64,000 nt of DNA from a virus: positions 39,546-103,545 of the IMG/VR virus record IMGVR_UViG_3300045988_058019; one strand, 5' to 3'. Every line of letters begins with the position of its first letter. The first letter of the stretch is position 1. Below the pieces are notes generated by a model that made no database searches, had not been told where the DNA came from, and saw only the letters and a list, made by a program, of their open reading frames with translations. The position numbers were made by a program, and so were the translations under genes. This document shows, in pieces, positions 1 to 64,000 of the stretch.

Positions 1-3000
1 GTTATATACAAAGTAAGGAAGATCTTGTACATGTATATCTTGCATCTGTGTAGGTTCTAACTATAACCAAGAGTCTGCAAAGTTTGAACTGGTTACGGTT
101 CTATGAATCTAATCACCGTGGAATAAATTCATATTAATAGTACTCTCAAATGGTATGTATGCGCCTATATAGTTCTTCATACCATCCCATTCTTTAGCGT
201 CAGGTAATTGGAATAGCATAGTATTAGGATAATCTAATAAACTTAAATAAGTATCTCCTCCAAATACGTATTTGCTGTCACGCGCTGCTATACTTATGTA
301 TACAGAATTCTATCTAGATGAAAATGTATTACCACCATATATAGAATTACCATCACGTTTAACGTTAAATACAGGAATAGCATTAGTAGAATCAAATGGA
401 TGGAGCTCTGGGTATTTGTTAGTAGGTACACTATTAAAACCTGCAAATGTTTTACTTAATTCAGGTACATGAGCTATGATACATGGACCAGCTGGACCTT
501 GTAATGATTGATTGTCATTATGAATAAAATCAGACATAGAATAATTAGTATAAGTTCTATTACCAACATTTATTCTTTTAGCTACAACATCAGGAGCTCC
601 ATACATATTATAATCTATATTAGGAGGATATTTAGCGTCTTCTATATATGATATATCTTGAGACTGACCAAAAGTTGGAACAAAGTATTTAGCTATAGAT
701 GCTCCGCGATATACCTTCTTGCCTCTACTATCCTAATAAGGAAATCCTACTGCTAATACATTAAGATCCCATCTTCTACCATAACCTACGTATGGTACAG
801 TATCTTGCTGCAATACTTCGCCGTTTATTTGAGTAACGTAATCTGCTGCAGCGAATATACTACGGCTTACACTGTTACCTATAGTATTACCATTAGTATA
901 GTTGTCTTTAAAATCATCAAATTTACTATCGTTTACCTTTCCACCAACAAATGGAGAATAGTATGAACCGATTCCATCTAAGTACACACTTCCTTCAAAT
1001 AGTCTAGTTACATCATCCCCTTGTACACATATCTCTGGAGATACAAGGCGTATATAGTCATTTGCCCTCATAGTAAGGGAGAAGTTACCAACGTCTTCAG
1101 CTGTACCTGTTGATATTGCTAGTTGTTCACCAATTAGACTACAGAAGAAAGGTGTGGGTCTCATTTCCAAACTACTATCTAACTCAGATCCTTGACCAAC
1201 CCACTTATCCTACTCTTGAATTCTATACTCATATACGTAACTACCTATAGTCTACATAAGCACAGTTCTATCACGTTCAGTTCTATCGCAACGAACTATT
1301 TCATAACTTACTGCACCAACAGGCATTTTCTTTACTTTAAATTCTACACCTAGAGCATTGCCTATAAGAGTATTGTTCTCATATTTAAACGGAGGCATTT
1401 GAGAAGCATGAGGCATTCTAATGTCACCTATCCAGAGTACAGGAGAAGCTACAGATTTATCATTATAAAATATTATACCAAATCTATACACTTCATCTCT
1501 CTAGTATCCTCTATAATTAGCAGCTATATAAGGATCAGCATAATTAGGTATATATGGATTATTCTTCTGCTCTTCAGTAGGCTGTAGTATTTCGGGCATC
1601 TTACTATCACCTCTGTTTATATATCTAGTGTTATTTCTAACAGTAGGTACATCCATACTACAGGATTGGTCTAATCTAAACTTATCTTGTTTATTACTTA
1701 GATTTATATCTGTAGTTACAAATGAATATTCTATATTGATACCATAACCGCCTAGTTCACCTTCCTTATTATATATGTATATATTCTGTGAATTAGATGC
1801 ATCCTTTGTATATTTTACATTGTTAAATGGATTTATACAGTCATGAGTAGCAGGAATACGTTTAATAGCTTCATCATCTGTTATAGACAGACGAATGTTA
1901 TTACTATCTAAACTAGATAATAGCTACACACTCCCTTCTGAATTAGCTCTGTAAGCTCTAGCATCATAGTCATTACCATCTTCATCTTCTGGTATCCAAG
2001 TATTCTCTGTTACATTAGCAGCAAATAATCTATTTTGCATTTTAGCAAGAGTCTATGCTATAAACTGATAACCAGTCATAGCATTAAATTCTTCTACAGA
2101 TATATCACTTAAAGTAGCTCCATAATCTACATACTGTATACTTGTTTGACCATCGGGTATATCTATTTCATCTACTATACTAATAGTAGGGGTAGAATTA
2201 TTCTGTTCATAGAATATACGAATTACTCTTAACTTATTAAAGTCCTAAAGTGATAATTCAGTAGATAGCATTACTGATTTATTTGATGCTTTATTCAGAC
2301 CAGTACCTTTATATTCAGAACTACCTTGGCTAGTTACACTATTTGTTAAGTGAATTAACTCACTCATTGGAGAAGTAACAGTTTCAGTGCCATGCACATT
2401 AAATAATTGATAACAATATGTTACCATTCCAGCTTTAAGATTACCTTCAGATAACCAACGGAATTTAAACGGCAATAAACTTACTACTGGAGTTATTTCT
2501 AATGAACCAGGATTGATTATATTCCCATTCTCATCTATAAGATTAGAATTGTCTATATACTCATTACTCATTATGTTAACAATCTTAATAGGACTGTTTC
2601 CATCAGTAAAGTATATCTTTATGTTAGTATCTGATTCATAGTTACCTACAATACTTAGTGTGGGATTCTTAGATAAATCTTCACACAACCCTAGAGCTCC
2701 TTTACATACTAATTTGATTTGAGGCATATTACTATCAAACCCCATTAATCTGTATATCTTATTAATGTTATCAGATGTTTTAGTTATTACTACCGCAATA
2801 TCATTTATAGTAGTAGTACCTATTATCGTCTCATCTTTAGGTATAATAGTATCATATTTTCTAGGGTTCTCTATACTTTGTAATACTCCTGTAGTTCCTC
2901 CATCATTAGTGATAACACGAACATCCTCAGCATATCTATACTGAGTATCCGGTATCAAATTTACGTCCTGGTCCATATTAAGACCTTGTGTAAACGTATT

Positions 3001-3009
3001 TATCTACAT
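1..3009 (-). CDS. Large virion/tail-associated protein, 3' end beyond window start; needs TAG read-through
   Basis: ORF-track fragments 310-606, 733-1170, 1252-1491 and 2245-2976 share one frame. A hand walk of 1-309, 607-732, 1171-1251 and 1492-2244 found only TAG in frame (61, 109, 310, 733, 1210, 1252, 1501, 1924, 2053, 2245) and no TAA/TGA. Start is uncertain (ATG 2976, 3009 or 3036). No family recognised. Confidence 0.6.
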
Positions 3010-3019
3010 ATTATTTTGT

Positions 3020-3670
3020 TCATTCTGCATAATCATTCTATTTATATTTCCATATATAACCATACGCAGACAACTATCTACCTTTGCAACAATCTCTTAT
3101 TCCTTCTTTCCTTCTATTTATTGATCTTGCAGCAAAACTTATACTGTAGAAACTCCTTATATACACACCATCTAACGTATATTGATCAACAGGAATTGTT
3201 CTATTTTTATTTATATAGTTGCTATTTTTTATCTTAACCGCTGGAGAAGGATTTTTAATATTCACCGGCCTTGGTTTACCTATTCTATTTTTAACTATCT
3301 TTGCTATAGACTCTTTAGTGTGGTGCCAACCGGCGTTATTTTTTGCACATTTTGCATTGTTATATTCAGGATTTAAATCTAAATATTTTTGTTCTATAAA
3401 CAAAATAGTGTCTTTTACTGGTTCACAATATTCTAATATTGCAAATTGGAAAGAAGTCTGTCCATATTTATTAAAAGCAGATTGAAGGTGCTTATTACCA
3501 TGTTTATCATGAAGTAATTTGCGTAAATGATCTTTTAACCTTCTTCTTACACAAAGTGAACTTCCAACATATGTTTTATTGTTTAGTATATTTTTAATTA
3601 TATATACTCCAGATGTTGAAGGAATCGTTTGTATATTTTCTCTATTAAAATTTAAAAATTCGGTACTCAT
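3020..3670 (-). CDS. GIY-YIG homing endonuclease (2 in-frame TAG)
   Basis: N-terminus GVYIIKN..KTYVGSS..RRRLKDH carries the GIY-YIG motifs. The ORF-track ORF stops at TAG 3074. Reading on gives CCKGRQLSAYGYIWKYKQNDYAE then TGA at 3020, restoring the YIWKY C-terminal motif seen in the paralogs at 30459 and 41379. The start ATG overlaps the upstream TAA (TAATG). Confidence 0.75.
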
Positions 3671-4599
3671 TATGGCCTATTCTAATTGTAAATATCTTGT
3701 CGTTCTCCTACTGTACTATAAAAAGTATCATGGGCATCTATTTCCGGGTATAATTTTAACCAGGAGTTCTACACTGAGGCCAAATCATCTACAGTAGGCA
3801 TCATAGCTTCAGCATATGCTTGCTTACGATAGAAGTTATAAGAGTTACGTATATCATAATAATCTCCCTGACTTATTTGACCTTTTAACTTTTTAGGATA
3901 CATTAACTTCATAGTAACATACCAGTATATGGCTTCCTTATAGGACTCTAAATCTGGTATCATTGGCATACTATCTTCATCTGTATATATAGCATAATAA
4001 GATATCTTAATATATCCCCTAGGTACATTAGTCATTATATAACCAGGTTTAGTCATATACTATAAATCGTAACTATACATAGTACCATCTTTATGACCTA
4101 TTCTATTACCTAAATATCTGCCATTTGCTGTAGGTACAGTATTCTAGTTTATTAATGCACTTAATGTTTCTCTAAGATTATTATCTTCATTTAACTTGTC
4201 CAATGCTTCTCTATCGTTAGTAAGATTAAACATATTCTTAACTAATGGAAACATAGCTGCATCCTGTATCAACATACAAGCTTTACTACAGCATTGATTA
4301 TCGTGAGATACACCAAAACTGGATGTTGCTTTTCTCATAGGTAACCAACCACCATTACAGCAGTATGAATATGCTACCTAATCTAATTTGTATAAATCAC
4401 AAGGCAATGATACTTGGTGACATTCTATTGGAAGTATTTCTACTTTATGCTCAAACTACTATATAGCTCCAATCTTGAGTATGGATTCCATAATCCACTC
4501 CCGAATATCTGTAATACGTATCTCATCTTCTCTTAAATCGAGATCTGCTATTACTTTAGCTACTACAGAAGCTGAACTAATCATACGATTATTTATCAT
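3670..4599 (-). CDS. Structural-module hypothetical protein (several in-frame TAG)
   Basis: Fragments 3769-4056 and 4144-4338 share a frame. Hand translation from ATG 4599 (ATGA overlap with the upstream gene) runs to TAA at 3670-3672 with only TAG interruptions. Confidence 0.55.
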
Positions 4600-5045
4600 A
4601 ATTCTGGGTAATCTTTTGTTTTGTTGAATATTATTTGAGCTAAATTTCTCTTGTTATCTCTTGAAGCTATAAACTAATACTTAGTTTTATTAGTAAGCAA
4701 ACTGTCTTTCTTTGACCAAAAGAATCTATACTTATAATAATTACTATGGTCATTAAGTAGGTATACAGGCTTACCGGTTTCTTTTGTAGCTTTCCAGTCC
4801 CATCTAAGACTCTTGCCTGTGAATTCTTTTGGCTAATGTTTAATGATTTGTAAAGTACCTAATCTACATGGAAACTTGAACTCTTTACAACTGTACATCA
4901 CCTCATCTCTAATGTACTAAAAATAGTCATTAATGATATTTTTATATGTCTATAAGTCAATATCGTATGGAGTATTAGGTTCTATGTACTATTTATAGCT
5001 TTCATAGAAATCAGTAGTAGTATAACTCTTTCTCTAATATTTCAT
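4596..5045 (-). CDS. Hypothetical protein, 149 aa (in-frame TAGs)
   Basis: Hand translation gives MKYQRKSYTTTDFYESYKQYIE...FKFPCRLGTLQIIKHQPK...DYPEL then TGA. The length is a multiple of 3 between independently located ATG and TGA. Confidence 0.5.
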
Positions 5046-5052
5046 ATATCAA

Positions 5053-5697
5053 TTATTTATTACTAACTCTGTTCTATGTATCATCATGCGCATCATTGGT
5101 ATCATCACTAGGCATAGTAATCATAAAACGTAATTCTCTCTCTAATATCATCTATGTAATAGTTGGTATCATTGCAGACGGTATAGGAAACTCGTTGTCT
5201 GGATCAAAGCAAGCATTAAGTTCTGTAGGATCTTCAGCTATTACATCTACACTGATATACTCTAGCTGATTAGAATCACCATCTACGTATATTCTATTAT
5301 TCTTAACCCACGCAATGTAATCTTTACACGTAGCTTTTCTATACTTCTATAATTTAGCTTTAGTACGGCTACCCATCTAAATTATATTACCAAACATATC
5401 ACGTACATTTATTACTCCAGGTCTATAGTTAAAGTCTATTAACTTAGGGAGTTCTTTATCTCCCACATAAGTAAAGTAACCTGGAACAGTTTCTTCACGA
5501 TCTAAATGGATAGGTTCTATAGTAGTAAGATATAATTCATTTATATCTCTACCCTTATCTATATCTTGCTTAATCAACATAGCCCTATAACCTATGATCC
5601 ACTTTTCAATTTGTATTCTACTTAAATGCTCAGACTCTGCAATATTATTATTACGAGCAATAAGTAGAATGTTATCTACAAGCTAATTGAGTGTCAT
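5053..5697 (-). CDS. Hypothetical structural-module protein, 214 aa
   Basis: ATG at 5697 is in frame with ORF-track 5377-5580. TAG at 5377 and others are read through, and TAA lies at 5053. Confidence 0.55.
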
Positions 5698-5813
5698 AAT
5701 ATATTATGTTTTAATAACGTTATAAGCCATATAACGCATTTTAAGGCTGTTATAGGCACTTTCTATTATTAATAATACAATCCTTTAATTCAAGTAATAG
5801 CGGTCTTAAAAAG

Positions 5814-5851
5814 GCTTAAAATAAAAAAGGTTGATCTTATTGACCAACCTT
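5814..5851 (-). terminator. Rho-independent terminator candidate
   Basis: Minus strand AAGGTTGGTC-AATAA-GATCAACCTT forms a 10-bp stem (one G.U) followed by TTTTTTATTTT. The hairpin encloses the TAA of the upstream gene. Confidence 0.6.
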
Positions 5852-6400
5852 ATCCATAGCATTCTTCATATCCTAAGGGAGCATTTCCTTCATAGGTGGT
5901 GGTACCATCTAATTAGCTTTCCTTATTATATTTTTTAATTCGTTAACTTCTTTCTATAACTCTATTATCTTATCATTCTCTTTAGCTGGTTCATTATCTA
6001 CTCCAAGCTTATCTAATAGAGTCTAACACTTAGCCATTTCTTCATCGCATTTAGCTATAGCTTCTTTTCTTTGTTTGTACGTATCATATTGGTTACGCAC
6101 TATATTTATAATCTCCTACTTATCTGTAGATATAGTAAGACCTAGTGCACTATCAGTAATAACTGATTTATTCTCAGGTATAGTGAACTTTTTAGTTTCT
6201 CCATTGCACTATATAGTTATATCTACTATTCTCTTTCTAGGCTGATTGGGCATAGGAAATTGCCCAGGTGGTAGTGGCTCATCATATACTGCACTTACTT
6301 GAGTAACGGAACCTTCATTATACTCAGTAGTTTTCTTGAATGTCCCAACCACTTCTATTATATATACCTTATCGCCTATGTTTAATTGATTGAATAACAT
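5837..6400 (-). CDS. Hypothetical protein, 187 aa (5 in-frame TAG)
   Basis: ORF-track 6209-6400 was extended codon by codon through TAGs at 6209, 6116, 6023, 5954, 5909 and 5873 to TAA at 5837. No TAA/TGA lies in between. Confidence 0.6.
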
Positions 6401-6409
6401 AATAAGTTA

Positions 6410-6435
6410 GTTTTAAGGGGCTCATTTAGAGCCCC
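6410..6435 (-). terminator. Hairpin / weak terminator candidate
   Basis: GGGGCTC-5 nt-GAGCCCC lies immediately downstream of the TAA at 6444. The U-run after it is weak. Confidence 0.4.
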
Positions 6436-6443
6436 AATTTATA

Positions 6444-6884
6444 TTAAGTTGCCGGTGTAGTCGGCGTTACTATATGATTAATTACTTGGAAGATTCCGTC
6501 ACATTTGTTATAGTATATAAGATATCTGTTACCAGTTGTAATTTCATTATTTGTCATTTGAGTTCCGGAACCATTTAATAGAGCTTTAGCTCCAGTAGAT
6601 GTAATAACCGTAGTAGTATTATCAATCTATCTATTAGTAAAGTTAGTAGGATCTATAAATACTAAATCCGTAGGAGTAGCTGCACTAGCAGGAGTAGACG
6701 TTACATGTAGTATAAATAAACCTTGACAAGGGAGTTGTCTCCATAATCTAGGACATACACCATAAGTAACTGAAGTAGTCGTAGTATCGGTAGTAACGTA
6801 GTTAGTTCTCAATACTGGAATACCATAATTATCTACAGTTCTTACTCTACCTCTATTAAAGTAGTTTAAAAAAGGATAAAACAT
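6444..6884 (-). CDS. Hypothetical protein, 146 aa, preceded by a strong Shine-Dalgarno
   Basis: ATG at 6884 is preceded by AAGGAGG. TAG at 6627 is read through for 60 more codons to TAA at 6444. The gene is visibly more GC-rich than its neighbours. Confidence 0.55.
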
Positions 6885-6901
6885 AACTGCCTCCTTTCTT
6901 A

Positions 6902-7822
6902 TTAGCAACCGCATCCGCAACCGTTATTATAACCGTAGCCGTAGCCGTAGCCATAATCATTCAAGCCACCCTGACAACCAAAAGGATTGCAAGTTAAGTA
7001 AGCAGGAACAGGACACGGACGAATTTGATTAACGATGTTTGCAGTTTGAGCTTGCTGAGAAGCAGACAATTGTAAAGCTTGTTTATCTTCACGCAAAGCA
7101 TCGATCTTATTCTGCATTTCTCTCATTTCGAGTTGACAGAACTTATCATTGATAATTTGAGTCTGTGCATCTATCTTAGCACCTACAATATTAAACTTAG
7201 ATGCATTATCAGCCATTAAAGAATTGAATCCACTAGTAATTGCATTTTGCAATATATTAGTCTAGTTGTAGTTAGCCAACTGATTTTCATAACCCATCTT
7301 AGTGATGTTGTTATTTACTCCACAGATTGCTTCTCTAACATCGCAGCAGCAGCTAGCTAACTGAGAAGCTAAGCTTGCATTACCAGAAGTAATAGCGTTA
7401 ATTACTTCACAGCTAGACAATTTAGTATCGCAAGAGATCTGGCTTACTCCAGAATTGATAGTATTAAGAGCTGTCTGAACAGAGTTAATATCACAATTCA
7501 AAGTACTAGCTAAGTTATTGATGGCATCTTTGTTACCATTAATAGCCTGCATCAACAGATTAGTATTAGCGTCATTGTTCAGTTCAGTAGCAAGAGCACC
7601 AGCGTTACGTCCGCCAAAACCATTACCACCGAAACCGCCCCAGCAGAAGAAGATCAGGATGATCCAAATCCACCACCAGCCGCCATTACCACCCATGCCA
7701 TTGTTGTTCATCATAGCCATTAAAGCAGCGGGATCCATATTACCTTTATTAGCATTCTATATTAAAGCAGCAAGACCAGCGTCAATACCGCGATCCTGCA
7801 CAATAATTCTATCTTCTAACAT
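6902..7822 (-). CDS. Gly/Trp-rich transmembrane protein with Cys-rich body and GYGYGYGY..GCGCGC C-terminus
   Basis: Fragments 7262-7738 and 6902-7252 are in frame and joined by TAG 7262. An upstream ATG at 7822 is in frame. The sequence includes the hydrophobic GGWWWIWIILIFFCWGGFGG segment. Confidence 0.55.
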
Positions 7823-7851
7823 AATTGATTTAATTTAAAAATTGATTTTTA

Positions 7852-8487
7852 TTAATATCTAACGTAGCGAACAGCTTTGCCACGTCCATATTCTGAGTAA
7901 GGTTCATACTCTTTTTCTCTTTCGAGCATACGTTCATAGTCATCTTCATAATCTCTAGCTCTGCTAGTAGAATATACTCTACGACCACCACGCATCATAC
8001 CACCTCTTCTACCACCTCTACGGAATAAGCCTATGCGTTCAAATTCGTCATCATCATCTTCTTCGTATTTATCACGCTTTTCAACTTCTTCCTCATAGCA
8101 TTCCATTTCAGCTTGTCTGATCTTATCACACATAACGTAAATATAGTAATACCACATCTTACCTTCATCAATGTCTTTATCATTGATCCAAGCCTTTGCC
8201 AATTCAACAAAATGCTTAGTACTATTAGAGTTAGTCATACTTATAATTACTTTATAGTAATCAGAATAAACCATGTTAAGTGCTACGAACCAATCATAAC
8301 GGTTAAATCTGCTACCCAGATTTATTCCGTACTGACTAGCTAATGCGGTAGTTTCTTCTACAGACCAATGCGGTCCACGAGTACCATCCTCATTTTCCAT
8401 TTTACTTACAGCTTTACGGGCATGTTCCTCATTGAAGTGAGGACCGTGTTCTGCTTCGTAAGCCTTTACACGAAATATTCTATGCAT
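7852..8487 (-). CDS. Hypothetical protein with acidic stretch and RGG repeats (no TAG)
   Basis: Intact ORF-track ORF with C-terminal EEDDDDEFERIGLFRRGGRRGGMMRGGRR. Visibly GC-richer codons. Confidence 0.6.
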   Translation of the reverse strand: MHRIFRVKAYEAEHGPHFNEEHARKAVSKMENEDGTRGPHWSVEETTALASQYGINLGSRFNRYDWFVALNMVYSDYYKVIISMTNSNSTKHFVELAKAWINDKDIDEGKMWYYYIYVMCDKIRQAEMECYEEEVEKRDKYEEDDDDEFERIGLFRRGGRRGGMMRGGRRVYSTSRARDYEDDYERMLEREKEYEPYSEYGRGKAVRYVRY

Positions 8488-8520
8488 ATTATTATTGATT
8501 AATATTATTGAATATATTGA

Positions 8521-9162
8521 TTATTGTTTAGGTAACTCAATTATGCGAGTATTGGTTACCTTGATTATTGGGTTACTGTTAACTATCTGATATTTTTTGG
8601 TACGTATTTTCTTCCAATCAAAGTGGAAGAACCTAACGAAGCCATTACGGTACTTGTTCTTGTATTCTTTCTTTTCTTCTACAAACAGAATCTGTTGATT
8701 CTTAATATCTAATGTGGCTTTAAGGATTGAGTCCTTCCTACTAACTATGATAGTTGTTAATGGATTAATTTTAAGTTCTTCGTCAAAATCTATTAGCCTG
8801 TGTTTTATAATAGTTCTAACAGAATCTTTAATCTCAGTATTGATTACATTTACATCAGTTAGGTTCTTGTCTTTGATTTTAAGCTTCTTCTAAGCATCCT
8901 TAGCTTCCTTTAATAAACTATCATTACTAGCATTTAGTTCTTCTATAGTAAGCTATAACACTCTGTTTAACTATTCCTTCTAGGATGCTAATTGTTCGTA
9001 AGCTCTAACATTGTTAGTTATTCTGTCAATCTCTTTATTCTTCTTTTGTAGCTAATGGTTCTAAACAAAAACAGTCGCAATAAGTAAACTAACTAAACCT
9101 ACTGCGACTGCTCTGAAATTCCTTGTAAACCAATTAACTAACTAATTCAGTATTGGAATCAT
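8521..9162 (-). CDS. Spanin-like protein candidate (N-terminal TM plus coiled coil)
   Basis: Hand translation gives MIPILNQLVNWFTRNFRAVAVGLVSLLIATVFV followed by a K/E-rich helical region, with TAA at 8521. The start lies inside the holin 3' end. Length is a multiple of 3. Confidence 0.4.
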
Positions 9163-9643
9163 CTGGTAATTCTTTATCTAATGATATATCTAAATATTTC
9201 TCTCCTTTTGCTTTTATAACCTTTTTGAGGATTTTCCATATTTTCCATTTAGGATATAAGTCGCTAAATGATTCTAGTAACGACCAAAACTCAACTAAGG
9301 CTATCATTCCTGCTACTATTTCTACAGCATGCAGGTTAATAGAGGTTACTACCAGCTAATCTATTATTGATGCACTAGTTATTGCTACTGCTGCATCTCT
9401 AGTCTTCCATATAGTTTTCCATGCTTTATGTGATTCAATCTTAGGATGCCCATATTTTTTAGAGACTTTATAACCATAGATAGCATCAAGTAGTATCAAT
9501 ATACCGACAGCAGTGATAGGAACCCATACAGGTGCGAATATAGAAAGTAGCCCAGTTATAACAGAAGCTACGCATTTATCCGCACTACTGAACATGTTCT
9601 TAAATATTGACATAGTATGTTCTCCTAATTGTTGGTAATTCAT
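9134..9643 (-). CDS. Holin-like membrane protein
   Basis: ORF-track 9356-9643 carries TM segments. TAG 9356 is read through for 73 codons (..EFWSLLESFSDLYPKWK..) to TAA at 9134. Confidence 0.5.
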
Positions 9644-9757
9644 AGATAGTAGCTGATAATAAAAATCAAATAAGCCCTAACAGATTAAAAGGGGAGTAAA
9701 ATCTGAGAGGGCTCGAAATTCCGTTTGAGATTATAATTATATAACGATAAGGTTTAT

Positions 9758-10780
9758 TTAAGGTTTCTATTTTGAAAATCTTCTTGCATAAACTAATAGC
9801 TCTTTATAGCGTAATATTTTCTTTAGTAAGTTAATACCATTACAATGCTTAAGCCAACCTATGTGACTACACATTTCTTGTTTGTAATCTTCTACTGTAA
9901 TATGCTTCTTTCTACCTAATCTAGCAGCTTTCCTACACATGCTACGCTTAATATTCTTCCTTACTAAAGTATAGTTATGTCTTATTACATAACCTACAAA
10001 TGATATTCCTCTATCTTCTACTTTAAATACCTGATAGTTATCTTTAAAAGATAATTTTAAAGTAGCAATATACTACTTCATTTCTTCAAACAATTCTCGT
10101 AAATACTCTTTATCCTTATGTAGTATTACTATATCATCTGCATATCTGAAGTAATATTTAACCTATTTATCTTCTTTAAGCCAGTGGTCAAAGTAAGTAA
10201 GATACAGATTAGCAAAGAACTAAGATAAGTAATTACCAATAGGTACACCTTCTGCTGAATCTATTATCTCATCTAATAGCTATAATAACTTCTAATCCTT
10301 TATCTTCTTTCTTATTATGCTCTTTAATACTTCATGGTCTATACTAGGATAGAACTTTCTGATATCTAACTTAAGACAATAAGTAGTATTATCTACATCT
10401 TTTAAAGCTTCTTTAACATTATGTAATGCTTCGTGAATACCTCTGTGTTTAATGCAACTATAAGTATCTTTAATAAAGATAGATACCCATATAGGTTCCA
10501 TTATATTCATTACAGCATGATGTACTATTCTATCTGGATAATAAGGTAATCTAAATATTAATCTTTCTTTAGGTTCTCTAATTATAAATGTATTATATTC
10601 AGAAGTTTTATACGTACCGTTAATTAAATTCTGCTATAGTTTTTTAAGTAATTCTTCTTTATTCTAGTCAAACTCTTTGATATCTTTTCTACTAGATTTA
10701 TTTCTTCTAGCTTTCTTATCTGCTAAATATAAATTGTCTAAGCTAACAATCTTATCGAATAAATTATTATATCTCTTCAT
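9758..10780 (-). CDS. Diversity-generating retroelement reverse transcriptase (8 in-frame TAG)
   Basis: Hand translation shows RLPYYPDRIVHHAV, DIRKFYPSIDH, GVPIGNYLS[TAG]FFANLYL (DGR-type IGxxxSQ motif), YFRYADDIVIL (YADD at 10133-10144) and GISFVGY. It is in frame with ORF-track 10292-10510 and ends at TAA 9758. Confidence 0.9.
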
Positions 10781-10916
10781 AAATAATATTTTCTGAAATA
10801 CCTTCACGCATCTTCACTTTCGTTACCAATGCGTTCAAGAAGCATGTCATATTTTACCAAGAGGTAAGGTTCAGCCCTTGATTTTTTGTCAGTTTATAAT
10901 TTTTTTACGTATTTCA

Positions 10917-11012
10917 GTGTCCTGACATTAGCATTGGAATTGTCTAACTCATTGTTAGAATTCAAATTGAACAAACCTGCATTAGACTCATTGTCTGAGT
11001 TACTGCTGATTT
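10917..11012 (-). repeat. DGR template repeat (TR)
   Basis: Aligns to 11155-11250 at a constant offset of 238 nt. All roughly 27 differences are plus-strand T (minus-strand A) in this copy. In the VR frame it reads as an AAY-rich string (ISSNSDNESNAGLFNLNSNNELDNSNANV). Confidence 0.9.
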
Positions 11013-11041
11013 ACTCACGACTGCAACCTTTTATTGGTTAA

Positions 11042-13603
11042 TTAAAACCAGTTTTCTTCAGATTCTATAGAATCTATTTGTTCGTAATCTTCATCATTTA
11101 ATTCCAGTGTAGCTGGAGCAGCTGGCAATGCCGGTTCACCATAGAAGGTAATTCGAGTCCCGACAAGAGCATGGGAACCGTCCAACCCACCGAGAGAATG
11201 CAAAGCGAACAAACCCGCATGAGACCCATGGCCCGAGCCACCGCCGATTAGAAGAGTTCTAGGTGTAGCTGTAGCACTAGTCCAGTGATAATCACAATAA
11301 TAAGTTGTAGCACTAGCTCCATTTCCTACTACAGTTGGGAATAGATCTGCCTAATTATTATTAACGAGTTTTTTTACATATTGACCAGTAATTGTACTTT
11401 CTTTAAAGTCTTGTAACTCATAACCTGCTGCAATTAATTGCTCTGCAGTAGGATTAGTTCCTCCTTCAAATGTACCAAACTTAGTATAATCTTTGCAGAT
11501 ATATACACTATTGTCAGTACCAGCAACTACTACATCAATTACATTCTTCCATACATGACCAAATGGATTCTCAATACCACGGTATCTAGGAACATTAACT
11601 ACCTTAGTACCAGTAGATGCGCCTTCTGCATTAGTGTTAGTATGAGTATATTCAATTATACCAGTACCATTACCTAATGAATTAGTAGTACCACAAGGTA
11701 CAAAAGAATATGTAGTAGCTCCATTTACAGTTACAGTTCCTGTAGTTACTCCATCACCCAAACCACCTTGATGATAGCCTTCTGCAGTTAAGCTAGCATT
11801 AAATGCTTTCTGACTATTCAATGTAGCATATTCTACTACGAATAACCAAGTAAGATCTCTGTGAGCATCATAAGTATAGATATTCCAGTTGTTAGTTCTA
11901 TTGTTATTTCTAGCCATAGTCTGGAATTCTGTTCTAGTTTTGCTTACTATAGGAGCAGCATTACGAACTTGAGTTCTCAATAAATTATTATGACTTGAAC
12001 TATCTAGATTTACACTTCCCTCATATGCACCAATATATTTCTTTTCTACTTTAGTATAACCAGGAAGATTGTATTCACTCATACGAATTTCAACTGTATT
12101 ATCTGGAGTAGCTATAAGTAATCTATAATGTTCTGGAATCTCTACAAAAGCTTCTACACCAACCCCACTACTATCTTGAGATGAGGTAGTACCGTCTTCC
12201 CACTTAGTCCAGTCATCTGCTTTTAAGTATTTCTTAGTATTATCTGTATTGCTGATAGTACACCCTCTCATCTTACTCTGGATAGGAAGTGTTTTATGCA
12301 TCTCCATATTACCAGTACGTACACCATCAGAACTAGAACTATTAGCTAAGTCAAACTTAACTCCATACCACAGTTCATTTTCATTTCTACTAAGCTTACC
12401 AATCTCTTCATCAAGAGTAACAGCTGCACTTATAGCACTAGGACTATCAGCTAAGTAATTAGTACTTGATAAGTCAGGCATTTCATTAGTTTCAGTTAAA
12501 CCTACCTTATCATTTACTTTAAGTAAAGTAGTTCTAAGTTCTGTAATATCTTCATTTAATGCATCTTCTAAGCTATCGATATTACCTTGTAATTCTGTAT
12601 CTTTCGCTTTTAATTCGTTTACAGCTGCTTCTCTAGCAGTCTTCTCATCATTAATAGCATCGGGAAGAGTTTCATTAATAGCTAACTTTTCAGCACCAGT
12701 CATTAAACCAGCAACAGTATTAGTAGCAGGAGTAATAGTAATATCAGCTAAAGTAGATTCTACATATCTACCATCACTCTTCTCTACTCCAGTAAGACTG
12801 ATAGTAATGTTATTAACATCTGTTTGATCTAATTGGAATGTACTCAGCAAGTTATCAGGCATAGAGTTAACTACATTCTCCATAGCTTTACCTTTACCAC
12901 CATCATAAGCAGTACCAGTAATATCACCAATAATAATAGCATTAGAATCGATGTGTACCCATTGTGAACCGGACCATCTAAACTGATAACTTACTTCACC
13001 AGGAGTTACATTAACATAGATTTTATCTCTTTCACCTACTATAGGAGTTTCATGTTCAGCATCTGCATATAACTGTATATTCTAAAGTACTCCAGTAGGA
13101 GATACAGTATAAGTAGCATATGCATCCATTACATCATCAACATACGAAGGCAATTGACTAGCAGGTACTTTACCATTACCATCAAGTTCAGCAAGACCAT
13201 TAGGTTGACCCTTTAATGCTTTGAAGTCTTGTAAGTCTTCATTTACATCATCAATCTTAGTATCTAGTCTATCTACTTGAGCTTTTACAGCAGCATCACC
13301 TTTATTAATGGCATCTACTATACTACTGCCTTTAAAATAGTTATTACTACTATTATCAGGCAGAGATATAATATCACTATTCTTATCATAGTTCAAACCA
13401 ACAGATTGTACAATCTCTTTAATGTGAGTCCATTGGTCTACATTAGCATCTCTATTCAGTGGTATCCATTTCTTAAGATCAGGACTATATGACTTAATAA
13501 CATTACCAGTACTGTCTGTTGCTAAGTCAATCCAATAAGAAACCTCTTTAGGATTTGGAGCATACTTAGATGCTATGAAATTAGGATTTTCTTGTTTAAC
13601 CAT
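11042..13603 (-). CDS. Tail fibre protein, DGR target with C-type-lectin-like variable C-terminus (2 in-frame TAG)
   Basis: Fragments 13082-13603 and 11351-12883 are in frame, and the gap 12884-13081 was hand-checked open. After TAG 11351, 102 codons run to TAA 11042: ..YYCDYHW..LLIGGGSGHGSHAGLFALHSLGGLDGSHALVGTR.. The fibre motif GQPNGLAELDGNGKVPASQLPSYVDDV is present. Confidence 0.8.
11155..11250 (-). repeat. DGR variable repeat (VR) inside the tail-fibre C-terminus
   Basis: See TR. All 61 non-adenine template positions are identical, and 27 of 35 TR adenines are substituted. Confidence 0.9.
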
Positions 13604-13701
13604 ATTTGCAAATATTTAATAATTAAATAATCTCCTGTTCTGGAGTATCGTATTCTTTCTATTTCGCATATTCATCATTGAAATATACAATATTGTTTTC
13701 A

Positions 13702-14790
13702 TTATGTTATTGGATTTAATGCTACAACTTGACCAGCTTCAGTCTTATCAAAGTAATTAACTACAGCAAACTCTTCTTCTGCCTTTTTTCCATTACCTCC
13801 TTCACTGTTTACATAACTTCTGATAAACTGCTATCCTCTCTTCTCACTGTTACCTGCTACGTAACCAAATCTGAATTCAGTACTTATATATTCACTATAC
13901 ACACTACCATTTTCTTTCAAAGTGACTACTCTAAGCTCTATTGATTCAGAGGCATTAGTAGTGTTAATACATTTAGAAGATGACTATACTAATATAGTTC
14001 CATCTATGTTTATCTATTGATTCCATACTTTATACTGTTTATTATTAAAGGTAACATAACCATTTATAGAAGTATTTGAAGTAGACTAATATGTGAAATC
14101 TCTCTGTATAATTAAATTAGGTATACCTTCTACACTGTCATCTACAGGATTAACTTTATACCATCTATCATTGTATTTAACAGCCTCCCCAACCCATATC
14201 TTCTCAAGCATACCTTCTTCAAATACCCAACCGTCTTTATCTGCAAATACATAATCCTGAGTATGTATTCCTACACTAAAACCATTTAGCTAATATGCTT
14301 TTACTATAGTACCTCCTTTATAAGCAGTACATTCAACAGTTACAATACCATCTTCTTTTGTACCATACCAGTTTCCTCTAAGTTGTACAATTAACTATTC
14401 TGGCATAGTTAAACTAGGGTCATTAGTATATACATCTTGAATGGATTTAATGTCTACCATTACACATTCTGCTCCAGATTGAGTATTATCACCTCCCCAG
14501 TATAAAAAAGGTTGGGTTCTATCCTCAGAAGAACCCCAACTCCATCCTACGATCTCACTAGGTATACCTGGAGCATTAGTAATATTAGTACCAGTATCAA
14601 AGTCTCTACCGTTAGATGTAGTCCATATGAATCTCAACTATATACTATTGAAATCATAGAAGTAAGCTACATCATCCCTAGTAGGCCATATATGGTTTAC
14701 TCCATCAAATACATCGGATATATTAGTATTGCCTACGGTTCTCTTTTGTAGGGGAACTGCTCGTCCCCCTGCTATACCTAACTCTAACAT
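13702..14790 (-). CDS. Tail-module hypothetical protein, 362 aa
   Basis: ATG 14790 (TAATG overlap) is in frame with ORF-track 14395-14637. Hand translation through TAGs reaches TAA at 13702. Confidence 0.5.
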
Positions 14791-15410
14791 TATGCACTCT
14801 CCTCATCAATAATATTATAAGTCATACCTGCTACTTTAGTAAGCTGATTATATTCAGCTTCAGTACCAGTCCATATAGGTAATGATATCTTACCACTATT
14901 AGCACTAGGTAATGCTAAAGTAACACCGGTACCTTTGTTCATTGCTTGTTGTACAGGGTCTAACACAGATATCTTATTCTCACTAATCAGTTTGTTTATT
15001 AACTGAGTAATGTACTCTTCATCAAGCAGCTCACCAACATTACCAAGATTATTTTCAATACTACTAATCTTATTGTTAATGCTAGTTATGTTCTGCTCAA
15101 TATCGTCTATACTAGATTCAAGATTAGTAATTCTATTATTAACCGTAGTTATCTTACTATCTAACTTATTTATCTTATTAGTAAGTTCTGATATACTTTG
15201 GTTAACTTCATTCTTGAAATCCCCTATTGAAGATTCTATAGTAGCATCTATATAGTCTTTAATTCTATCATCATTAATTACTAAATCAACAATCTAGTTT
15301 ATAGGAGCTTTATAGTTATGTTCCTTTTCAGCTACAACCATGTATTCACTACCTTCAAGATTGCGCTTAGGATCTAGCTCCGATATCTTTATGCCATCAC
15401 ATTTATTCAT
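14790..15410 (-). CDS. Short fibre-like coiled-coil protein, 206 aa
   Basis: The N-terminus MNKCDGIKISELDPKRNLEGSEYMVVAEKEHNYKAP resembles the N-terminus of the 23156-26437 fibre. One TAG is in frame. Length is a multiple of 3. Confidence 0.5.
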
Positions 15411-15415
15411 AACTA

Positions 15416-16321
15416 TTACTCTTTAAAGAATCCACTAGGAGCACTTACTTTATTAAATACTACACTATCAGTAGTAGCTAATGATAATTGAGCTCTAGTA
15501 ACTACATGAGGATTATCTCTTCTAGCTGCATGAGTATCAATAGCATTCTGTGCATTAGTAATTAACTGTTTAAGCTCATTAATTTGGGATTGCAAATTAT
15601 TATCTGCATTAGTTCTATTAGTAATCTCTTGATTAATTAACTCAGTAAGATCAGTAACTTTACCATCTACATAAGTCTTAAGCTCATTCTTAGCTTTAAT
15701 AATCTCACTATTTACATAGCTTCTTAAATCACTAATCTATTGGTCAATCTTACTATCTAACTCTTGTATATTCTGAGTTAATTCAGTAATCTTCTATTGA
15801 ATAGAACTTAAATCACTACCTACTATATTAGTTATATCTTGACGTATCTCTTCAATATTAGAATTGATATTAGTAATATCTTGATTTATATCATCAATGT
15901 TGTTATTAATATTTGTAATATCCTACTTGATATTATTAACATCGCCTTTGATATCATTAATCTCATTTCTAATATTGTTAATCTGAGTAGTTAACTCTTC
16001 TACTTTCTGATTAATATACTACCACAGTTTATTAACTTCCTCTTTCAGTTCATCTTTAAATTCAGCTAATTCATTTCTGATTTCAGTTATAGAATCATTA
16101 ATAAACTGTTCTATCTAATCAAGAGCTCTATTAATATAATCAATGATAGCATCTACTTGCTTATCATTCAGATCTAGCGTCTCCCATGTATTAGTATCAT
16201 TACGATAGTATCTAATACAACCACCATAGTAATTAGATGTAACGTCAATCCAATAATCTACTTCTAGAGGATTAGGCTACGTATCTGATGCTCTAAATCT
16301 AACTATCTCTCTCTGTAACAT
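15416..16321 (-). CDS. Coiled-coil fibre-like protein, 301 aa (about 6 in-frame TAG)
   Basis: The N-terminus ..PNPLEVDYWIDV.. resembles the DGR-target N-terminus. A long N/I/D-rich heptad-like region follows. TAA lies at 15416, and length is a multiple of 3. Confidence 0.5.
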
Positions 16322-16324
16322 ATA

Positions 16325-16768
16325 TTATGCTTTAAATGTTGTTATTTTATCTTCTGTTCCATCATCATATACATCGATATGAACCCATGTAACATCTTCC
16401 TCTAAACGTACTTTACATGGTAATAACAAAGGTTTAGCCTTTATTATCTCTCTTATTTCTTCTGCAGTCTTATCATCACAAGTGAAGTCCACAGCGTTTC
16501 CTGTAATGTGCCCGCTAACATACACTCCTTTCTTACTCTTGACTATAGGACACAGGTTACAACGCATACCTCTTTGATGCATATTGCCAATATTAATATG
16601 CATTGGCATTCGTAAAATATCAGTACGTAGACACAGTAATACATGTAGTAGCTATGTACTTAAGAACATCCATGACTATTCTCCAAACCTACTATATATG
16701 TGATTACATACTAACTCTTTTACATCAAAGTAAGGTTTAAGTTGTTTAATTATTTCTTCTCTCGGCAT
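16325..16768 (-). CDS. Peptidase M15-like cell-wall hydrolase (endolysin candidate)
   Basis: SGHITGNAVDF and WVHIDV match the Zn-ligand pattern of M15 (VanY / L-Ala-D-Glu peptidase type). An upstream in-frame ATG at 16768 is followed by 2 TAGs. Confidence 0.65.
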
Positions 16769-16937
16769 CATTGTTATTCATCATTAGAGCATCACCAACT
16801 AGATTGGCTGCTACGTTCATACCAAATTGTTTAGTGTCATTATCTATCTCACTTACCTTTACGTTGATTTGAAGGAGCAGAAGATATATCTGCTCCAACA
16901 ATTCTCTATCTGTCATATGTGCTAAGTATGGGTTCAT
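16746..16937 (-). CDS. Small hypothetical protein, 63 aa
   Basis: Intact ORF-track ORF. The ATG overlaps the TAA of the BACON gene (TAATG). Confidence 0.4.
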   Translation of the reverse strand: MNPYLAHMTDRELLEQIYLLLLQINVKVSEIDNDTKQFGMNVAANLVGDALMMNNNDAERRNN

Positions 16938-19174
16938 TAGAAACTAACTGTTTGTTCTCCTGTTTGTAACTAGAAACTTTTTACTAATGTATATCCGTTA
17001 CCTGAACGTACATATATGTTTGCAATATTACCAGCATATATAGTTCCTCTATTAATTGTTAAACCGTTATCTGTATTCCAAGTAAAGGTATTGGGCACCA
17101 AGAAGGCCAAATACACTGTCGAGCCTTCCACTGGTACTTCCCCTGGAGGGAATAGATAAGCTGTAGAATAAGTAAGACTGGTTAAAGTAAGCCTATTAGC
17201 AACTTCCTACTTACCATCTTGAATAACATTTACAAATGCTTGAGCACCACTCTCTGCTTGAGTTAAAGTAATCTTAGCAGTTCTCTAAGTTGTTGTTTCA
17301 TTCTCTGCTACAGTTATATACGTAGTGTTGGTTGTAGTTCTCGCAGCAGCAACCCAAGAATTATTTGACGAGAATTCATAATCTAGAGATTCTGTAGTTT
17401 CACTACCGTCGCTTTTAAGTACAGTCTTATAAGATTGCACTGTAAGAGTCTCATTAGTTTCTGCTGCAGTTACACTTAAATTCGTTGGAGTTACGTTAAA
17501 CGTATATGTAGGAGTATAACCGCTTTGAGTTATCTCTATAGATTGAGTCTTACCAGATTCATTCTATGTAAATACTAGAGTAGTACTTCTAGTACTAGAA
17601 GTAGTGTTTTTCAGTATCTCTACAGTTATTTTTCCAGTTGTACTTACAACTACCCAATCAGTATCGCCAGAAGTTAAGCTATAACCTATGTTACTACCAT
17701 TCTTAGTAGATACTGTTCTTGGAATGAAAGAAGCACTACTATATGGAGCATCATATGTATTTGGTGTTATTGTAAATACATACGTATCTGCTACGTATGC
17801 ACCTTGACTAACATTAACAGTTAATGTATTACCAGAACCACTCTGAGTTAATACTACTTTTCCACTTCTTGCAGATCCACTATTATCGGATGCACTAATA
17901 GTAACTTTACTACTAGTAGTAGAAGTAGTTATCCAGCTAGGTTTACTAGACACACTCCAAGATTGACTACTACCATTCTTAGTAGATATTACAGGTATAT
18001 TGGCAGCAGTTCCATTAGCAGAGAAATCCCACGGGAAGTTTGCACTAACATCTGAAGTACTGCCGTCATCCCAAGTAAACACATAATTATCTGCAGGTGG
18101 TACATAACCGCTCTGTGATATTGTAGCATAATCTCTATTACCAGATTCTTCCTATGTAAAGTATACATTTGCAGATCTAGAAGATGTAGATGAATTAGAA
18201 CTTATAGTAAATCTACCATTACTATATGTAGCCCATGAAGGTAATGTACTACTATCTATACTATATCCTAAACTGATCTGATTACCATTTACCAACTTAT
18301 ATGAAGTAAAGCCTATATCTCCTGTACCACCACTAGCTCCAACATTAACTTGCCATGGACTAATTGTAAATACATACTCAATAGTAGGTTCAGCACCAGC
18401 TTGAGTAACTGTACAAGTAGCTGACTTACCACTATAAGATGCGGTAATAGTTGCAGTTCTACTAGATGTAGATGTATTCTCTCCTAATGTTAAAGTACTA
18501 GGTGAAGTAGTACTACTAAGACTACCTAAGTTAGTAGACAATGTAGGATTACCTGTTTCTTCAGTAACATCTCCACTCTCCCAATATACAGTTCTCTTAG
18601 CACTAGCTGTAATAGTAGAAGTACCTCCACTACTAGATACACTAGTGGGACTAGCTGATACAGATATAGTCCATTCACCATATGAACTAACATCATCCCC
18701 ATCCTGTGATAAACTAATAGTAACTGTCTTATTAGACTCATTCTGAGTTATAGTAACTGTACCTGTTCTATTTGAAGTAATTTCATTAGCAGAAGCACTT
18801 ACTGTAGTTCCACTTAAAGAGAACCCACTACCAGATATAACTGTAGATTTCAATGACACACTAGTATCACCACTCTATTCTACTCCATCTAATACTTTTC
18901 TCTTATAAGAACTAACAGTAAAAGACTTACTACCACCACCAGCTCCAAATGACATACTCGTAGGAGATACTGTTAAATAGTAATTCCAAGTCTCTACCTT
19001 CTTACGTATATCATCTATCTTTACACATTCATTAGCTCCATAAGTAGAAGCATTATCAATAACTATCAATGAATTAATAGCTAAAATCTAGGTCTTAGTA
19101 GGACATTCTGTCCCACTCTAACCTAGACTAAGCTTACTTAATATCATAGAATATGTTGCTATTTCATTACTCAT
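16937..19174 (-). CDS. BACON-like repeat protein, 745 aa
   Basis: Fragments 18875-19069, 18152-18859 and 17564-18082 share a frame. 17563 down to 16937 was hand-walked (TAGs at 17285, 17207 and 16970, then TAA at 16937). It carries repeated units of the form ..SFxxxGGS..W...S....R(S/T)xxxxxTQxxSGxxxxxxxxQxG. Confidence 0.7.
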
Positions 19175-22100
19175 GCTGCTTATTCTTTAAAGTTTCTATT
19201 TCAGCTTTAAGCTTTTCAATCTCATCCTTAAGCATCTTAACTCCTTCAATAGCTAATACACCTAACATCTCATACTCTACCTTCTTAACCTTAACATACT
19301 CTTCACCATCTTTAGTGAATGATTCAAACTGTTCGGGATTACTTACTTCAGACTTAAGAGTATCACTTTCAGTTACTATGTCCTCAAAACCTAATTCCTC
19401 TAAGTTCTATGCTATAGTACCTATTTGCTTCTAATCATTCATTATAAATGATACAGTAGGTATAGAACATATCTGATCTAGAGTGTAGTCTAAAGGTTTA
19501 ATATCTGATTTTAAACGAGCATCAGATTCTTTGAAGAAACCACCTGCTGCAGATACTTTACCAGAAGATGCTACATTACCACCTATGTAAAGTTTATTAT
19601 CTCCAGCAATAGATCCAACATTAACCCCAACAATTACTGATCCACCGTTAGCACACATAAGTATATTCTTAGTACTAGCACCAGTAGAAGAATACCTATG
19701 GTTTAAATATAGATGGTTAGTATATGAATTTATTTCATTTGTGTGTTCTATATTTATACCTCCAGCTGCGCTAATAATATCATCTCCAGCATATATGGAC
19801 TATTTAGGAGTTATAGTTACCATTCTAGCTACTCCAGAAGTGGGCATAGCTGCATTACTTATAGATTCGACCATGTTACGATAGTCACTGCTATTGCTAT
19901 AATAAGCATGTACTACAAAAGATTGGAATTGTCGTATTTGTTTAAACCACAAATGAACCTTACCATCATGGATAAATACTTTTATATCACCAAATCCAGC
20001 TCCGTTATTAACCCCAGAATACTATATTATTGAGTTTCCTGTATTATAATTATAGAACTATATTACTGTATCAAACGGAGGTGTAGTATAATCGGAATTA
20101 CCGAATATTCTTACAGTAATCATTGCATCAACACTAGATGCATTTCTTAATTTTACCAAACATCCTTTATCATAGTTATATACCATTTTTGGTGAATAAC
20201 GCTAATCTAACTCGTTAGCATAATTACCTTTATGAAGTAATTTATAATGAGTACCTCCATAATAGAAAGTTGCTCCTTCATCTAAACTATCTACTCTACC
20301 TAATGATATACACGGATGAGTTGATAGTTTATCATTATACAGATATGCACCTAATGAGTTAGTATATCCTACTTCTGCAGTTTGTGTTCCACTATTAATA
20401 AACTGTATATAACTAGAAACATCAGTTCCATGTAAAGTTAAAGGAGTTACTGATGAAGTTTGATTTATTGTTAATGCTCCCGTCATAGTATCCCCAGCTT
20501 TCTTTACAAAAGCAGATGGACTGATACCACCAACTGTGTCAGCATTGCCAGCATTAGCTGGCTTACCAACGCTTACAGTCTATGCACTACCTCCAGATGG
20601 AGTTACTGTAAAATTACCAGCAGAACCATTAGCAAATGTATATGTAGTATTAGTATTCTACGAAGGTATACCTAGCGCGGTTATATCAGCTTTAGTTACA
20701 GCAGTAACACTAGCTACATGACTAGTAGAATCAGTAGAGAATTTATATAATCCAGATGCTTTACTAGGTGCAGAACCAGCAGGATGTACGTAGTTATTAT
20801 ATGTAGCTCCTTTAGTTAAAGTGAGAGTATCACCACTAATAGATGCAGTAGTAACAGCATTACCAGAACCAGCTACAGTTACTTTACCAACTTTCTTAGC
20901 TAATTCTGTATTCATAGTAGACTACAGATTGTTAATATTAGTCTGTAACTGAGCATCACCATCCTTTCTAGCTTGTATCTCTACATTCAAATCGTTAGTA
21001 ATCTCGGATGAACTACTCTCGATAAGCTCTTCTAATCTATCTACTTCAGTAGTTACTCTATTATCTAGATTAGTAATTCTATTAGGTATATTGACGTCTA
21101 AGTTCTATTTATCAGTAGCAGTCATTACACCAGCTGCAGATTGTGTAGCAGCAGGTATAGTCTATGACTTAGTAATAGGATTAGCATATGAATTACTAGC
21201 TGCAGATAAATCAGATTGCTTATAGTTAATAGTTACACTAGTTGCATTTCTAGACGTTGCATCTATACCAGTAACTAGGTTATTAGGTAGTGAATCAAGC
21301 TTATCACCAGGATTCTGTATACTACCAAATTCATTATATAAGTCATCTAATCTGCCTTTATCTATTGCAGACATAGCACCTGCATTAGTAGTTGTAGCTG
21401 ATGGTATATCTATATTATCATCTTGTAATGGACCGTAATTTAAACCATCTTTAGCTGCATACTTATAGTTAATCTTAACTAATTCACCAGTACTAGTAGT
21501 AGGAGTAAGATATGAAGTAAGTTTAGTAGGCATACTATTTAAAGCATCTCTATTAGCTTTACCTTTATCTCCAGGATACGCTGTACTAGGAGTTTCACCT
21601 AATGCTAAACTCTAACTAATCTCTAAGTATTGAGTACCAGTCCATCTATATGTTAAGTTAGTATCCTTAGATACATATATCTTACCAGTTTCACCAATCT
21701 GAGGGAATTGAGCTTTAGTAGAGAACTCTAATACATCATCTACATAAGATGGTAATTGAGCTGCAGGAACTTTACCAGTTGAGTCTAATTCAGCTAAACC
21801 ACTAGGTTGACCTTTAGTACTAATGAATGCATTTAAACTATTAGTAATAGTAGTGTCGCCTGCTTTCCTATCTTCAATTTCTTTCTGTAAAGCAGCTTCT
21901 AGCTCATCAGTAACTCCATCAAACTTGTTCTCAATTCTATCTATCTCAGCTTCTCTATCTGCAATCTCCTTATCAATCTTATCATCAAGATCATCTATTC
22001 TACTATTTAGATTGGAGTCTGCTTCCTTTAGGTCTTCAATCTATCCAGGAATAGTAGTATTAAGTTCTACATAGTCTTCCTTACTCATAAGACCATCCAT

Positions 22101-22757
22101 AGAAGCAGTAGCATTAGCTATACGTATATCCATATAGATATTGTTACCGCTCTTAATAGTGTTCCATGATACACAAGGAGTACTATTCTGTCTAAAGGTA
22201 ATGCCATTAGTTACTAAATCATAAGTAGATGTATTAGTACCATCTTTAAACTTAATGTTAGTTAATGCTAAATTACCTATATATACATACTGACCATTAT
22301 CTGTAAGTACTTTAGTACCATCTCCAGTAGTCTTAATAACTGTAGTAGTATATTGTTCTTTACTATAGTTTAATGAACCATCTACAGTAATAGTATCAAA
22401 TACTACTTGAGATATATTATCTGTACCTTCTTCTTTAATAAAATCAGGAGATTCAATGTATATAGTACCACCAACTATAGCTACTTCAGTTGCTAAGTCT
22501 AATCCATTTCTCTTAGGGTTAATAGTATAGATAAGCTTGCCTTCTTCTATAGCTTGTTTTAACGCGTCATAATCTTCTTGACTTACTTTACCATCAACGA
22601 TAGTAGGATCAAAGATATACATAGTCATATCTTTAAACTCTATCATTCGGATCTTACCATTTCTTTCACCATCTTGGAATGGAATCATTTCCTATCCTGT
22701 GACAGCAGTACGTTCTGAAGCTTGACTAATCTTTAAACCTTTAATTCTTGCTATCAT
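19167..22757 (-). CDS. Giant tail fibre with C-terminal S74-type intramolecular chaperone domain, about 1196 aa
   Basis: Five ORF-track fragments share one frame. Gaps 19659-20201, 20916-21161 and 21534-22040 were hand-walked and contain only TAG, no TAA/TGA. The C-terminus has SDARLKSDIKPL...IGTIAQNLEELGFEDIV...EMLGVLAIEGVKMLKDEIEKLK, ending at TAA 19167. Confidence 0.75.
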
Positions 22758-23145
22758 TGTCAATCAAATTATTTTCTTTCTACTATTCTAACAGTACTAC
22801 ACCGTTATCTTCCCATAACCAAGGATCTGCATCCTCTGTTAACAATGCTAATACATAAGGATCGTACAATCCTCTAAAGTATCCATTACCACAACCACAC
22901 TTAATACAATACGGTTTGAGTTTCATAGGTATACCACTATATAACTGTGGTTTAACCTAATGTAAGTATCTCTTTAGTATTTCAGAATCTATGGGAGTAG
23001 TAACACTAGATGTGTTACTAAACTCCAATAAATCTGTTAATTCATTGTATACTATGGTTGCTACAACATCTCTATTGTTCCTAAGTATATTAGTTTTAAG
23101 TATAGAGTTTGTTTTACTGTTTATATATTCTCTTGCTTTATCCAT
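22741..23145 (-). CDS. Hypothetical protein, 134 aa (Cys motif CIKCGCGNGY)
   Basis: ORF-track 22957-23145 extended through TAG 22957 and a TAG-TAG doublet to TAA 22741. Confidence 0.45.
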
Positions 23146-23155
23146 AGTAAATCAA

Positions 23156-26100
23156 TTAAGCTTCACCAACACAAATACCACCTACAAAACGTAAACCGTT
23201 TTTAGTACCAGTCCATCCTGTATAAGTACCACTAGAATTAGTTACTGTAATCATACTTTTCATAATGTCTATGTGAGTATTTACACCATCTGATACAGTC
23301 ACTCCTAACGGAGATATATATGCCTTATTACCCTAAGAATCATAAGCTGTTACAGAAATAGCATCAGCGGCATTGTCATCTAAAGCTTTTATTTCTACTC
23401 TGGATGAATCTACGCCAGTAGGATTCTTCAATACTATTGAAGAAGTAGTATTATCATAAGTAATAACTATATTATCAAGAGTGCTATTCTTTAATGAGAA
23501 GCTGCCACTATTAATAACAGCATGTTCATCGCTTGTATTTCCTATAGTTATACTATCATTTAATTTCAAGTTACCACTAGTATCTACGCTGAACCATTCA
23601 GTAAACGGAGACTGAGCCTAACCTAGATGCATACCAGTTGAATCTAGTTTAAACTGATAATCACCTGTAAGCTACGATATATTATTTTTCTTTATATAAG
23701 TACCTACAGTAGACAGCCCACTAGTATTATTAATCATACTCAATCCGCTACCGTCTAACGTAAGCTTAGTGTCTGCCGTAGTTAACTGTAACTAACTATT
23801 CTCAGAATCAGCAGCTAAGTGTATACCTCCAGCTCCAAAATAAGCTTCACCATTCTCAAAGTCTAACAAGAAATTAGGTCTGAATGAATTAGAAGTATTC
23901 ATAGGATCTGAAGTATTAATCAAATGATACTCAGAACTATCACCGCCACTAGAGTTCTTACCTCTTTGTGAGAACATCAGGTTGTTATTGAATACAGCTC
24001 CACCTACTAATGAGTTAGGTGCAATAAGTAAGTCAGTATAGATTGCCTCATAATTCTCTAATACAGTCCATGCACCAGATGTATCTGTAGCAGGAGATTC
24101 ATTATTCTGTTGAGTACCAATCCACGTCATTACTGATTTTAAGAAATAGTAGTTACCATCACTAGTATCGTATACATAAGGCGCTTTTTCTCCATCATTA
24201 ATATATGGAGTACTAGTACTATATATACCAGCTGGATATGCTATAGGTTGTGAACCTACTGGATCTGGAGTAATTATACCGCCCATAGGATTAGGTTTAG
24301 ACCATGCAGTCTCCATATTATCGTTAATAACTCTACATTGAATAAACCATATGTAATTATACTCATCTCCATTAGTAAGTTCAGGAACATCCATAGACCA
24401 ACCTGTAGGGTCTCTCTTCCACTTCATAGTATCACTCCAAGCTTCACCAGTATATGTAGTTTCAGTACCTTTACAGTATCTAACCTCATAACCTACTCCG
24501 GGAATACCTGAACCACCATTATCACCAGTCATACCGGTCATGTAGTATGGATCACACCATTGTTCCATTAACGTATTATCTCCGCCATTGATAAGAGCAA
24601 ATGTAGCCCATAATACTTTACCGCTACTTAACGCTGGTGCAGTAGAACTCCAACCTGCGGGATAACGTTCAGCTGCATTTAACTGAGGAGCGATTTCCCA
24701 ACTATTGTTTCTAGCAAATCTGTATTCATAGTAGTTACCATCCATGCCTTGAACCTTACCTACATTTACCCATTCACTACCATTCCATACCCACAAGAAA
24801 CCATCGATAACCCAACCATCTCCTATCTGGTTACCTTCCGTCGGAAGATCGTCTGTAGAATCTAAAGTACCTTTAATAACAACTCCTTGACCTGATACTC
24901 TAATTACAGCACCCCATTCTATTACTGTGCCTGTTTCACCTTGAACTGTAGCTATACACTTCCACCATATACCAGTAGACATATCAGGAGTAAGTACCCA
25001 ACCATCGCCTGGATGATACGGGTCATTACTAGTAGGCTTCTCAGGTTGAATCTAGCTCTATTTAAATGCTTCTACTTGATAATTGAAGTTATTACCATCA
25101 AGACCAGGTACACCAGTGATTAGATAAGGACCTTGCCAACCTCTTTCATCCTCAGGTAAGGATTCATCAATTACTAACTTATTATCAAAAGTAACAAGAG
25201 CTTGAATGCCCCATATAGCTTCTTTACCAGTCACAGAGGGCATACCTACACCCCAAATACTACCAGGGTTAATATTCAATCTATCTGGATCTCTAGGCTT
25301 AACATCACTACCAGATGTCTTAGTATACATTACTCTAAGGTGTTGACCATCTTGACCATTATCTCCGAATTTAGCCCATAATGCTGGAGAACTAAAGTTA
25401 CCCCATTTATGTGTGTTACCTTTATACTTTCTTTGACTAACCCATTCGTATTGGAATTCTTGTGTTACTCCCTTAGGAGCATCTGTCCAAGGTTGTTCAC
25501 CAGGAGCTGATTGAGGTATATATTCATCCTGATCTGGATTATTATCTGTAATCTCTGCAGGAGAAGCAGGTAATTTAGTACGCTGATATATATACTCTAC
25601 GCCATCTCCATCTTTACCATTCACTCCCCATTTGGACCAAATAGTAGGATCACTCCATTCACTCCAAGTACCATCAGCTTGTAAGTTGTGTGAACAAACC
25701 CATTCGCATTGGTATGATTCACTAATACCTGTAGGATGATCAGTCCAACCTTGTCTAATAGCTTCAGTCTGACTATTACCTGTAGGTTTAGTAGGAGTAA
25801 CTAAACTAGTTACAGTAAGCTTATATACAAACTCAATATTACTACCATCTGCACCATCATGACCATCTGCACCTGTAAGTCTTACAGGAGTACTCCAAGG
25901 CACTACTATTGTACCTTTACTAGAGAATGTAGCGGTAGACATCCATACATAGCCATTAGGATTACTATCACTACCAGACCATCCTTCAGGATATGTAATA
26001 GTATTAGTATCATAATCCCAACTACCTCCTACAGGAGTATCAGGTCTTTCTATACTCTTAGTAGACTTATATGCTATTACTACTCTAGTAGTATCTCCAT

Positions 26101-26437
26101 CTATACCTGGTACACCATCAATACCATCTTTACCATCTTTACCATCTTTACCATCTTTACCGTCCTTACCTGCATCTCCTGTTCTACCTGCAGGTATACC
26201 GAAGGAGAATAGGAATTGGTTTTTATCTAAAGATACAGATGCTGTAGGTGTACTTGATTCGTATACATCTTTAATTGCAGCTTTAAACTTAGAACTGCCT
26301 ATAACTATATCAGCTACCGATTCAAGTGGTAATTTATAGTTATTATCTTTCTCTGCAGTAACAATGTATTCACTACCTGTAGCTTCAAGCTTCTCTTCTA
26401 AGTCTAATATCTTTACACCATCACATTTTTGTGTCAT
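23156..26437 (-). CDS. Giant collagen-repeat tail fibre, about 1093 aa
   Basis: Fragments 25058-26437, 23792-24982 and 23333-23569 share a frame. Gap 23570-23791 was hand-walked (TAG only). After TAG 23333, 58 codons run to TAA 23156. A Gly-X-Y run GDAGKDGKDGKDGKDGKDGIDGVPGIDGD is present. Confidence 0.7.
26121..26170 (-). repeat. 9-nt tandem repeat encoding collagen-like GKD units
   Basis: Plus strand accatcttt is repeated about five times in tandem. Confidence 0.7.
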
Positions 26438-26448
26438 ATCTCTTTATT

Positions 26449-27147
26449 TTATAATTTACAATAACCGTTACTGCAATTTCCTGTACTGCAAGTATTATTA
26501 GAACAAGAGTAACAAATACCACTAAATAAAGTAGCAGAGTTACGCTCTTTCTCTAAATGAAGACAGTTATCCTTTTCTGTATTAAGGCAGTCACCTTTCT
26601 GAGTAAGAATAGCATTGTTACAGCAAGTACTAGCTGCACATTTGGGTCTAATAGATATCTCAAGTAATCTACAGATATCTACATATAATTGTAAAGCATC
26701 ACGATAATAATCGGATGCCAAAGCATACTCAAGCAACTATCTCTTAAAGACTACTAACATTATATTCTGCATAGTCTGATCATCTAAACAAGTTGAACAG
26801 TGAGTATGTAATTTCCTAATTTCTGCCATATACACAATTGAAGGATTGTAGTATATACCATGAAAATGAATTTCTTCCTGATCCGTAAAACATCTTAATG
26901 TAACATACTTCATATTCCAATCTAACTCTAGAATATCGTCATTAGTTACAGTTACATTATTATCGGAATCTACTGTAATATTCTCAGAAAAGCTAATGTT
27001 ATGTATAGGACTGTCTTCAAGTATGTTCTTTAAATTCCATACTTCATCTATATAAACTTCCCTACTATAGCTACTAAGGTCTACTTCAGTCTCTATTTTG
27101 AAGGTCAGTTTATCACCATCTATTTGTATATTTGTTAATTTGTCCAT
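26449..27147 (-). CDS. Hypothetical protein with Cys-rich C-terminal half, 232 aa
   Basis: Fragments 26737-27147 and 26449-26736 are in frame and joined by TAG 26737, ending at TAA 26449. Confidence 0.55.
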
Positions 27148-27156
27148 ATATCAACA

Positions 27157-27196
27157 ATAAAAAAAGTGGAGAGTGGAATATTCCACAACTCCACTT
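27157..27196 (-). terminator. Rho-independent terminator
   Basis: Near-perfect long palindrome AGTGGAG.GTGGAAT/ATTCCAC.CTCCACT, followed on the minus strand by TTTTTTTATT. Confidence 0.65.
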
Positions 27197-27247
27197 CTGT
27201 AGTTTGTAAAAGGAATCTTATCCCAAATTCAATCTCTCTAACGTGGA

Positions 27248-28222
27248 TTAGGCAATTGTCTTACCAGCAATAAATGACTGAATACCTTTATCTACAATAG
27301 AATTAACTAAACTAGGACAATAAACTTCCGTAGTCAACGGAGTAGTCTTGATGTACTGATTATCATTGCTCAAGTACAGGTTATCGTTTTCGATGATAGC
27401 ATAGTCATATTCTGCATCTTCTACTACTTTACGAGCCTGTTCAACAATAGGATATGCACCAGTAAATACGTGACCTTTATAACCCATGTTACGTACTTCT
27501 GCATCACGTACTTGCTTCCAATAACCCTTACCAGGATTACCAGCAGTCTTAACAATCGTAGCACCTACAACTGCCTTAGGCTGATTAGCAAGCAATGCGC
27601 CAGGGATAGTCTCATACAGAGAAGCTTCCATAGATACAACGCTGTATTCACTCAAAGAGTAAACACCTTCGTTATCATCCTTCGGCATAGCAGTCAAAGT
27701 CAGAACTGCAGCAGAAGCAGAAGCCTGTACTCTACGATTCTTATGAGCATTGATCTTCTTCAACAGAGCATTTACTAAATCTGCAGGGGTAGTAGTTTCA
27801 GCATATACTTCATAAGTATGAGTAAACTGCCAAGCGGCTTCATACATATCCTTATAAACAATACGCAAAACGTAACGATTACCAGCAATGATAGTAGCGT
27901 TAGTCAAAGTGATCACAATCTTTTCTTCAACAGGAGCTACATATTCGCCAATTACTGCAGACGGTTTAGAAGCTTTCTGAATTTCAGTAGAGAAATCAAT
28001 ATTAGCTTTCTGTGCTACCGTACCATCAGGCATAGTAACATTCATCTTTTCACCTGCTACACCTACATACAGAGAGTTAGCATTTACTGCATCAGCAGCA
28101 GTCTTAATAAGAGCCTTATTCTCATCGAACAAAGCAACATCACCAACAGCTAAAGCATCCACTGTAGTGTAAGAAGCCGGAGCTTGTTTTCCAATCAGAA
28201 CTGAGTGTACTGAAGTTATCAT
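27248..28222 (-). CDS. Probable abundant virion protein, 324 aa (no TAG, own terminator)
   Basis: Intact ORF with visibly GC-richer codons and a strong terminator immediately downstream. Family not recognised. Confidence 0.6.
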   Translation of the reverse strand: MITSVHSVLIGKQAPASYTTVDALAVGDVALFDENKALIKTAADAVNANSLYVGVAGEKMNVTMPDGTVAQKANIDFSTEIQKASKPSAVIGEYVAPVEEKIVITLTNATIIAGNRYVLRIVYKDMYEAAWQFTHTYEVYAETTTPADLVNALLKKINAHKNRRVQASASAAVLTLTAMPKDDNEGVYSLSEYSVVSMEASLYETIPGALLANQPKAVVGATIVKTAGNPGKGYWKQVRDAEVRNMGYKGHVFTGAYPIVEQARKVVEDAEYDYAIIENDNLYLSNDNQYIKTTPLTTEVYCPSLVNSIVDKGIQSFIAGKTIA

Positions 28223-28319
28223 ATTAAATGTTTGTTTTTAAATTAGACATTAGCGCTTAGTCTATTCGCTTACTTTCTACTTTCATTATTTCAGATTTCC
28301 ACGTTGGTAAGCGCCTTAA

Positions 28320-28988
28320 TTATTCGTCCTAAGATTTCTTAGAACTTGTATTAGGTATAGTTTGTACTATCATTTGAACTGCTAGATCAACTATATCCTA
28401 ATGTGTATTTTCTGGAAGATCTGTGTATTCTTTAGTAAGATCGCTTACGTTACCCAGATCTTTTGCTTTTCTTAAGTAGGTAAGTTCATAAGAACTTATA
28501 TCATATTTACCATCAGTATATAATACAATTTTATTGTCAGTATATACTCTAATAGGTTTTGCTTGATTATAACGCAATCTGTGATCTGATAGACTATTAC
28601 TTAGTCTAGAGCTTACTGTCTCTATTGTGGCCTCTATTACATCAGACTCACGAGTAATTAAGTTATTGCATTTATTATCCTTTATACTTATATATACATT
28701 TTCACCAAGTGCAAACATATAATCTTCAGGATAATCAGCTTCCCATTTATTACCTAATTTACTAAAGCTATAAGTAGTATAGCTCTTAGTATTTACTAAA
28801 GTACGTATGTTATCAGTAATCTCTTGATTTCTCTAGAATACTCTAAAGTTCTGTTTAACATATTCGTCTTTAGCTTTGTTTATGAAATGAAACAAAGTAT
28901 CTGAAGGAAACTTAATAGTATCATTATAGTTTGTTATAATGTTATTCAGTTGCCTTTCTACATTTATTTGAAAATCTCTTTCGCGCAT
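28320..28988 (-). CDS. Head/neck-module hypothetical protein, 222 aa
   Basis: ATG 28988 is in frame with ORF-track 28398-28718. TAGs are read through to TAA 28320. Confidence 0.5.
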
Positions 28989-28990
28989 AA

Positions 28991-29701
28991 TTATTCAGAT
29001 ACTTGGTTTAACTAAAATTTAGAAGATTGTCTTTGAGATTCTATATTCTCTAAAGCAATTACTACAGCTCTATTAATAATCTCATACATGACATCTTCAG
29101 GAAAATCTAATTCTTGTTCAGGTTTAGTGTAGTCAAACTTAGTTGGTTTCTTAACATAAGTAATATCTACTCTATAGAACTCTGTATTATCTTCTACTCT
29201 TGGAGCATACATAGGATCCTGCATTAAAACAGGATCTACGTATACTAAGAGTTTATCATTTTCTAAAGTAGCTACTGGATTCTCTACCCAAGGTATATTA
29301 TTATAAGTCTACTTAAAAGGCTTTACTAATTCATGACTAGTAAGTACGCAGTTAGTCTAGAATTGTCCATACTTAAGTAATACACTAAGTATAGTCATTC
29401 TATTATCTTCATCATGAACATCTTCTAATGCATACTCATTGTAGCCTGTATGTACAGCATGAAGATTAACATCTGTAGCTATTAACTTTTCTATCTCAGA
29501 TAAGTTAGATACAGAACCTTCTAAACCTACTCTTAAAGCATTATTACCAGTAATCTTATTACTTAAGATTTCTAACTATGCTTGATTAAGAAATAAGTCT
29601 ACTTCCTCGTCTAAAAATGCGGGGCATCCGCCATAAGCAATACCTTCTGCATTCTTATCCAGAACTACCTTGAAAATTATATGAGAATCTTTATTAGTCA
29701 T
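28991..29701 (-). CDS. Head/neck-module hypothetical protein, 236 aa
   Basis: ATG 29701 (TAATG overlap) is in frame with ORF-track 29012-29224. TAA lies at 28991. Confidence 0.5.
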
Positions 29702-30453
29702 TACTTAGATTTAATTTCATTAAGTATTGCTAATTTAATATCTTGATTCTTCTTATCCTTAAGATAAGCAATTACATCTTCAAGACCATTACCAATTAAA
29801 TCAGTACCAAAGTAATATTGAGCACGATTCTTTCTAATAATGTTTTTAGCAATAGCTTCTTCAATTACGAAGTTAATTTCTTTATTAGGGTTATTTACCC
29901 ATTTCATCAAGAACTTAGAAGGATCAGCTTCAATAAATTCTGACAGTTTAGCTTCAGCAACCTCATTAGACATAGAATCTGATTTCATACCATAGAGACG
30001 TAAACACTTACGCATTTCTTCAGTAGACATCTTATCCATCTCTCTATATGCTTCACGCTTAACTTTATTGAACTTGTTCTGTTCTTCTGCTTCACTATCC
30101 TTATTAATCATAACATAATCAGTGCTAGGCTTAATATCGTTAAGACCATTAGCTACTCTCTTATGTTTCTTAAGGAATAGGTATTTTAATTCATCCTCAG
30201 GTCTATTAGTATCCAATATTAAATCCTTTTTGCCAATCTTAATAGCAAAAGTATCCCAAAACGCACTATTAGGAGATAACTATCCCTCAGGATAACCAAT
30301 TTCTTTTTCTAATCTGGTTGCATCTTCTGCAGATAAACCAGTATATAAATTACCAGATCTAGTCCAGTAAGAGCTTACATAATCAAAACATGTAGGCCAT
30401 TTAGTAATCCCAGTCCAGGGATTAGTTTTAATTATTCTAACGATTACTTCCAT
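29701..30453 (-). CDS. Hypothetical protein, 250 aa
   Basis: ATG 30453 is in frame with ORF-track 29701-30216, with one TAG in between. Confidence 0.5.
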
Positions 30454-30458
30454 AATTA

Positions 30459-31469
30459 TTAATTAGATTGTTCAGTTAGTTGTTCTTTATATTTCCAGAT
30501 ATACTTAGCGTTGTTCCAAGCACGTTTATTATTTGGATCTATTGGATTTTGCAATTGTCTTTGTATACCTCTTCTATCACAACCAGATTCTCTAGATGCT
30601 TCAACAATAGAAACATATTCTTTAATTATATTGCCATCTTTATCATATTGATTTATAGCTTTAGCTACTTTTAAACCATTTTTAATGGCAATACTCTTTT
30701 GTTTTTCAGTTACCTTTCTATTCTTTCTAGATTCTAAATCAGCTTTTCTACAAGCTTCTGATATAGTAGGCTTCCAATCAGGGTCTTTAGCAAATAAACT
30801 AGCTGGAACTGTTTTAGGTACATCGGGGTAGTCTTCTTTGTAAACCCAAATGTAAGGATTTACTTTAGAACCAGTTATATTTCTACCCTTTAACGCATTA
30901 GATAGAGTTGTAACCTGTATTCCTGTTAATCTAGACGCTTCGTTTACACCACAATACTCTGATATAAATTTACCGTCTTTAGTGTATTGTAGCACTGGTT
31001 TTCTTCTAGAAGAACCAATATTTCCGGAATTGCGATAAGCTTCTCTTGCTTCTGTAATTATTTTTCCAGCTTCAGATAGTTTAAGTCTAGTGGCTTCGGT
31101 AACTTCTCTACCAATAGCTTTTTGACGAATCTTTTCTTTGGTTTCTTCAGTATGGCGTCTACCAAAAGTTCCGTCTCCGCCTTCAGTCATATTATAACCA
31201 AATTCATCTTGCAATGATTTATATTCGGAAATATAATATTGTTCTTTCTCGGTGAGTTCTTCCCAACTATTGCAGAAATCTATAAGTTCTATTGAGAAGT
31301 TCTCTTTTCCATATTTTCTTATAGCATTATGTAACTTGAAAGGGCATCCGTGCTCGGCACTATAGATGTGTTCTTTCCACCGAGCACTTATACCTTTACT
31401 TGTGATACCTATATATACTTTATTATTAACCTTGTTTGTTATTTTATAAACATCATATGAACGCATCAT
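30459..31469 (-). CDS. GIY-YIG homing endonuclease (no TAG)
   Basis: VYKITNKVNNKVYIGITS..ARWKEH, YNMTEGGDG, repeated K..S....G helix modules and a C-terminal KYIWKYKE. Confidence 0.8.
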   Translation of the reverse strand: MMRSYDVYKITNKVNNKVYIGITSKGISARWKEHIYSAEHGCPFKLHNAIRKYGKENFSIELIDFCNSWEELTEKEQYYISEYKSLQDEFGYNMTEGGDGTFGRRHTEETKEKIRQKAIGREVTEATRLKLSEAGKIITEAREAYRNSGNIGSSRRKPVLQYTKDGKFISEYCGVNEASRLTGIQVTTLSNALKGRNITGSKVNPYIWVYKEDYPDVPKTVPASLFAKDPDWKPTISEACRKADLESRKNRKVTEKQKSIAIKNGLKVAKAINQYDKDGNIIKEYVSIVEASRESGCDRRGIQRQLQNPIDPNNKRAWNNAKYIWKYKEQLTEQSN

Positions 31470-31552
31470 AATATATAATATTTTTTGTTATATATTATAT
31501 AACGTTAACCGTGCCGCAAGGTTCCTAATAATTGTATAAAAAAGTTAGTTTA

Positions 31553-33022
31553 TCACTCTGCTTCCATGATTAGTTCCCCACACGCACGTGGATCCCTTAA
31601 CATTATGCCCATTTCTCCAAGGAAGAATACCGTGTAGCCGTCCTTACCATTAGATCTCAGAGTATTAATAGACTTACCATAGCCAGACGGAAGAACTGCA
31701 CCACCAGTAGTCCAAGTTACGAATTCACGATCCTTACGAACTACCTTAACGATGTTAGCTTCACCATCACGTCTACCCAGATCCAGGAATGTCATACGAT
31801 ATGATTCCAGCGGTTTCAGAGTAACCGGATGCAACTTACGATTGTAAGTAATATCGTCGTACAGCGGGAAATACTTCAGAGTCAACTCGATACCATTAGT
31901 CATCTTATAAGTCTTGAACTGACCACCGAAAGTAAGACTATCACCAGAACCAGTTACAAATACAGTATCAATAAGGTTCATGTTAACTACCTTTTCCTTC
32001 AGAATTCTATCGAATTCACGGATACCCATTTCACCAGTCAATGCAACAAACTTACGTTCGTTAGTACCAAGTACATTGTAAGACAGGTCAAACAGGAAGT
32101 CTTCTAGCAATTCTGCAGTAAGATGAGTATAGTAACGTCTGTTAGACGGAGCAATCTGTTCCAACAGACCAGCACCAATAAATACTGGACGACCGTTAGT
32201 ACCCTTCAGATTACAAGAACCATCTTTGTTTACATTAGATTTCATGTAAACCAACATACGTTCACATCTCTTATACCATTCACGCAGAGCTACCCATTCC
32301 TGATAATCAGCCCACAAATAAGACTTCTTACCAGTCTTAGGATCTTGCAAAGCAATAGCCATTACTGTAGAATAAGCTGAACCAGTAATATCATAGTTGA
32401 TACGAATTGTAGTAAGATAATTACGCATCTTGAAGTGAGTATTATAGTTCAGGATATCACCCTCTTCACTGTACTCTTCAACAGCAGAAGCCAGACGAGA
32501 TACTTGGCAACCCGGTTTCAAGAGTTCTGCAGGAATATAAGAAGTAGGCTGACCATCAGCTACAAAACAAGTATATACCCACAAGTTACCATCTTGGTAC
32601 GGAGCACCTGCTACACGTACTTGGAATTCCTTATCGTCAAATTCCAATACAGCAGTAGGACCAAACCAGTTATCTTCTAACCACAGCATAATCGGTGTAT
32701 TGCCAAGACCTGCAGTTGAATCATCTGTAATAGCTGCGCCATTCCATTTTGCATCTCTAATTGTAACTGCTCTATCGGCATCAATCATTACATTCCACTC
32801 CCAGCTCGGTTGATCAATGGTCATTACATTACCAAGACCACCAGTAAGCATATCCAAAGAAGTGTTGTAACCATTATCTTTGGTACCGAATACATAGGAC
32901 AACACAGTAGCAACCTGATACGGATTCTATTGTGATGCTGCAGAAATCTTAGCGGTATCAATCAAATCACTGAACCACTTACCTTTATACAGTACCAAAT
33001 TATTCAGAATATTATTATCCAT
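31553..33022 (-). CDS. Major capsid protein candidate (crAss-like), 489 aa
   Basis: Size, visibly GC-richer codons, and position after the portal and an acidic scaffold-like gene. ATG 33022 is in frame with ORF-track 31553-32905. There is a single TAG at 32927, and the gene ends with TGA. Confidence 0.65.
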
Positions 33023-33053
33023 AAAATACTAGTAAATTAATTTTTAGTTATTA

Positions 33054-34214
33054 TTAATTAGCACGCAATCTTCGTGCGAAGGAATTCCACATAGACTCGG
33101 TGCTAGTGTTATCCTGTTTATTAGTCTTTCTACTTACTCCTGTTCTATTAAGGCTATTTTTAAACTTGTTAATAGCAGCATTTTGACCTTTTACTTCAGC
33201 AGCTTTTACAAGCGTATCTCCTTTCATAGTAAAGTAGGCAGACTCAATTAAATTTTTTACGCTCTTAGACCAATCTTTTTGAAATTTGGTCATACCATCA
33301 GAGGTAGGTTTGAATATATATTCCAACAGTATTTGTTTATCCTTTTCAGGAATTTTAACACCGCGAATATTATCCATGCCCTTTATTTCGTTGACAACGG
33401 TATCAAAGTACTCCTGTTGACGTTGGGCTGCAAGCTTAGCGGCATTTTCTTGGTCTTTCAATAGCTGTTGTTTCTTATTCTCTCTTATGTCCTTAAGGGC
33501 TTCAGCAGCATCTTGAGACTCATCTTCAAGAATACCGGCTTCCTCATATTTAGTAAGTTTCTTTTCAATCTATTTAGCATTAAAACCCTTTTCTTTAAGG
33601 AATTCTTTCAATACTAACTTCTGATTACTTTCATCTTCGAGGTCGATATCATCAAGATCAATTTCATTGTCAATTGAGAAATAATCTCTCAAATTACCAC
33701 CATTCTTAACAAACTTATCAAGTTGCTCAACTTCTTCACTAGCGTATTGTGGTACTGAGTTTTCTTCAATTACATCGTTAAAGTAATCAATAAGATCTTC
33801 AACGGTCTTGGGTTTATCATCATCCTCAATGTCATCCCAACCTAACTTTTCAGACAAAGAATCAAAGAAACCTGTTACTATGGTAGTTTCATCAGTAGAC
33901 TCTTCTGGTTCTTCTTCCTCAACTTCAGGTTCTTCTACTTCTTCTTTTGTAGTAGTTTTAGGTTTAGCCTTAGGTTTAGATTTTACTTCTTTATCTTCTT
34001 CCTTAGATTCTTCCTCTTCCTCAGGTTCAGTTTTAGTATTCTTACGAATGTTATCTAATTCTTCTTCACTGAGTTCTTCTCCTACTCCTTCAAGATCAAT
34101 TTTTGTTTCTTCCTCTTCCTCATTAGTAGGAGAAACAATAGGTTTATTCTTTACACTTGCTCCTGGCATGAGATCCTCAAATACCTCAAAACCGTTCAAT
34201 GTTACATTATCCAT
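33054..34214 (-). CDS. Acidic scaffold-like protein, 386 aa
   Basis: Fragments 33570-34214 and 33054-33461 are in frame, joined by TAG 33570. There is a long E/D/K-rich N-terminal region. The function call rests on position and composition only. Confidence 0.45.
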
Positions 34215-34232
34215 AATTATATATAATTAGAT

Positions 34233-34640
34233 TTATTGTATTTCTTTAAGTTCATTTATTTCATGTTTGAGTTCATCGATAGCTTCATCAATGTCCTCTT
34301 CTGATTCACTTTCTTCTATATTGTATTCCTTATCAGTTAGACAGTATCTAGATACTAATAGATCAAAGTAATATCTCAATTCTTCTTCATTGAAATATTT
34401 CTAATTAGTTAGTGCATCTAATTCCTCTCTAGTGAGATTTTTAGCATATAGTGGATCTGTCCTAGGATCGAAAGTAGAATAACATGACTAATCTAACCCC
34501 GTATAGCTACCATCGTAATAATTGAATATAGTATCGGTACAATATACTGGAGTGAATGTTTCGACGTACTATTGCTGCTTCTTGGCAGCTCTAATATAGG
34601 TCTATAATTTTATTTCAACTGTTATCGGATCTACTATCAT
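34233..34640 (-). CDS. Hypothetical protein, 135 aa (acidic C-terminus)
   Basis: Hand translation gives MIVDPITVEIKLQTYIRAAKK...EEDIDEAIDELKHEINELKEIQ. ATGA overlap with the upstream gene. Confidence 0.45.
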
Positions 34641-35734
34641 ACTAATGTTTTATTATTCCCATTACTAGTAATTGGAACTGAATTAAAATCTTTCACAAAC
34701 TACCTTTTACTTTTATAAGTATTAAATAGTTTTTTCATATTATCGTTATCAGAATTAAAAATCAAATCCTTTATTTGTTTCAATCCTACTTTACTATCAG
34801 GTTTCAATAGATTTTTATTTATCATGTTAGTCCTAAATTCATTCATATGCGATTTAGTTTCTTCAAAGTTATGTAAATATCTCTAAATCCAATCATACGT
34901 TTTAGGATACATAGTTTTAGTCTTTTTGGTATCTACGAATCTATTATCAAATATAGGCAAACTTAATGCTCCTGCTTTCTAATTATCATAATGACTTTTT
35001 TCATGACTTATTAAACCTGGCTATAATTTACCATTCTTAACGTAATCAGAATTAATAAATACATAGTCAGGTATATTAGGATCGAAAGAACCATTAGCAC
35101 TCATTGGTTTTATTCCGATCTACATTAAATCAGGAGAATTTTTACTTTTTGCATAATTCTATAACTATTTTGTATAAGTTTTTACATAGTTTGTACCATA
35201 TTTTTTATCAAAATTAGCTGCTCTTCTTAATGCATCCTCATTCTCTATAAGGCGCTCGTAACTAGCGTTTCTATCTTCAATAGCCTACTAATATAATTTA
35301 ATCCTACCATCTCTATAATTTTTTGCTTCGTCTATAGCATTATCTATAGCTTTCTTATTTACCGTAGGTATTTCTCTTTTAGGAGTAACGCCCTTGTACT
35401 TCTTTCTAAAGTTTCTAACAGTAGTAGGTACGAATGATATCATAGTAACCGCAGCTAATCCAGCACCTAACCAATCTCTATTCTTTACCGCATTATAAGT
35501 ATCTCTAGCTGATATAGCGTCGCCAATAGGAGTCATATTAGCAGCATCTTCAAGACTGAATACAGGTTTTAAGCCTTCCTCTAAAGGTCTACCACTACTA
35601 CTTCTACCTGTAGCTTGGAAGAATTTCTCCTTCTCAGGATCGCCTGTCTGACCACCATCTGCAAATGCTTCTACCTTCCAATCCCAATAGCCTTTACCGG
35701 GATTATTCTCCCGGTAAGACTTTAGGTTTTGCAT
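34637..35734 (-). CDS. Hypothetical protein with HEKSH (HExxH) motif
   Basis: ORF-track 35288-35734 extended through several TAGs to TGA 34637. An alternative ATG at 35761 is also in frame. Confidence 0.5.
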
Positions 35735-35771
35735 TCTCTATTTAAATGCTTGTTTATCCATAATCTTTCAA

Positions 35772-35825
35772 TTATTTCTTTCCGCCTTTTCCACCTTTGG
35801 ATTTCTTTCCGCCCTTGCAAGCCAT
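35772..35825 (-). CDS. 17-aa Lys/Gly-rich micro-ORF MACKGGKKSKGGKGGKK with strong SD
   Basis: AGGAGG lies about 8 nt upstream of the ATG. The ORF ends in TAA. Too short for confidence. Confidence 0.3.
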   Translation of the reverse strand: MACKGGKKSKGGKGGKK

Positions 35826-35840
35826 AATTAATTCCTCCTA

Positions 35841-36305
35841 TTATTTAATTGTTTTAAGATATTGTTTCCAATTCTTCTTATTAGCCTTATATGTCTTCTT
35901 TCTATCCTTAATCTTGTACTTATCAAGATCTTCAGGCTTACGTGTTTTCAGATAATCAAAGTTATCATCATTAGCATAAGCTTCCATCTCATAAGGAATA
36001 GTATAGTAAGCACTAGATGCAGGATAAATAATCGGATTACCTTTAATCCATTCCCATACATAAGACCAATAATAACTTATCCATCTCTTCTTATCTTTAG
36101 CTTCATAAAGATGAATATTTTCATGATTCCAAGTAGTAGGCTTAATCTGAGATTCAGGTTTTCTACTTAACAAGTAACCACACCAGCTCATTGCAGAATA
36201 ACCACTAAATGGATAATGATCCATATGCTTATACTCTACTTTATCTGCTTTTACTTTAGTAAATAGTTGTTTAACTATCCACCATGTTTCTTTAAACCAA
36301 TTCAT
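35841..36305 (-). CDS. Hypothetical protein with HENIH (HExxH) motif, 154 aa
   Basis: Intact ORF immediately downstream of the portal gene. Confidence 0.55.
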   Translation of the reverse strand: MNWFKETWWIVKQLFTKVKADKVEYKHMDHYPFSGYSAMSWCGYLLSRKPESQIKPTTWNHENIHLYEAKDKKRWISYYWSYVWEWIKGNPIIYPASSAYYTIPYEMEAYANDDNFDYLKTRKPEDLDKYKIKDRKKTYKANKKNWKQYLKTIK

Positions 36306-36307
36306 AA

Positions 36308-38788
36308 TTATTTACTCTTTTTAGCTTCTGCGTTTGTCTTATTCTTAAGTGCTGTCTTAGCTTTTAATCTTTCTCTCTCCATTGCTGCTTTATCTTTAGC
36401 TGCTTGCAACTTCATTTCGTGATCCATTCTTTCTCTTTCAAGCTGATTTTTCTTATCTTCTATCTCTTTCTTCATCTTCTGCTCTCTAATCTTAGCATTG
36501 AATTCAAATTGTTTAGAAGCTTCATCAGATGCTTGCTTACGTTCAGCTAAAGCTTGTTGAGCTATCTCTACTGGATCTGGAATTCCATTACCGTCTTGAT
36601 CCATATTCTCAGCACCTCTATAGGCATTAAGTTGAGCTACAGTAATCTTAGTAGCATTATCTTGATCTATCTTATATTTCTCAAGATCCATTTCTGCTTC
36701 TTTAATCATGAGCTCCTCTTCCTTAATCTCATTTTGCATCTGAATAGCTTGCTGTTCACGTTCTGCTTGAGCTTGTTCCATAGCTTGTTGTTGCTCCATA
36801 CGTTTTTGCTCAATTTCCTCTAATCTAGACTTAATCATACTAATATTATCCATAGTAATGATTTCAGCTATATCAAGTAAGCTAGCTCCGTTCTGCATAG
36901 CAGGTTGCATTAACTGCTTAAGTGTTTCTATATACTGTTGATTCTTAGTAGTATCTTCTATAAAGATATCAAAATCCTCATAAAGCATATCATCTGATAG
37001 CGTTAAGAATGCTCTAGTAGCATCATCTAATATATATTGTAGATGAGTTTTACTACTATCTTTCCAAGCCCATCTAGCAGTATTAAGTAGCATAGTTAAG
37101 CATTCTCTCTTTACCTAATTGTGTGTCCAGAACCAAGGTTCAGTAATATGAGCTGATTGTACTACAGAACGCTCTACATTACCTACTAATTCATTAGATG
37201 AAATAGACCCTTCTCTTTGCTTACTAACTCCAGATATCTCAGATAGCATACTTTCAATCTTATCCATAAGATTAATATACTAATCTATAGTATTAGCCAT
37301 AGTAAGGTCAAGAGCTGTAATCTAGTTAAACTGACTAGGTTTACCTCCTTCTCTACCAGGTATATCCCATCCTTCTTCATACGGATTAATAAAGTTTACA
37401 CCAAGAGCAGATAAATAATGCATCCATTTAGATACATCTATATTCATAGATTTTGGTATCTAAGTAATATCCATATTTACTACTTTACCTTTATCTCTAG
37501 CCATAGCAAGCTCAAGTCTATACCATAGTACAATATACATATACTGTAATGGTTTCATCATGCTTACTAAACTACGTGGTCTACTGTTTGTATTATTATA
37601 TACTACTCCAGTATAAGGCAATCTCTAAGAGTTAGGATTATCAGATGAAGTATATTGATATTCTAATGGTTGTATTCCTATATATAAGTCTTCTCCAGCT
37701 CTATATCCTTCCCATACTTCGGTAATCCATTTCCATTCTACATTAAGTTCCATCCCGGTCTCTTTATAGCTCTCATCTACTTGATATTCTTTAGGCTCAC
37801 CTAATTCAGGATCAATTATAGTAACAAAACCTATTTTCTTAAATGATTTCCAGCAACAGTGCCATACTTTCACACTATTAGTACTATCAAATGGATTACT
37901 ACTGAATCCGTTAATAGTATGTGTTTTAATATGAGTATAGTCTAAAGATGTCTTTCTTACTTCAGGATTTATACCTCCTTTAGAAGCTTGATCCATCATA
38001 TCTAACAACTAATTTAGCTGTTTCTCAGACATCTTATCGTATAATCTATCATATAGTTCAGTTACAGACATATTCATTTCATAACAACACCATTCTGCGT
38101 CATGAATGAATTCCAAGTCGGACGTTTCAGTATCATAATCAAAGTAGATAGGATTAACACGTTCGAGGCACGGTTCTCCATTCAGTATACCTACATAGTA
38201 TATCTCTTCACCACCAACTAAAGCATCTTTCCAACCTTTGAAGAATTCATGAGTAATGTTTAACTTATTTTTTAAGTAATTAAGACTGTGATATGCAGTT
38301 ACTTCTGCTATATCTTTATAGTCTTTACTCATGTATTTTTGTATCTACTAAGGAGTCATTATCTCACCATTCTGTAAAGCTTCCTAGTATCTAGCTTGTT
38401 CTTCAGGACCTAATTTACTCATTATAGTAGCCTGAATGTAATCTATTAAAAGCTATTTAGCTCTATCCTACATTTCACTAGCAGCTATATCACTTGTACG
38501 TACTACTCTGAAGTTGAATGGTCTTTTAGTTTCTTCTCCCAACAGTAAGTCTATTTTGGGCTTAATTATATTATAATCCTAAGCCATTGCAGGAAAGCCA
38601 TCCTGCTATTTAAAAGGATTAGTAACATATTTCAGATCTTTTTCATTGTATATACTATTATAAAGATCATAGTATGTTTGCATCTCCTCTCTGCGAGTTC
38701 TGTTATTACCATTTCTAGAACCTCCTAAACTACGACCTATAACATAGTCTATACAACTTTCTTGCCAGTCTTTTGTCTTCTTAGACAT
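36308..38788 (-). CDS. Portal protein candidate, 826 aa
   Basis: Four ORF-track fragments (38606-38788, 38009-38332, 37625-38008, 36308-37093) share one frame and are joined by TAG. It sits directly downstream of TerL and ends at TAA 36308. Confidence 0.7.
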
Positions 38789-38829
38789 AGGAAGTTTCTA
38801 TATTGGCATTTGATTAATATTATTCATAA

Positions 38830-40911
38830 TTAAAACATATATGCTTCGATATTATCTATAGCTTCGTCGTCACGAAACCATTCCTGAGTAAATATAGGGC
38901 CTTCAAACAGTACCCTATTTCTATTCTCTTTTTTAATCTCTTTTACTTTAACATTATATAGCTATTCTCTATATATCATTACTTGGGTCAACGCCATTAC
39001 ACGGTCTACGTTAACTACATCGTTTGCAGCTATAAGTTCCTCTAATAGCGGTTCCGACATTATATTGTATAAGTTCTTCTTGCCATCTGCATTAATATCG
39101 TTAAGCCAATCCTTTATTAGACCCCATCCCCATTGCTTAATCTATTTATTCATGTGGCAACCTTTCTTTCTATTTACTTTAGAATTACTTACTATATCGT
39201 TAATTATATCTGGTTGATCAGCAAGTAAGTAGTCACAATGCTTATTAGTAAAGTAAACAAATATGCCTTTATTTTGATTCTCATACATTGCTCTAGCATT
39301 ATAGTATATAAGTAATTTACGTACATTTTCATAAAAATCTTCTGCTGACTTAGGTCTGCCTGTGTACTCTGCTACTATTATATCTGAATACTATTCTATA
39401 GACTATACTCTCTTATATATAAAACAAGAACCCAAAGATGTAGTACTTGATTCATCATAGTCGTATGAGTCTATACCTGCAATATACAAACCAGCACTAG
39501 CATCCTTATTAGGATGCTCCCATATTACTATAGAACCAGTAGGATCATCTCCTACTAATGCTCCAGTAACTTCATCCCTTTTAGTTCTTAATGGGTAATG
39601 TGTTATATCTCCTGTCTTCTTAATAACCCATTTAAGACTACCGTCAGGTTGCCATACTAGATCACCTACCTACTTATGATTCTATAATTTTTTATTAGTT
39701 CTGAGTAATGATAACTACTCTTGTAATTCCTTCTTGGGGAATATGTTACCATTAAACTCTAGCATGGCCTCTGCTGGAGTAATAGGTCTCTCTGCAACGT
39801 ATCTGTCAACTGCTGCGTTATTAGTGGCATTAGTTATTACTACTTGCCTTTCTGCTAATATGTGTTCTAAAGACTTCTTACGGTACGTATTACCGTCCTC
39901 GTCCATATATATACGTTTACCATTCTCATCACGTATATCTAAGTTAGTATATTGAGGTACAAAGAAACCACATTTATTAGTAGTAGCAGACTCATCCCAT
40001 ATGTTATCAAACCCTAAACAATTGTATCCATCAGGGTTGTAAAACATATCCTTCATAGTTTCAAATGCAGAACCTTCATCACCACCAGTACCCCATACTA
40101 TCATAGTACCAAAGGCTATACCATCTACCTCTACAGAAGGTCTAGCAATTTGCCATGCTGCTCCTAATTCAGAGAAAGAACCACCTTCCTCAAACATAAT
40201 AAGATTAGCTTTCTTACCACGTACTACATCAGGATTATCTTTCAAAGTAACCCCTATAATCTCTGACTTATAACCTAATTCTATAATATTACCGTAGTCA
40301 TCCTTAGTATAGAATCCTGCACGTCTACGCATCTAAGTGTTAACTGATCTCTTCTTACCCCACGCAGTATTCTTATCTATAAAGTCCATATAATCCCAAG
40401 CTTTAGTAAGAATACCATCATCTGTCAAATACTATTTATTTGATGCATATATGAAGGTTTTAGAGTATGGTATTAGATAGAAATTACGGCATGCCATAGA
40501 ACCACCTTTGTATGAAAAACCTTTACGTCTAGACTTAAGTAAGCATAAATGTTTACCCTACTCTTGGGCTTCCTATACTGCATTAAAATAGTAATAGTCG
40601 TAATCCCAGAAGTCGGGGAAAGTTACCTCATTAACACGTTTTACTTTAGTATTACCTAATTCATCTGTAGTAATATGATTGACTATACGAGATATAGGAC
40701 AATAGTTTAAATAAAAATAGTTATACCCACTAATGAAATCTCCATCATCAGCAGTATAACCATCTACGCATCTTTTACTTTCCTCATCCCAGAACTTAAA
40801 ATATTCTGAAGTACCTTCTGGATATACGCAATAAGAACCAGTAGCTATAAACTATAGTGCTGGTCCTCTAAATTTATTACTATTTACTATCTTCTTATTA
40901 AAGTCTACCAT
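38830..40911 (-). CDS. terL: Terminase large subunit, 693 aa
   Basis: ATG 40911 is in frame with ORF-track 39715-40332. Hand translation shows ATPase and RNaseH-like nuclease regions (..IMFEEGGSF.., ..LYIAGIDSYDYDE.., ..AEYTGRP.., ..YYNARAMYENQ..). There are multiple TAGs and TAA at 38830. Confidence 0.85.
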
Positions 40912-40912
40912 A

Positions 40913-41098
40913 TTATAATTTTATATCCCAAGTATATTCTTCTTCTGTAATATCTGTTTGGTTAGGCGGATATGATAAATAATCGCAAGTGGGACACATG
41001 CTATATAGTTCATCAATCATTTGCAAGAGTTCTGGAACATTTGGGAAATTCCTGTTCTCTTCGTTTCCACCAACATTTAAACTTTTCATATTCTTCAT
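40913..41098 (-). CDS. Small hypothetical protein, 61 aa
   Basis: Intact ORF abutting the TerL start. Confidence 0.4.
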   Translation of the reverse strand: MKNMKSLNVGGNEENRNFPNVPELLQMIDELYSMCPTCDYLSYPPNQTDITEEEYTWDIKL

Positions 41099-41378
41099 AA
41101 TCTAACCAATAAGTATTTCTTCTAACTTTAATCTCCATCATAATATTATTTAAAAGGGGCGCGTTTCACAACGAACCCCTTTCCGAAAATGGGAAAAAAT
41201 TATTTTTTAGAAATAGGGAGATTTCTGTAGCTGCAACCTAGTTTCTTAATCTAGGGATTTATACGCCGTATATTTAGTACTCCCCACCTGGGCTAACATT
41301 ACCCCAGACTACCTGTTCACGATAACTACCTATCCAACAAGTTTCCTTCTGCTATTATAGTTTCAAAGGACTAGTATT

Positions 41379-42359
41379 TTAAGCAGTCTGCTTGCAGTCA
41401 GACTGCATTAATTCTTTCTTCCAGATATAACCTTTACACGTCTTAGCTCTACCATTGCAAGCTCTCTGTATAGATTTATAGTCAGTGTTTACTGCCTTAG
41501 CCGCATTGTGCATTCCCATATAAGTAGCTACTAATATATCATCTAAAGTATACTGGTAAACTAAATACTTAGTAGATGCCACTCTTAGTTTTTCTTTTTG
41601 CTCTTCAGACATCTTTTTACCTTTATTCAATCCAACCATACCTTTAACCCAGTTAGAATTGCCAAAATATACTTTATTACGTTTATATCTCTTAACCAAG
41701 GTAGATTTATTCTTTTCATACTCTTCTAACCATAATGGAATGTTAGACTTTTTATCTTCTAATTCTTCTTTAGTATATGCTGCAATAAAATTATTACAAA
41801 ACGGGTGGATGTAATTATTGTTGCATAGTCTACCTATATTAGAGCGACTCAGGCCTGTAATAGTTGCTGCATCCTTGATAGTCCAAGCATATATATAATA
41901 TCTATCAATAAAATTATATAAATGTACACGCTTACCGAATGTACCGTTTGCTACTAATTTTTTAGTATTTTCAGATACTTTCTTCTTTTGCTCTTCTGTC
42001 ATCTTGAGTCCAAGAACTCCAAAATCACCACCTTTAGTACAATTGTATCCCTCTGTATAAGCGTTGTATTTTTCAATATACTCTATTTCTAATTTGTCTA
42101 ATGTTTGAATTAGTTCTAAATTAGAAATATTTGGATCTGGAATAAATGATTCCAGTATATCTACAGTAAAGTTATGAAAACCGTACTTATTTATTGCTCT
42201 ATAAATTGGTAAATCTAATTTTCCATTCTTAGCATTTCGCATATGGTCTTTTAGTCTTGATCTTAGTTTAACACTTTGACCAATATAACATTTACCATTC
42301 ACATTATTTTTGATTATATATATACCAGCTAACTTTGGATCTATATCTCTGTATGTCAT
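41379..42359 (-). CDS. GIY-YIG homing endonuclease (no TAG)
   Basis: GIYIIKNNVNGKCYIGQS..LRSRLKDH, YNCTKGGD and a C-terminal CKGYIWKK. Confidence 0.8.
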   Translation of the reverse strand: MTYRDIDPKLAGIYIIKNNVNGKCYIGQSVKLRSRLKDHMRNAKNGKLDLPIYRAINKYGFHNFTVDILESFIPDPNISNLELIQTLDKLEIEYIEKYNAYTEGYNCTKGGDFGVLGLKMTEEQKKKVSENTKKLVANGTFGKRVHLYNFIDRYYIYAWTIKDAATITGLSRSNIGRLCNNNYIHPFCNNFIAAYTKEELEDKKSNIPLWLEEYEKNKSTLVKRYKRNKVYFGNSNWVKGMVGLNKGKKMSEEQKEKLRVASTKYLVYQYTLDDILVATYMGMHNAAKAVNTDYKSIQRACNGRAKTCKGYIWKKELMQSDCKQTA

Positions 42360-42382
42360 ATCTGCAAGTTTTATATGAATAT

Positions 42383-42460
42383 TGGTTGGGGCGGCAGGGC
42401 TCGAACCCGCACATCACAGAGGTTTAGAATCTCCGGTACTACCAATTATACCACGCCCCA
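42383..42460 (-). tRNA. Suppressor tRNA, anticodon CUA (reads UAG), probable Gln identity
   Basis: The reverse complement folds as TGGGGCG-TG-GTAT/AATTGGTA/GTAC-C-GGAGA/TTCTAAA/CCTCT-...-GCGGG/TTCGAGC/CCTGC-CGCCCCA-A-CCA. It has a perfect 7-bp acceptor stem, U33-CUA-A37 (anticodon at 42425-42427), a canonical T-loop and an encoded CCA. U1-A72 resembles bacterial tRNA-Gln. The variable region looks slightly long (about 7 nt). Confidence 0.85.
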
Positions 42461-42505
42461 ATATCACGTGGATATTCTTACCCTCCACGTAAGGGTTCTG
42501 ATGGT

Positions 42506-42643
42506 TTAGAACCAAGATTTAATTCTTTGCCATAATGACTTCTTTACAGGTTTGTTCAAATATTCAGAAGCTTCTTCAATCTGTCTAAATACTTCGTCTG
42601 TATCCTTAGTCAAGTCTATAGTAATCGTAAATTTCTTATTCAT
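42506..42643 (-). CDS. Small hypothetical protein, 45 aa
   Basis: ATG..TAA ORF MNKKFTITIDLTKDTDEVFRQIEEASEYLNKPVKKSLWQRIKSWF. Confidence 0.3.
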   Translation of the reverse strand: MNKKFTITIDLTKDTDEVFRQIEEASEYLNKPVKKSLWQRIKSWF

Positions 42644-42700
42644 AATATTTTCATTTATACACTATAACGTGTTGTTAGTATTTGGTTATATTTTAATGTA

Positions 42701-43231
42701 TTATCTTGCCAACTCGTATGGATTTACTTTAGCGTCACCTTTAACTTTGCCTATAGCTACTTCTTCCGCTTTAACCATAGTCTCTAGTGAATCTATACTT
42801 TTGAGTACTCCACCTACAGAAGTCATACCGGCTAATAAATCCTTAATCTTCTTTTCGTCTAAAGTATCGTCTAATGATTCTTTATAGTATTTACTCACAC
42901 TATCTAGTTTTAGACGCATATTATTTAGCATTTGTAGAGCTCTAGTGTTAAGTAGGTTCTTATATTCCTCTTCACAAATTAGTTCTTCAGAAGTTAATTT
43001 ATAATTTTCATCATTAAATATTTCCTTCTTTAATTTAAGCTCTCTACTATCTTCATCCATACTTTGTACATAAGGACTATCCCATTTATTCATAAGTACA
43101 ATGTAACTTATTACTTTAGAAGAATGCTCCTTATCTGGCTTATCAGTATCCCACACCTTTTTAAAGCATGGGATACCTATAGCATCAGGATGTATTACTA
43201 CCTTACCACCAACAATATCAAATAATTTCAT
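42701..43231 (-). CDS. Hypothetical protein, 176 aa
   Basis: Intact ORF-track ORF ending in TAA. Confidence 0.55.
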   Translation of the reverse strand: MKLFDIVGGKVVIHPDAIGIPCFKKVWDTDKPDKEHSSKVISYIVLMNKWDSPYVQSMDEDSRELKLKKEIFNDENYKLTSEELICEEEYKNLLNTRALQMLNNMRLKLDSVSKYYKESLDDTLDEKKIKDLLAGMTSVGGVLKSIDSLETMVKAEEVAIGKVKGDAKVNPYELAR

Positions 43232-43532
43232 TTGTAAGAACTTGTTTATTATCTTCTTTATTCCATCTTATAAGATCGTCTTTAGCAAAAGCGTCAGAAC
43301 AGACTATTGGTTTTAATGTCCACTTACTACTTATAGTATCATATTTACTTAATATGAGTACAATATCTCCTAGTTTATAGTCTATTACTTCCTCTTCTGT
43401 TATTATTTGACCATCCTACTATGCTATATATATAGTTCTACATTCAAAGTTGTCAGATATATTTTTAATGCTATTAGTATCTACTTTATATAAAATAGCA
43501 TTACCGTATTGATCTATCAATAATTTATCCAT
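43218..43532 (-). CDS. Hypothetical protein, 104 aa (TAG-TAG doublet in frame)
   Basis: Hand translation gives MDKLLIDQYGNAILYK...IYIAQQDGQII...NEII then TGA. Length is a multiple of 3. Confidence 0.45.
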
Positions 43533-43533
43533 A

Positions 43534-43908
43534 TTAGCAATCACACTGTACAGGTTCACAAGCACAATCACATTCAATATCACAAGAAGTAGATTTCTTT
43601 TTTTCTTCTTGTCCCTTTTCTAGCAATCTGTTATAGTGATTCTTTACTTCATCATTTTCAATAAAGATGTACTCTGCATCACTTTCTTTATCTATAGGAT
43701 ACAATTTTATTACCATAGTGCCTTTAGTAACACTCCTTCTCTCTTTAGAACCATCTTTCTTTGTATAGATCCACTCTCCATCTTCAGGAATATACCACGT
43801 ATAGTCTACATAAAAATGATCTAGTAAGCTAACATTTTCTACTTCTTTATCGTAACTAATAACGGTACCTCTATCTACTGAACAAATATACTTAATCATA
43901 ATAATCAA
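43534..43908 (-). CDS. Hypothetical protein with Cys-rich C-terminus
   Basis: Intact ORF ending ..CDIECDCACEPVQCDC. Confidence 0.5.
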   Translation of the reverse strand: MIIMIKYICSVDRGTVISYDKEVENVSLLDHFYVDYTWYIPEDGEWIYTKKDGSKERRSVTKGTMVIKLYPIDKESDAEYIFIENDEVKNHYNRLLEKGQEEKKKSTSCDIECDCACEPVQCDC

Positions 43909-43959
43909 TCAATTAAATAACCTAAATAATATTCTTTCTATAATCTCGCTATAATTTCC

Positions 43960-44340
43960 TTAGCACGCCCCATCGGTACATTCGGATTCACATAATCTGA
44001 TTTTATTTGATAATTCTGTATTATCTGCTAAAACTTCTCTATCTCCTCCTGTATGCTCTACTTTTTTATATTCTTCATACTTCTTAAATAGCATGTCACA
44101 CATTGCATTTACCTGATCGGCTCTACTAGGTTCTGCATTACTCTTCCCATTATCTACTATAGTAGTAGTAATACTGTCAATTACATCATTTGTGAAATCT
44201 TCATAAGTAATTACGCCTTCATTAATTAATTCATCTACTTTGTTATATAGGCGCTTCATTTCCTTACTAAATGAACCATAGAGTGGTTTATTGTTTTCCA
44301 CTTCTAATTTCCACATCATTTTACTTTCTTCAATTGTCAT
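43960..44340 (-). CDS. Hypothetical protein, 126 aa
   Basis: Intact ORF-track ORF. Confidence 0.5.
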   Translation of the reverse strand: MTIEESKMMWKLEVENNKPLYGSFSKEMKRLYNKVDELINEGVITYEDFTNDVIDSITTTIVDNGKSNAEPSRADQVNAMCDMLFKKYEEYKKVEHTGGDREVLADNTELSNKIRLCESECTDGAC

Positions 44341-44767
44341 ATTCTTTGTTTTTTAACTCATTACAGATAGTATTACTTATATTTCCTGCAGCCCATCCTA
44401 CTAAGTAGGCATACGCTTCATTGCCATCTTTAAAGTCTTGTGTATATAAGCCTAATTGTTCACAAAAGTAATCCGCAACGTGTACTGCCTCATGAGGAAT
44501 CATGTCTGGAGTAATATCTTCTGCATTAGCAACAGCTATCACTATTACTCCGTATTTATTATCACTCTTACGTATTACTTTACAAGTAACCATTCCACCA
44601 TCATGTTTATCTATTTCTTGTAGTAATCTATTATATTCGCTTCCATCGTTGTTACCATATACATCAAGAAATATAAAATATTTATCTAAATCCTCAATAT
44701 TAGTACTTACAAATAATAGTCTAGGGTATATCTTAGGACTATAAACATCATACGGTTTCTTTTTCAT
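44330..44767 (-). CDS. Hypothetical protein with HEAVH (HExxH) motif
   Basis: Intact ORF. A zincin-like motif is present, with no further family assignment. Confidence 0.5.
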   Translation of the reverse strand: MKKKPYDVYSPKIYPRLLFVSTNIEDLDKYFIFLDVYGNNDGSEYNRLLQEIDKHDGGMVTCKVIRKSDNKYGVIVIAVANAEDITPDMIPHEAVHVADYFCEQLGLYTQDFKDGNEAYAYLVGWAAGNISNTICNELKNKEYDN

Positions 44768-44942
44768 ATCTTTTCTTTAATTTGAATTTACCTAAGTAAG
44801 AGAATCTAACTGGTTTAGGATCTAAGTTAGAGATGATACTATTAGTAAATCTGAACGGGCTGTTACATATTACTTCTATAATAGGATATGGTATGTTATA
44901 CTTATTACTTAGCTCAGTATATATACTCACTTGATTCCTCAT
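44748..44942 (-). CDS. Small hypothetical protein
   Basis: Intact ORF overlapping its neighbours in an operon-like manner. Confidence 0.4.
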   Translation of the reverse strand: MRNQVSIYTELSNKYNIPYPIIEVICNSPFRFTNSIISNLDPKPVRFSYLGKFKLKKRYEKETV

Positions 44943-45291
44943 TTAAATCTATCTTTTTGTAATATTTACATTCTTCTAAAGTAGAAGAATCATTAAATGT
45001 ATTAGGCCTTACTATATTGATTATAGCTTTGATATCTTCCCAATTTCTATCATTTATATCATAAACAGATTGTAGTTTGTGTATCTCCTGTTTACTGTAC
45101 TTGCGTATAGGAGTATATGCAATAAAATTATACTCATCTATCGTAAGTAGCTCTATATTAGTAGGAATGATCTCAAACTTATTATAAGGCAAATCCTTTT
45201 TCTTTAATTTATTCCATAATCTGGTAAATATGTTATATTCTTTCCAACATAATATAGTGCCAGGTCTTACTATTGTTGTTTTAATCTTCAT
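44914..45291 (-). CDS. Hypothetical protein, 125 aa
   Basis: Intact ORF-track ORF. Confidence 0.45.
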   Translation of the reverse strand: MKIKTTIVRPGTILCWKEYNIFTRLWNKLKKKDLPYNKFEIIPTNIELLTIDEYNFIAYTPIRKYSKQEIHKLQSVYDINDRNWEDIKAIINIVRPNTFNDSSTLEECKYYKKIDLNEESSEYIY

Positions 45292-45658
45292 CTTTATTTA
45301 CTCTTAATATTATAGTAATCTGTACTCTATCGCCGATTATTTCAGGTATAAGCGCCTTATTCACTACAACTTCATCTTCAATCTTACCTTTAACTAATAT
45401 GCCTTGCTTCTTAAATCTAGCTATATATCTACTAAGATTATCAGGAGTAATACCTAATACTTTCCTAATATATTTTCTGTTTTCAGTAGATATTACATTT
45501 TTACTTATGTTAGGTAGCTTAGGAGTGTTAACATCTATTGCTATGAATGTAGCTAGTAGCTCTAGCTCCCTATCAGTAAGATCAAGTATACCATTAAGGC
45601 TCTTTAAGAATTCTGTGTTTAAATCGGCTTTGCTTACGCTTTTTACCAATTTATTCAT
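45281..45658 (-). CDS. Possible winged-helix DNA-binding protein
   Basis: ..GITPDNLSRYIARFKKQGILV.. resembles an HTH recognition segment. Weak call. Confidence 0.4.
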   Translation of the reverse strand: MNKLVKSVSKADLNTEFLKSLNGILDLTDRELELLATFIAIDVNTPKLPNISKNVISTENRKYIRKVLGITPDNLSRYIARFKKQGILVKGKIEDEVVVNKALIPEIIGDRVQITIILRVNKDED

Positions 45659-46028
45659 TTGTTAACGTATCCTTAATTTTATTTAAAACCTTATTTAAGT
45701 TATAATACACTGTCTCAGCTTCTAACTTAACACAAGGTTGTATTTCACCTTTATTTGCTCTTTCATTGGTCTCTTTTAGGTTACTTTCATATTTCTCAAG
45801 TAGGTCATCAATGAGCTCTAAAGTAGCATCTACATTATACTTACTTTCATCATCAATACTTAAAAGATAACCTTCTTCACATAAGTAATCTGCAGTATCA
45901 TAATCTAAAGACATCATTCTAGTGTAATTATCTTCAGCAATGTTAAATGATACTAAACCTGTTTCATCTTCTGCTAATACATCACCTTTCTTAGCAGAAC
46001 CAAATTCCTTAATTACTTTGTAGCTCAT
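45651..46028 (-). CDS. Acidic hypothetical protein, 125 aa
   Basis: Intact ORF-track ORF. Confidence 0.45.
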   Translation of the reverse strand: MSYKVIKEFGSAKKGDVLAEDETGLVSFNIAEDNYTRMMSLDYDTADYLCEEGYLLSIDDESKYNVDATLELIDDLLEKYESNLKETNERANKGEIQPCVKLEAETVYYNLNKVLNKIKDTLTNE

Positions 46029-46119
46029 AATATTTATTTTAAATGTTTATGTATCTATAAACGGCAGATTAAATAAATGTTAAAATCTGTTAACATTTAT
46101 TAACATTTATTATCTATAT

Positions 46120-46148
46120 AATAAAAAACCCTGACTAACGCCAGGGTT
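46120..46148 (-). terminator. Rho-independent terminator
   Basis: AACCCTG / CAGGGTT forms a 7-bp stem, followed on the minus strand by TTTTTTATT. It lies downstream of the 46172 stop. Confidence 0.6.
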
Positions 46149-46171
46149 CATTCTAACAATGAGTTATAATT

Positions 46172-46531
46172 TTAAATCATATTTGATACAGCAATTATAT
46201 CATATGGTTTGACTAATTGACTATCCTTAAACAAATCAAAGTCCTTAGCAAACTTTTTATTATAAACAATAGTATCTCCTACTCTATATTCACATTCTGT
46301 TAAGCATGTGGGAATCTTCAATACTACACCTGTTGAATATTCAGATTCTACCTCCTTAGTTTCAGTTTGTGTATCATACTTATTGAAACCATCTTCATCA
46401 ACTTCACCTGTAGGAATCTGCTCTGTTATCTCTTTAGTAACCATAACTGGTTCCAAAGGCTTAACTAACACATCCTTCAACATAGTATACTTAATTCCAT
46501 TTACTACTGTTTCTAGTACTTTATCTTCCAT
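46172..46531 (-). CDS. GroES-like co-chaperonin candidate
   Basis: The pattern LVKPLEP..V.....GVVLKIP......RVGDTIVYNK....D.......LVKPYDIIAV resembles Hsp10 with an insertion. Confidence 0.4.
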   Translation of the reverse strand: MEDKVLETVVNGIKYTMLKDVLVKPLEPVMVTKEITEQIPTGEVDEDGFNKYDTQTETKEVESEYSTGVVLKIPTCLTECEYRVGDTIVYNKKFAKDFDLFKDSQLVKPYDIIAVSNMI

Positions 46532-46562
46532 AATATTCTATATTTAATACTCAAATAACGTA

Positions 46563-46772
46563 TTATTTCTTATTTTGTTTCTCTAATATTAATATATTTC
46601 CGCCATTAGAACAACAATAACGTCTAGCCAAAGTAGGACAGTTTCTATTTAAGAAATAACAGCCATCGCAACTACCTATTGGATTAGACTCTATTATAAA
46701 CTATTTGTTGTCTATTGTTACTGGTATTCTATCTCTTACTATCTTTGCTAATTCCTAATCATTTAATGTCAT
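46563..46772 (-). CDS. Small Cys-motif protein (2 in-frame TAG), paralog of 47073-47261
   Basis: MTLNDQELAK...SCDGCYFLNRNCPTLARRYCCSNGGNILILEK shares the C.GC....CP......C...G.IL pattern with the paralog. Confidence 0.45.
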
Positions 46773-47073
46773 AGTCCTTTCCTTTTCCGTGTTTATCTAA
46801 GTAAAGCATAGCTATTGCATTCCAAGCTACAGCTGCTAAGTGGTTTACTTTAGTTTCATCATCAACCTTATTACCCTTCTCATATTCAAGTAAGTGTCTT
46901 AACATAGCGGCTTTATATCGTTGGTAGCCATTCTCTAAGTTTTGCCAATTATTATCACCATATTTAATAGAACCAGCAGTATAGAGCTTCACTATATCTT
47001 CAATCTCTTCTAAAGGTAGTAAATCCCAACGTAGCTTACCGTCTTGGTAATCATTTTTCTTCCCCTCTTTCAT
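46759..47073 (-). CDS. Nucleotide pyrophosphohydrolase-like protein (dATP/dGTP diphosphohydrolase N-terminal type)
   Basis: ..GKLRWDLLP...I..V...GS.KYG..NW........Y..A..RHL......VDDET.VNHLAAVAWNA.. Called from family recollection only. Confidence 0.4.
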   Translation of the reverse strand: MKEGKKNDYQDGKLRWDLLPLEEIEDIVKLYTAGSIKYGDNNWQNLENGYQRYKAAMLRHLLEYEKGNKVDDETKVNHLAAVAWNAIAMLYLDKHGKGKDYDIK

Positions 47074-47261
47074 TATTTATCTCTTTTAAGTATAAATCCT
47101 TGAGTACATAATGAAGTAATCCTAGAAGGGCAATAATAATTATATAAATCACATCCTTGACACATACCCTTTACTTCATTCTCTACTAGAGTATAAGGCT
47201 TATTACCAAAATATACTTTCTTACCTAAGTAAGCTACTTCTCTAACTTGTTTGTGTTTCAT
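47073..47261 (-). CDS. Small Cys-motif protein
   Basis: Intact ORF carrying CQGCDLYNYYCPSRITSLC. Confidence 0.45.
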   Translation of the reverse strand: MKHKQVREVAYLGKKVYFGNKPYTLVENEVKGMCQGCDLYNYYCPSRITSLCTQGFILKRDK

Positions 47262-47420
47262 AGTAATTATATTTGTGATTATCTAAAGTAGGAGTAATTA
47301 ATATTATATCACTTTACTTAACTAGACACTGTTATCACTTTACCCCTCTTACTCCCCATATAACGTCTAATATACTGTCTTAGTTACTATTTCTTTAACA
47401 TTTATTAACATTATTTATAG

Positions 47421-48140
47421 TTATTTAACGCTATTAAGTTCATTATTTTTAATATTCATTAACGATTTTAACTTATCCGCTAACTTTCTAGCATCTGGAT
47501 GAGCTGTACCACTACCTCCATCATTTAATTTCCATTCCCATATAAACCCTTTATCTGTTTTTCTGTATCCATTGCAACATTCGCTTATATGCCGTGCCCC
47601 AGTTATACGCTGAGCTTCATTTAGACCGAAATATTCAGATATAAAATTACCATGTTTATCAAACTATAACACAGGTTTACTTCGCTTCATCTTAGAAGAT
47701 TTTGTTCTATGTTTCCCTTTATTTTTGCTAACGCGCTTTTCTATTGTTTCTTTTGTTTGTTTTAAACCCACGTGTGATAATTTCATACGTTCAATTTGTT
47801 CAGGCGTAAAATTAATGCCAGAAACCCCCTCACCACCATCAGTGATGTTGTATGATTTGTGTTCCTTTTTGTATAGTTTTATATATAGTTTTTCATATTC
47901 ACAAGCCTATTTTTTAGTCAATCCTGCATGTAATATTTCATGTATTATATTATTCCACCCGTATTTTAGTATCGCTGGGGCAAACGCGGGATGTTTCCAA
48001 TTACCATTTTTCAATTTTATAACATAATTGCATCCATCCTAACCCCAGCGTTTAATCGGATTCTATCTAGTTATACCTATATAACATTTTCCACTCGGAG
48101 ACGTATGTTTATACACGCAATACTAATTATTTTTCGTCAT
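47421..48140 (-). CDS. GIY-YIG homing endonuclease (5 in-frame TAG), start overlaps thyX 3' end
   Basis: Hand translation gives MTKNNQYCVYKHTSPSGKCYIGITRQ..YNITDGGEG..FDKHGNFISEY..GFIWEWK.. then TAA at 47421. Length is a multiple of 3. It is absent from the ORF track because it is fragmented by TAG. Confidence 0.7.
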
Positions 48141-48927
48141 ATAATAACTCTTTTAGTTTTAACGATAACCGTTGAGCGTCTGGATGCGCGTTTTTGCTTG
48201 TCCGTAATGACAAGAAATGTTCCCAATCGCTCTTAAATCCTGTCATTACTAATGGTGAACATACAGCAAACGGAAGTACTTGTCTAGCTTGTTGTGGTTT
48301 CCAACCTTGTTCTATAAACTCTAAATATTGTTCTTCACAATTTTCTAAAAATATCTCAAAATCTTGTTTATGTGTTGTTCCAAGTTCATCCCACCAAGAC
48401 GGTTTAATGAAGGTAATTTCATTATTAAATTTATCTTTACTATAGTTGCAGTAACGGGTACTCTCTCTAGCGAAACTAAATACACGATGTCTTAGAAAGC
48501 TTTCTCCAGTTACTCTATCTAATGTCCATTTAACAGTAATACGTTTCTCGTGGGAAGGTGTAGGATCACATTGATATTTTAAATCATCAAGCCATTTATT
48601 TTCTACTAGTACTCGATAATTTGTAGTTATATAAGCCCTACCGTTAATACCATCTACACTTATCTTTTTTACTCTAGAATAAGGATTTATTTCGTATTTT
48701 CTTACTTCTGGAGAAGTGGCTGTTATAGTTAAATATACAGTGCCGTGCTCTAACATAGCCCCATGACCAAGCTTAATCATACGATCTACAAACTCTTTAG
48801 CGCTATTCTCTGTTATCTTATCAAGACTTTTATAACAATGGCGTCCAGCCCATTCTATTTGTTTATATACACCGTCTATTCCGGATTCTTGTTCTTTAAC
48901 TATTACACTTGAATTAATTAATTTCAT
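48127..48927 (-). CDS. thyX: Flavin-dependent thymidylate synthase ThyX
   Basis: The ThyX signature RHRxxSxxxxSxRY is present as LRHRVFSFARESTRYC. Confidence 0.85.
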   Translation of the reverse strand: MKLINSSVIVKEQESGIDGVYKQIEWAGRHCYKSLDKITENSAKEFVDRMIKLGHGAMLEHGTVYLTITATSPEVRKYEINPYSRVKKISVDGINGRAYITTNYRVLVENKWLDDLKYQCDPTPSHEKRITVKWTLDRVTGESFLRHRVFSFARESTRYCNYSKDKFNNEITFIKPSWWDELGTTHKQDFEIFLENCEEQYLEFIEQGWKPQQARQVLPFAVCSPLVMTGFKSDWEHFLSLRTSKNAHPDAQRLSLKLKELLYDEK

Positions 48928-49549
48928 TGTTTAATATTTTAGATTTATACTTACCGAAGAATTCTAATTCACCATTTAATCTAGCCTTAATTGCATCTTC
49001 TAAAGAAGAAAAACTGCCTAAATATATTTTTTCTTTATTACATTGTATTTCAGCATACCATTTATTTCGATCTTCTCGAAAACGTACTCCCAGTATTCCT
49101 GATGTATTGTTTTTAGGTAATTTTACTCTATTTTTTAAATTATCGGCATTATTGCATATTCTCAAATTTCTTTTTCTATTGTCTAATTTATCTCCATTTA
49201 TGTGATCTATAAGTAAATTGGTTTCGCCAAGAAGGATTCTGTGCAAATATTTCTGTTTAGAGTTTTTCACATATCCATTTTTATCTCTACACCATTTATC
49301 ATTGATTACTTTTGAGATATCTTCTTTATCTATTAAAGTTTCTGCAATTATATCACCGTCTTTATTGTAAAGATATATTATAGCATGATTTGAGAATTCT
49401 TCTATTTCGTTAGGATCGTATTTAGTCCTTAATTTTATTTTACCATATCTAATATATTGTAGGTAATGTTTTCCACATAGTATTCCAATGTTTGTATTAA
49501 CCGTTTTATTACTATTTCCACAAATACAACATATTTTTGTTTGTTTCAT
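48914..49549 (-). CDS. HNH homing endonuclease with AP2-like DNA-binding domain
   Basis: LIDHINGDKLDNRKRNLRICNNADNLKN (HNH) plus SGILGVRF..KWYAEI (AP2-like). An N-terminal CxxC..CxxH motif is also present. Confidence 0.8.
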   Translation of the reverse strand: MKQTKICCICGNSNKTVNTNIGILCGKHYLQYIRYGKIKLRTKYDPNEIEEFSNHAIIYLYNKDGDIIAETLIDKEDISKVINDKWCRDKNGYVKNSKQKYLHRILLGETNLLIDHINGDKLDNRKRNLRICNNADNLKNRVKLPKNNTSGILGVRFREDRNKWYAEIQCNKEKIYLGSFSSLEDAIKARLNGELEFFGKYKSKILNNEIN

Positions 49550-49769
49550 AATTAGTTATAATTTTTATTAATTATTGTTAATAACGCAATTTCTATGGAA
49601 GAGTTTACAAAAGTGTAGATAATTTAACATAAATTAAAAAATATTTTATAAAAAAATTTTTGAGATTAAAAAATATAGAATACTCCTACGTGTGCGTGAA
49701 GTACTACTCCAATTCATCCCCGGCTGTTATTAATCGCGGGAATACCCCCGCCAATAAAATCAAAGCATT

Positions 49770-49868
49770 ATGAGTTTATCAGATTGTATTTTTATTCCCA
49801 CAGATGAAGATGAGGAATATGTTGATGCATTAGCTGATGCATTGGAGTATTATGGAGGCTATGAGTAA
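49770..49868 (+). CDS. Possible 32-aa acidic micro-protein
   Basis: ATG..TAA ORF MSLSDCIFIPTDEDEEYVDALADALEYYGGYE. Confidence 0.25.
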   Translation: MSLSDCIFIPTDEDEEYVDALADALEYYGGYE

Positions 49869-49931
49869 TCATAGCTCTCCTACTCAATTCATTCACAACT
49901 GTAATACCATGCACATTAAATATATCAAGAT

Positions 49932-50075
49932 ATGAAGTACAGAATTGATGCTTACAAAAAAGGTGGTGCTGTTAAGCAAGGCACAAAGTTATTAGACAAC
50001 ATTGATGAGGCTATTAAGCTTGCATATGCTGTTGCTAATCATTACAAGTGTTATACAAGAATAGCCAGGGTTTAA
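49932..50075 (+). CDS. Possible 47-aa protein
   Basis: ATG..TAA ORF. A hairpin TAGCCAGG/CCTGGCTA overlaps the stop. Confidence 0.3.
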   Translation: MKYRIDAYKKGGAVKQGTKLLDNIDEAIKLAYAVANHYKCYTRIARV

Positions 50076-50156
50076 CCTGGCTATCTCTTAGTAAACAGTT
50101 ACAATTCATACTCATCTTAATAGAATTGCATTATTAACCATTTAAATATTTAACTT

Positions 50157-50387
50157 ATGTTAACTAAAGTTAAAGAGGTGAGTAAAAGACTCATCACAGG
50201 TGGCTTACTTTGTATAGCCATCGGAGTTGTTCAGGGATTTGCTGTACAGATGTTAGGCTTATCCTCAGTATTCCCTAACCATATTCAGCTATTTGGTATG
50301 CTACTAATGGTAGGCATCACTAGCATATTAATAGGTGCTATTATGCTATTGTTTATATGGCTAATAAACATGGTTAACAAACTCTAA
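50157..50387 (+). CDS. Small membrane protein (2 TM)
   Basis: Intact ORF with two hydrophobic segments. Confidence 0.55.
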   Translation: MLTKVKEVSKRLITGGLLCIAIGVVQGFAVQMLGLSSVFPNHIQLFGMLLMVGITSILIGAIMLLFIWLINMVNKL

Positions 50388-50406
50388 GCCACTCTAAATG
50401 GTTATA

Positions 50407-50437
50407 GCGGGGAGTCGTGCACTCCCTGCTTTTTCTT
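50407..50437 (+). terminator. Rho-independent terminator
   Basis: GCGGGGAGT-cgtgc-ACTCCCTGC followed by TTTTTCTT. Confidence 0.7.
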
Positions 50438-50764
50438 CACATCCAATTCACACACAGCCAATTATACTGGGTGTACTATAGTACCGTAGTACGTGTTATT
50501 TAGTACTCAGTATCGGATATTCAGTATCTGGTATTGAGTACTTACACCGGCTGCGCACGAACCCCATTCAGCTGCGTCTGCCAAGAATCGGAGGAAAACA
50601 GAAAAGTTCTTCCCGCAATATCATGTGAGCGTTATATAATGATTACGTTTAGATGTGGTAGTGTATAAAAACCACTCCAGTTTGAGCATACTGTAAAAAG
50701 CTCATCATTACTTCACCAAGTAATATATAGCCTTTATAGATTATTCACCAAAAAACATATTATC

Positions 50765-51481
50765 ATGGCAAAGTTTCAGTTATTAAACCCAGTATTAAGA
50801 GTAGTAGGTCAAAAGTATGATGAAAAAGGCATACCTGTTGGAGAAATCAACAAAAATGTTCAAAATGCAGGTAACAAATACTTGTATTCCCAATTAATCA
50901 ATCTTGACTGTCCTTGGGAAGGAACACAAACCTACACAAGTTTTCAAAAGCCAGTAGTAGCCATATTTGAGCCACTACTAAGCATGCAACATGGAGGCAT
51001 TGGTCAAACAGACCAAGCCATACCTGAGATGTTCCAAACTATTGAAGGTTGCTACGTGTCTTGGAAATCACCACAACCATTTTACAAGAAGCACTTGTCT
51101 GCACATCCAGCAAATCCAGCTAAAGGCACACCAGCTATTATGGCGGGAGACATTGTAAAACAAGGAGGAGTTCCAGTAATATACACAGAATTAGTTGTAT
51201 TCTGTCAGTATTACTATGACAGTCGTGGAGAAAAGCAATGGATGAGAGGAAGCACTCCTGAAGAAGTCGGAAGAGCAGCATTCAGTAATTATTGTATTCC
51301 AGCTAACGACACTCGCGCATTAGCAGCAGAACAACCTCAACAACAGGAAACAGTTGGAGGGCAAACTATCAACACAGTTAATCCTAACCAACAACCTCAA
51401 CAGCAAGCTCAGCCTCAACAAGCTCAACCGCAGTTTGTACAAGGCCCAGCTCAACAGCAAGGTGCCGCATTTGGCGCGTAA
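50765..51481 (+). CDS. Hypothetical protein with Gln/Pro-rich C-terminal tail (SSB-like architecture?)
   Basis: Intact 238-aa ORF. A globular N-terminal part is followed by the low-complexity QPQQQ..QQAQPQQAQPQ tail. The function is a guess. Confidence 0.55.
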   Translation: MAKFQLLNPVLRVVGQKYDEKGIPVGEINKNVQNAGNKYLYSQLINLDCPWEGTQTYTSFQKPVVAIFEPLLSMQHGGIGQTDQAIPEMFQTIEGCYVSWKSPQPFYKKHLSAHPANPAKGTPAIMAGDIVKQGGVPVIYTELVVFCQYYYDSRGEKQWMRGSTPEEVGRAAFSNYCIPANDTRALAAEQPQQQETVGGQTINTVNPNQQPQQQAQPQQAQPQFVQGPAQQQGAAFGA

Positions 51482-51969
51482 CCACTAATTAGAACAAGAG
51501 AATAGCATAGCAAAAATAATGCGCTTGTTCTATATTTTTTATTAAAATAGACTCACAAAGAAAATGTATTTGTGAGTAAATAATGGTGAAACCACATTGC
51601 TTTAAATAGTAATGTGAGGACCATTCCGCCCTATTTGCAATTATGAACTGCATAGTGACAGAGACCTAAGAAAGGGAAGCAAATGAGCGTTGATATCGTG
51701 GCGAAAGCTGCGTTCCACCATTGTACGTAGGGGTGTGTGGGTAATCGGCTAAAGGAACGTTCTATTATAGTATGTTGCGAGTACTATAGTAAATAGAGTA
51801 AGCATGGCGACTCGGAAAGACGAGCTTTACTTGCTGGTAGGGTAGTTTAAACCAGTAGTGCATATCTTTTCGGCGGTTTACTAGTAACGCACTTAAAAGT
51901 TTAAGGATAAACTGTACAGGAAACCAATTCCGATTTATAAGTTTGGTGACAACTTGAAAGAGAGTGACA

Positions 51970-51992
51970 GCCTGGAAAGACAGGCATTTTTT
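51970..51992 (+). terminator. Terminator-like hairpin inside a long intergenic region
   Basis: GCCTG-GAAAGA-CAGGC followed by ATTTTTT. Confidence 0.55.
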
Positions 51993-52066
51993 AGTCATCT
52001 ATAGTATTAAAAAGGCTATAGTATAGTAGTAATACCTACTCAAAGAGCACGGCGGTGGGCTCATAG

Positions 52067-52096
52067 TCAGGTGATAAGCCTATTCCTGACATTTTT
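52067..52096 (+). terminator. Terminator-like hairpin
   Basis: GTCAGG-13 nt-CCTGAC followed by ATTTTTATT. Confidence 0.45.
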
Positions 52097-52118
52097 ATTA
52101 ATTCAAAAACAAAAAGTA

Positions 52119-52379
52119 ATGAAATATTACGCATTTATGCCATTTTGGCATTGGTCTGAAGTTATGGATGAAAGACCAACTGATGGAGATTACATTCTTG
52201 GTAATATTGTAAGAACTACTGATGCATTACTAGCTCTTACTTTGTATTCAGAAACTCCATGTCCTGCATCTCAACTAATAGAGGCTAATAGCGAAGAAGA
52301 ACTTGAAGCTAAAATAGAAGAGATGAAACAAAACTATAAGAATCCAGAATGGGTTTCTAAACTTGAAGAATTTCTATAA
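52119..52379 (+). CDS. Hypothetical protein, 86 aa
   Basis: The ORF-track ORF 52071-52379 starts at a non-ATG codon inside a hairpin. The in-frame ATG at 52119 (MKYYAFMPFWHW..) is preferred. Confidence 0.5.
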   Translation: MKYYAFMPFWHWSEVMDERPTDGDYILGNIVRTTDALLALTLYSETPCPASQLIEANSEEELEAKIEEMKQNYKNPEWVSKLEEFL

Positions 52380-52390
52380 ATTCTTATTTA

Positions 52391-52475
52391 GCCCGAATGG
52401 TGAAATAGGTATACACGAAAGACTTAAAATCTTTTGACCATTATGGTCGTGCGAGTTCAAGTCTCGCTTCGGGTA
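52391..52475 (+). tRNA. tRNA-Leu (anticodon UAA), type II
   Basis: GCCCGAA acceptor, anticodon arm AAAGA/CTTAAAA/TCTTT, long variable arm GACCA-tta-TGGTC, T arm GCGAG/TTCAAGT/CTCGC, 3' strand TTCGGGT (G1.U72). Confidence 0.85.
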
Positions 52476-52850
52476 CAAAAGGATAGCTATCGTTTACTTC
52501 TCACAGACAGTTCTCAATAAAAAACTCAATAACTTCGGAGTAGCGTAAGCTACGGAGTTGTGTAACAATCCCAAGACATTGAGGGCACCAGTTTCTTATA
52601 ATAGTATAGTTGGCAGACGTAAGGGCGTACTCAGCTGCCAGATGAAGCAGTGAATTCTGTGGACTGATAGAGAACGTGTGATATTCAGGCTATGCGTTGC
52701 GCAGTTATAAGTTTTAGGTGTAAAATGCAATTTAATCATTAACTAAATAATCATATGGATAGAGACACAGAATTAGGTATGTTATCAGTAATAATCACAA
52801 TGATAGTATTATATCTATCTATATGGTTATTTAACTAAAAATGAACAGAA

Positions 52851-53075
52851 ATGAATACTCTAATTAGTAAATTATTAGGAACTGCAGTAGGAGTAAAAAT
52901 AGGGAATAATACTATTATAGGCTTATTAGTAGGTGTAGCATGGGATGAAAATTTACAAATATCAGAGTTATCATTATCTCCTTCAGAGAATAATGTAAAT
53001 ACTTATCTCATTGACACATATATTATGCCTTATTTTGACGAACACCTAAATATAGTAGTATATACCGCATTATAA
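52851..53075 (+). CDS. Hypothetical protein, 74 aa
   Basis: Intact ORF-track ORF. Confidence 0.45.
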   Translation: MNTLISKLLGTAVGVKIGNNTIIGLLVGVAWDENLQISELSLSPSENNVNTYLIDTYIMPYFDEHLNIVVYTAL

Positions 53076-53727
53076 TATTAATACAGATTTATTTCGCAAA
53101 GTAATTATTCTATGAAATGCAAATTATCCTCATATGTTGTGAAACATAATTTAACCACGTTAAAGTATAATAATATAAGTTAGGTATGTCCTTATAAAGA
53201 CTTAGGTAGCGCTAAGGACTATATTATTATACTTCTCTTCTTAAACCACCGATGATACGTGACAAGTCGTATATGGAATGAGTGTGAGTCAAGAAGTAAA
53301 CTATTCCGCCTTTATATGCACATTAAAGGTTAAAGATTGAATAGTAATCCACGTGGTAGATGCAGTTGTAGGTTCCAACTGGTGCACATCTTTTAGAGAC
53401 AGCAACCAAGCTCGAAGTAAGCAGAGCGAAGATTAGCTATACCTCGATAGGCTTAATGAGGTGCTTAACAGTCTGACACTAACTGAACAATAAGTGTCTT
53501 TTAAGTTCACCCTCAAGAAGGGAAAATGTTGAACTCTACAGATATGTAGACAGCTCCATTAACTCTAGCTGTAATAAAGAGTTATTAATAGAGTAAGAGA
53601 ATAGAAACGTGTATATCTACGTAGTTCTTAGCATAGCTTATAGTCGCACATCGTAACTGATGACTATATTAATGCGCTTACTCTATTATTTTTATTGCAT
53701 TAACTAACAAATAAATAATATCAAATT

Positions 53728-54174
53728 ATGGAGAAAATAACTTGTATTCAGCAGTATGTAATAGATAATCTTATTGAAGATGAGATATTATCTACAAACA
53801 GTCTATTAGATGCAGTTTCTGAAGTATGTTCAGAAGAACAATTTAATAACATACTATCTATTCTTATTGAAACACCTATTCCTTGTACAGACATACCTAA
53901 ATTGGAGCATAAAGAAGACTCAGGAAATAAAACAAACTTAGTAAGAATGAGTATGTTTATACCTGAAGAAACTAACACTTTAGCTAAACTAGGCATAATA
54001 AAAATACTAAAAAAACAATTCAACTTTAGTCTTAACCAAACTAAAGAATATGTAGATAGTTGCATAGGAAAGTATAGTATACTACCCAATGCTATTCTAC
54101 AAACAGAAGTAGATGAAGTTACTAAAAAATTAGAACCTTACAATGTAATTGTATCTACAGCAGTGTTTTATTAA
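53728..54174 (+). CDS. Hypothetical protein, 148 aa
   Basis: Intact ORF-track ORF. Confidence 0.5.
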   Translation: MEKITCIQQYVIDNLIEDEILSTNSLLDAVSEVCSEEQFNNILSILIETPIPCTDIPKLEHKEDSGNKTNLVRMSMFIPEETNTLAKLGIIKILKKQFNFSLNQTKEYVDSCIGKYSILPNAILQTEVDEVTKKLEPYNVIVSTAVFY

Positions 54175-54206
54175 TAAGTTAATGCAGTAAATATTACTGC
54201 ATCTAT

Positions 54207-54321
54207 ACTGTGAGAATCAGTGTCAACTTTGTGGGGCTTATATTCAGTTATTCTTTATGTAAAATAGGAGTCATGACCTAATAATATCATAATATAAACT
54301 GATATTAGTGCAGAGAAATCA
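54207..54321 (+). ncRNA. Structured RNA module, copy 1 (UGAGAAU hairpin ... UGUGGGGCUUAUAU - variable hairpin - UAUUAGUGCAGAG)
   Basis: ACTG-TGAGAAT-CAGT hairpin, conserved TGTGGGGCTTATAT, variable stem TCAGTT/AACTGA, conserved TATTAGTGCAGAGAAATCA. Confidence 0.5.
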
Positions 54322-54469
54322 AAGACAATATACATTTTAGTGCGATTGATGTATACGAGTAAAGGTCATGACAAGGTTCATGATTTAAGGGTGTCTTAAA
54401 CGACAGGTTGAGAGCAACAACGTAAAAGCACAATTGCTAAGTCAGAGGAACCCATCTCTGGCGCTCTTT

Positions 54470-54557
54470 AAGGTGAGAATCCTTAACAATCCTGTGGGGC
54501 TTATATCTCGTGTTTATAGTAGTGGTGTCACGAGTATTAGTGCAGACGTTAAAATCA
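54470..54557 (+). ncRNA. Structured RNA module, copy 2
   Basis: AAGG-TGAGAAT-CCTT (a compensatory stem relative to copies 1 and 3), TGTGGGGCTTATAT, stem CTCGTG/CACGAG, TATTAGTGCAGACGTTAAAATCA. Confidence 0.5.
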
Positions 54558-54891
54558 GGAACAACTATATTAGACGGCAATATTACCTTCTTCCGGTCGC
54601 AAATGTCATATAGTTTAATATAGCCAAGTTTGTTTCGTCCTTAGATTTACAGTATTTGCCATTTGTTTATTTAATCATTGTTCGTTCTTAATTATACAGA
54701 TTGATTAATTAAGCATAACAGTAAGCGTACTGTTGTCAGTATATTTATATGTGAATATAGATATACTGATTGCACTCAAAAGCTGGCCTTCACGTGGCGA
54801 GTGTGTTAAGTAATAGGTCTAAAAAATCTTCCAGTTTTACCTATGAAAACTAACAGCTACCTTTTTATTAACTTTAATAACTATCAAAAAT

Positions 54892-55077
54892 ATGTATAAA
54901 AAACTATCAAATTTAAATGTTGGAGATATATTCCAATATGGAGACACTATATATGAAATAGTAGAAAAAGGAGTATGGCATGCAAAATGCAAGTATATTA
55001 ATGAAACTCCTAAATCGGAATATTCACCTAAATATTTATTTATAAATTTTAGTCTTTATACTCGAGTTAAAGTTTAA
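54892..55077 (+). CDS. Small hypothetical protein, 61 aa
   Basis: Intact ORF-track ORF. Confidence 0.45.
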   Translation: MYKKLSNLNVGDIFQYGDTIYEIVEKGVWHAKCKYINETPKSEYSPKYLFINFSLYTRVKV

Positions 55078-55088
55078 TAATTTTAAAT

Positions 55089-55171
55089 GCCCAGATGGCG
55101 AAATAGGTAGACGCTAAGGTCTTAAACACCTTTGACCATTGGTCGTGCGGGTTCGACTCCCGCTCTGGGTA
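55089..55171 (+). tRNA. tRNA-Leu (anticodon UAA), second diverged copy
   Basis: GCCCAGA acceptor, anticodon arm AAGGT/CTTAAAC/ACCTT, variable arm GACCA-t-TGGTC, T arm GCGGG/TTCGACT/CCCGC, 3' strand TCTGGGT (G1.U72). Confidence 0.85.
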
Positions 55172-55200
55172 CAATTAGTAATTAACATTAAAATCTATTT

Positions 55201-55506
55201 ATGATAAAAGTAATTAAATATTATGAACTAAATCGAATTAGTAGAATATTAGTAATAGCAATAATAACATATATTATTGGCATTCTAATTAAAAGAGAAT
55301 ATGAAGAGTCCAAAACTGTATATAATTTTGTAGATTTACAAATGAAGTACAAGAATTATATATTAGTTAATAAAGAGAGAAGTATTACTAATGATGAAGA
55401 ATATAAGTTCACATTACGTAATCCTATTACAAATCAAAATAGTACTGTATACGTAAAATACTATCTATATCATCATGTATATTTCGTTGGAGATACTATA
55501 AAATAA
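55201..55506 (+). CDS. Hypothetical membrane-anchored protein
   Basis: Intact ORF with an N-terminal hydrophobic segment. Confidence 0.5.
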   Translation: MIKVIKYYELNRISRILVIAIITYIIGILIKREYEESKTVYNFVDLQMKYKNYILVNKERSITNDEEYKFTLRNPITNQNSTVYVKYYLYHHVYFVGDTIK

Positions 55507-55525
55507 CATTTTAATCAATAAAAGT

Positions 55526-55894
55526 ATGAAAAGAGAAGAAATTAAATCTTACAAAGATGCTTGCAAAGTAATAGGTAGGAAACCTAGAACTTATAAAGAT
55601 AAGCATTTGAATCTGTATGAACAGCTTAGTACAATTATAGCTGCTCTAAATTTCATTAGTAATGGTAATAAACCTTGGACACCTAAGTTCGATTATTATT
55701 ACATCTATTCTTGGTTGTATAGAGAAGATGAATATAATAAAACTGCGGGTTTGTTCCATTTGAATTCTTACCGTGGGTTGGGCTCTTCCTCTGCTGGTGT
55801 CGGGGCTTCTCTGAAGATAAAAGAAAGAGAAGATGGAAATTACATAATGGAAAACTTTGAAGAACTACTCCAAGATTGGTTTTGGGGAGATTAA
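55526..55894 (+). CDS. Hypothetical protein, 122 aa
   Basis: Intact ORF-track ORF. Confidence 0.5.
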   Translation: MKREEIKSYKDACKVIGRKPRTYKDKHLNLYEQLSTIIAALNFISNGNKPWTPKFDYYYIYSWLYREDEYNKTAGLFHLNSYRGLGSSSAGVGASLKIKEREDGNYIMENFEELLQDWFWGD

Positions 55895-55919
55895 TTACTA
55901 ATTTTAAAACATTATCAAA

Positions 55920-56384
55920 ATGGAAAATGATTTAATGGCGAGACCTGAACCGCCAAGAAGAACTGTTTGGGTAGTAGTAGCAATCCTTGCCTTAATAGGC
56001 ATGATTGGAGCAATATTTTACGCAGAGCGTAAAAACATTGCTAATTTCTTAAATGGTGTAAACCAAGAAGAAGTACAAGAAGATGCGCATATTACTATTG
56101 AAGAGCCTGTAGCAACAATACAGGATATTCTCGATATGCGTGAGCAAATGAGAGAAGATAGAAGGATTGATAGTGTATTTTTAGCTATGCCAAAGGTAGT
56201 ATTAATTGATATTTTGATGCAGCATGGTACATCATTGTCTATAAAAGACATGATTTACATATATGAATCAAACACATCAACGTATAACACAGTACTATCT
56301 GGAGCAAGAGCTCAAAAATATCTTGATGACTCTATACAAACTCATGTTATATCAACGGTTGTAAATGACTCTATTCAAAATTAA
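55920..56384 (+). CDS. Hypothetical membrane-anchored protein
   Basis: Intact ORF with TM segment VWVVVAILALIGMIGAIFY. Confidence 0.5.
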   Translation: MENDLMARPEPPRRTVWVVVAILALIGMIGAIFYAERKNIANFLNGVNQEEVQEDAHITIEEPVATIQDILDMREQMREDRRIDSVFLAMPKVVLIDILMQHGTSLSIKDMIYIYESNTSTYNTVLSGARAQKYLDDSIQTHVISTVVNDSIQN

Positions 56385-56474
56385 AACCAAACCTCCTGTT
56401 TTAAATGAATATTAGAGTCTAGTATACTCAGTCTGTGAAGATAGAGTATACTTTCATTAAAAAAACTAAATAAT

Positions 56475-56918
56475 ATGAGAAAGTACACAAACACATATAT
56501 AATAAAAGATAACAATGGAGTATTAGTTATTAAAGGAAACAATAAATACATTGAAGTATTAATTGATGTTGAAGATATTGATAAATTAAAGCCTTATTCT
56601 TGGAGAATAAACGATAAAGGGTATATAATATCTGATTATAAAAGAAATAAAGTAAGATTACACAATATAATATTAGATAGAGACACATCTAATACAAAAA
56701 TCGTGTGTGACCATATTAATCGAAATAAGTTAGATAATAGAAAAGCAAATCTAAGAATAATAAGTCAAAGAGAAAACAACTTAAATAGAGAGAATATAAT
56801 CAACGCTAAATATTATACTTATAGAAAAGACAGAAATAAGTATTATGTATATGGAGTTGGTTATTTTAATACTGAAGAAGAAGCAATAAAAGCTCGTAAT
56901 AACTGTGAGAATCAGTAA
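56475..56918 (+). CDS. HNH homing endonuclease
   Basis: VCDHINRNKLDNRKANLRIISQRENN is the HNH motif. The 3' end overlaps RNA module copy 3. Confidence 0.8.
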   Translation: MRKYTNTYIIKDNNGVLVIKGNNKYIEVLIDVEDIDKLKPYSWRINDKGYIISDYKRNKVRLHNIILDRDTSNTKIVCDHINRNKLDNRKANLRIISQRENNLNRENIINAKYYTYRKDRNKYYVYGVGYFNTEEEAIKARNNCENQ

Positions 56919-56994
56919 CAAACATGTGGGGCTCATATCTTATCAAAAGAATGCTAGCGCTTTTAGATAGGTATTAGTGCAGACGTTAAAATCA
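56902..56994 (+). ncRNA. Structured RNA module, copy 3
   Basis: ACTG-TGAGAAT-CAGT, TGTGGGGCTCATAT, variable hairpin CTTATC../..GATAGG, TATTAGTGCAGACGTTAAAATCA. Confidence 0.5.
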
Positions 56995-57187
56995 TGTACT
57001 CCAATAAGATTTAGTTTGACAGCTATTTCTGCTTATGAGTTAAAACTATAGTGAGAGTCATAGTAAGTAACGATTGTAGTCGTTTATCTTTGTCTTATAA
57101 CAAATGCTATAAACTAAGAGTTGGCACTAACTTAATTAAATCCTGAGTGTCCAGGCGTCATTATTAACAATTTAAATTTTTAGAAAC

Positions 57188-57421
57188 ATGAAAAAGATTG
57201 GAAAATTTTTATTTGTAGAGCAATGCTTTACAGATACTGAAGAAACAAAACCTTGTATTATTCACATTGATGCAATTGACTGTATAACATGCACCAATAT
57301 CAGTGGACTCGGAGAAGTTGTAGTAATAGAAACAGATAATACAAAAATTCTCTGCAACGATCCGGATAATTTCTTTACTGAGTTTGAAAACCTAATTTCA
57401 TCAGAGGAAGAAGAATGGTAG
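57188..57421 (+). CDS. Hypothetical acidic protein (ends at TAG)
   Basis: Intact ORF. The TAG stop is followed 3 codons later by an in-frame TAA. Confidence 0.5.
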   Translation: MKKIGKFLFVEQCFTDTEETKPCIIHIDAIDCITCTNISGLGEVVVIETDNTKILCNDPDNFFTEFENLISSEEEEW

Positions 57422-57678
57422 TCAATAAAGTAAAAGAAGGTCGTAAGTTAACTGAAATAAAGTTCAGTAACGACCATTATCTTGCTAACCTATTAGCTAC
57501 TACTAAAGTACTTGGTATATCGTTAGAACGAGCTAAAAAGCTATGTAGAACAGTACCAGGTAAAAGAGTAGAAGTTAATCCACCTATTGAAATTATCAGT
57601 AAACTAAATACTGATAAACTATTTGAAGAATTAGAGGAATATGAAATAGAAGTATCTATCAGTATTCCTAGTAAATAA
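57415..57678 (+). CDS. Hypothetical protein, 87 aa
   Basis: Intact ORF whose start overlaps the previous stop. Confidence 0.5.
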   Translation: MVVNKVKEGRKLTEIKFSNDHYLANLLATTKVLGISLERAKKLCRTVPGKRVEVNPPIEIISKLNTDKLFEELEEYEIEVSISIPSK

Positions 57679-57695
57679 CTTATCAAAAGTAAAGT

Positions 57696-58163
57696 ATGAA
57701 AGCAATTATTATTTCGTTTGAAGGAGTTATAAAGGATGAAACTATATTAGCATCACTTTTAGCATCCTGCATAGGAAAAAATGTAAATACTGAAGATGTA
57801 GATGTTCATATCTTGTCAGATATAGATGTAACAAATGCTTTAATAGCTAAATGTTTAACTCCACCTGCTATAGCAGTAGATAGACCAGCTAATCCGCAAA
57901 TTGCAGTAGTAAAAGACTTCTGTAAGAAGATTATTGCATCTATTGGTTCACCTGCTCTCAAGACACGAGAGCTATTGAATTCAGAACTATGTAAGTTCTT
58001 AGTACAACAGAATCGCGAGGTTATTAGTGTTCCAGTAAGTATTATTGCTAAAGTAAATACTACTTCTGCATATTACGAACATCGTAAGGTACTAAAGGAA
58101 TACGGTTTATCTGCATTACCTGAGTTATTACGAGATATTAATCCTCTATTTAAATTTTATTAG
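57696..58163 (+). CDS. Hypothetical protein, 155 aa (ends at TAG)
   Basis: Intact ORF. TAG is followed by 5 codons and then TAA. Confidence 0.5.
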   Translation: MKAIIISFEGVIKDETILASLLASCIGKNVNTEDVDVHILSDIDVTNALIAKCLTPPAIAVDRPANPQIAVVKDFCKKIIASIGSPALKTRELLNSELCKFLVQQNREVISVPVSIIAKVNTTSAYYEHRKVLKEYGLSALPELLRDINPLFKFY

Positions 58164-58164
58164 T

Positions 58165-58263
58165 ATGGCAAAGAAGAATAATGAAGAACCTCCAAAGGAA
58201 TTCAAAAAGAAGCCAAAACATAAAAAGATGGAGCCTTATAATCGTAAGAAAGCATGGAAGTAA
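58165..58263 (+). CDS. Possible 32-aa Lys-rich peptide
   Basis: ATG..TAA ORF MAKKNNEEPPKEFKKKPKHKKMEPYNRKKAWK. Confidence 0.3.
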   Translation: MAKKNNEEPPKEFKKKPKHKKMEPYNRKKAWK

Positions 58264-58400
58264 ACAATGATTGTCCTACACTTGATAATCATATCAACTG
58301 TAGTGAATGTACTCACGAGTGTAAACTCAGAATGCAACCAAAGAATAGTAAAGAAGTAGAGGTTCCGCCAGAGCCTCTACTCAATACTATATATTACTAA
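58254..58400 (+). CDS. Possible 48-aa Cys-containing peptide
   Basis: ATG..TAA ORF MEVNNDCPTLDNHINCSECTHECK.. Confidence 0.3.
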   Translation: MEVNNDCPTLDNHINCSECTHECKLRMQPKNSKEVEVPPEPLLNTIYY

Positions 58401-58642
58401 TTTAAATTGTTAGTAAAATGGTGGATTCAGTCAACCTAAAGAACTGTTTAAGACTAGAACCCTAATGGAAATTGTCAATCAAGAGTACAATGGACTATAC
58501 AACGGTCAACCACATTATATGTAGGTCAGGAGAAGGCAGGGAGTCTCCTGTTGAATAAGAAGTACAAATAGACAGGAACAGTTCTTTTTAATTATTACTT
58601 AAATTTACTAAAAGATATGAGTAAAACAAAAAACAAATTAAA

Positions 58643-58870
58643 ATGTCATATTATATGACCAATATAGTCATCACTCCTACTCTATACGAGGAGAAAAGAT
58701 TAGAAGCTATATCATACTTTAGTAGATGTAGCAAAGAAGTAGCACTAAAAATTCATAAAAAGAATAAGTATAAAGATATCAAATTAAGGCTAAATGTTAT
58801 AGCAGTAGCTATAATAGAAGCTAAAAAGAGATATTTTGACGACTGTTCTTTTATTAAGATTATATTATAG
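58643..58870 (+). CDS. Hypothetical protein, 75 aa (ends at TAG)
   Basis: Intact ORF. TAG is followed by one codon and then TAA. Confidence 0.45.
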   Translation: MSYYMTNIVITPTLYEEKRLEAISYFSRCSKEVALKIHKKNKYKDIKLRLNVIAVAIIEAKKRYFDDCSFIKIIL

Positions 58871-58914
58871 TGTTAAATAAATTTTATTGTTAAATCAATT
58901 AAACTGTATTCAAA

Positions 58915-59385
58915 ATGGCAGAAAAAGAAAAATTGAACATCCTTACAGAGGATGTAAATGGTGACAACATCCAAGACGTAATTGCAAACTCAAGTAAAGT
59001 AACTGAAGAAATCGCAGAAGAAGCTGCGAAGAAGATTGCCGAACGCCGTAAGGAGAAACTTACGAAGGATCTTGTCAATGTTGTTCAGAAGAGCGAATAT
59101 ACTGTTATGTCGGCAGTATTGCAAGTTCGCCGTTCTAACAGAACAAACCAACGTATCAAAACCTACCTGAAGGAATTGTCCGCACTGAAGGAAGAGATTG
59201 TGAGCGGAAAGAAACCCGTGTCCGCATGGAATGAAGAAGCGCTCGCTCTCAAGAAACAGTACGATAAAGACCTTATTGAGATTGGGAAAGAAATCGACAA
59301 GTCGCTTAACGAATTGAACGAAATCTTCCCGGACTCCTGGCAGTGGAGATACAATGAGTTAGTTCCCGGTGTAAATCGTCGCTAA
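58915..59385 (+). CDS. Coiled-coil hypothetical protein, compositionally GC-richer
   Basis: Intact ORF whose codons are visibly richer in G/C than those of neighbouring early genes. Confidence 0.55.
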   Translation: MAEKEKLNILTEDVNGDNIQDVIANSSKVTEEIAEEAAKKIAERRKEKLTKDLVNVVQKSEYTVMSAVLQVRRSNRTNQRIKTYLKELSALKEEIVSGKKPVSAWNEEALALKKQYDKDLIEIGKEIDKSLNELNEIFPDSWQWRYNELVPGVNRR

Positions 59386-59898
59386 CTCAAAACAAACAAA
59401 ATAAAAGAGGTTCCAAGCTTAGAATCTTTGAATCAATAGCTTAGTATGTGAGTCGGAATCAGTTCTTTTGAACTAACTAGGGCCTGAGGCATACAAGGAC
59501 CTGAATTAACAGGTCTCATACAGAATTTTTAAATCAGTTATGGGGAACTACCGTGAACTACTGATCATAAGTCTGAGATCGCGACAATAAGATTGTCCTC
59601 TAGAGATAGAGAAACGCCTTAGTCGTGACATCAAGTTAGACTGAATAATATGAATCTTTGAATCGCTTAAAGTATCTATACTTTAACTATTATTCGTGTA
59701 TTATCAAGATCAGTATAAGAGAACTAACCATTCTCAAGACCATAGGGTATATGACTTTGGTCGGTCATATACTCACAATAGAGTAGGTATAATACCGAAC
59801 TGTAAAAAGAATTGACTGTTAGGTCTATTTATGCCTTCAGGTGACCGCGGGGCAGTACCGCGCACATCCACTAAAAAAATATAATAAGGGTGTGAAAT

Positions 59899-60092
59899 AG
59901 TATTGAACCGTTGAAACAGAATAGAATAGGTCAATAAGCAGATAACTGGCAATACAAGTTATGTAACGGACTATACTGGTATCGCAGCGTGATAACAGAG
60001 TCCAACGGCTAAGCTAATGTCGTAGAAAGCTGGGGCATATCAGGCTAGATCAGACGTAAGGGCTGTGAAGGGTTCGATTCCCTTCAATGCTA
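59899..60092 (+). ncRNA. tRNA-like-terminated structured RNA candidate
   Basis: A canonical T arm AAGGG/TTCGATT/CCCTT (60068-60084) is followed by CAATGCT-A. This pairs 7/7 (one U.G) with AGTATTG at 59899-59905. The interior has helices CCGTTG/CAACGG and GACT/AGTC. There is no canonical D or anticodon arm. Confidence 0.35.
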
Positions 60093-60125
60093 CAATATTA
60101 AGTTTAATCAATAAATTAATTTGAA

Positions 60126-60404
60126 ATGGGATTAATGAATTTTATTAGACAGAATCTTCCAGAATCATGGGAGAAAGCTGCAACAGAGATGAGAATGAAG
60201 ACTGAATTAATAACTCGTCTTCATAATGTAGTACCTCGTGCTTATAAGAATAAGTATCACTACAAAGAAGGAATATCTTATATTAGAAGAGTATTCAATA
60301 CTAAATGTGACATAATACATTTAGTAGATGCTACTGATATAGATATTACTAAATGGAATGAATTAAGTAGTAAAATAAAAGAATACGAATATCAATGCGT
60401 GTAA
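60126..60404 (+). CDS. Hypothetical protein, 92 aa
   Basis: Intact ORF-track ORF. Confidence 0.5.
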   Translation: MGLMNFIRQNLPESWEKAATEMRMKTELITRLHNVVPRAYKNKYHYKEGISYIRRVFNTKCDIIHLVDATDIDITKWNELSSKIKEYEYQCV

Positions 60405-60580
60405 GATATTTTGCTTGGTTTGACTCTAAACATGAAAGAACAGAGTTCATTAACTTGCTCAGATCAGCTAAGTCTGATATTGATGCAGTTAATAAAGTGA
60501 TGCAAAAGTATCCAGAATTAACTTTATCAGAAGTATCTGGAATAGTAAATAACTTTAAAAAAGAAATTAATCAACCATGA
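60395..60580 (+). CDS. Hypothetical protein, 61 aa
   Basis: Intact ORF with overlapping ends. Confidence 0.45.
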   Translation: MRVRYFAWFDSKHERTEFINLLRSAKSDIDAVNKVMQKYPELTLSEVSGIVNNFKKEINQP

Positions 60581-61038
60581 GACTCAATCATCCTGGTATC
60601 TACAGAATTGTAGGTGAAAGCTTTGAACTTCTAGCTAATATAACTGGAGAAGTTCCTTGTATGAGAATTACTTCTGCACTATTAGTTAATGACTTAGTAC
60701 AGAAAGGGGAATTCACAGTACTACCTGAAGAATCTATTGAAATTCAGAGCGTATTAGCGAATCCCGACAAATTTGTTTTTCTAGAGTATGAATACTCAGA
60801 AATATGTTCATTACCATCTTATCGTCAATCGATACATGGTACAAAAATGCCTAATATAACTGATGAACAGTTAAAGACATTTACTAATAAATACCTTGAA
60901 GATATTGGAATATATGGACGAGGTGTAGCTGCAACTAAAGCTTATATATTAGAAACTACAGGCTGGTCATTGGCACAAATTAATGTAGTACTAATGAAAA
61001 TAGCTAAAAGAGTAAAGCAGCAATATGTTAATTTATAG
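60577..61038 (+). CDS. Hypothetical protein, 153 aa (ends at TAG)
   Basis: Intact ORF. TAG is followed by 11 codons and then TAA. Confidence 0.5.
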   Translation: MRLNHPGIYRIVGESFELLANITGEVPCMRITSALLVNDLVQKGEFTVLPEESIEIQSVLANPDKFVFLEYEYSEICSLPSYRQSIHGTKMPNITDEQLKTFTNKYLEDIGIYGRGVAATKAYILETTGWSLAQINVVLMKIAKRVKQQYVNL

Positions 61039-61417
61039 TTTGACAAACCATATATATACTACTTGGGGAGTTAAGTATAGTTCATTTAACTGGCGACCTG
61101 AGTGGTATACCTTTTTAAGAATACAAAAAAGGGAATTAAAAGAACTAGAGTTTCATGAATCTCATAAAGTTCAAACTGTAAAATATTTAATATTTTGGTT
61201 TGATAATAGGATAATACAAAAGATAGGAGTAGATAAAGATTTAACTCTAAAAGTTCGTATAAGAATATTATGTGGATTAATTAATAATACTCCTACTAGT
61301 GTACTTACTAGACCTATGAAAATAGAATTCATGGAATGTATATGGGATACTTATAATAAATTCTACAAAGATTGGTATGAATATTATTGTAGGAATGTAC
61401 TAGAATTACCATTTTAA
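61025..61417 (+). CDS. Hypothetical protein, 130 aa
   Basis: Intact ORF-track ORF. Confidence 0.5.
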   Translation: MLIYSLTNHIYTTWGVKYSSFNWRPEWYTFLRIQKRELKELEFHESHKVQTVKYLIFWFDNRIIQKIGVDKDLTLKVRIRILCGLINNTPTSVLTRPMKIEFMECIWDTYNKFYKDWYEYYCRNVLELPF

Positions 61418-61465
61418 GTCTATAGAGTCTTGGTTGACTCTATAGGCACACTAAAGCCCGTAATT

Positions 61466-62026
61466 ATGACAGATGAAGAAAGACAACAGCTTTTAGATCT
61501 GATCAAGCAGGCTAAAGAAGGTAAACAATATGCCTTCACACAGCTTTATAATCGTTATCACAGAATTATATACAATACTATATATAATATTGTACACAAT
61601 AAGGATGTAACAGATGATTTAGTATCTGTAACGTTTACTAAAGCTTTCTTTAAGATAGCTAGTTATGTTAATCATATTTCATTTGAGATGTGGTTAAAAA
61701 CTATCGCTATAAATAGTAGTATTGATTATATACGACGTACTAAAAAAGAGAAGTATGATTATGAGTTAGATAATGATAATAACTGTCTACAGGTAAGCAG
61801 TTCGGCCGACAGCTCACCAGAGGATTTGTACATATATCATGAGACAGATAGTAAGTTATCAGATGCATTAAGCAGACTCCGCTATAAGTATAGGTATATA
61901 CTTGAACTACGTACAGTTCAGAATCTCTCTTACAAAGAGATTGCTGAACATCTTGAGCTCTCTGAGTCTCAAGTAAAATCTCGCCTTAACAAAGCGAGAG
62001 AGAAATTAAAACAATTGTTAAACTAA
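61466..62026 (+). CDS. ECF-type sigma-70 family RNA polymerase sigma factor
   Basis: Region-2-like ..FTQLYNRYHRIIYNTIYNIVHNKDVTDDLVSVTFTKAF..FEMWLKTIAINSSIDYIRR and region-4 HTH ..ILELRTVQNLSYKEIAEHLELSESQVKSRLNKAREKLK. The ATG at 61466 is preferred over the ORF-track TTG start. Confidence 0.7.
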   Translation: MTDEERQQLLDLIKQAKEGKQYAFTQLYNRYHRIIYNTIYNIVHNKDVTDDLVSVTFTKAFFKIASYVNHISFEMWLKTIAINSSIDYIRRTKKEKYDYELDNDNNCLQVSSSADSSPEDLYIYHETDSKLSDALSRLRYKYRYILELRTVQNLSYKEIAEHLELSESQVKSRLNKAREKLKQLLN

Positions 62027-62042
62027 AAAACATTTACTAATT

Positions 62043-62414
62043 ATGACACCAGCAATTATTGGGCTATTAACCGTAGCATTTATCCTTGCACGATTATTTC
62101 GTAGTACAGGAATGTGGTGGAAACTTGTTTTCGCCATTATGGCTGGTCTATTAGTAGGTATTTTGAGTAAGGAAGTAGTTAAGTCAGATAATGATAAAAC
62201 TACTTCTCTTACTAGTTTAGTTAGCACCATGAGTAATGATGATGCTTTAACATGCATGCAAAGCTTAGTAGCTACAGTGACAGAAGGTACTACCATTCGC
62301 CTTACTGGGGTTGCAGGTTACATTGTTAAAGATGAAGAATTATTCGATGCACTAACTAAAAATAATACTTTTACTAATGGACGTGACTCACCAGAAATAG
62401 AGGATGATAGTTAA
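62043..62414 (+). CDS. Membrane protein (2 N-terminal TM) downstream of the sigma factor
   Basis: Intact ORF. An anti-sigma role is speculation from adjacency. Confidence 0.5.
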   Translation: MTPAIIGLLTVAFILARLFRSTGMWWKLVFAIMAGLLVGILSKEVVKSDNDKTTSLTSLVSTMSNDDALTCMQSLVATVTEGTTIRLTGVAGYIVKDEELFDALTKNNTFTNGRDSPEIEDDS

Positions 62415-62488
62415 CTTTTAAACTAATCTATCTTTTTAATTGTACTTAATAATAACTTTTATTTTAACACTTTAAAACATTATCAAAA

Positions 62489-64000
62489 ATGGCAAAAGAA
62501 ATGAGTAAGGCTGAAAGAAAGGCAGCCTTGAAAGCAGCAAAAGCAGCAGCAAAAGCTGAAACTAAAGTAAACAACACTGAGAACAAGAAAGAGGAAACTA
62601 ATCCTCAGGTAGATAACAAGCCGAAAGATGCTAAAGTAGAGGATGCAAAGAAAGCTCCTACTACAGCTAAGGAAACTAAGGTTCAGGCAAAGAAGGATGC
62701 CCCTAAAAGTCCGGATAAGCCTAAGAAGAAGGAAGAGAAAATTCCTACAATCATTCCTGAAGATGCAACAGGTAAGAACAGCCCTGAAAAGAAAGCTGTA
62801 GAACGTGCTGCAAACCTTATCACAGGAATTCCTACGGCCGGTATACCTATTGGTTCAAGAGAATCATCTGTTGATGGTAAGGCTATGTTAGCATTTGTAA
62901 TGCAACAGAGATATGCCAACAATGAGGAACTCAAGAAACAATATCCTGAGTTATATGCAGACCTCAACCGCAGCATTGATGTAGTTACATTATTAGCTCT
63001 TGTTGACGTACGTCAAGACTTGTTCAATCGTAGTGAACGTGGCGAACTGCAGTTACAGATACCGGCAGACCAAGTGTTACCGCTGCAAAGTACAGCAGAA
63101 ATGCTAGGTATTAAACTAGCTCCTGCTAAAGCTCTGCCTGGGAACGATGGACAAATGTCTATTAACTTCTCAGAAAGTGAAGTACCTACAGAACTTGCAA
63201 GTAGCAAGCATAAAGTAGAAATTCCAGAGCTTGATCCCAATAAGATCACTAATGATGAGGAAATGAAAACTGCCCTTAATTACCTCATCTCTAAAGAGAA
63301 AAATGTGGCAGAAAATATAGTTAACACTGTAGAATGGTATCGTGTATACCGTGGTCTAAAAGAAACTGATGCAGATAAGAAGCTTGCATTAGACGAGAAG
63401 ACAGTTACAGATTGGATTAATGAGATATTCTCTATTATCCAGCCTACAGCTATCTTGCGTGGTTTAGGTCGTGCTGTATACTTATATACTTCACAGACAG
63501 GTTCACCGTGTATGGCTCACTCTATCATGCATACGCATATGTCTAAAGCTGGTTGGAGTGAAGAACAAGTAGCAGAAGCATTACGTGCTTTAATTGGAGA
63601 AAACTTCCGCTATAAGCTGAAGGATGATCCTGAAGCAAAACCTGAACAGGATAAAGCAATTAATGCTATTACTGGCTTACTAGGCAATGACTACATTGAT
63701 AAGTTATTTGCTGACTATACTACTACTACTGATGGTGTAGAAGACAGTAAGAAGACTGAACTTGAAGCTGCACGTGAAGTTGCCCGTAAAGTTCTAGGGA
63801 GTATTCGTACCAATTACTTTGACAAACAGAAGGAGACTCCTACGCTTGATAAGATGCGTATGGTTGTAGGTCAGATTATTAATCTGTATCGAGACCCAGC
63901 TGATCGTCTTGCAGAGTATTGTCAAGGAGATTTAATAGCTCCAAAGGAAGACGAATACCCAAAGAAGGAAGAACAATCTGAAGGAACTGAAAAAAAAAAC
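62489..64000 (+). CDS. Large protein with Lys/Ala-rich N-terminus, 3' partial (runs off window end)
   Basis: ATG at 62489 is followed by 504 codons open to position 64000. It is not in the ORF track because no stop lies within the window. The minus-strand ORFs 62683-62976 and 63013-63249 are its antisense shadows. Confidence 0.7.
   Translation, partial: MAKEMSKAERKAALKAAKAAAKAETKVNNTENKKEETNPQVDNKPKDAKVEDAKKAPTTAKETKVQAKKDAPKSPDKPKKKEEKIPTIIPEDATGKNSPEKKAVERAANLITGIPTAGIPIGSRESSVDGKAMLAFVMQQRYANNEELKKQYPELYADLNRSIDVVTLLALVDVRQDLFNRSERGELQLQIPADQVLPLQSTAEMLGIKLAPAKALPGNDGQMSINFSESEVPTELASSKHKVEIPELDPNKITNDEEMKTALNYLISKEKNVAENIVNTVEWYRVYRGLKETDADKKLALDEKTVTDWINEIFSIIQPTAILRGLGRAVYLYTSQTGSPCMAHSIMHTHMSKAGWSEEQVAEALRALIGENFRYKLKDDPEAKPEQDKAINAITGLLGNDYIDKLFADYTTTTDGVEDSKKTELEAAREVARKVLGSIRTNYFDKQKETPTLDKMRMVVGQIINLYRDPADRLAEYCQGDLIAPKEDEYPKKEEQSEGTEKKN

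Follow-up and report, generated by a model that had tools for sequence, protein, structure and literature searches.

Three hatchet ribozyme motifs in a crAss-like phage genome, one of them overlapping the end of an HNH endonuclease gene

Genomic context

The window analysed here, a stretch of 64,000 nucleotides (positions 39,546 to 103,545 of the IMG/VR virus record IMGVR_UViG_3300045988_058019), belongs, judging from its sequence, to a crAss-like phage of the Suoliviridae, and shows 90.6% identity with crAssphage cr53_1 of the same family over the matching part. A co-directional region with many small genes and non-coding RNAs contains three copies of a structured module, whose features are collected in Table 1. 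An earlier note on this DNA had described three such copies, and both their number and their places hold, with exactly three in the 64 kb and every one on the plus strand. The composite pattern GTGAGAATC-N11-TGTGGGGC, with up to three mismatches, also occurs three times in the window, as against 0.03 expected from shuffled sequences, where three matches were reached in 0 of 100 cases.

The P0 hairpin of the first module begins 10 nt past the stop of the ORF at 53728-54174, and the third copy starts within the 3′ end of an HNH gene (ORF 56475-56918), as had been noticed before. The small ORFs neighbouring the modules gave no Pfam or PHROG match. In a permissive Rfam scan of 52300-60300 (E ≤ 1), the stretches 54325-54463, 54561-54891 and 56998-57187 matched no family; within the last of these, the element at 56998-57062 has ~100% identity in cr53_1, cr115_1 and MT835588, and distant loci also keep it, with a few compensatory changes. 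Group I intron parts were considered around the HNH gene and rejected, with no Intron_gpI match in the window; relatives have one elsewhere.

RAGATH motifs are RNAs associated with genes associated with twister and hammerhead ribozymes, and an Rfam search placed RAGATH-6, -7 and -9 within 1-2 kb of the three modules. Such motifs (RF02686, RF03159, RF03146) share genomic neighbourhoods with hatchets, but their structures differ and the three modules are not RAGATH RNAs. No cleavage has been seen for the non-ribozyme RAGATH motifs (PMC6765202).

Table 1. Coordinates of the three hatchet modules and associated features (positions in the window unless another record is given; cleavage bonds are predicted)
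Feature	Position	Strand	Details and basis
P0 hairpin of hatchet 1 (GCAGUA-AAUAU-UACUGC)	54184-54200	+	sequence, MFE fold
Hatchet copy 1	54201-54324	+	RF02678, 89.6 bits
Copy 1 helices and linker	P1 54205-54210/54218-54223; CAA linker 54224-54226; P2 54227-54231/54320-54324		UGAGAAU loop on P1
Copy 1 predicted self-cleavage bond	54204/54205	+	
P0 hairpin of hatchet 2 (CAGAG-GAACCCAU-CUCUG)	54443-54460	+	sequence, MFE fold
Hatchet copy 2	54464-54560	+	RF02678, 97.6 bits; full consensus core
Copy 2 helices and linker	P1 54468-54473/54481-54486; CAA 54487-54489; P2 54490-54494/54556-54560		
Copy 2 predicted self-cleavage bond	54467/54468	+	
P0 hairpin stranded from the former site-3 hatchet (GUAUACUC...GAGUAUAC)	56422-56451	+	matches hairpin of relatives
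Candidate HNH cassette	56452-56918	+	23-nt A/U-rich leader plus HNH(-AP2 type) ORF 56475-56918, 147 aa
Hatchet copy 3, HNH-linked	56896-56997	+	RF02678, 88.7 bits
Copy 3 helices and linker	P1 56900-56905/56913-56918; CAA 56919-56921; P2 56922-56926/56993-56997		one A.A mismatch in P1
Copy 3 predicted self-cleavage bond	56899/56900	+	16 nt upstream of HNH stop codon (56916-56918)
Conserved element directly 3′ of site-3 hatchets (ACUCCAAUAAG-hairpin-CUGCUUAUGAGUUAAAACUA-AGUGAGAGUCAUA)	56998-57062	+	
HNH-less site-3 allele of cr53_1 (NC_055889)	4600-4780 of locus L001		

Identity of the modules

Hatchets, reportedly first described as a class of catalytic RNA in 2015 by Weinberg et al., have their typical home in crAss-like gut phages. 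The earlier note had recognised no known family and had suggested a check against Rfam, which returned Hatchet (RF02678) for the three copies, with matches covering model positions 1-133 of 133, E-values of 1e-17 to 1e-20 and scores (Table 1) nearly twice the gathering score of 51 bits. In the face of these full-length matches, the view that the modules form a previously undescribed RNA family, whose only support was that non-recognition, retains practically no probability. As other identities for the modules, tRNA-like or tmRNA pieces were considered and rejected.

The crystal-structure paper names C20-A22, U28-G31, G63-G66 and A73-A75 (numbering of PMC6561176) as highly conserved in hatchets; here they correspond to CAA, UGGG, GCAG and AAA, and all of them are present in copies 1, 2 and 3. 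The likeness to the published hatchet (RF02678; Li et al. 2015, PMC4604424; Zheng et al. 2019, PMC6561176) extends to helices P1-P4, the 6-bp P1 with its UGAGAAU loop, the CAA linker, the UGGG/GCAG/AAA core, the upstream P0 and the source in gut metagenomes and Crassvirales. Nothing essential differs: the 3′ strand of L2 in copy 1 is 4 nt under the consensus (AGAGAAAU), the missing CGUU being less-conserved L2 nucleotides, and copy 3, whose adjacent P0 is lost, has a P1 that doubles as the end of a protein-coding gene.

Hatchets are also syntenic in four Suoliviridae genomes (cr53_1, cr115_1, cr4_1 and cr125_1), where they sit at the same two places, ahead of tRNA-Leu and following the gene for 'shock protein B', and public records of related phages carry no annotation of these ribozymes or of the adjacent RAGATH RNAs. 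With family membership, a covarying P1-P4 fold, the conserved core and this positional conservation all observed here, we conclude with high confidence that the three modules are hatchet self-cleaving ribozymes. The motif was already known, and three annotated hatchets are now added to a family known from Crassvirales; the motif itself has little weight as a discovery, and the predicted exact cleavage bonds can be searched for in metatranscriptomes.

Stems, covariation and folding

The three copies with their common layout are real, but the 4-bp stem described in the earlier note is the 6-bp P1, a helix of 3 or 6 bp in hatchets, and the Rfam limits of the modules run about 6 nt further on the 5′ side and 3 nt further on the 3′ side. 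The covariation proposed for this first stem stands (AUACUG/CAGUGU in copy 1, UUAAGG/CCUUAA in copy 2 and UAACUG/CAGUAA, with one A.A mismatch, in copy 3), and the central variable hairpin, which is P4, covaries as had been described. That layout was nevertheless incomplete, since P2 had been overlooked: in this helix, which closes the domain and covaries among the three copies, the linker pairs with the bases just past the final AAAUCA (CUUUG/CAAAG, UCCUG/CAGGA and ACAUG/CAUGU in copies 1-3). P2, P3 and P4 are present in each of the copies.

Among 24 hatchets from the window and related phages, 92.3% of the cells are paired and compensatory double changes affect 16 of the 22 pairs, values that 0 of 500 shuffles equalled and that compare with only 30-41% pairing in slid-register controls. 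These figures bear out the proposal of a functional structured RNA rather than a DNA repeat. Repeats acting as DNA only, for instance as recombination or endonuclease recognition sites whose RNA has no function, would fit the association of an HNH endonuclease gene with copy 3 and a conserved core that makes a good homing target. On the other hand, no endonuclease gene lies near copies 1 and 2, every copy is on the transcribed strand of the co-directional gene block, the ribozyme activity of the family is proven (PMC4604424), and the compensatory changes keep four helices, which is sensible only for an RNA. This covariation effectively refutes a role as DNA alone, which we regard as extremely improbable, and favours the structured RNA.

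Thermodynamic folding indicated no significant stability (z = -1.8, 0.0 and -0.2 for copies 1-3), but such scores are uninformative in an RNA this A/U-rich, and folding was left out as evidence either way. The MFE fold reproduces P0 in copy 1 and all of P0, P1, P2, P3 and P4 in copy 2; the hatchet fold of copy 3 lies 3.6 kcal/mol above the MFE, which corresponds to another fold. A P0 hairpin accompanies ~90% of hatchets and is dispensable in vitro (PMC4604424). In copies 1 and 2, it lies a few nucleotides upstream of the predicted cleavage site, whereas the P0 of copy 3 has been moved 448 nt upstream by the HNH insertion, and none is found adjacent to this ribozyme.

Predicted self-cleavage and possible role in RNA processing

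The position of cleavage was taken from the crystal-structure paper (PMC6561176) and mapped through the equivalence of A3-U17 with Rfam positions 7-21. In that structure, U1 pairs with A19 of P1 and C20-A22 come next, and cleavage takes place whatever the nucleotide at -1; the product ends (2′,3′-cyclic phosphate and 5′-OH) and the Mg2+ dependence of hatchets have also been described (PMC4604424). Going by this biochemistry of the family, each of the RNAs would, with Mg2+, cut its own backbone at the bond directly preceding the first pair of P1, leaving the upstream RNA with a 2′,3′-cyclic phosphate and the ribozyme at the 5′-OH end of the downstream RNA.

Among ribozyme classes, cleavage at the extreme 5′ end is shared with the HDV type only (PMC6561176), and theta ribozymes, present in mammalian-gut phages, have been proposed to make the 3′ end of the upstream RNA, in the form of tRNA 3′ trailers (PMC10879173). 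The HDV type thus resembles hatchets in its site of cleavage and theta ribozymes in their occurrence in gut phages, but fold and family are unrelated. Moreover, theta ribozymes follow tRNAs, whereas the hatchets of the window follow mRNAs or non-coding RNAs ending in a P0 hairpin, and neither of the two tRNA-Leu genes in the window is directly followed by a hatchet.

As the literature assigns hatchets no biological role (PMC6765202), a role in processing has to be inferred. A long transcript would be segmented by the ribozymes, the P0 hairpin would end and protect the upstream pieces, and the folded 5′-OH ribozyme would head the downstream ones, comprising conserved non-coding elements, small ORFs and tRNA-Leu. 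The element at 56998-57062 would remain joined to ribozyme 3 after cleavage. A scan for intrinsic terminator-like sites found none on the plus strand between 51985 and 60500.

Copy 1 has a shortened L2, and copy 3 combines a P1 mismatch, a missing P0 and an overlap with a translated ORF, which makes these two the candidates for dead relics. One or more copies could indeed keep the hatchet sequence and have lost cleavage. The L2 of copy 1, shorter by 4 nt, lacks the U to which A65 is paired in the crystal structure, yet cr53_1 and cr4_1 have this short-L2 variant at the corresponding site, and across three genera it has been retained there while P1 and P4 changed in a compensatory way. The A.A mismatch of copy 3 and a hatchet fold that is not the MFE would agree with lost activity, as would the high Mg2+ needed for hatchet folding according to PMC6561176. 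However, copy 3 keeps every highly conserved nucleotide, C20 included, any base is tolerated at -1 (PMC6561176), and in vitro a hatchet can do without P0 (PMC4604424). Dead relics among the three copies therefore seem unlikely, and we keep to the reading of all three as self-cleaving ribozymes.

The HNH gene and the hatchet of site 3

The HNH protein matches PHROG 99 'HNH endonuclease' (E = 4e-16) and Pfam HNH_3 with 23.9 bits, just below the cut-off of 24.8; it contains the motif DHINRNKLDNRKANLR, its homologues carry PF13392 and PF00847 (AP2), and a PDB sequence search gave no meaningful match. The last codons of its ORF, AAC UGU GAG AAU CAG UAA, are at the same time the P1 of hatchet 3. The gene is found in the window and in two further loci (L007 and L008) and is missing from cr53_1, cr115_1 and MT835588, with flanks that are ~100% identical. 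At site 3, these HNH-less relatives have another hatchet variant (GUCC-UCA-GAAAA-UGA-CAA), whose P1 is of 3 bp and which directly abuts a P0 hairpin identical to that stranded upstream of the HNH gene in the window. In the alignment, the leader, the HNH gene and a hatchet with a 6-bp P1 take the exact place of this native hatchet, starting where P0 ends and reaching the 3′ core.

The earlier note had raised the alternative that the module is the conserved flank of an HNH mobile cassette, which applies in part, to copy 3 only, and leaves its RNA a ribozyme all the same. That copy 3 belongs to a mobile cassette of HNH endonuclease and hatchet, which would have replaced the resident hatchet of site 3, is an addition to the hatchet identity more than a strict rival, and from sequence comparison we find the case for and against it evenly balanced. 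The presence or absence of the gene with such precise boundaries, among relatives with nearly identical flanks, is what a mobile cassette would leave. The overlap is also consistent: seven HNH proteins of the clade were tested (that of the window and the IMG/VR loci plus six homologue clusters; 49-99% identity), and in every case the ORF stops about 22 nt into a hatchet or continues into it. A more distant homologue has no hatchet. Their tails read ...CENQ before the stop, with one YRENR where P1 has covaried to CCG/CGG. Such overlaps are rare elsewhere: an ORF of at least 60 aa runs across the cleavage site in only 6 of 132 other phage hatchets, five of them with this same gene. Dead remnants of the 5′ part of the displaced ribozyme, of the form P0-GUCx-UCA-GNAGA-UGA-CAA-ACCU, persist upstream of the HNH gene in four loci (L009, L033, L041 and L121), and the HNH gene is at least as conserved as its neighbours, often more so.

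Against a cassette, the HNH-containing allele likewise has the supposed target core UGUGGGGC, leaving immunity unexplained, and vertical inheritance with losses, together with ordinary recombination, could give the same pattern. Besides, UAA replaces the conserved CAA linker in 7 of the 10 HNH-linked hatchets, which may be weak or dead ribozymes, and the consequences drawn for a non-stop mRNA and its exonuclease trimming are purely inferred.

Under the cassette model, a free-standing HNH(-AP2) homing endonuclease would invade hatchet loci between P0 and the ribozyme core, carrying in its last codons the 5′ part of a replacement ribozyme, with its 6-bp P1, so that ribozyme function would survive the insertion. 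Self-cleavage would then sever the HNH message 16 nt ahead of the stop codon, and the product would be a non-stop HNH mRNA, an unprotected 3′ tail downstream of P0, which would limit expression of the endonuclease and restore the native end of the upstream RNA. More generally, we tentatively put forward a clade of HNH-AP2 homing endonucleases specialised on the hatchet genes of crAss-like phages, which would insert between P0 and core, provide P1 from their last five codons (...CENQ and the stop) and have a message that becomes a disposable 3′ tail once cleavage removes the stop. If true, such a clade would parallel intron-borne homing endonucleases without any splicing, and would provide the first case in nature of a small self-cleaving ribozyme coupled to the control of a mobile endonuclease.

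Homing endonuclease genes whose target stays functional are familiar from group I intron composites and from free-standing genes with 'intronless homing' of the T4 Seg/Mob type. Like them, the putative cassette occurs sporadically between near-identical genomes, sits in highly conserved functional sequence, replaces flanks with those of the donor allele and keeps the host function. Unlike them, it works without splicing, and the gene invaded is itself a small self-cleaving ribozyme whose function persists through a replacement ribozyme 5′ part overlapping the end of the ORF; the ORF would be removed from the RNA by cleavage and decay. The link between HNH gene and hatchet may be the new part of this analysis, a literature search having found no report of it in searchable papers. 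It offers a testable handle on the purpose of hatchets and their P0 hairpins, as well as on how mobile endonucleases may invade non-coding RNA genes and leave the host phage unharmed.

Hatchets of this type are widespread in IMG/VR, with at least 145 in at least 119 contigs, mostly of 50-100 kb. About 26 IMG/VR loci have two hatchet matches; in the pairs with listed positions, both are on one strand at a distance of 210-290 nt, as with copies 1 and 2.

Identity and structure of the three modules

Direct reading of the region confirmed that three modules lie on the + strand, as an earlier note had claimed. A search of the 64 kb window for the composite pattern GTGAGAATC-N11-TGTGGGGC, tolerating up to three mismatches, gave exactly three occurrences (0.03 expected from shuffles). 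Copies 2 and 3 match the 3′ core GTGCAGACGTTAAAATC exactly, and copy 1 has it in shortened form. The note had assigned the motif to no known family, a claim refuted by a scan of the whole window with Rfam 15 at gathering thresholds, in which the Hatchet ribozyme model RF02678 matched three times over its full length. The modules are hatchet ribozymes, found where these usually occur, a finding that was already known.

The stem closed by the UGAGAAU loop corresponds to P1, which has 6 bp and not the 4 bp first described. The linker is made up of the conserved CAA and the P2 5′ strand, UGUGGGGCUUAUAU comprises the L2 5′ strand together with P3, the variable hairpin is P4, and UAUUAGUGCAGACGUUAAAAUCA runs from P3 through the L2 3′ strand into the start of P2. 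This last helix, formed between the linker and bases 3′ of AAAUCA, had been overlooked, and covaries among copies 1, 2 and 3 (CUUUG/CAAAG, UCCUG/CAGGA and ACAUG/CAUGU, respectively). The highly conserved nucleotides of the hatchet crystal structure (C20-A22, U28-G31, G63-G66 and A73-A75; PMC6561176) are complete in all three copies, the deviations being the absence of four L2 nucleotides in copy 1 and a single A.A mismatch in P1 of copy 3.

The pairs of P1-P4 were counted in an alignment of 24 distinct hatchets, taken both from the window and from loci related to it. Standard pairs filled 92.3% of the cells, 16 of the 22 pairs showed both-sided changes, and none of 500 shuffles matched the observed pairing and double-change values; as a control, a shift of 1-3 columns in the 3′ partners lowered pairing to 30-41%. 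The covariation argument of the note is therefore sound, and its view of the modules as functional structured RNAs was right, this being the same evidence on which the hatchet family rests.

Features of the hatchet region and its neighbourhood
Feature	Position	Strand	Remarks
tRNA-Leu(UAA), two genes	52391-52476, 55089-55172	+	2.7 kb apart, ncRNA-rich block
RAGATH matches (6, 7, 9, 20-like)	53087-53237, 53300-53499, 58427-58588, 59498-59580	+	Rfam; RAGATH-6 173.5 bits, RAGATH-7 190.3 bits, RAGATH-9 136.4 bits, all above thresholds; RAGATH-20-like weak, 28.8 bits, gathering score 101
P0 hairpin, copy 1	54184-54200	+	Just upstream of ribozyme
Hatchet copy 1	54201-54324	+	RF02678, 89.6 bits, gathering score 51
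P0 hairpin, copy 2	54443-54460	+	Just upstream of ribozyme
Hatchet copy 2	54464-54560	+	RF02678, 97.6 bits, gathering score 51
Leader, 23 nt		+	Between P0 end (56451) and HNH ORF
HNH ORF	56475-56918	+	HNH endonuclease, PHROG 99, E = 4e-16
Hatchet copy 3	56896-56997	+	RF02678, 88.7 bits, gathering score 51
tmRNA_permuted	59811-59992	+	Rfam 56.1 bits, gathering score 47

Genomic neighbourhood and distribution

The window is assigned to a crAss-like phage, its 52000-60000 region being 90.6% identical to crAssphage cr53_1 (Suoliviridae, Blohavirus), with a patchier match to other Suoliviridae. Rfam scans of the relatives found their hatchets in the same two places as in the window: one or two upstream of a tRNA-Leu gene, and one after the 'shock protein B' gene (55920-56384 in the window). 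The + strand neighbourhood also holds RAGATH-6, RAGATH-7 and RAGATH-9, two tRNA-Leu(UAA) genes and a tmRNA-like match; related GenBank records annotate neither the RAGATH RNAs nor the hatchets. Both cr115_1 and cr125_1 have a tmRNA annotated in the region homologous to the tmRNA_permuted match, on which ARAGORN made no call in the window.

Hatchets were known from metagenomic DNA only, with 210 representatives at that time (PMC4604424), and a recent preprint finds them largely confined to Crassvirales. In IMG/VR, the exact hatchet pattern gave at least 145 matches in at least 119 loci, mostly on contigs of 50-100 kb. About 26 of these loci contain two matches; where positions are listed, the members of a pair share a strand and are separated by 210-290 nt, an arrangement like that of copies 1 and 2. 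Habitat, abundance and pairing offer nothing new.

A tRNA with anticodon CUA (42383-42460, - strand), called tRNA-Pyl by ARAGORN, is probably an amber suppressor and hints at TAG recoding in this phage. Between hatchet 2 and the ORF at 54892, a non-coding element (54715-54860, + strand) is almost invariant even in comparison with cr4_1, of a different genus; it shows hairpins (ACAGUA/UACUGU and CAGUAUAU..GUGAA..AUAUACUG) and a CUUCACGUGGCGAG motif that recalls RAGATH-6/-7, matches no Rfam family at E <= 1, and may be an undescribed structured RNA.

Predicted cleavage and processing role

Hatchet cleavage is Mg2+-dependent and proceeds through attack by the 2′-OH of nucleotide -1, leaving a 2′,3′-cyclic phosphate on the upstream RNA and a 5′-OH on the ribozyme (PMC4604424). 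The site lies directly 5′ of the first P1 pair, U1-A19, which is followed by C20-A22, and A, G or U at position -1 are likewise cleaved (PMC6561176). Placing A3-U17 of the crystal construct on Rfam positions 7 and 21 predicts the bonds between 54204 and 54205 (copy 1), 54467 and 54468 (copy 2), and 56899 and 56900 (copy 3).

From the biochemistry of the family, each of the three hatchets would self-cleave, cutting a long transcript into segments; a scan of the + strand between 51985 and 60500 found no terminator-like sites, suggesting a transcript devoid of intrinsic terminators. A P0 hairpin stands just upstream of copies 1 and 2, and therefore the cleaved upstream RNA would terminate four nucleotides past a hairpin. 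Cleavage would give upstream RNAs stable 3′ ends, and downstream RNAs would begin with a 5′-OH and a ribozyme cap. Cleavage at both hatchets 1 and 2 would free a 263-nt RNA (54205-54467) with hatchet 1, the spacer and P0. A similar processing role has been proposed for the theta ribozymes of gut phages, also 5′-cleaving (PMC10879173); for hatchets, the literature has not settled on a biological role (PMC6765202). The spacer between hatchets 1 and 2 (54325-54442, + strand) is poorly conserved between genera.

An HNH gene coupled to the third ribozyme

In relatives without HNH after the 'shock protein B' gene (cr53_1, cr115_1 and MT835588), this site carries a native hatchet with a 3-bp P1 (GUCC-UCA-GAAAA-UGA-CAA...GGGGCGUAAG), directly preceded by a P0 hairpin. 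Alignment showed flanks ~100% identical to those of the window, where the stretch from the P0 end to the ribozyme 3′ core is swapped for a leader, the HNH ORF and another hatchet, with a P1 of 6 bp. The HNH gene is therefore polymorphic for presence, with replacement of the resident ribozyme. Pfam HNH_3 scores just below threshold on this ORF, and relatives of the protein contain AP2 domains.

The coupling is specific and conserved. Within the HNH clade, each of the seven proteins tested (49-99% identity) ends ~22 nt inside a hatchet or runs on into it, the tested set comprising the window's protein, IMG/VR relatives (99% and 56% identity) and six clusters from a protein search. Their tails, ...CENQ*, are the translation of cUG-UGAGAAU-CAG; one tail reads YRENR*, and P1 there has covaried to CCG/CGG. 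A more distant HNH homologue lacks both tail and ribozyme. An ORF of 60 aa or longer crosses the cleavage site in only six of 132 other phage hatchets whose upstream sequence was long enough, and five of these six ORFs are HNH of the window type. In L009, L033, L041 and L121, related loci, the 5′ part of the displaced ribozyme survives upstream of the HNH start as a dead remnant, which comprises P0, P1, CAA and a portion of the P2 5′ strand and stops just before the conserved GUGGGGC/GGGGC core. HNH conservation equals or exceeds that of neighbouring genes, often being higher.

These patterns suggest that the HNH is a free-standing homing endonuclease, spreading from one hatchet locus to another, and that by bringing its own P1 it would keep ribozyme function. 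On the other hand, the conserved core, its likely target, exists in the HNH+ allele too, and in seven of ten HNH-linked hatchets (L009, L026, L028, L034, L041, L053 and L121) the conserved CAA is replaced by UAA, a second stop in tandem with that of the HNH ORF. C20 of CAA pairs with G30 beside the scissile bond. Hatchets with UAA may be attenuated; copy 3 of the window retains CAA.

The cut predicted in copy 3 lies 16 nt upstream of the HNH stop codon (56916-56918), and therefore the cleaved HNH message would carry no stop codon, which makes the tmRNA_permuted match of interest. As a tail lying 3′ of P0, this message would be left unprotected as well. Cleavage could in this way limit expression of the endonuclease and give the upstream RNA its native end again. 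No report of the association was found in the searchable literature, which does not cover the 2015 discovery paper, and this cassette is a modestly interesting lead beyond the original finding, the hatchet identity itself being of low interest.

Group I introns, none of which was found in the window, match in two loci, each time a few kb downstream of the hatchets: cr4_1 (L003, 9720-10009) and an ENA contig (L030, 6663-6918) that bears an HNH homologue and, beside the intron, a second, unrelated HNH gene (PF01844). P0 reportedly shows no sequence conservation (PMC4604424); the P0 loops at the third site show a recurrent P1-loop-like GUGAA or GUGAGAAU (56430-56443 in the window; upstream of HNH in L009, L026, L028, L030, L031 and L034). 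Downstream of hatchet 3, a 190-nt non-coding stretch (56998-57187, + strand) without Rfam match is ~100% identical in cr53_1, cr115_1 and MT835588, and its first ~65 nt persist in distant phages, a few of the changes there being compensatory (ACUC/GAGU, AUUC/GAAU and ACAC/GUGU).
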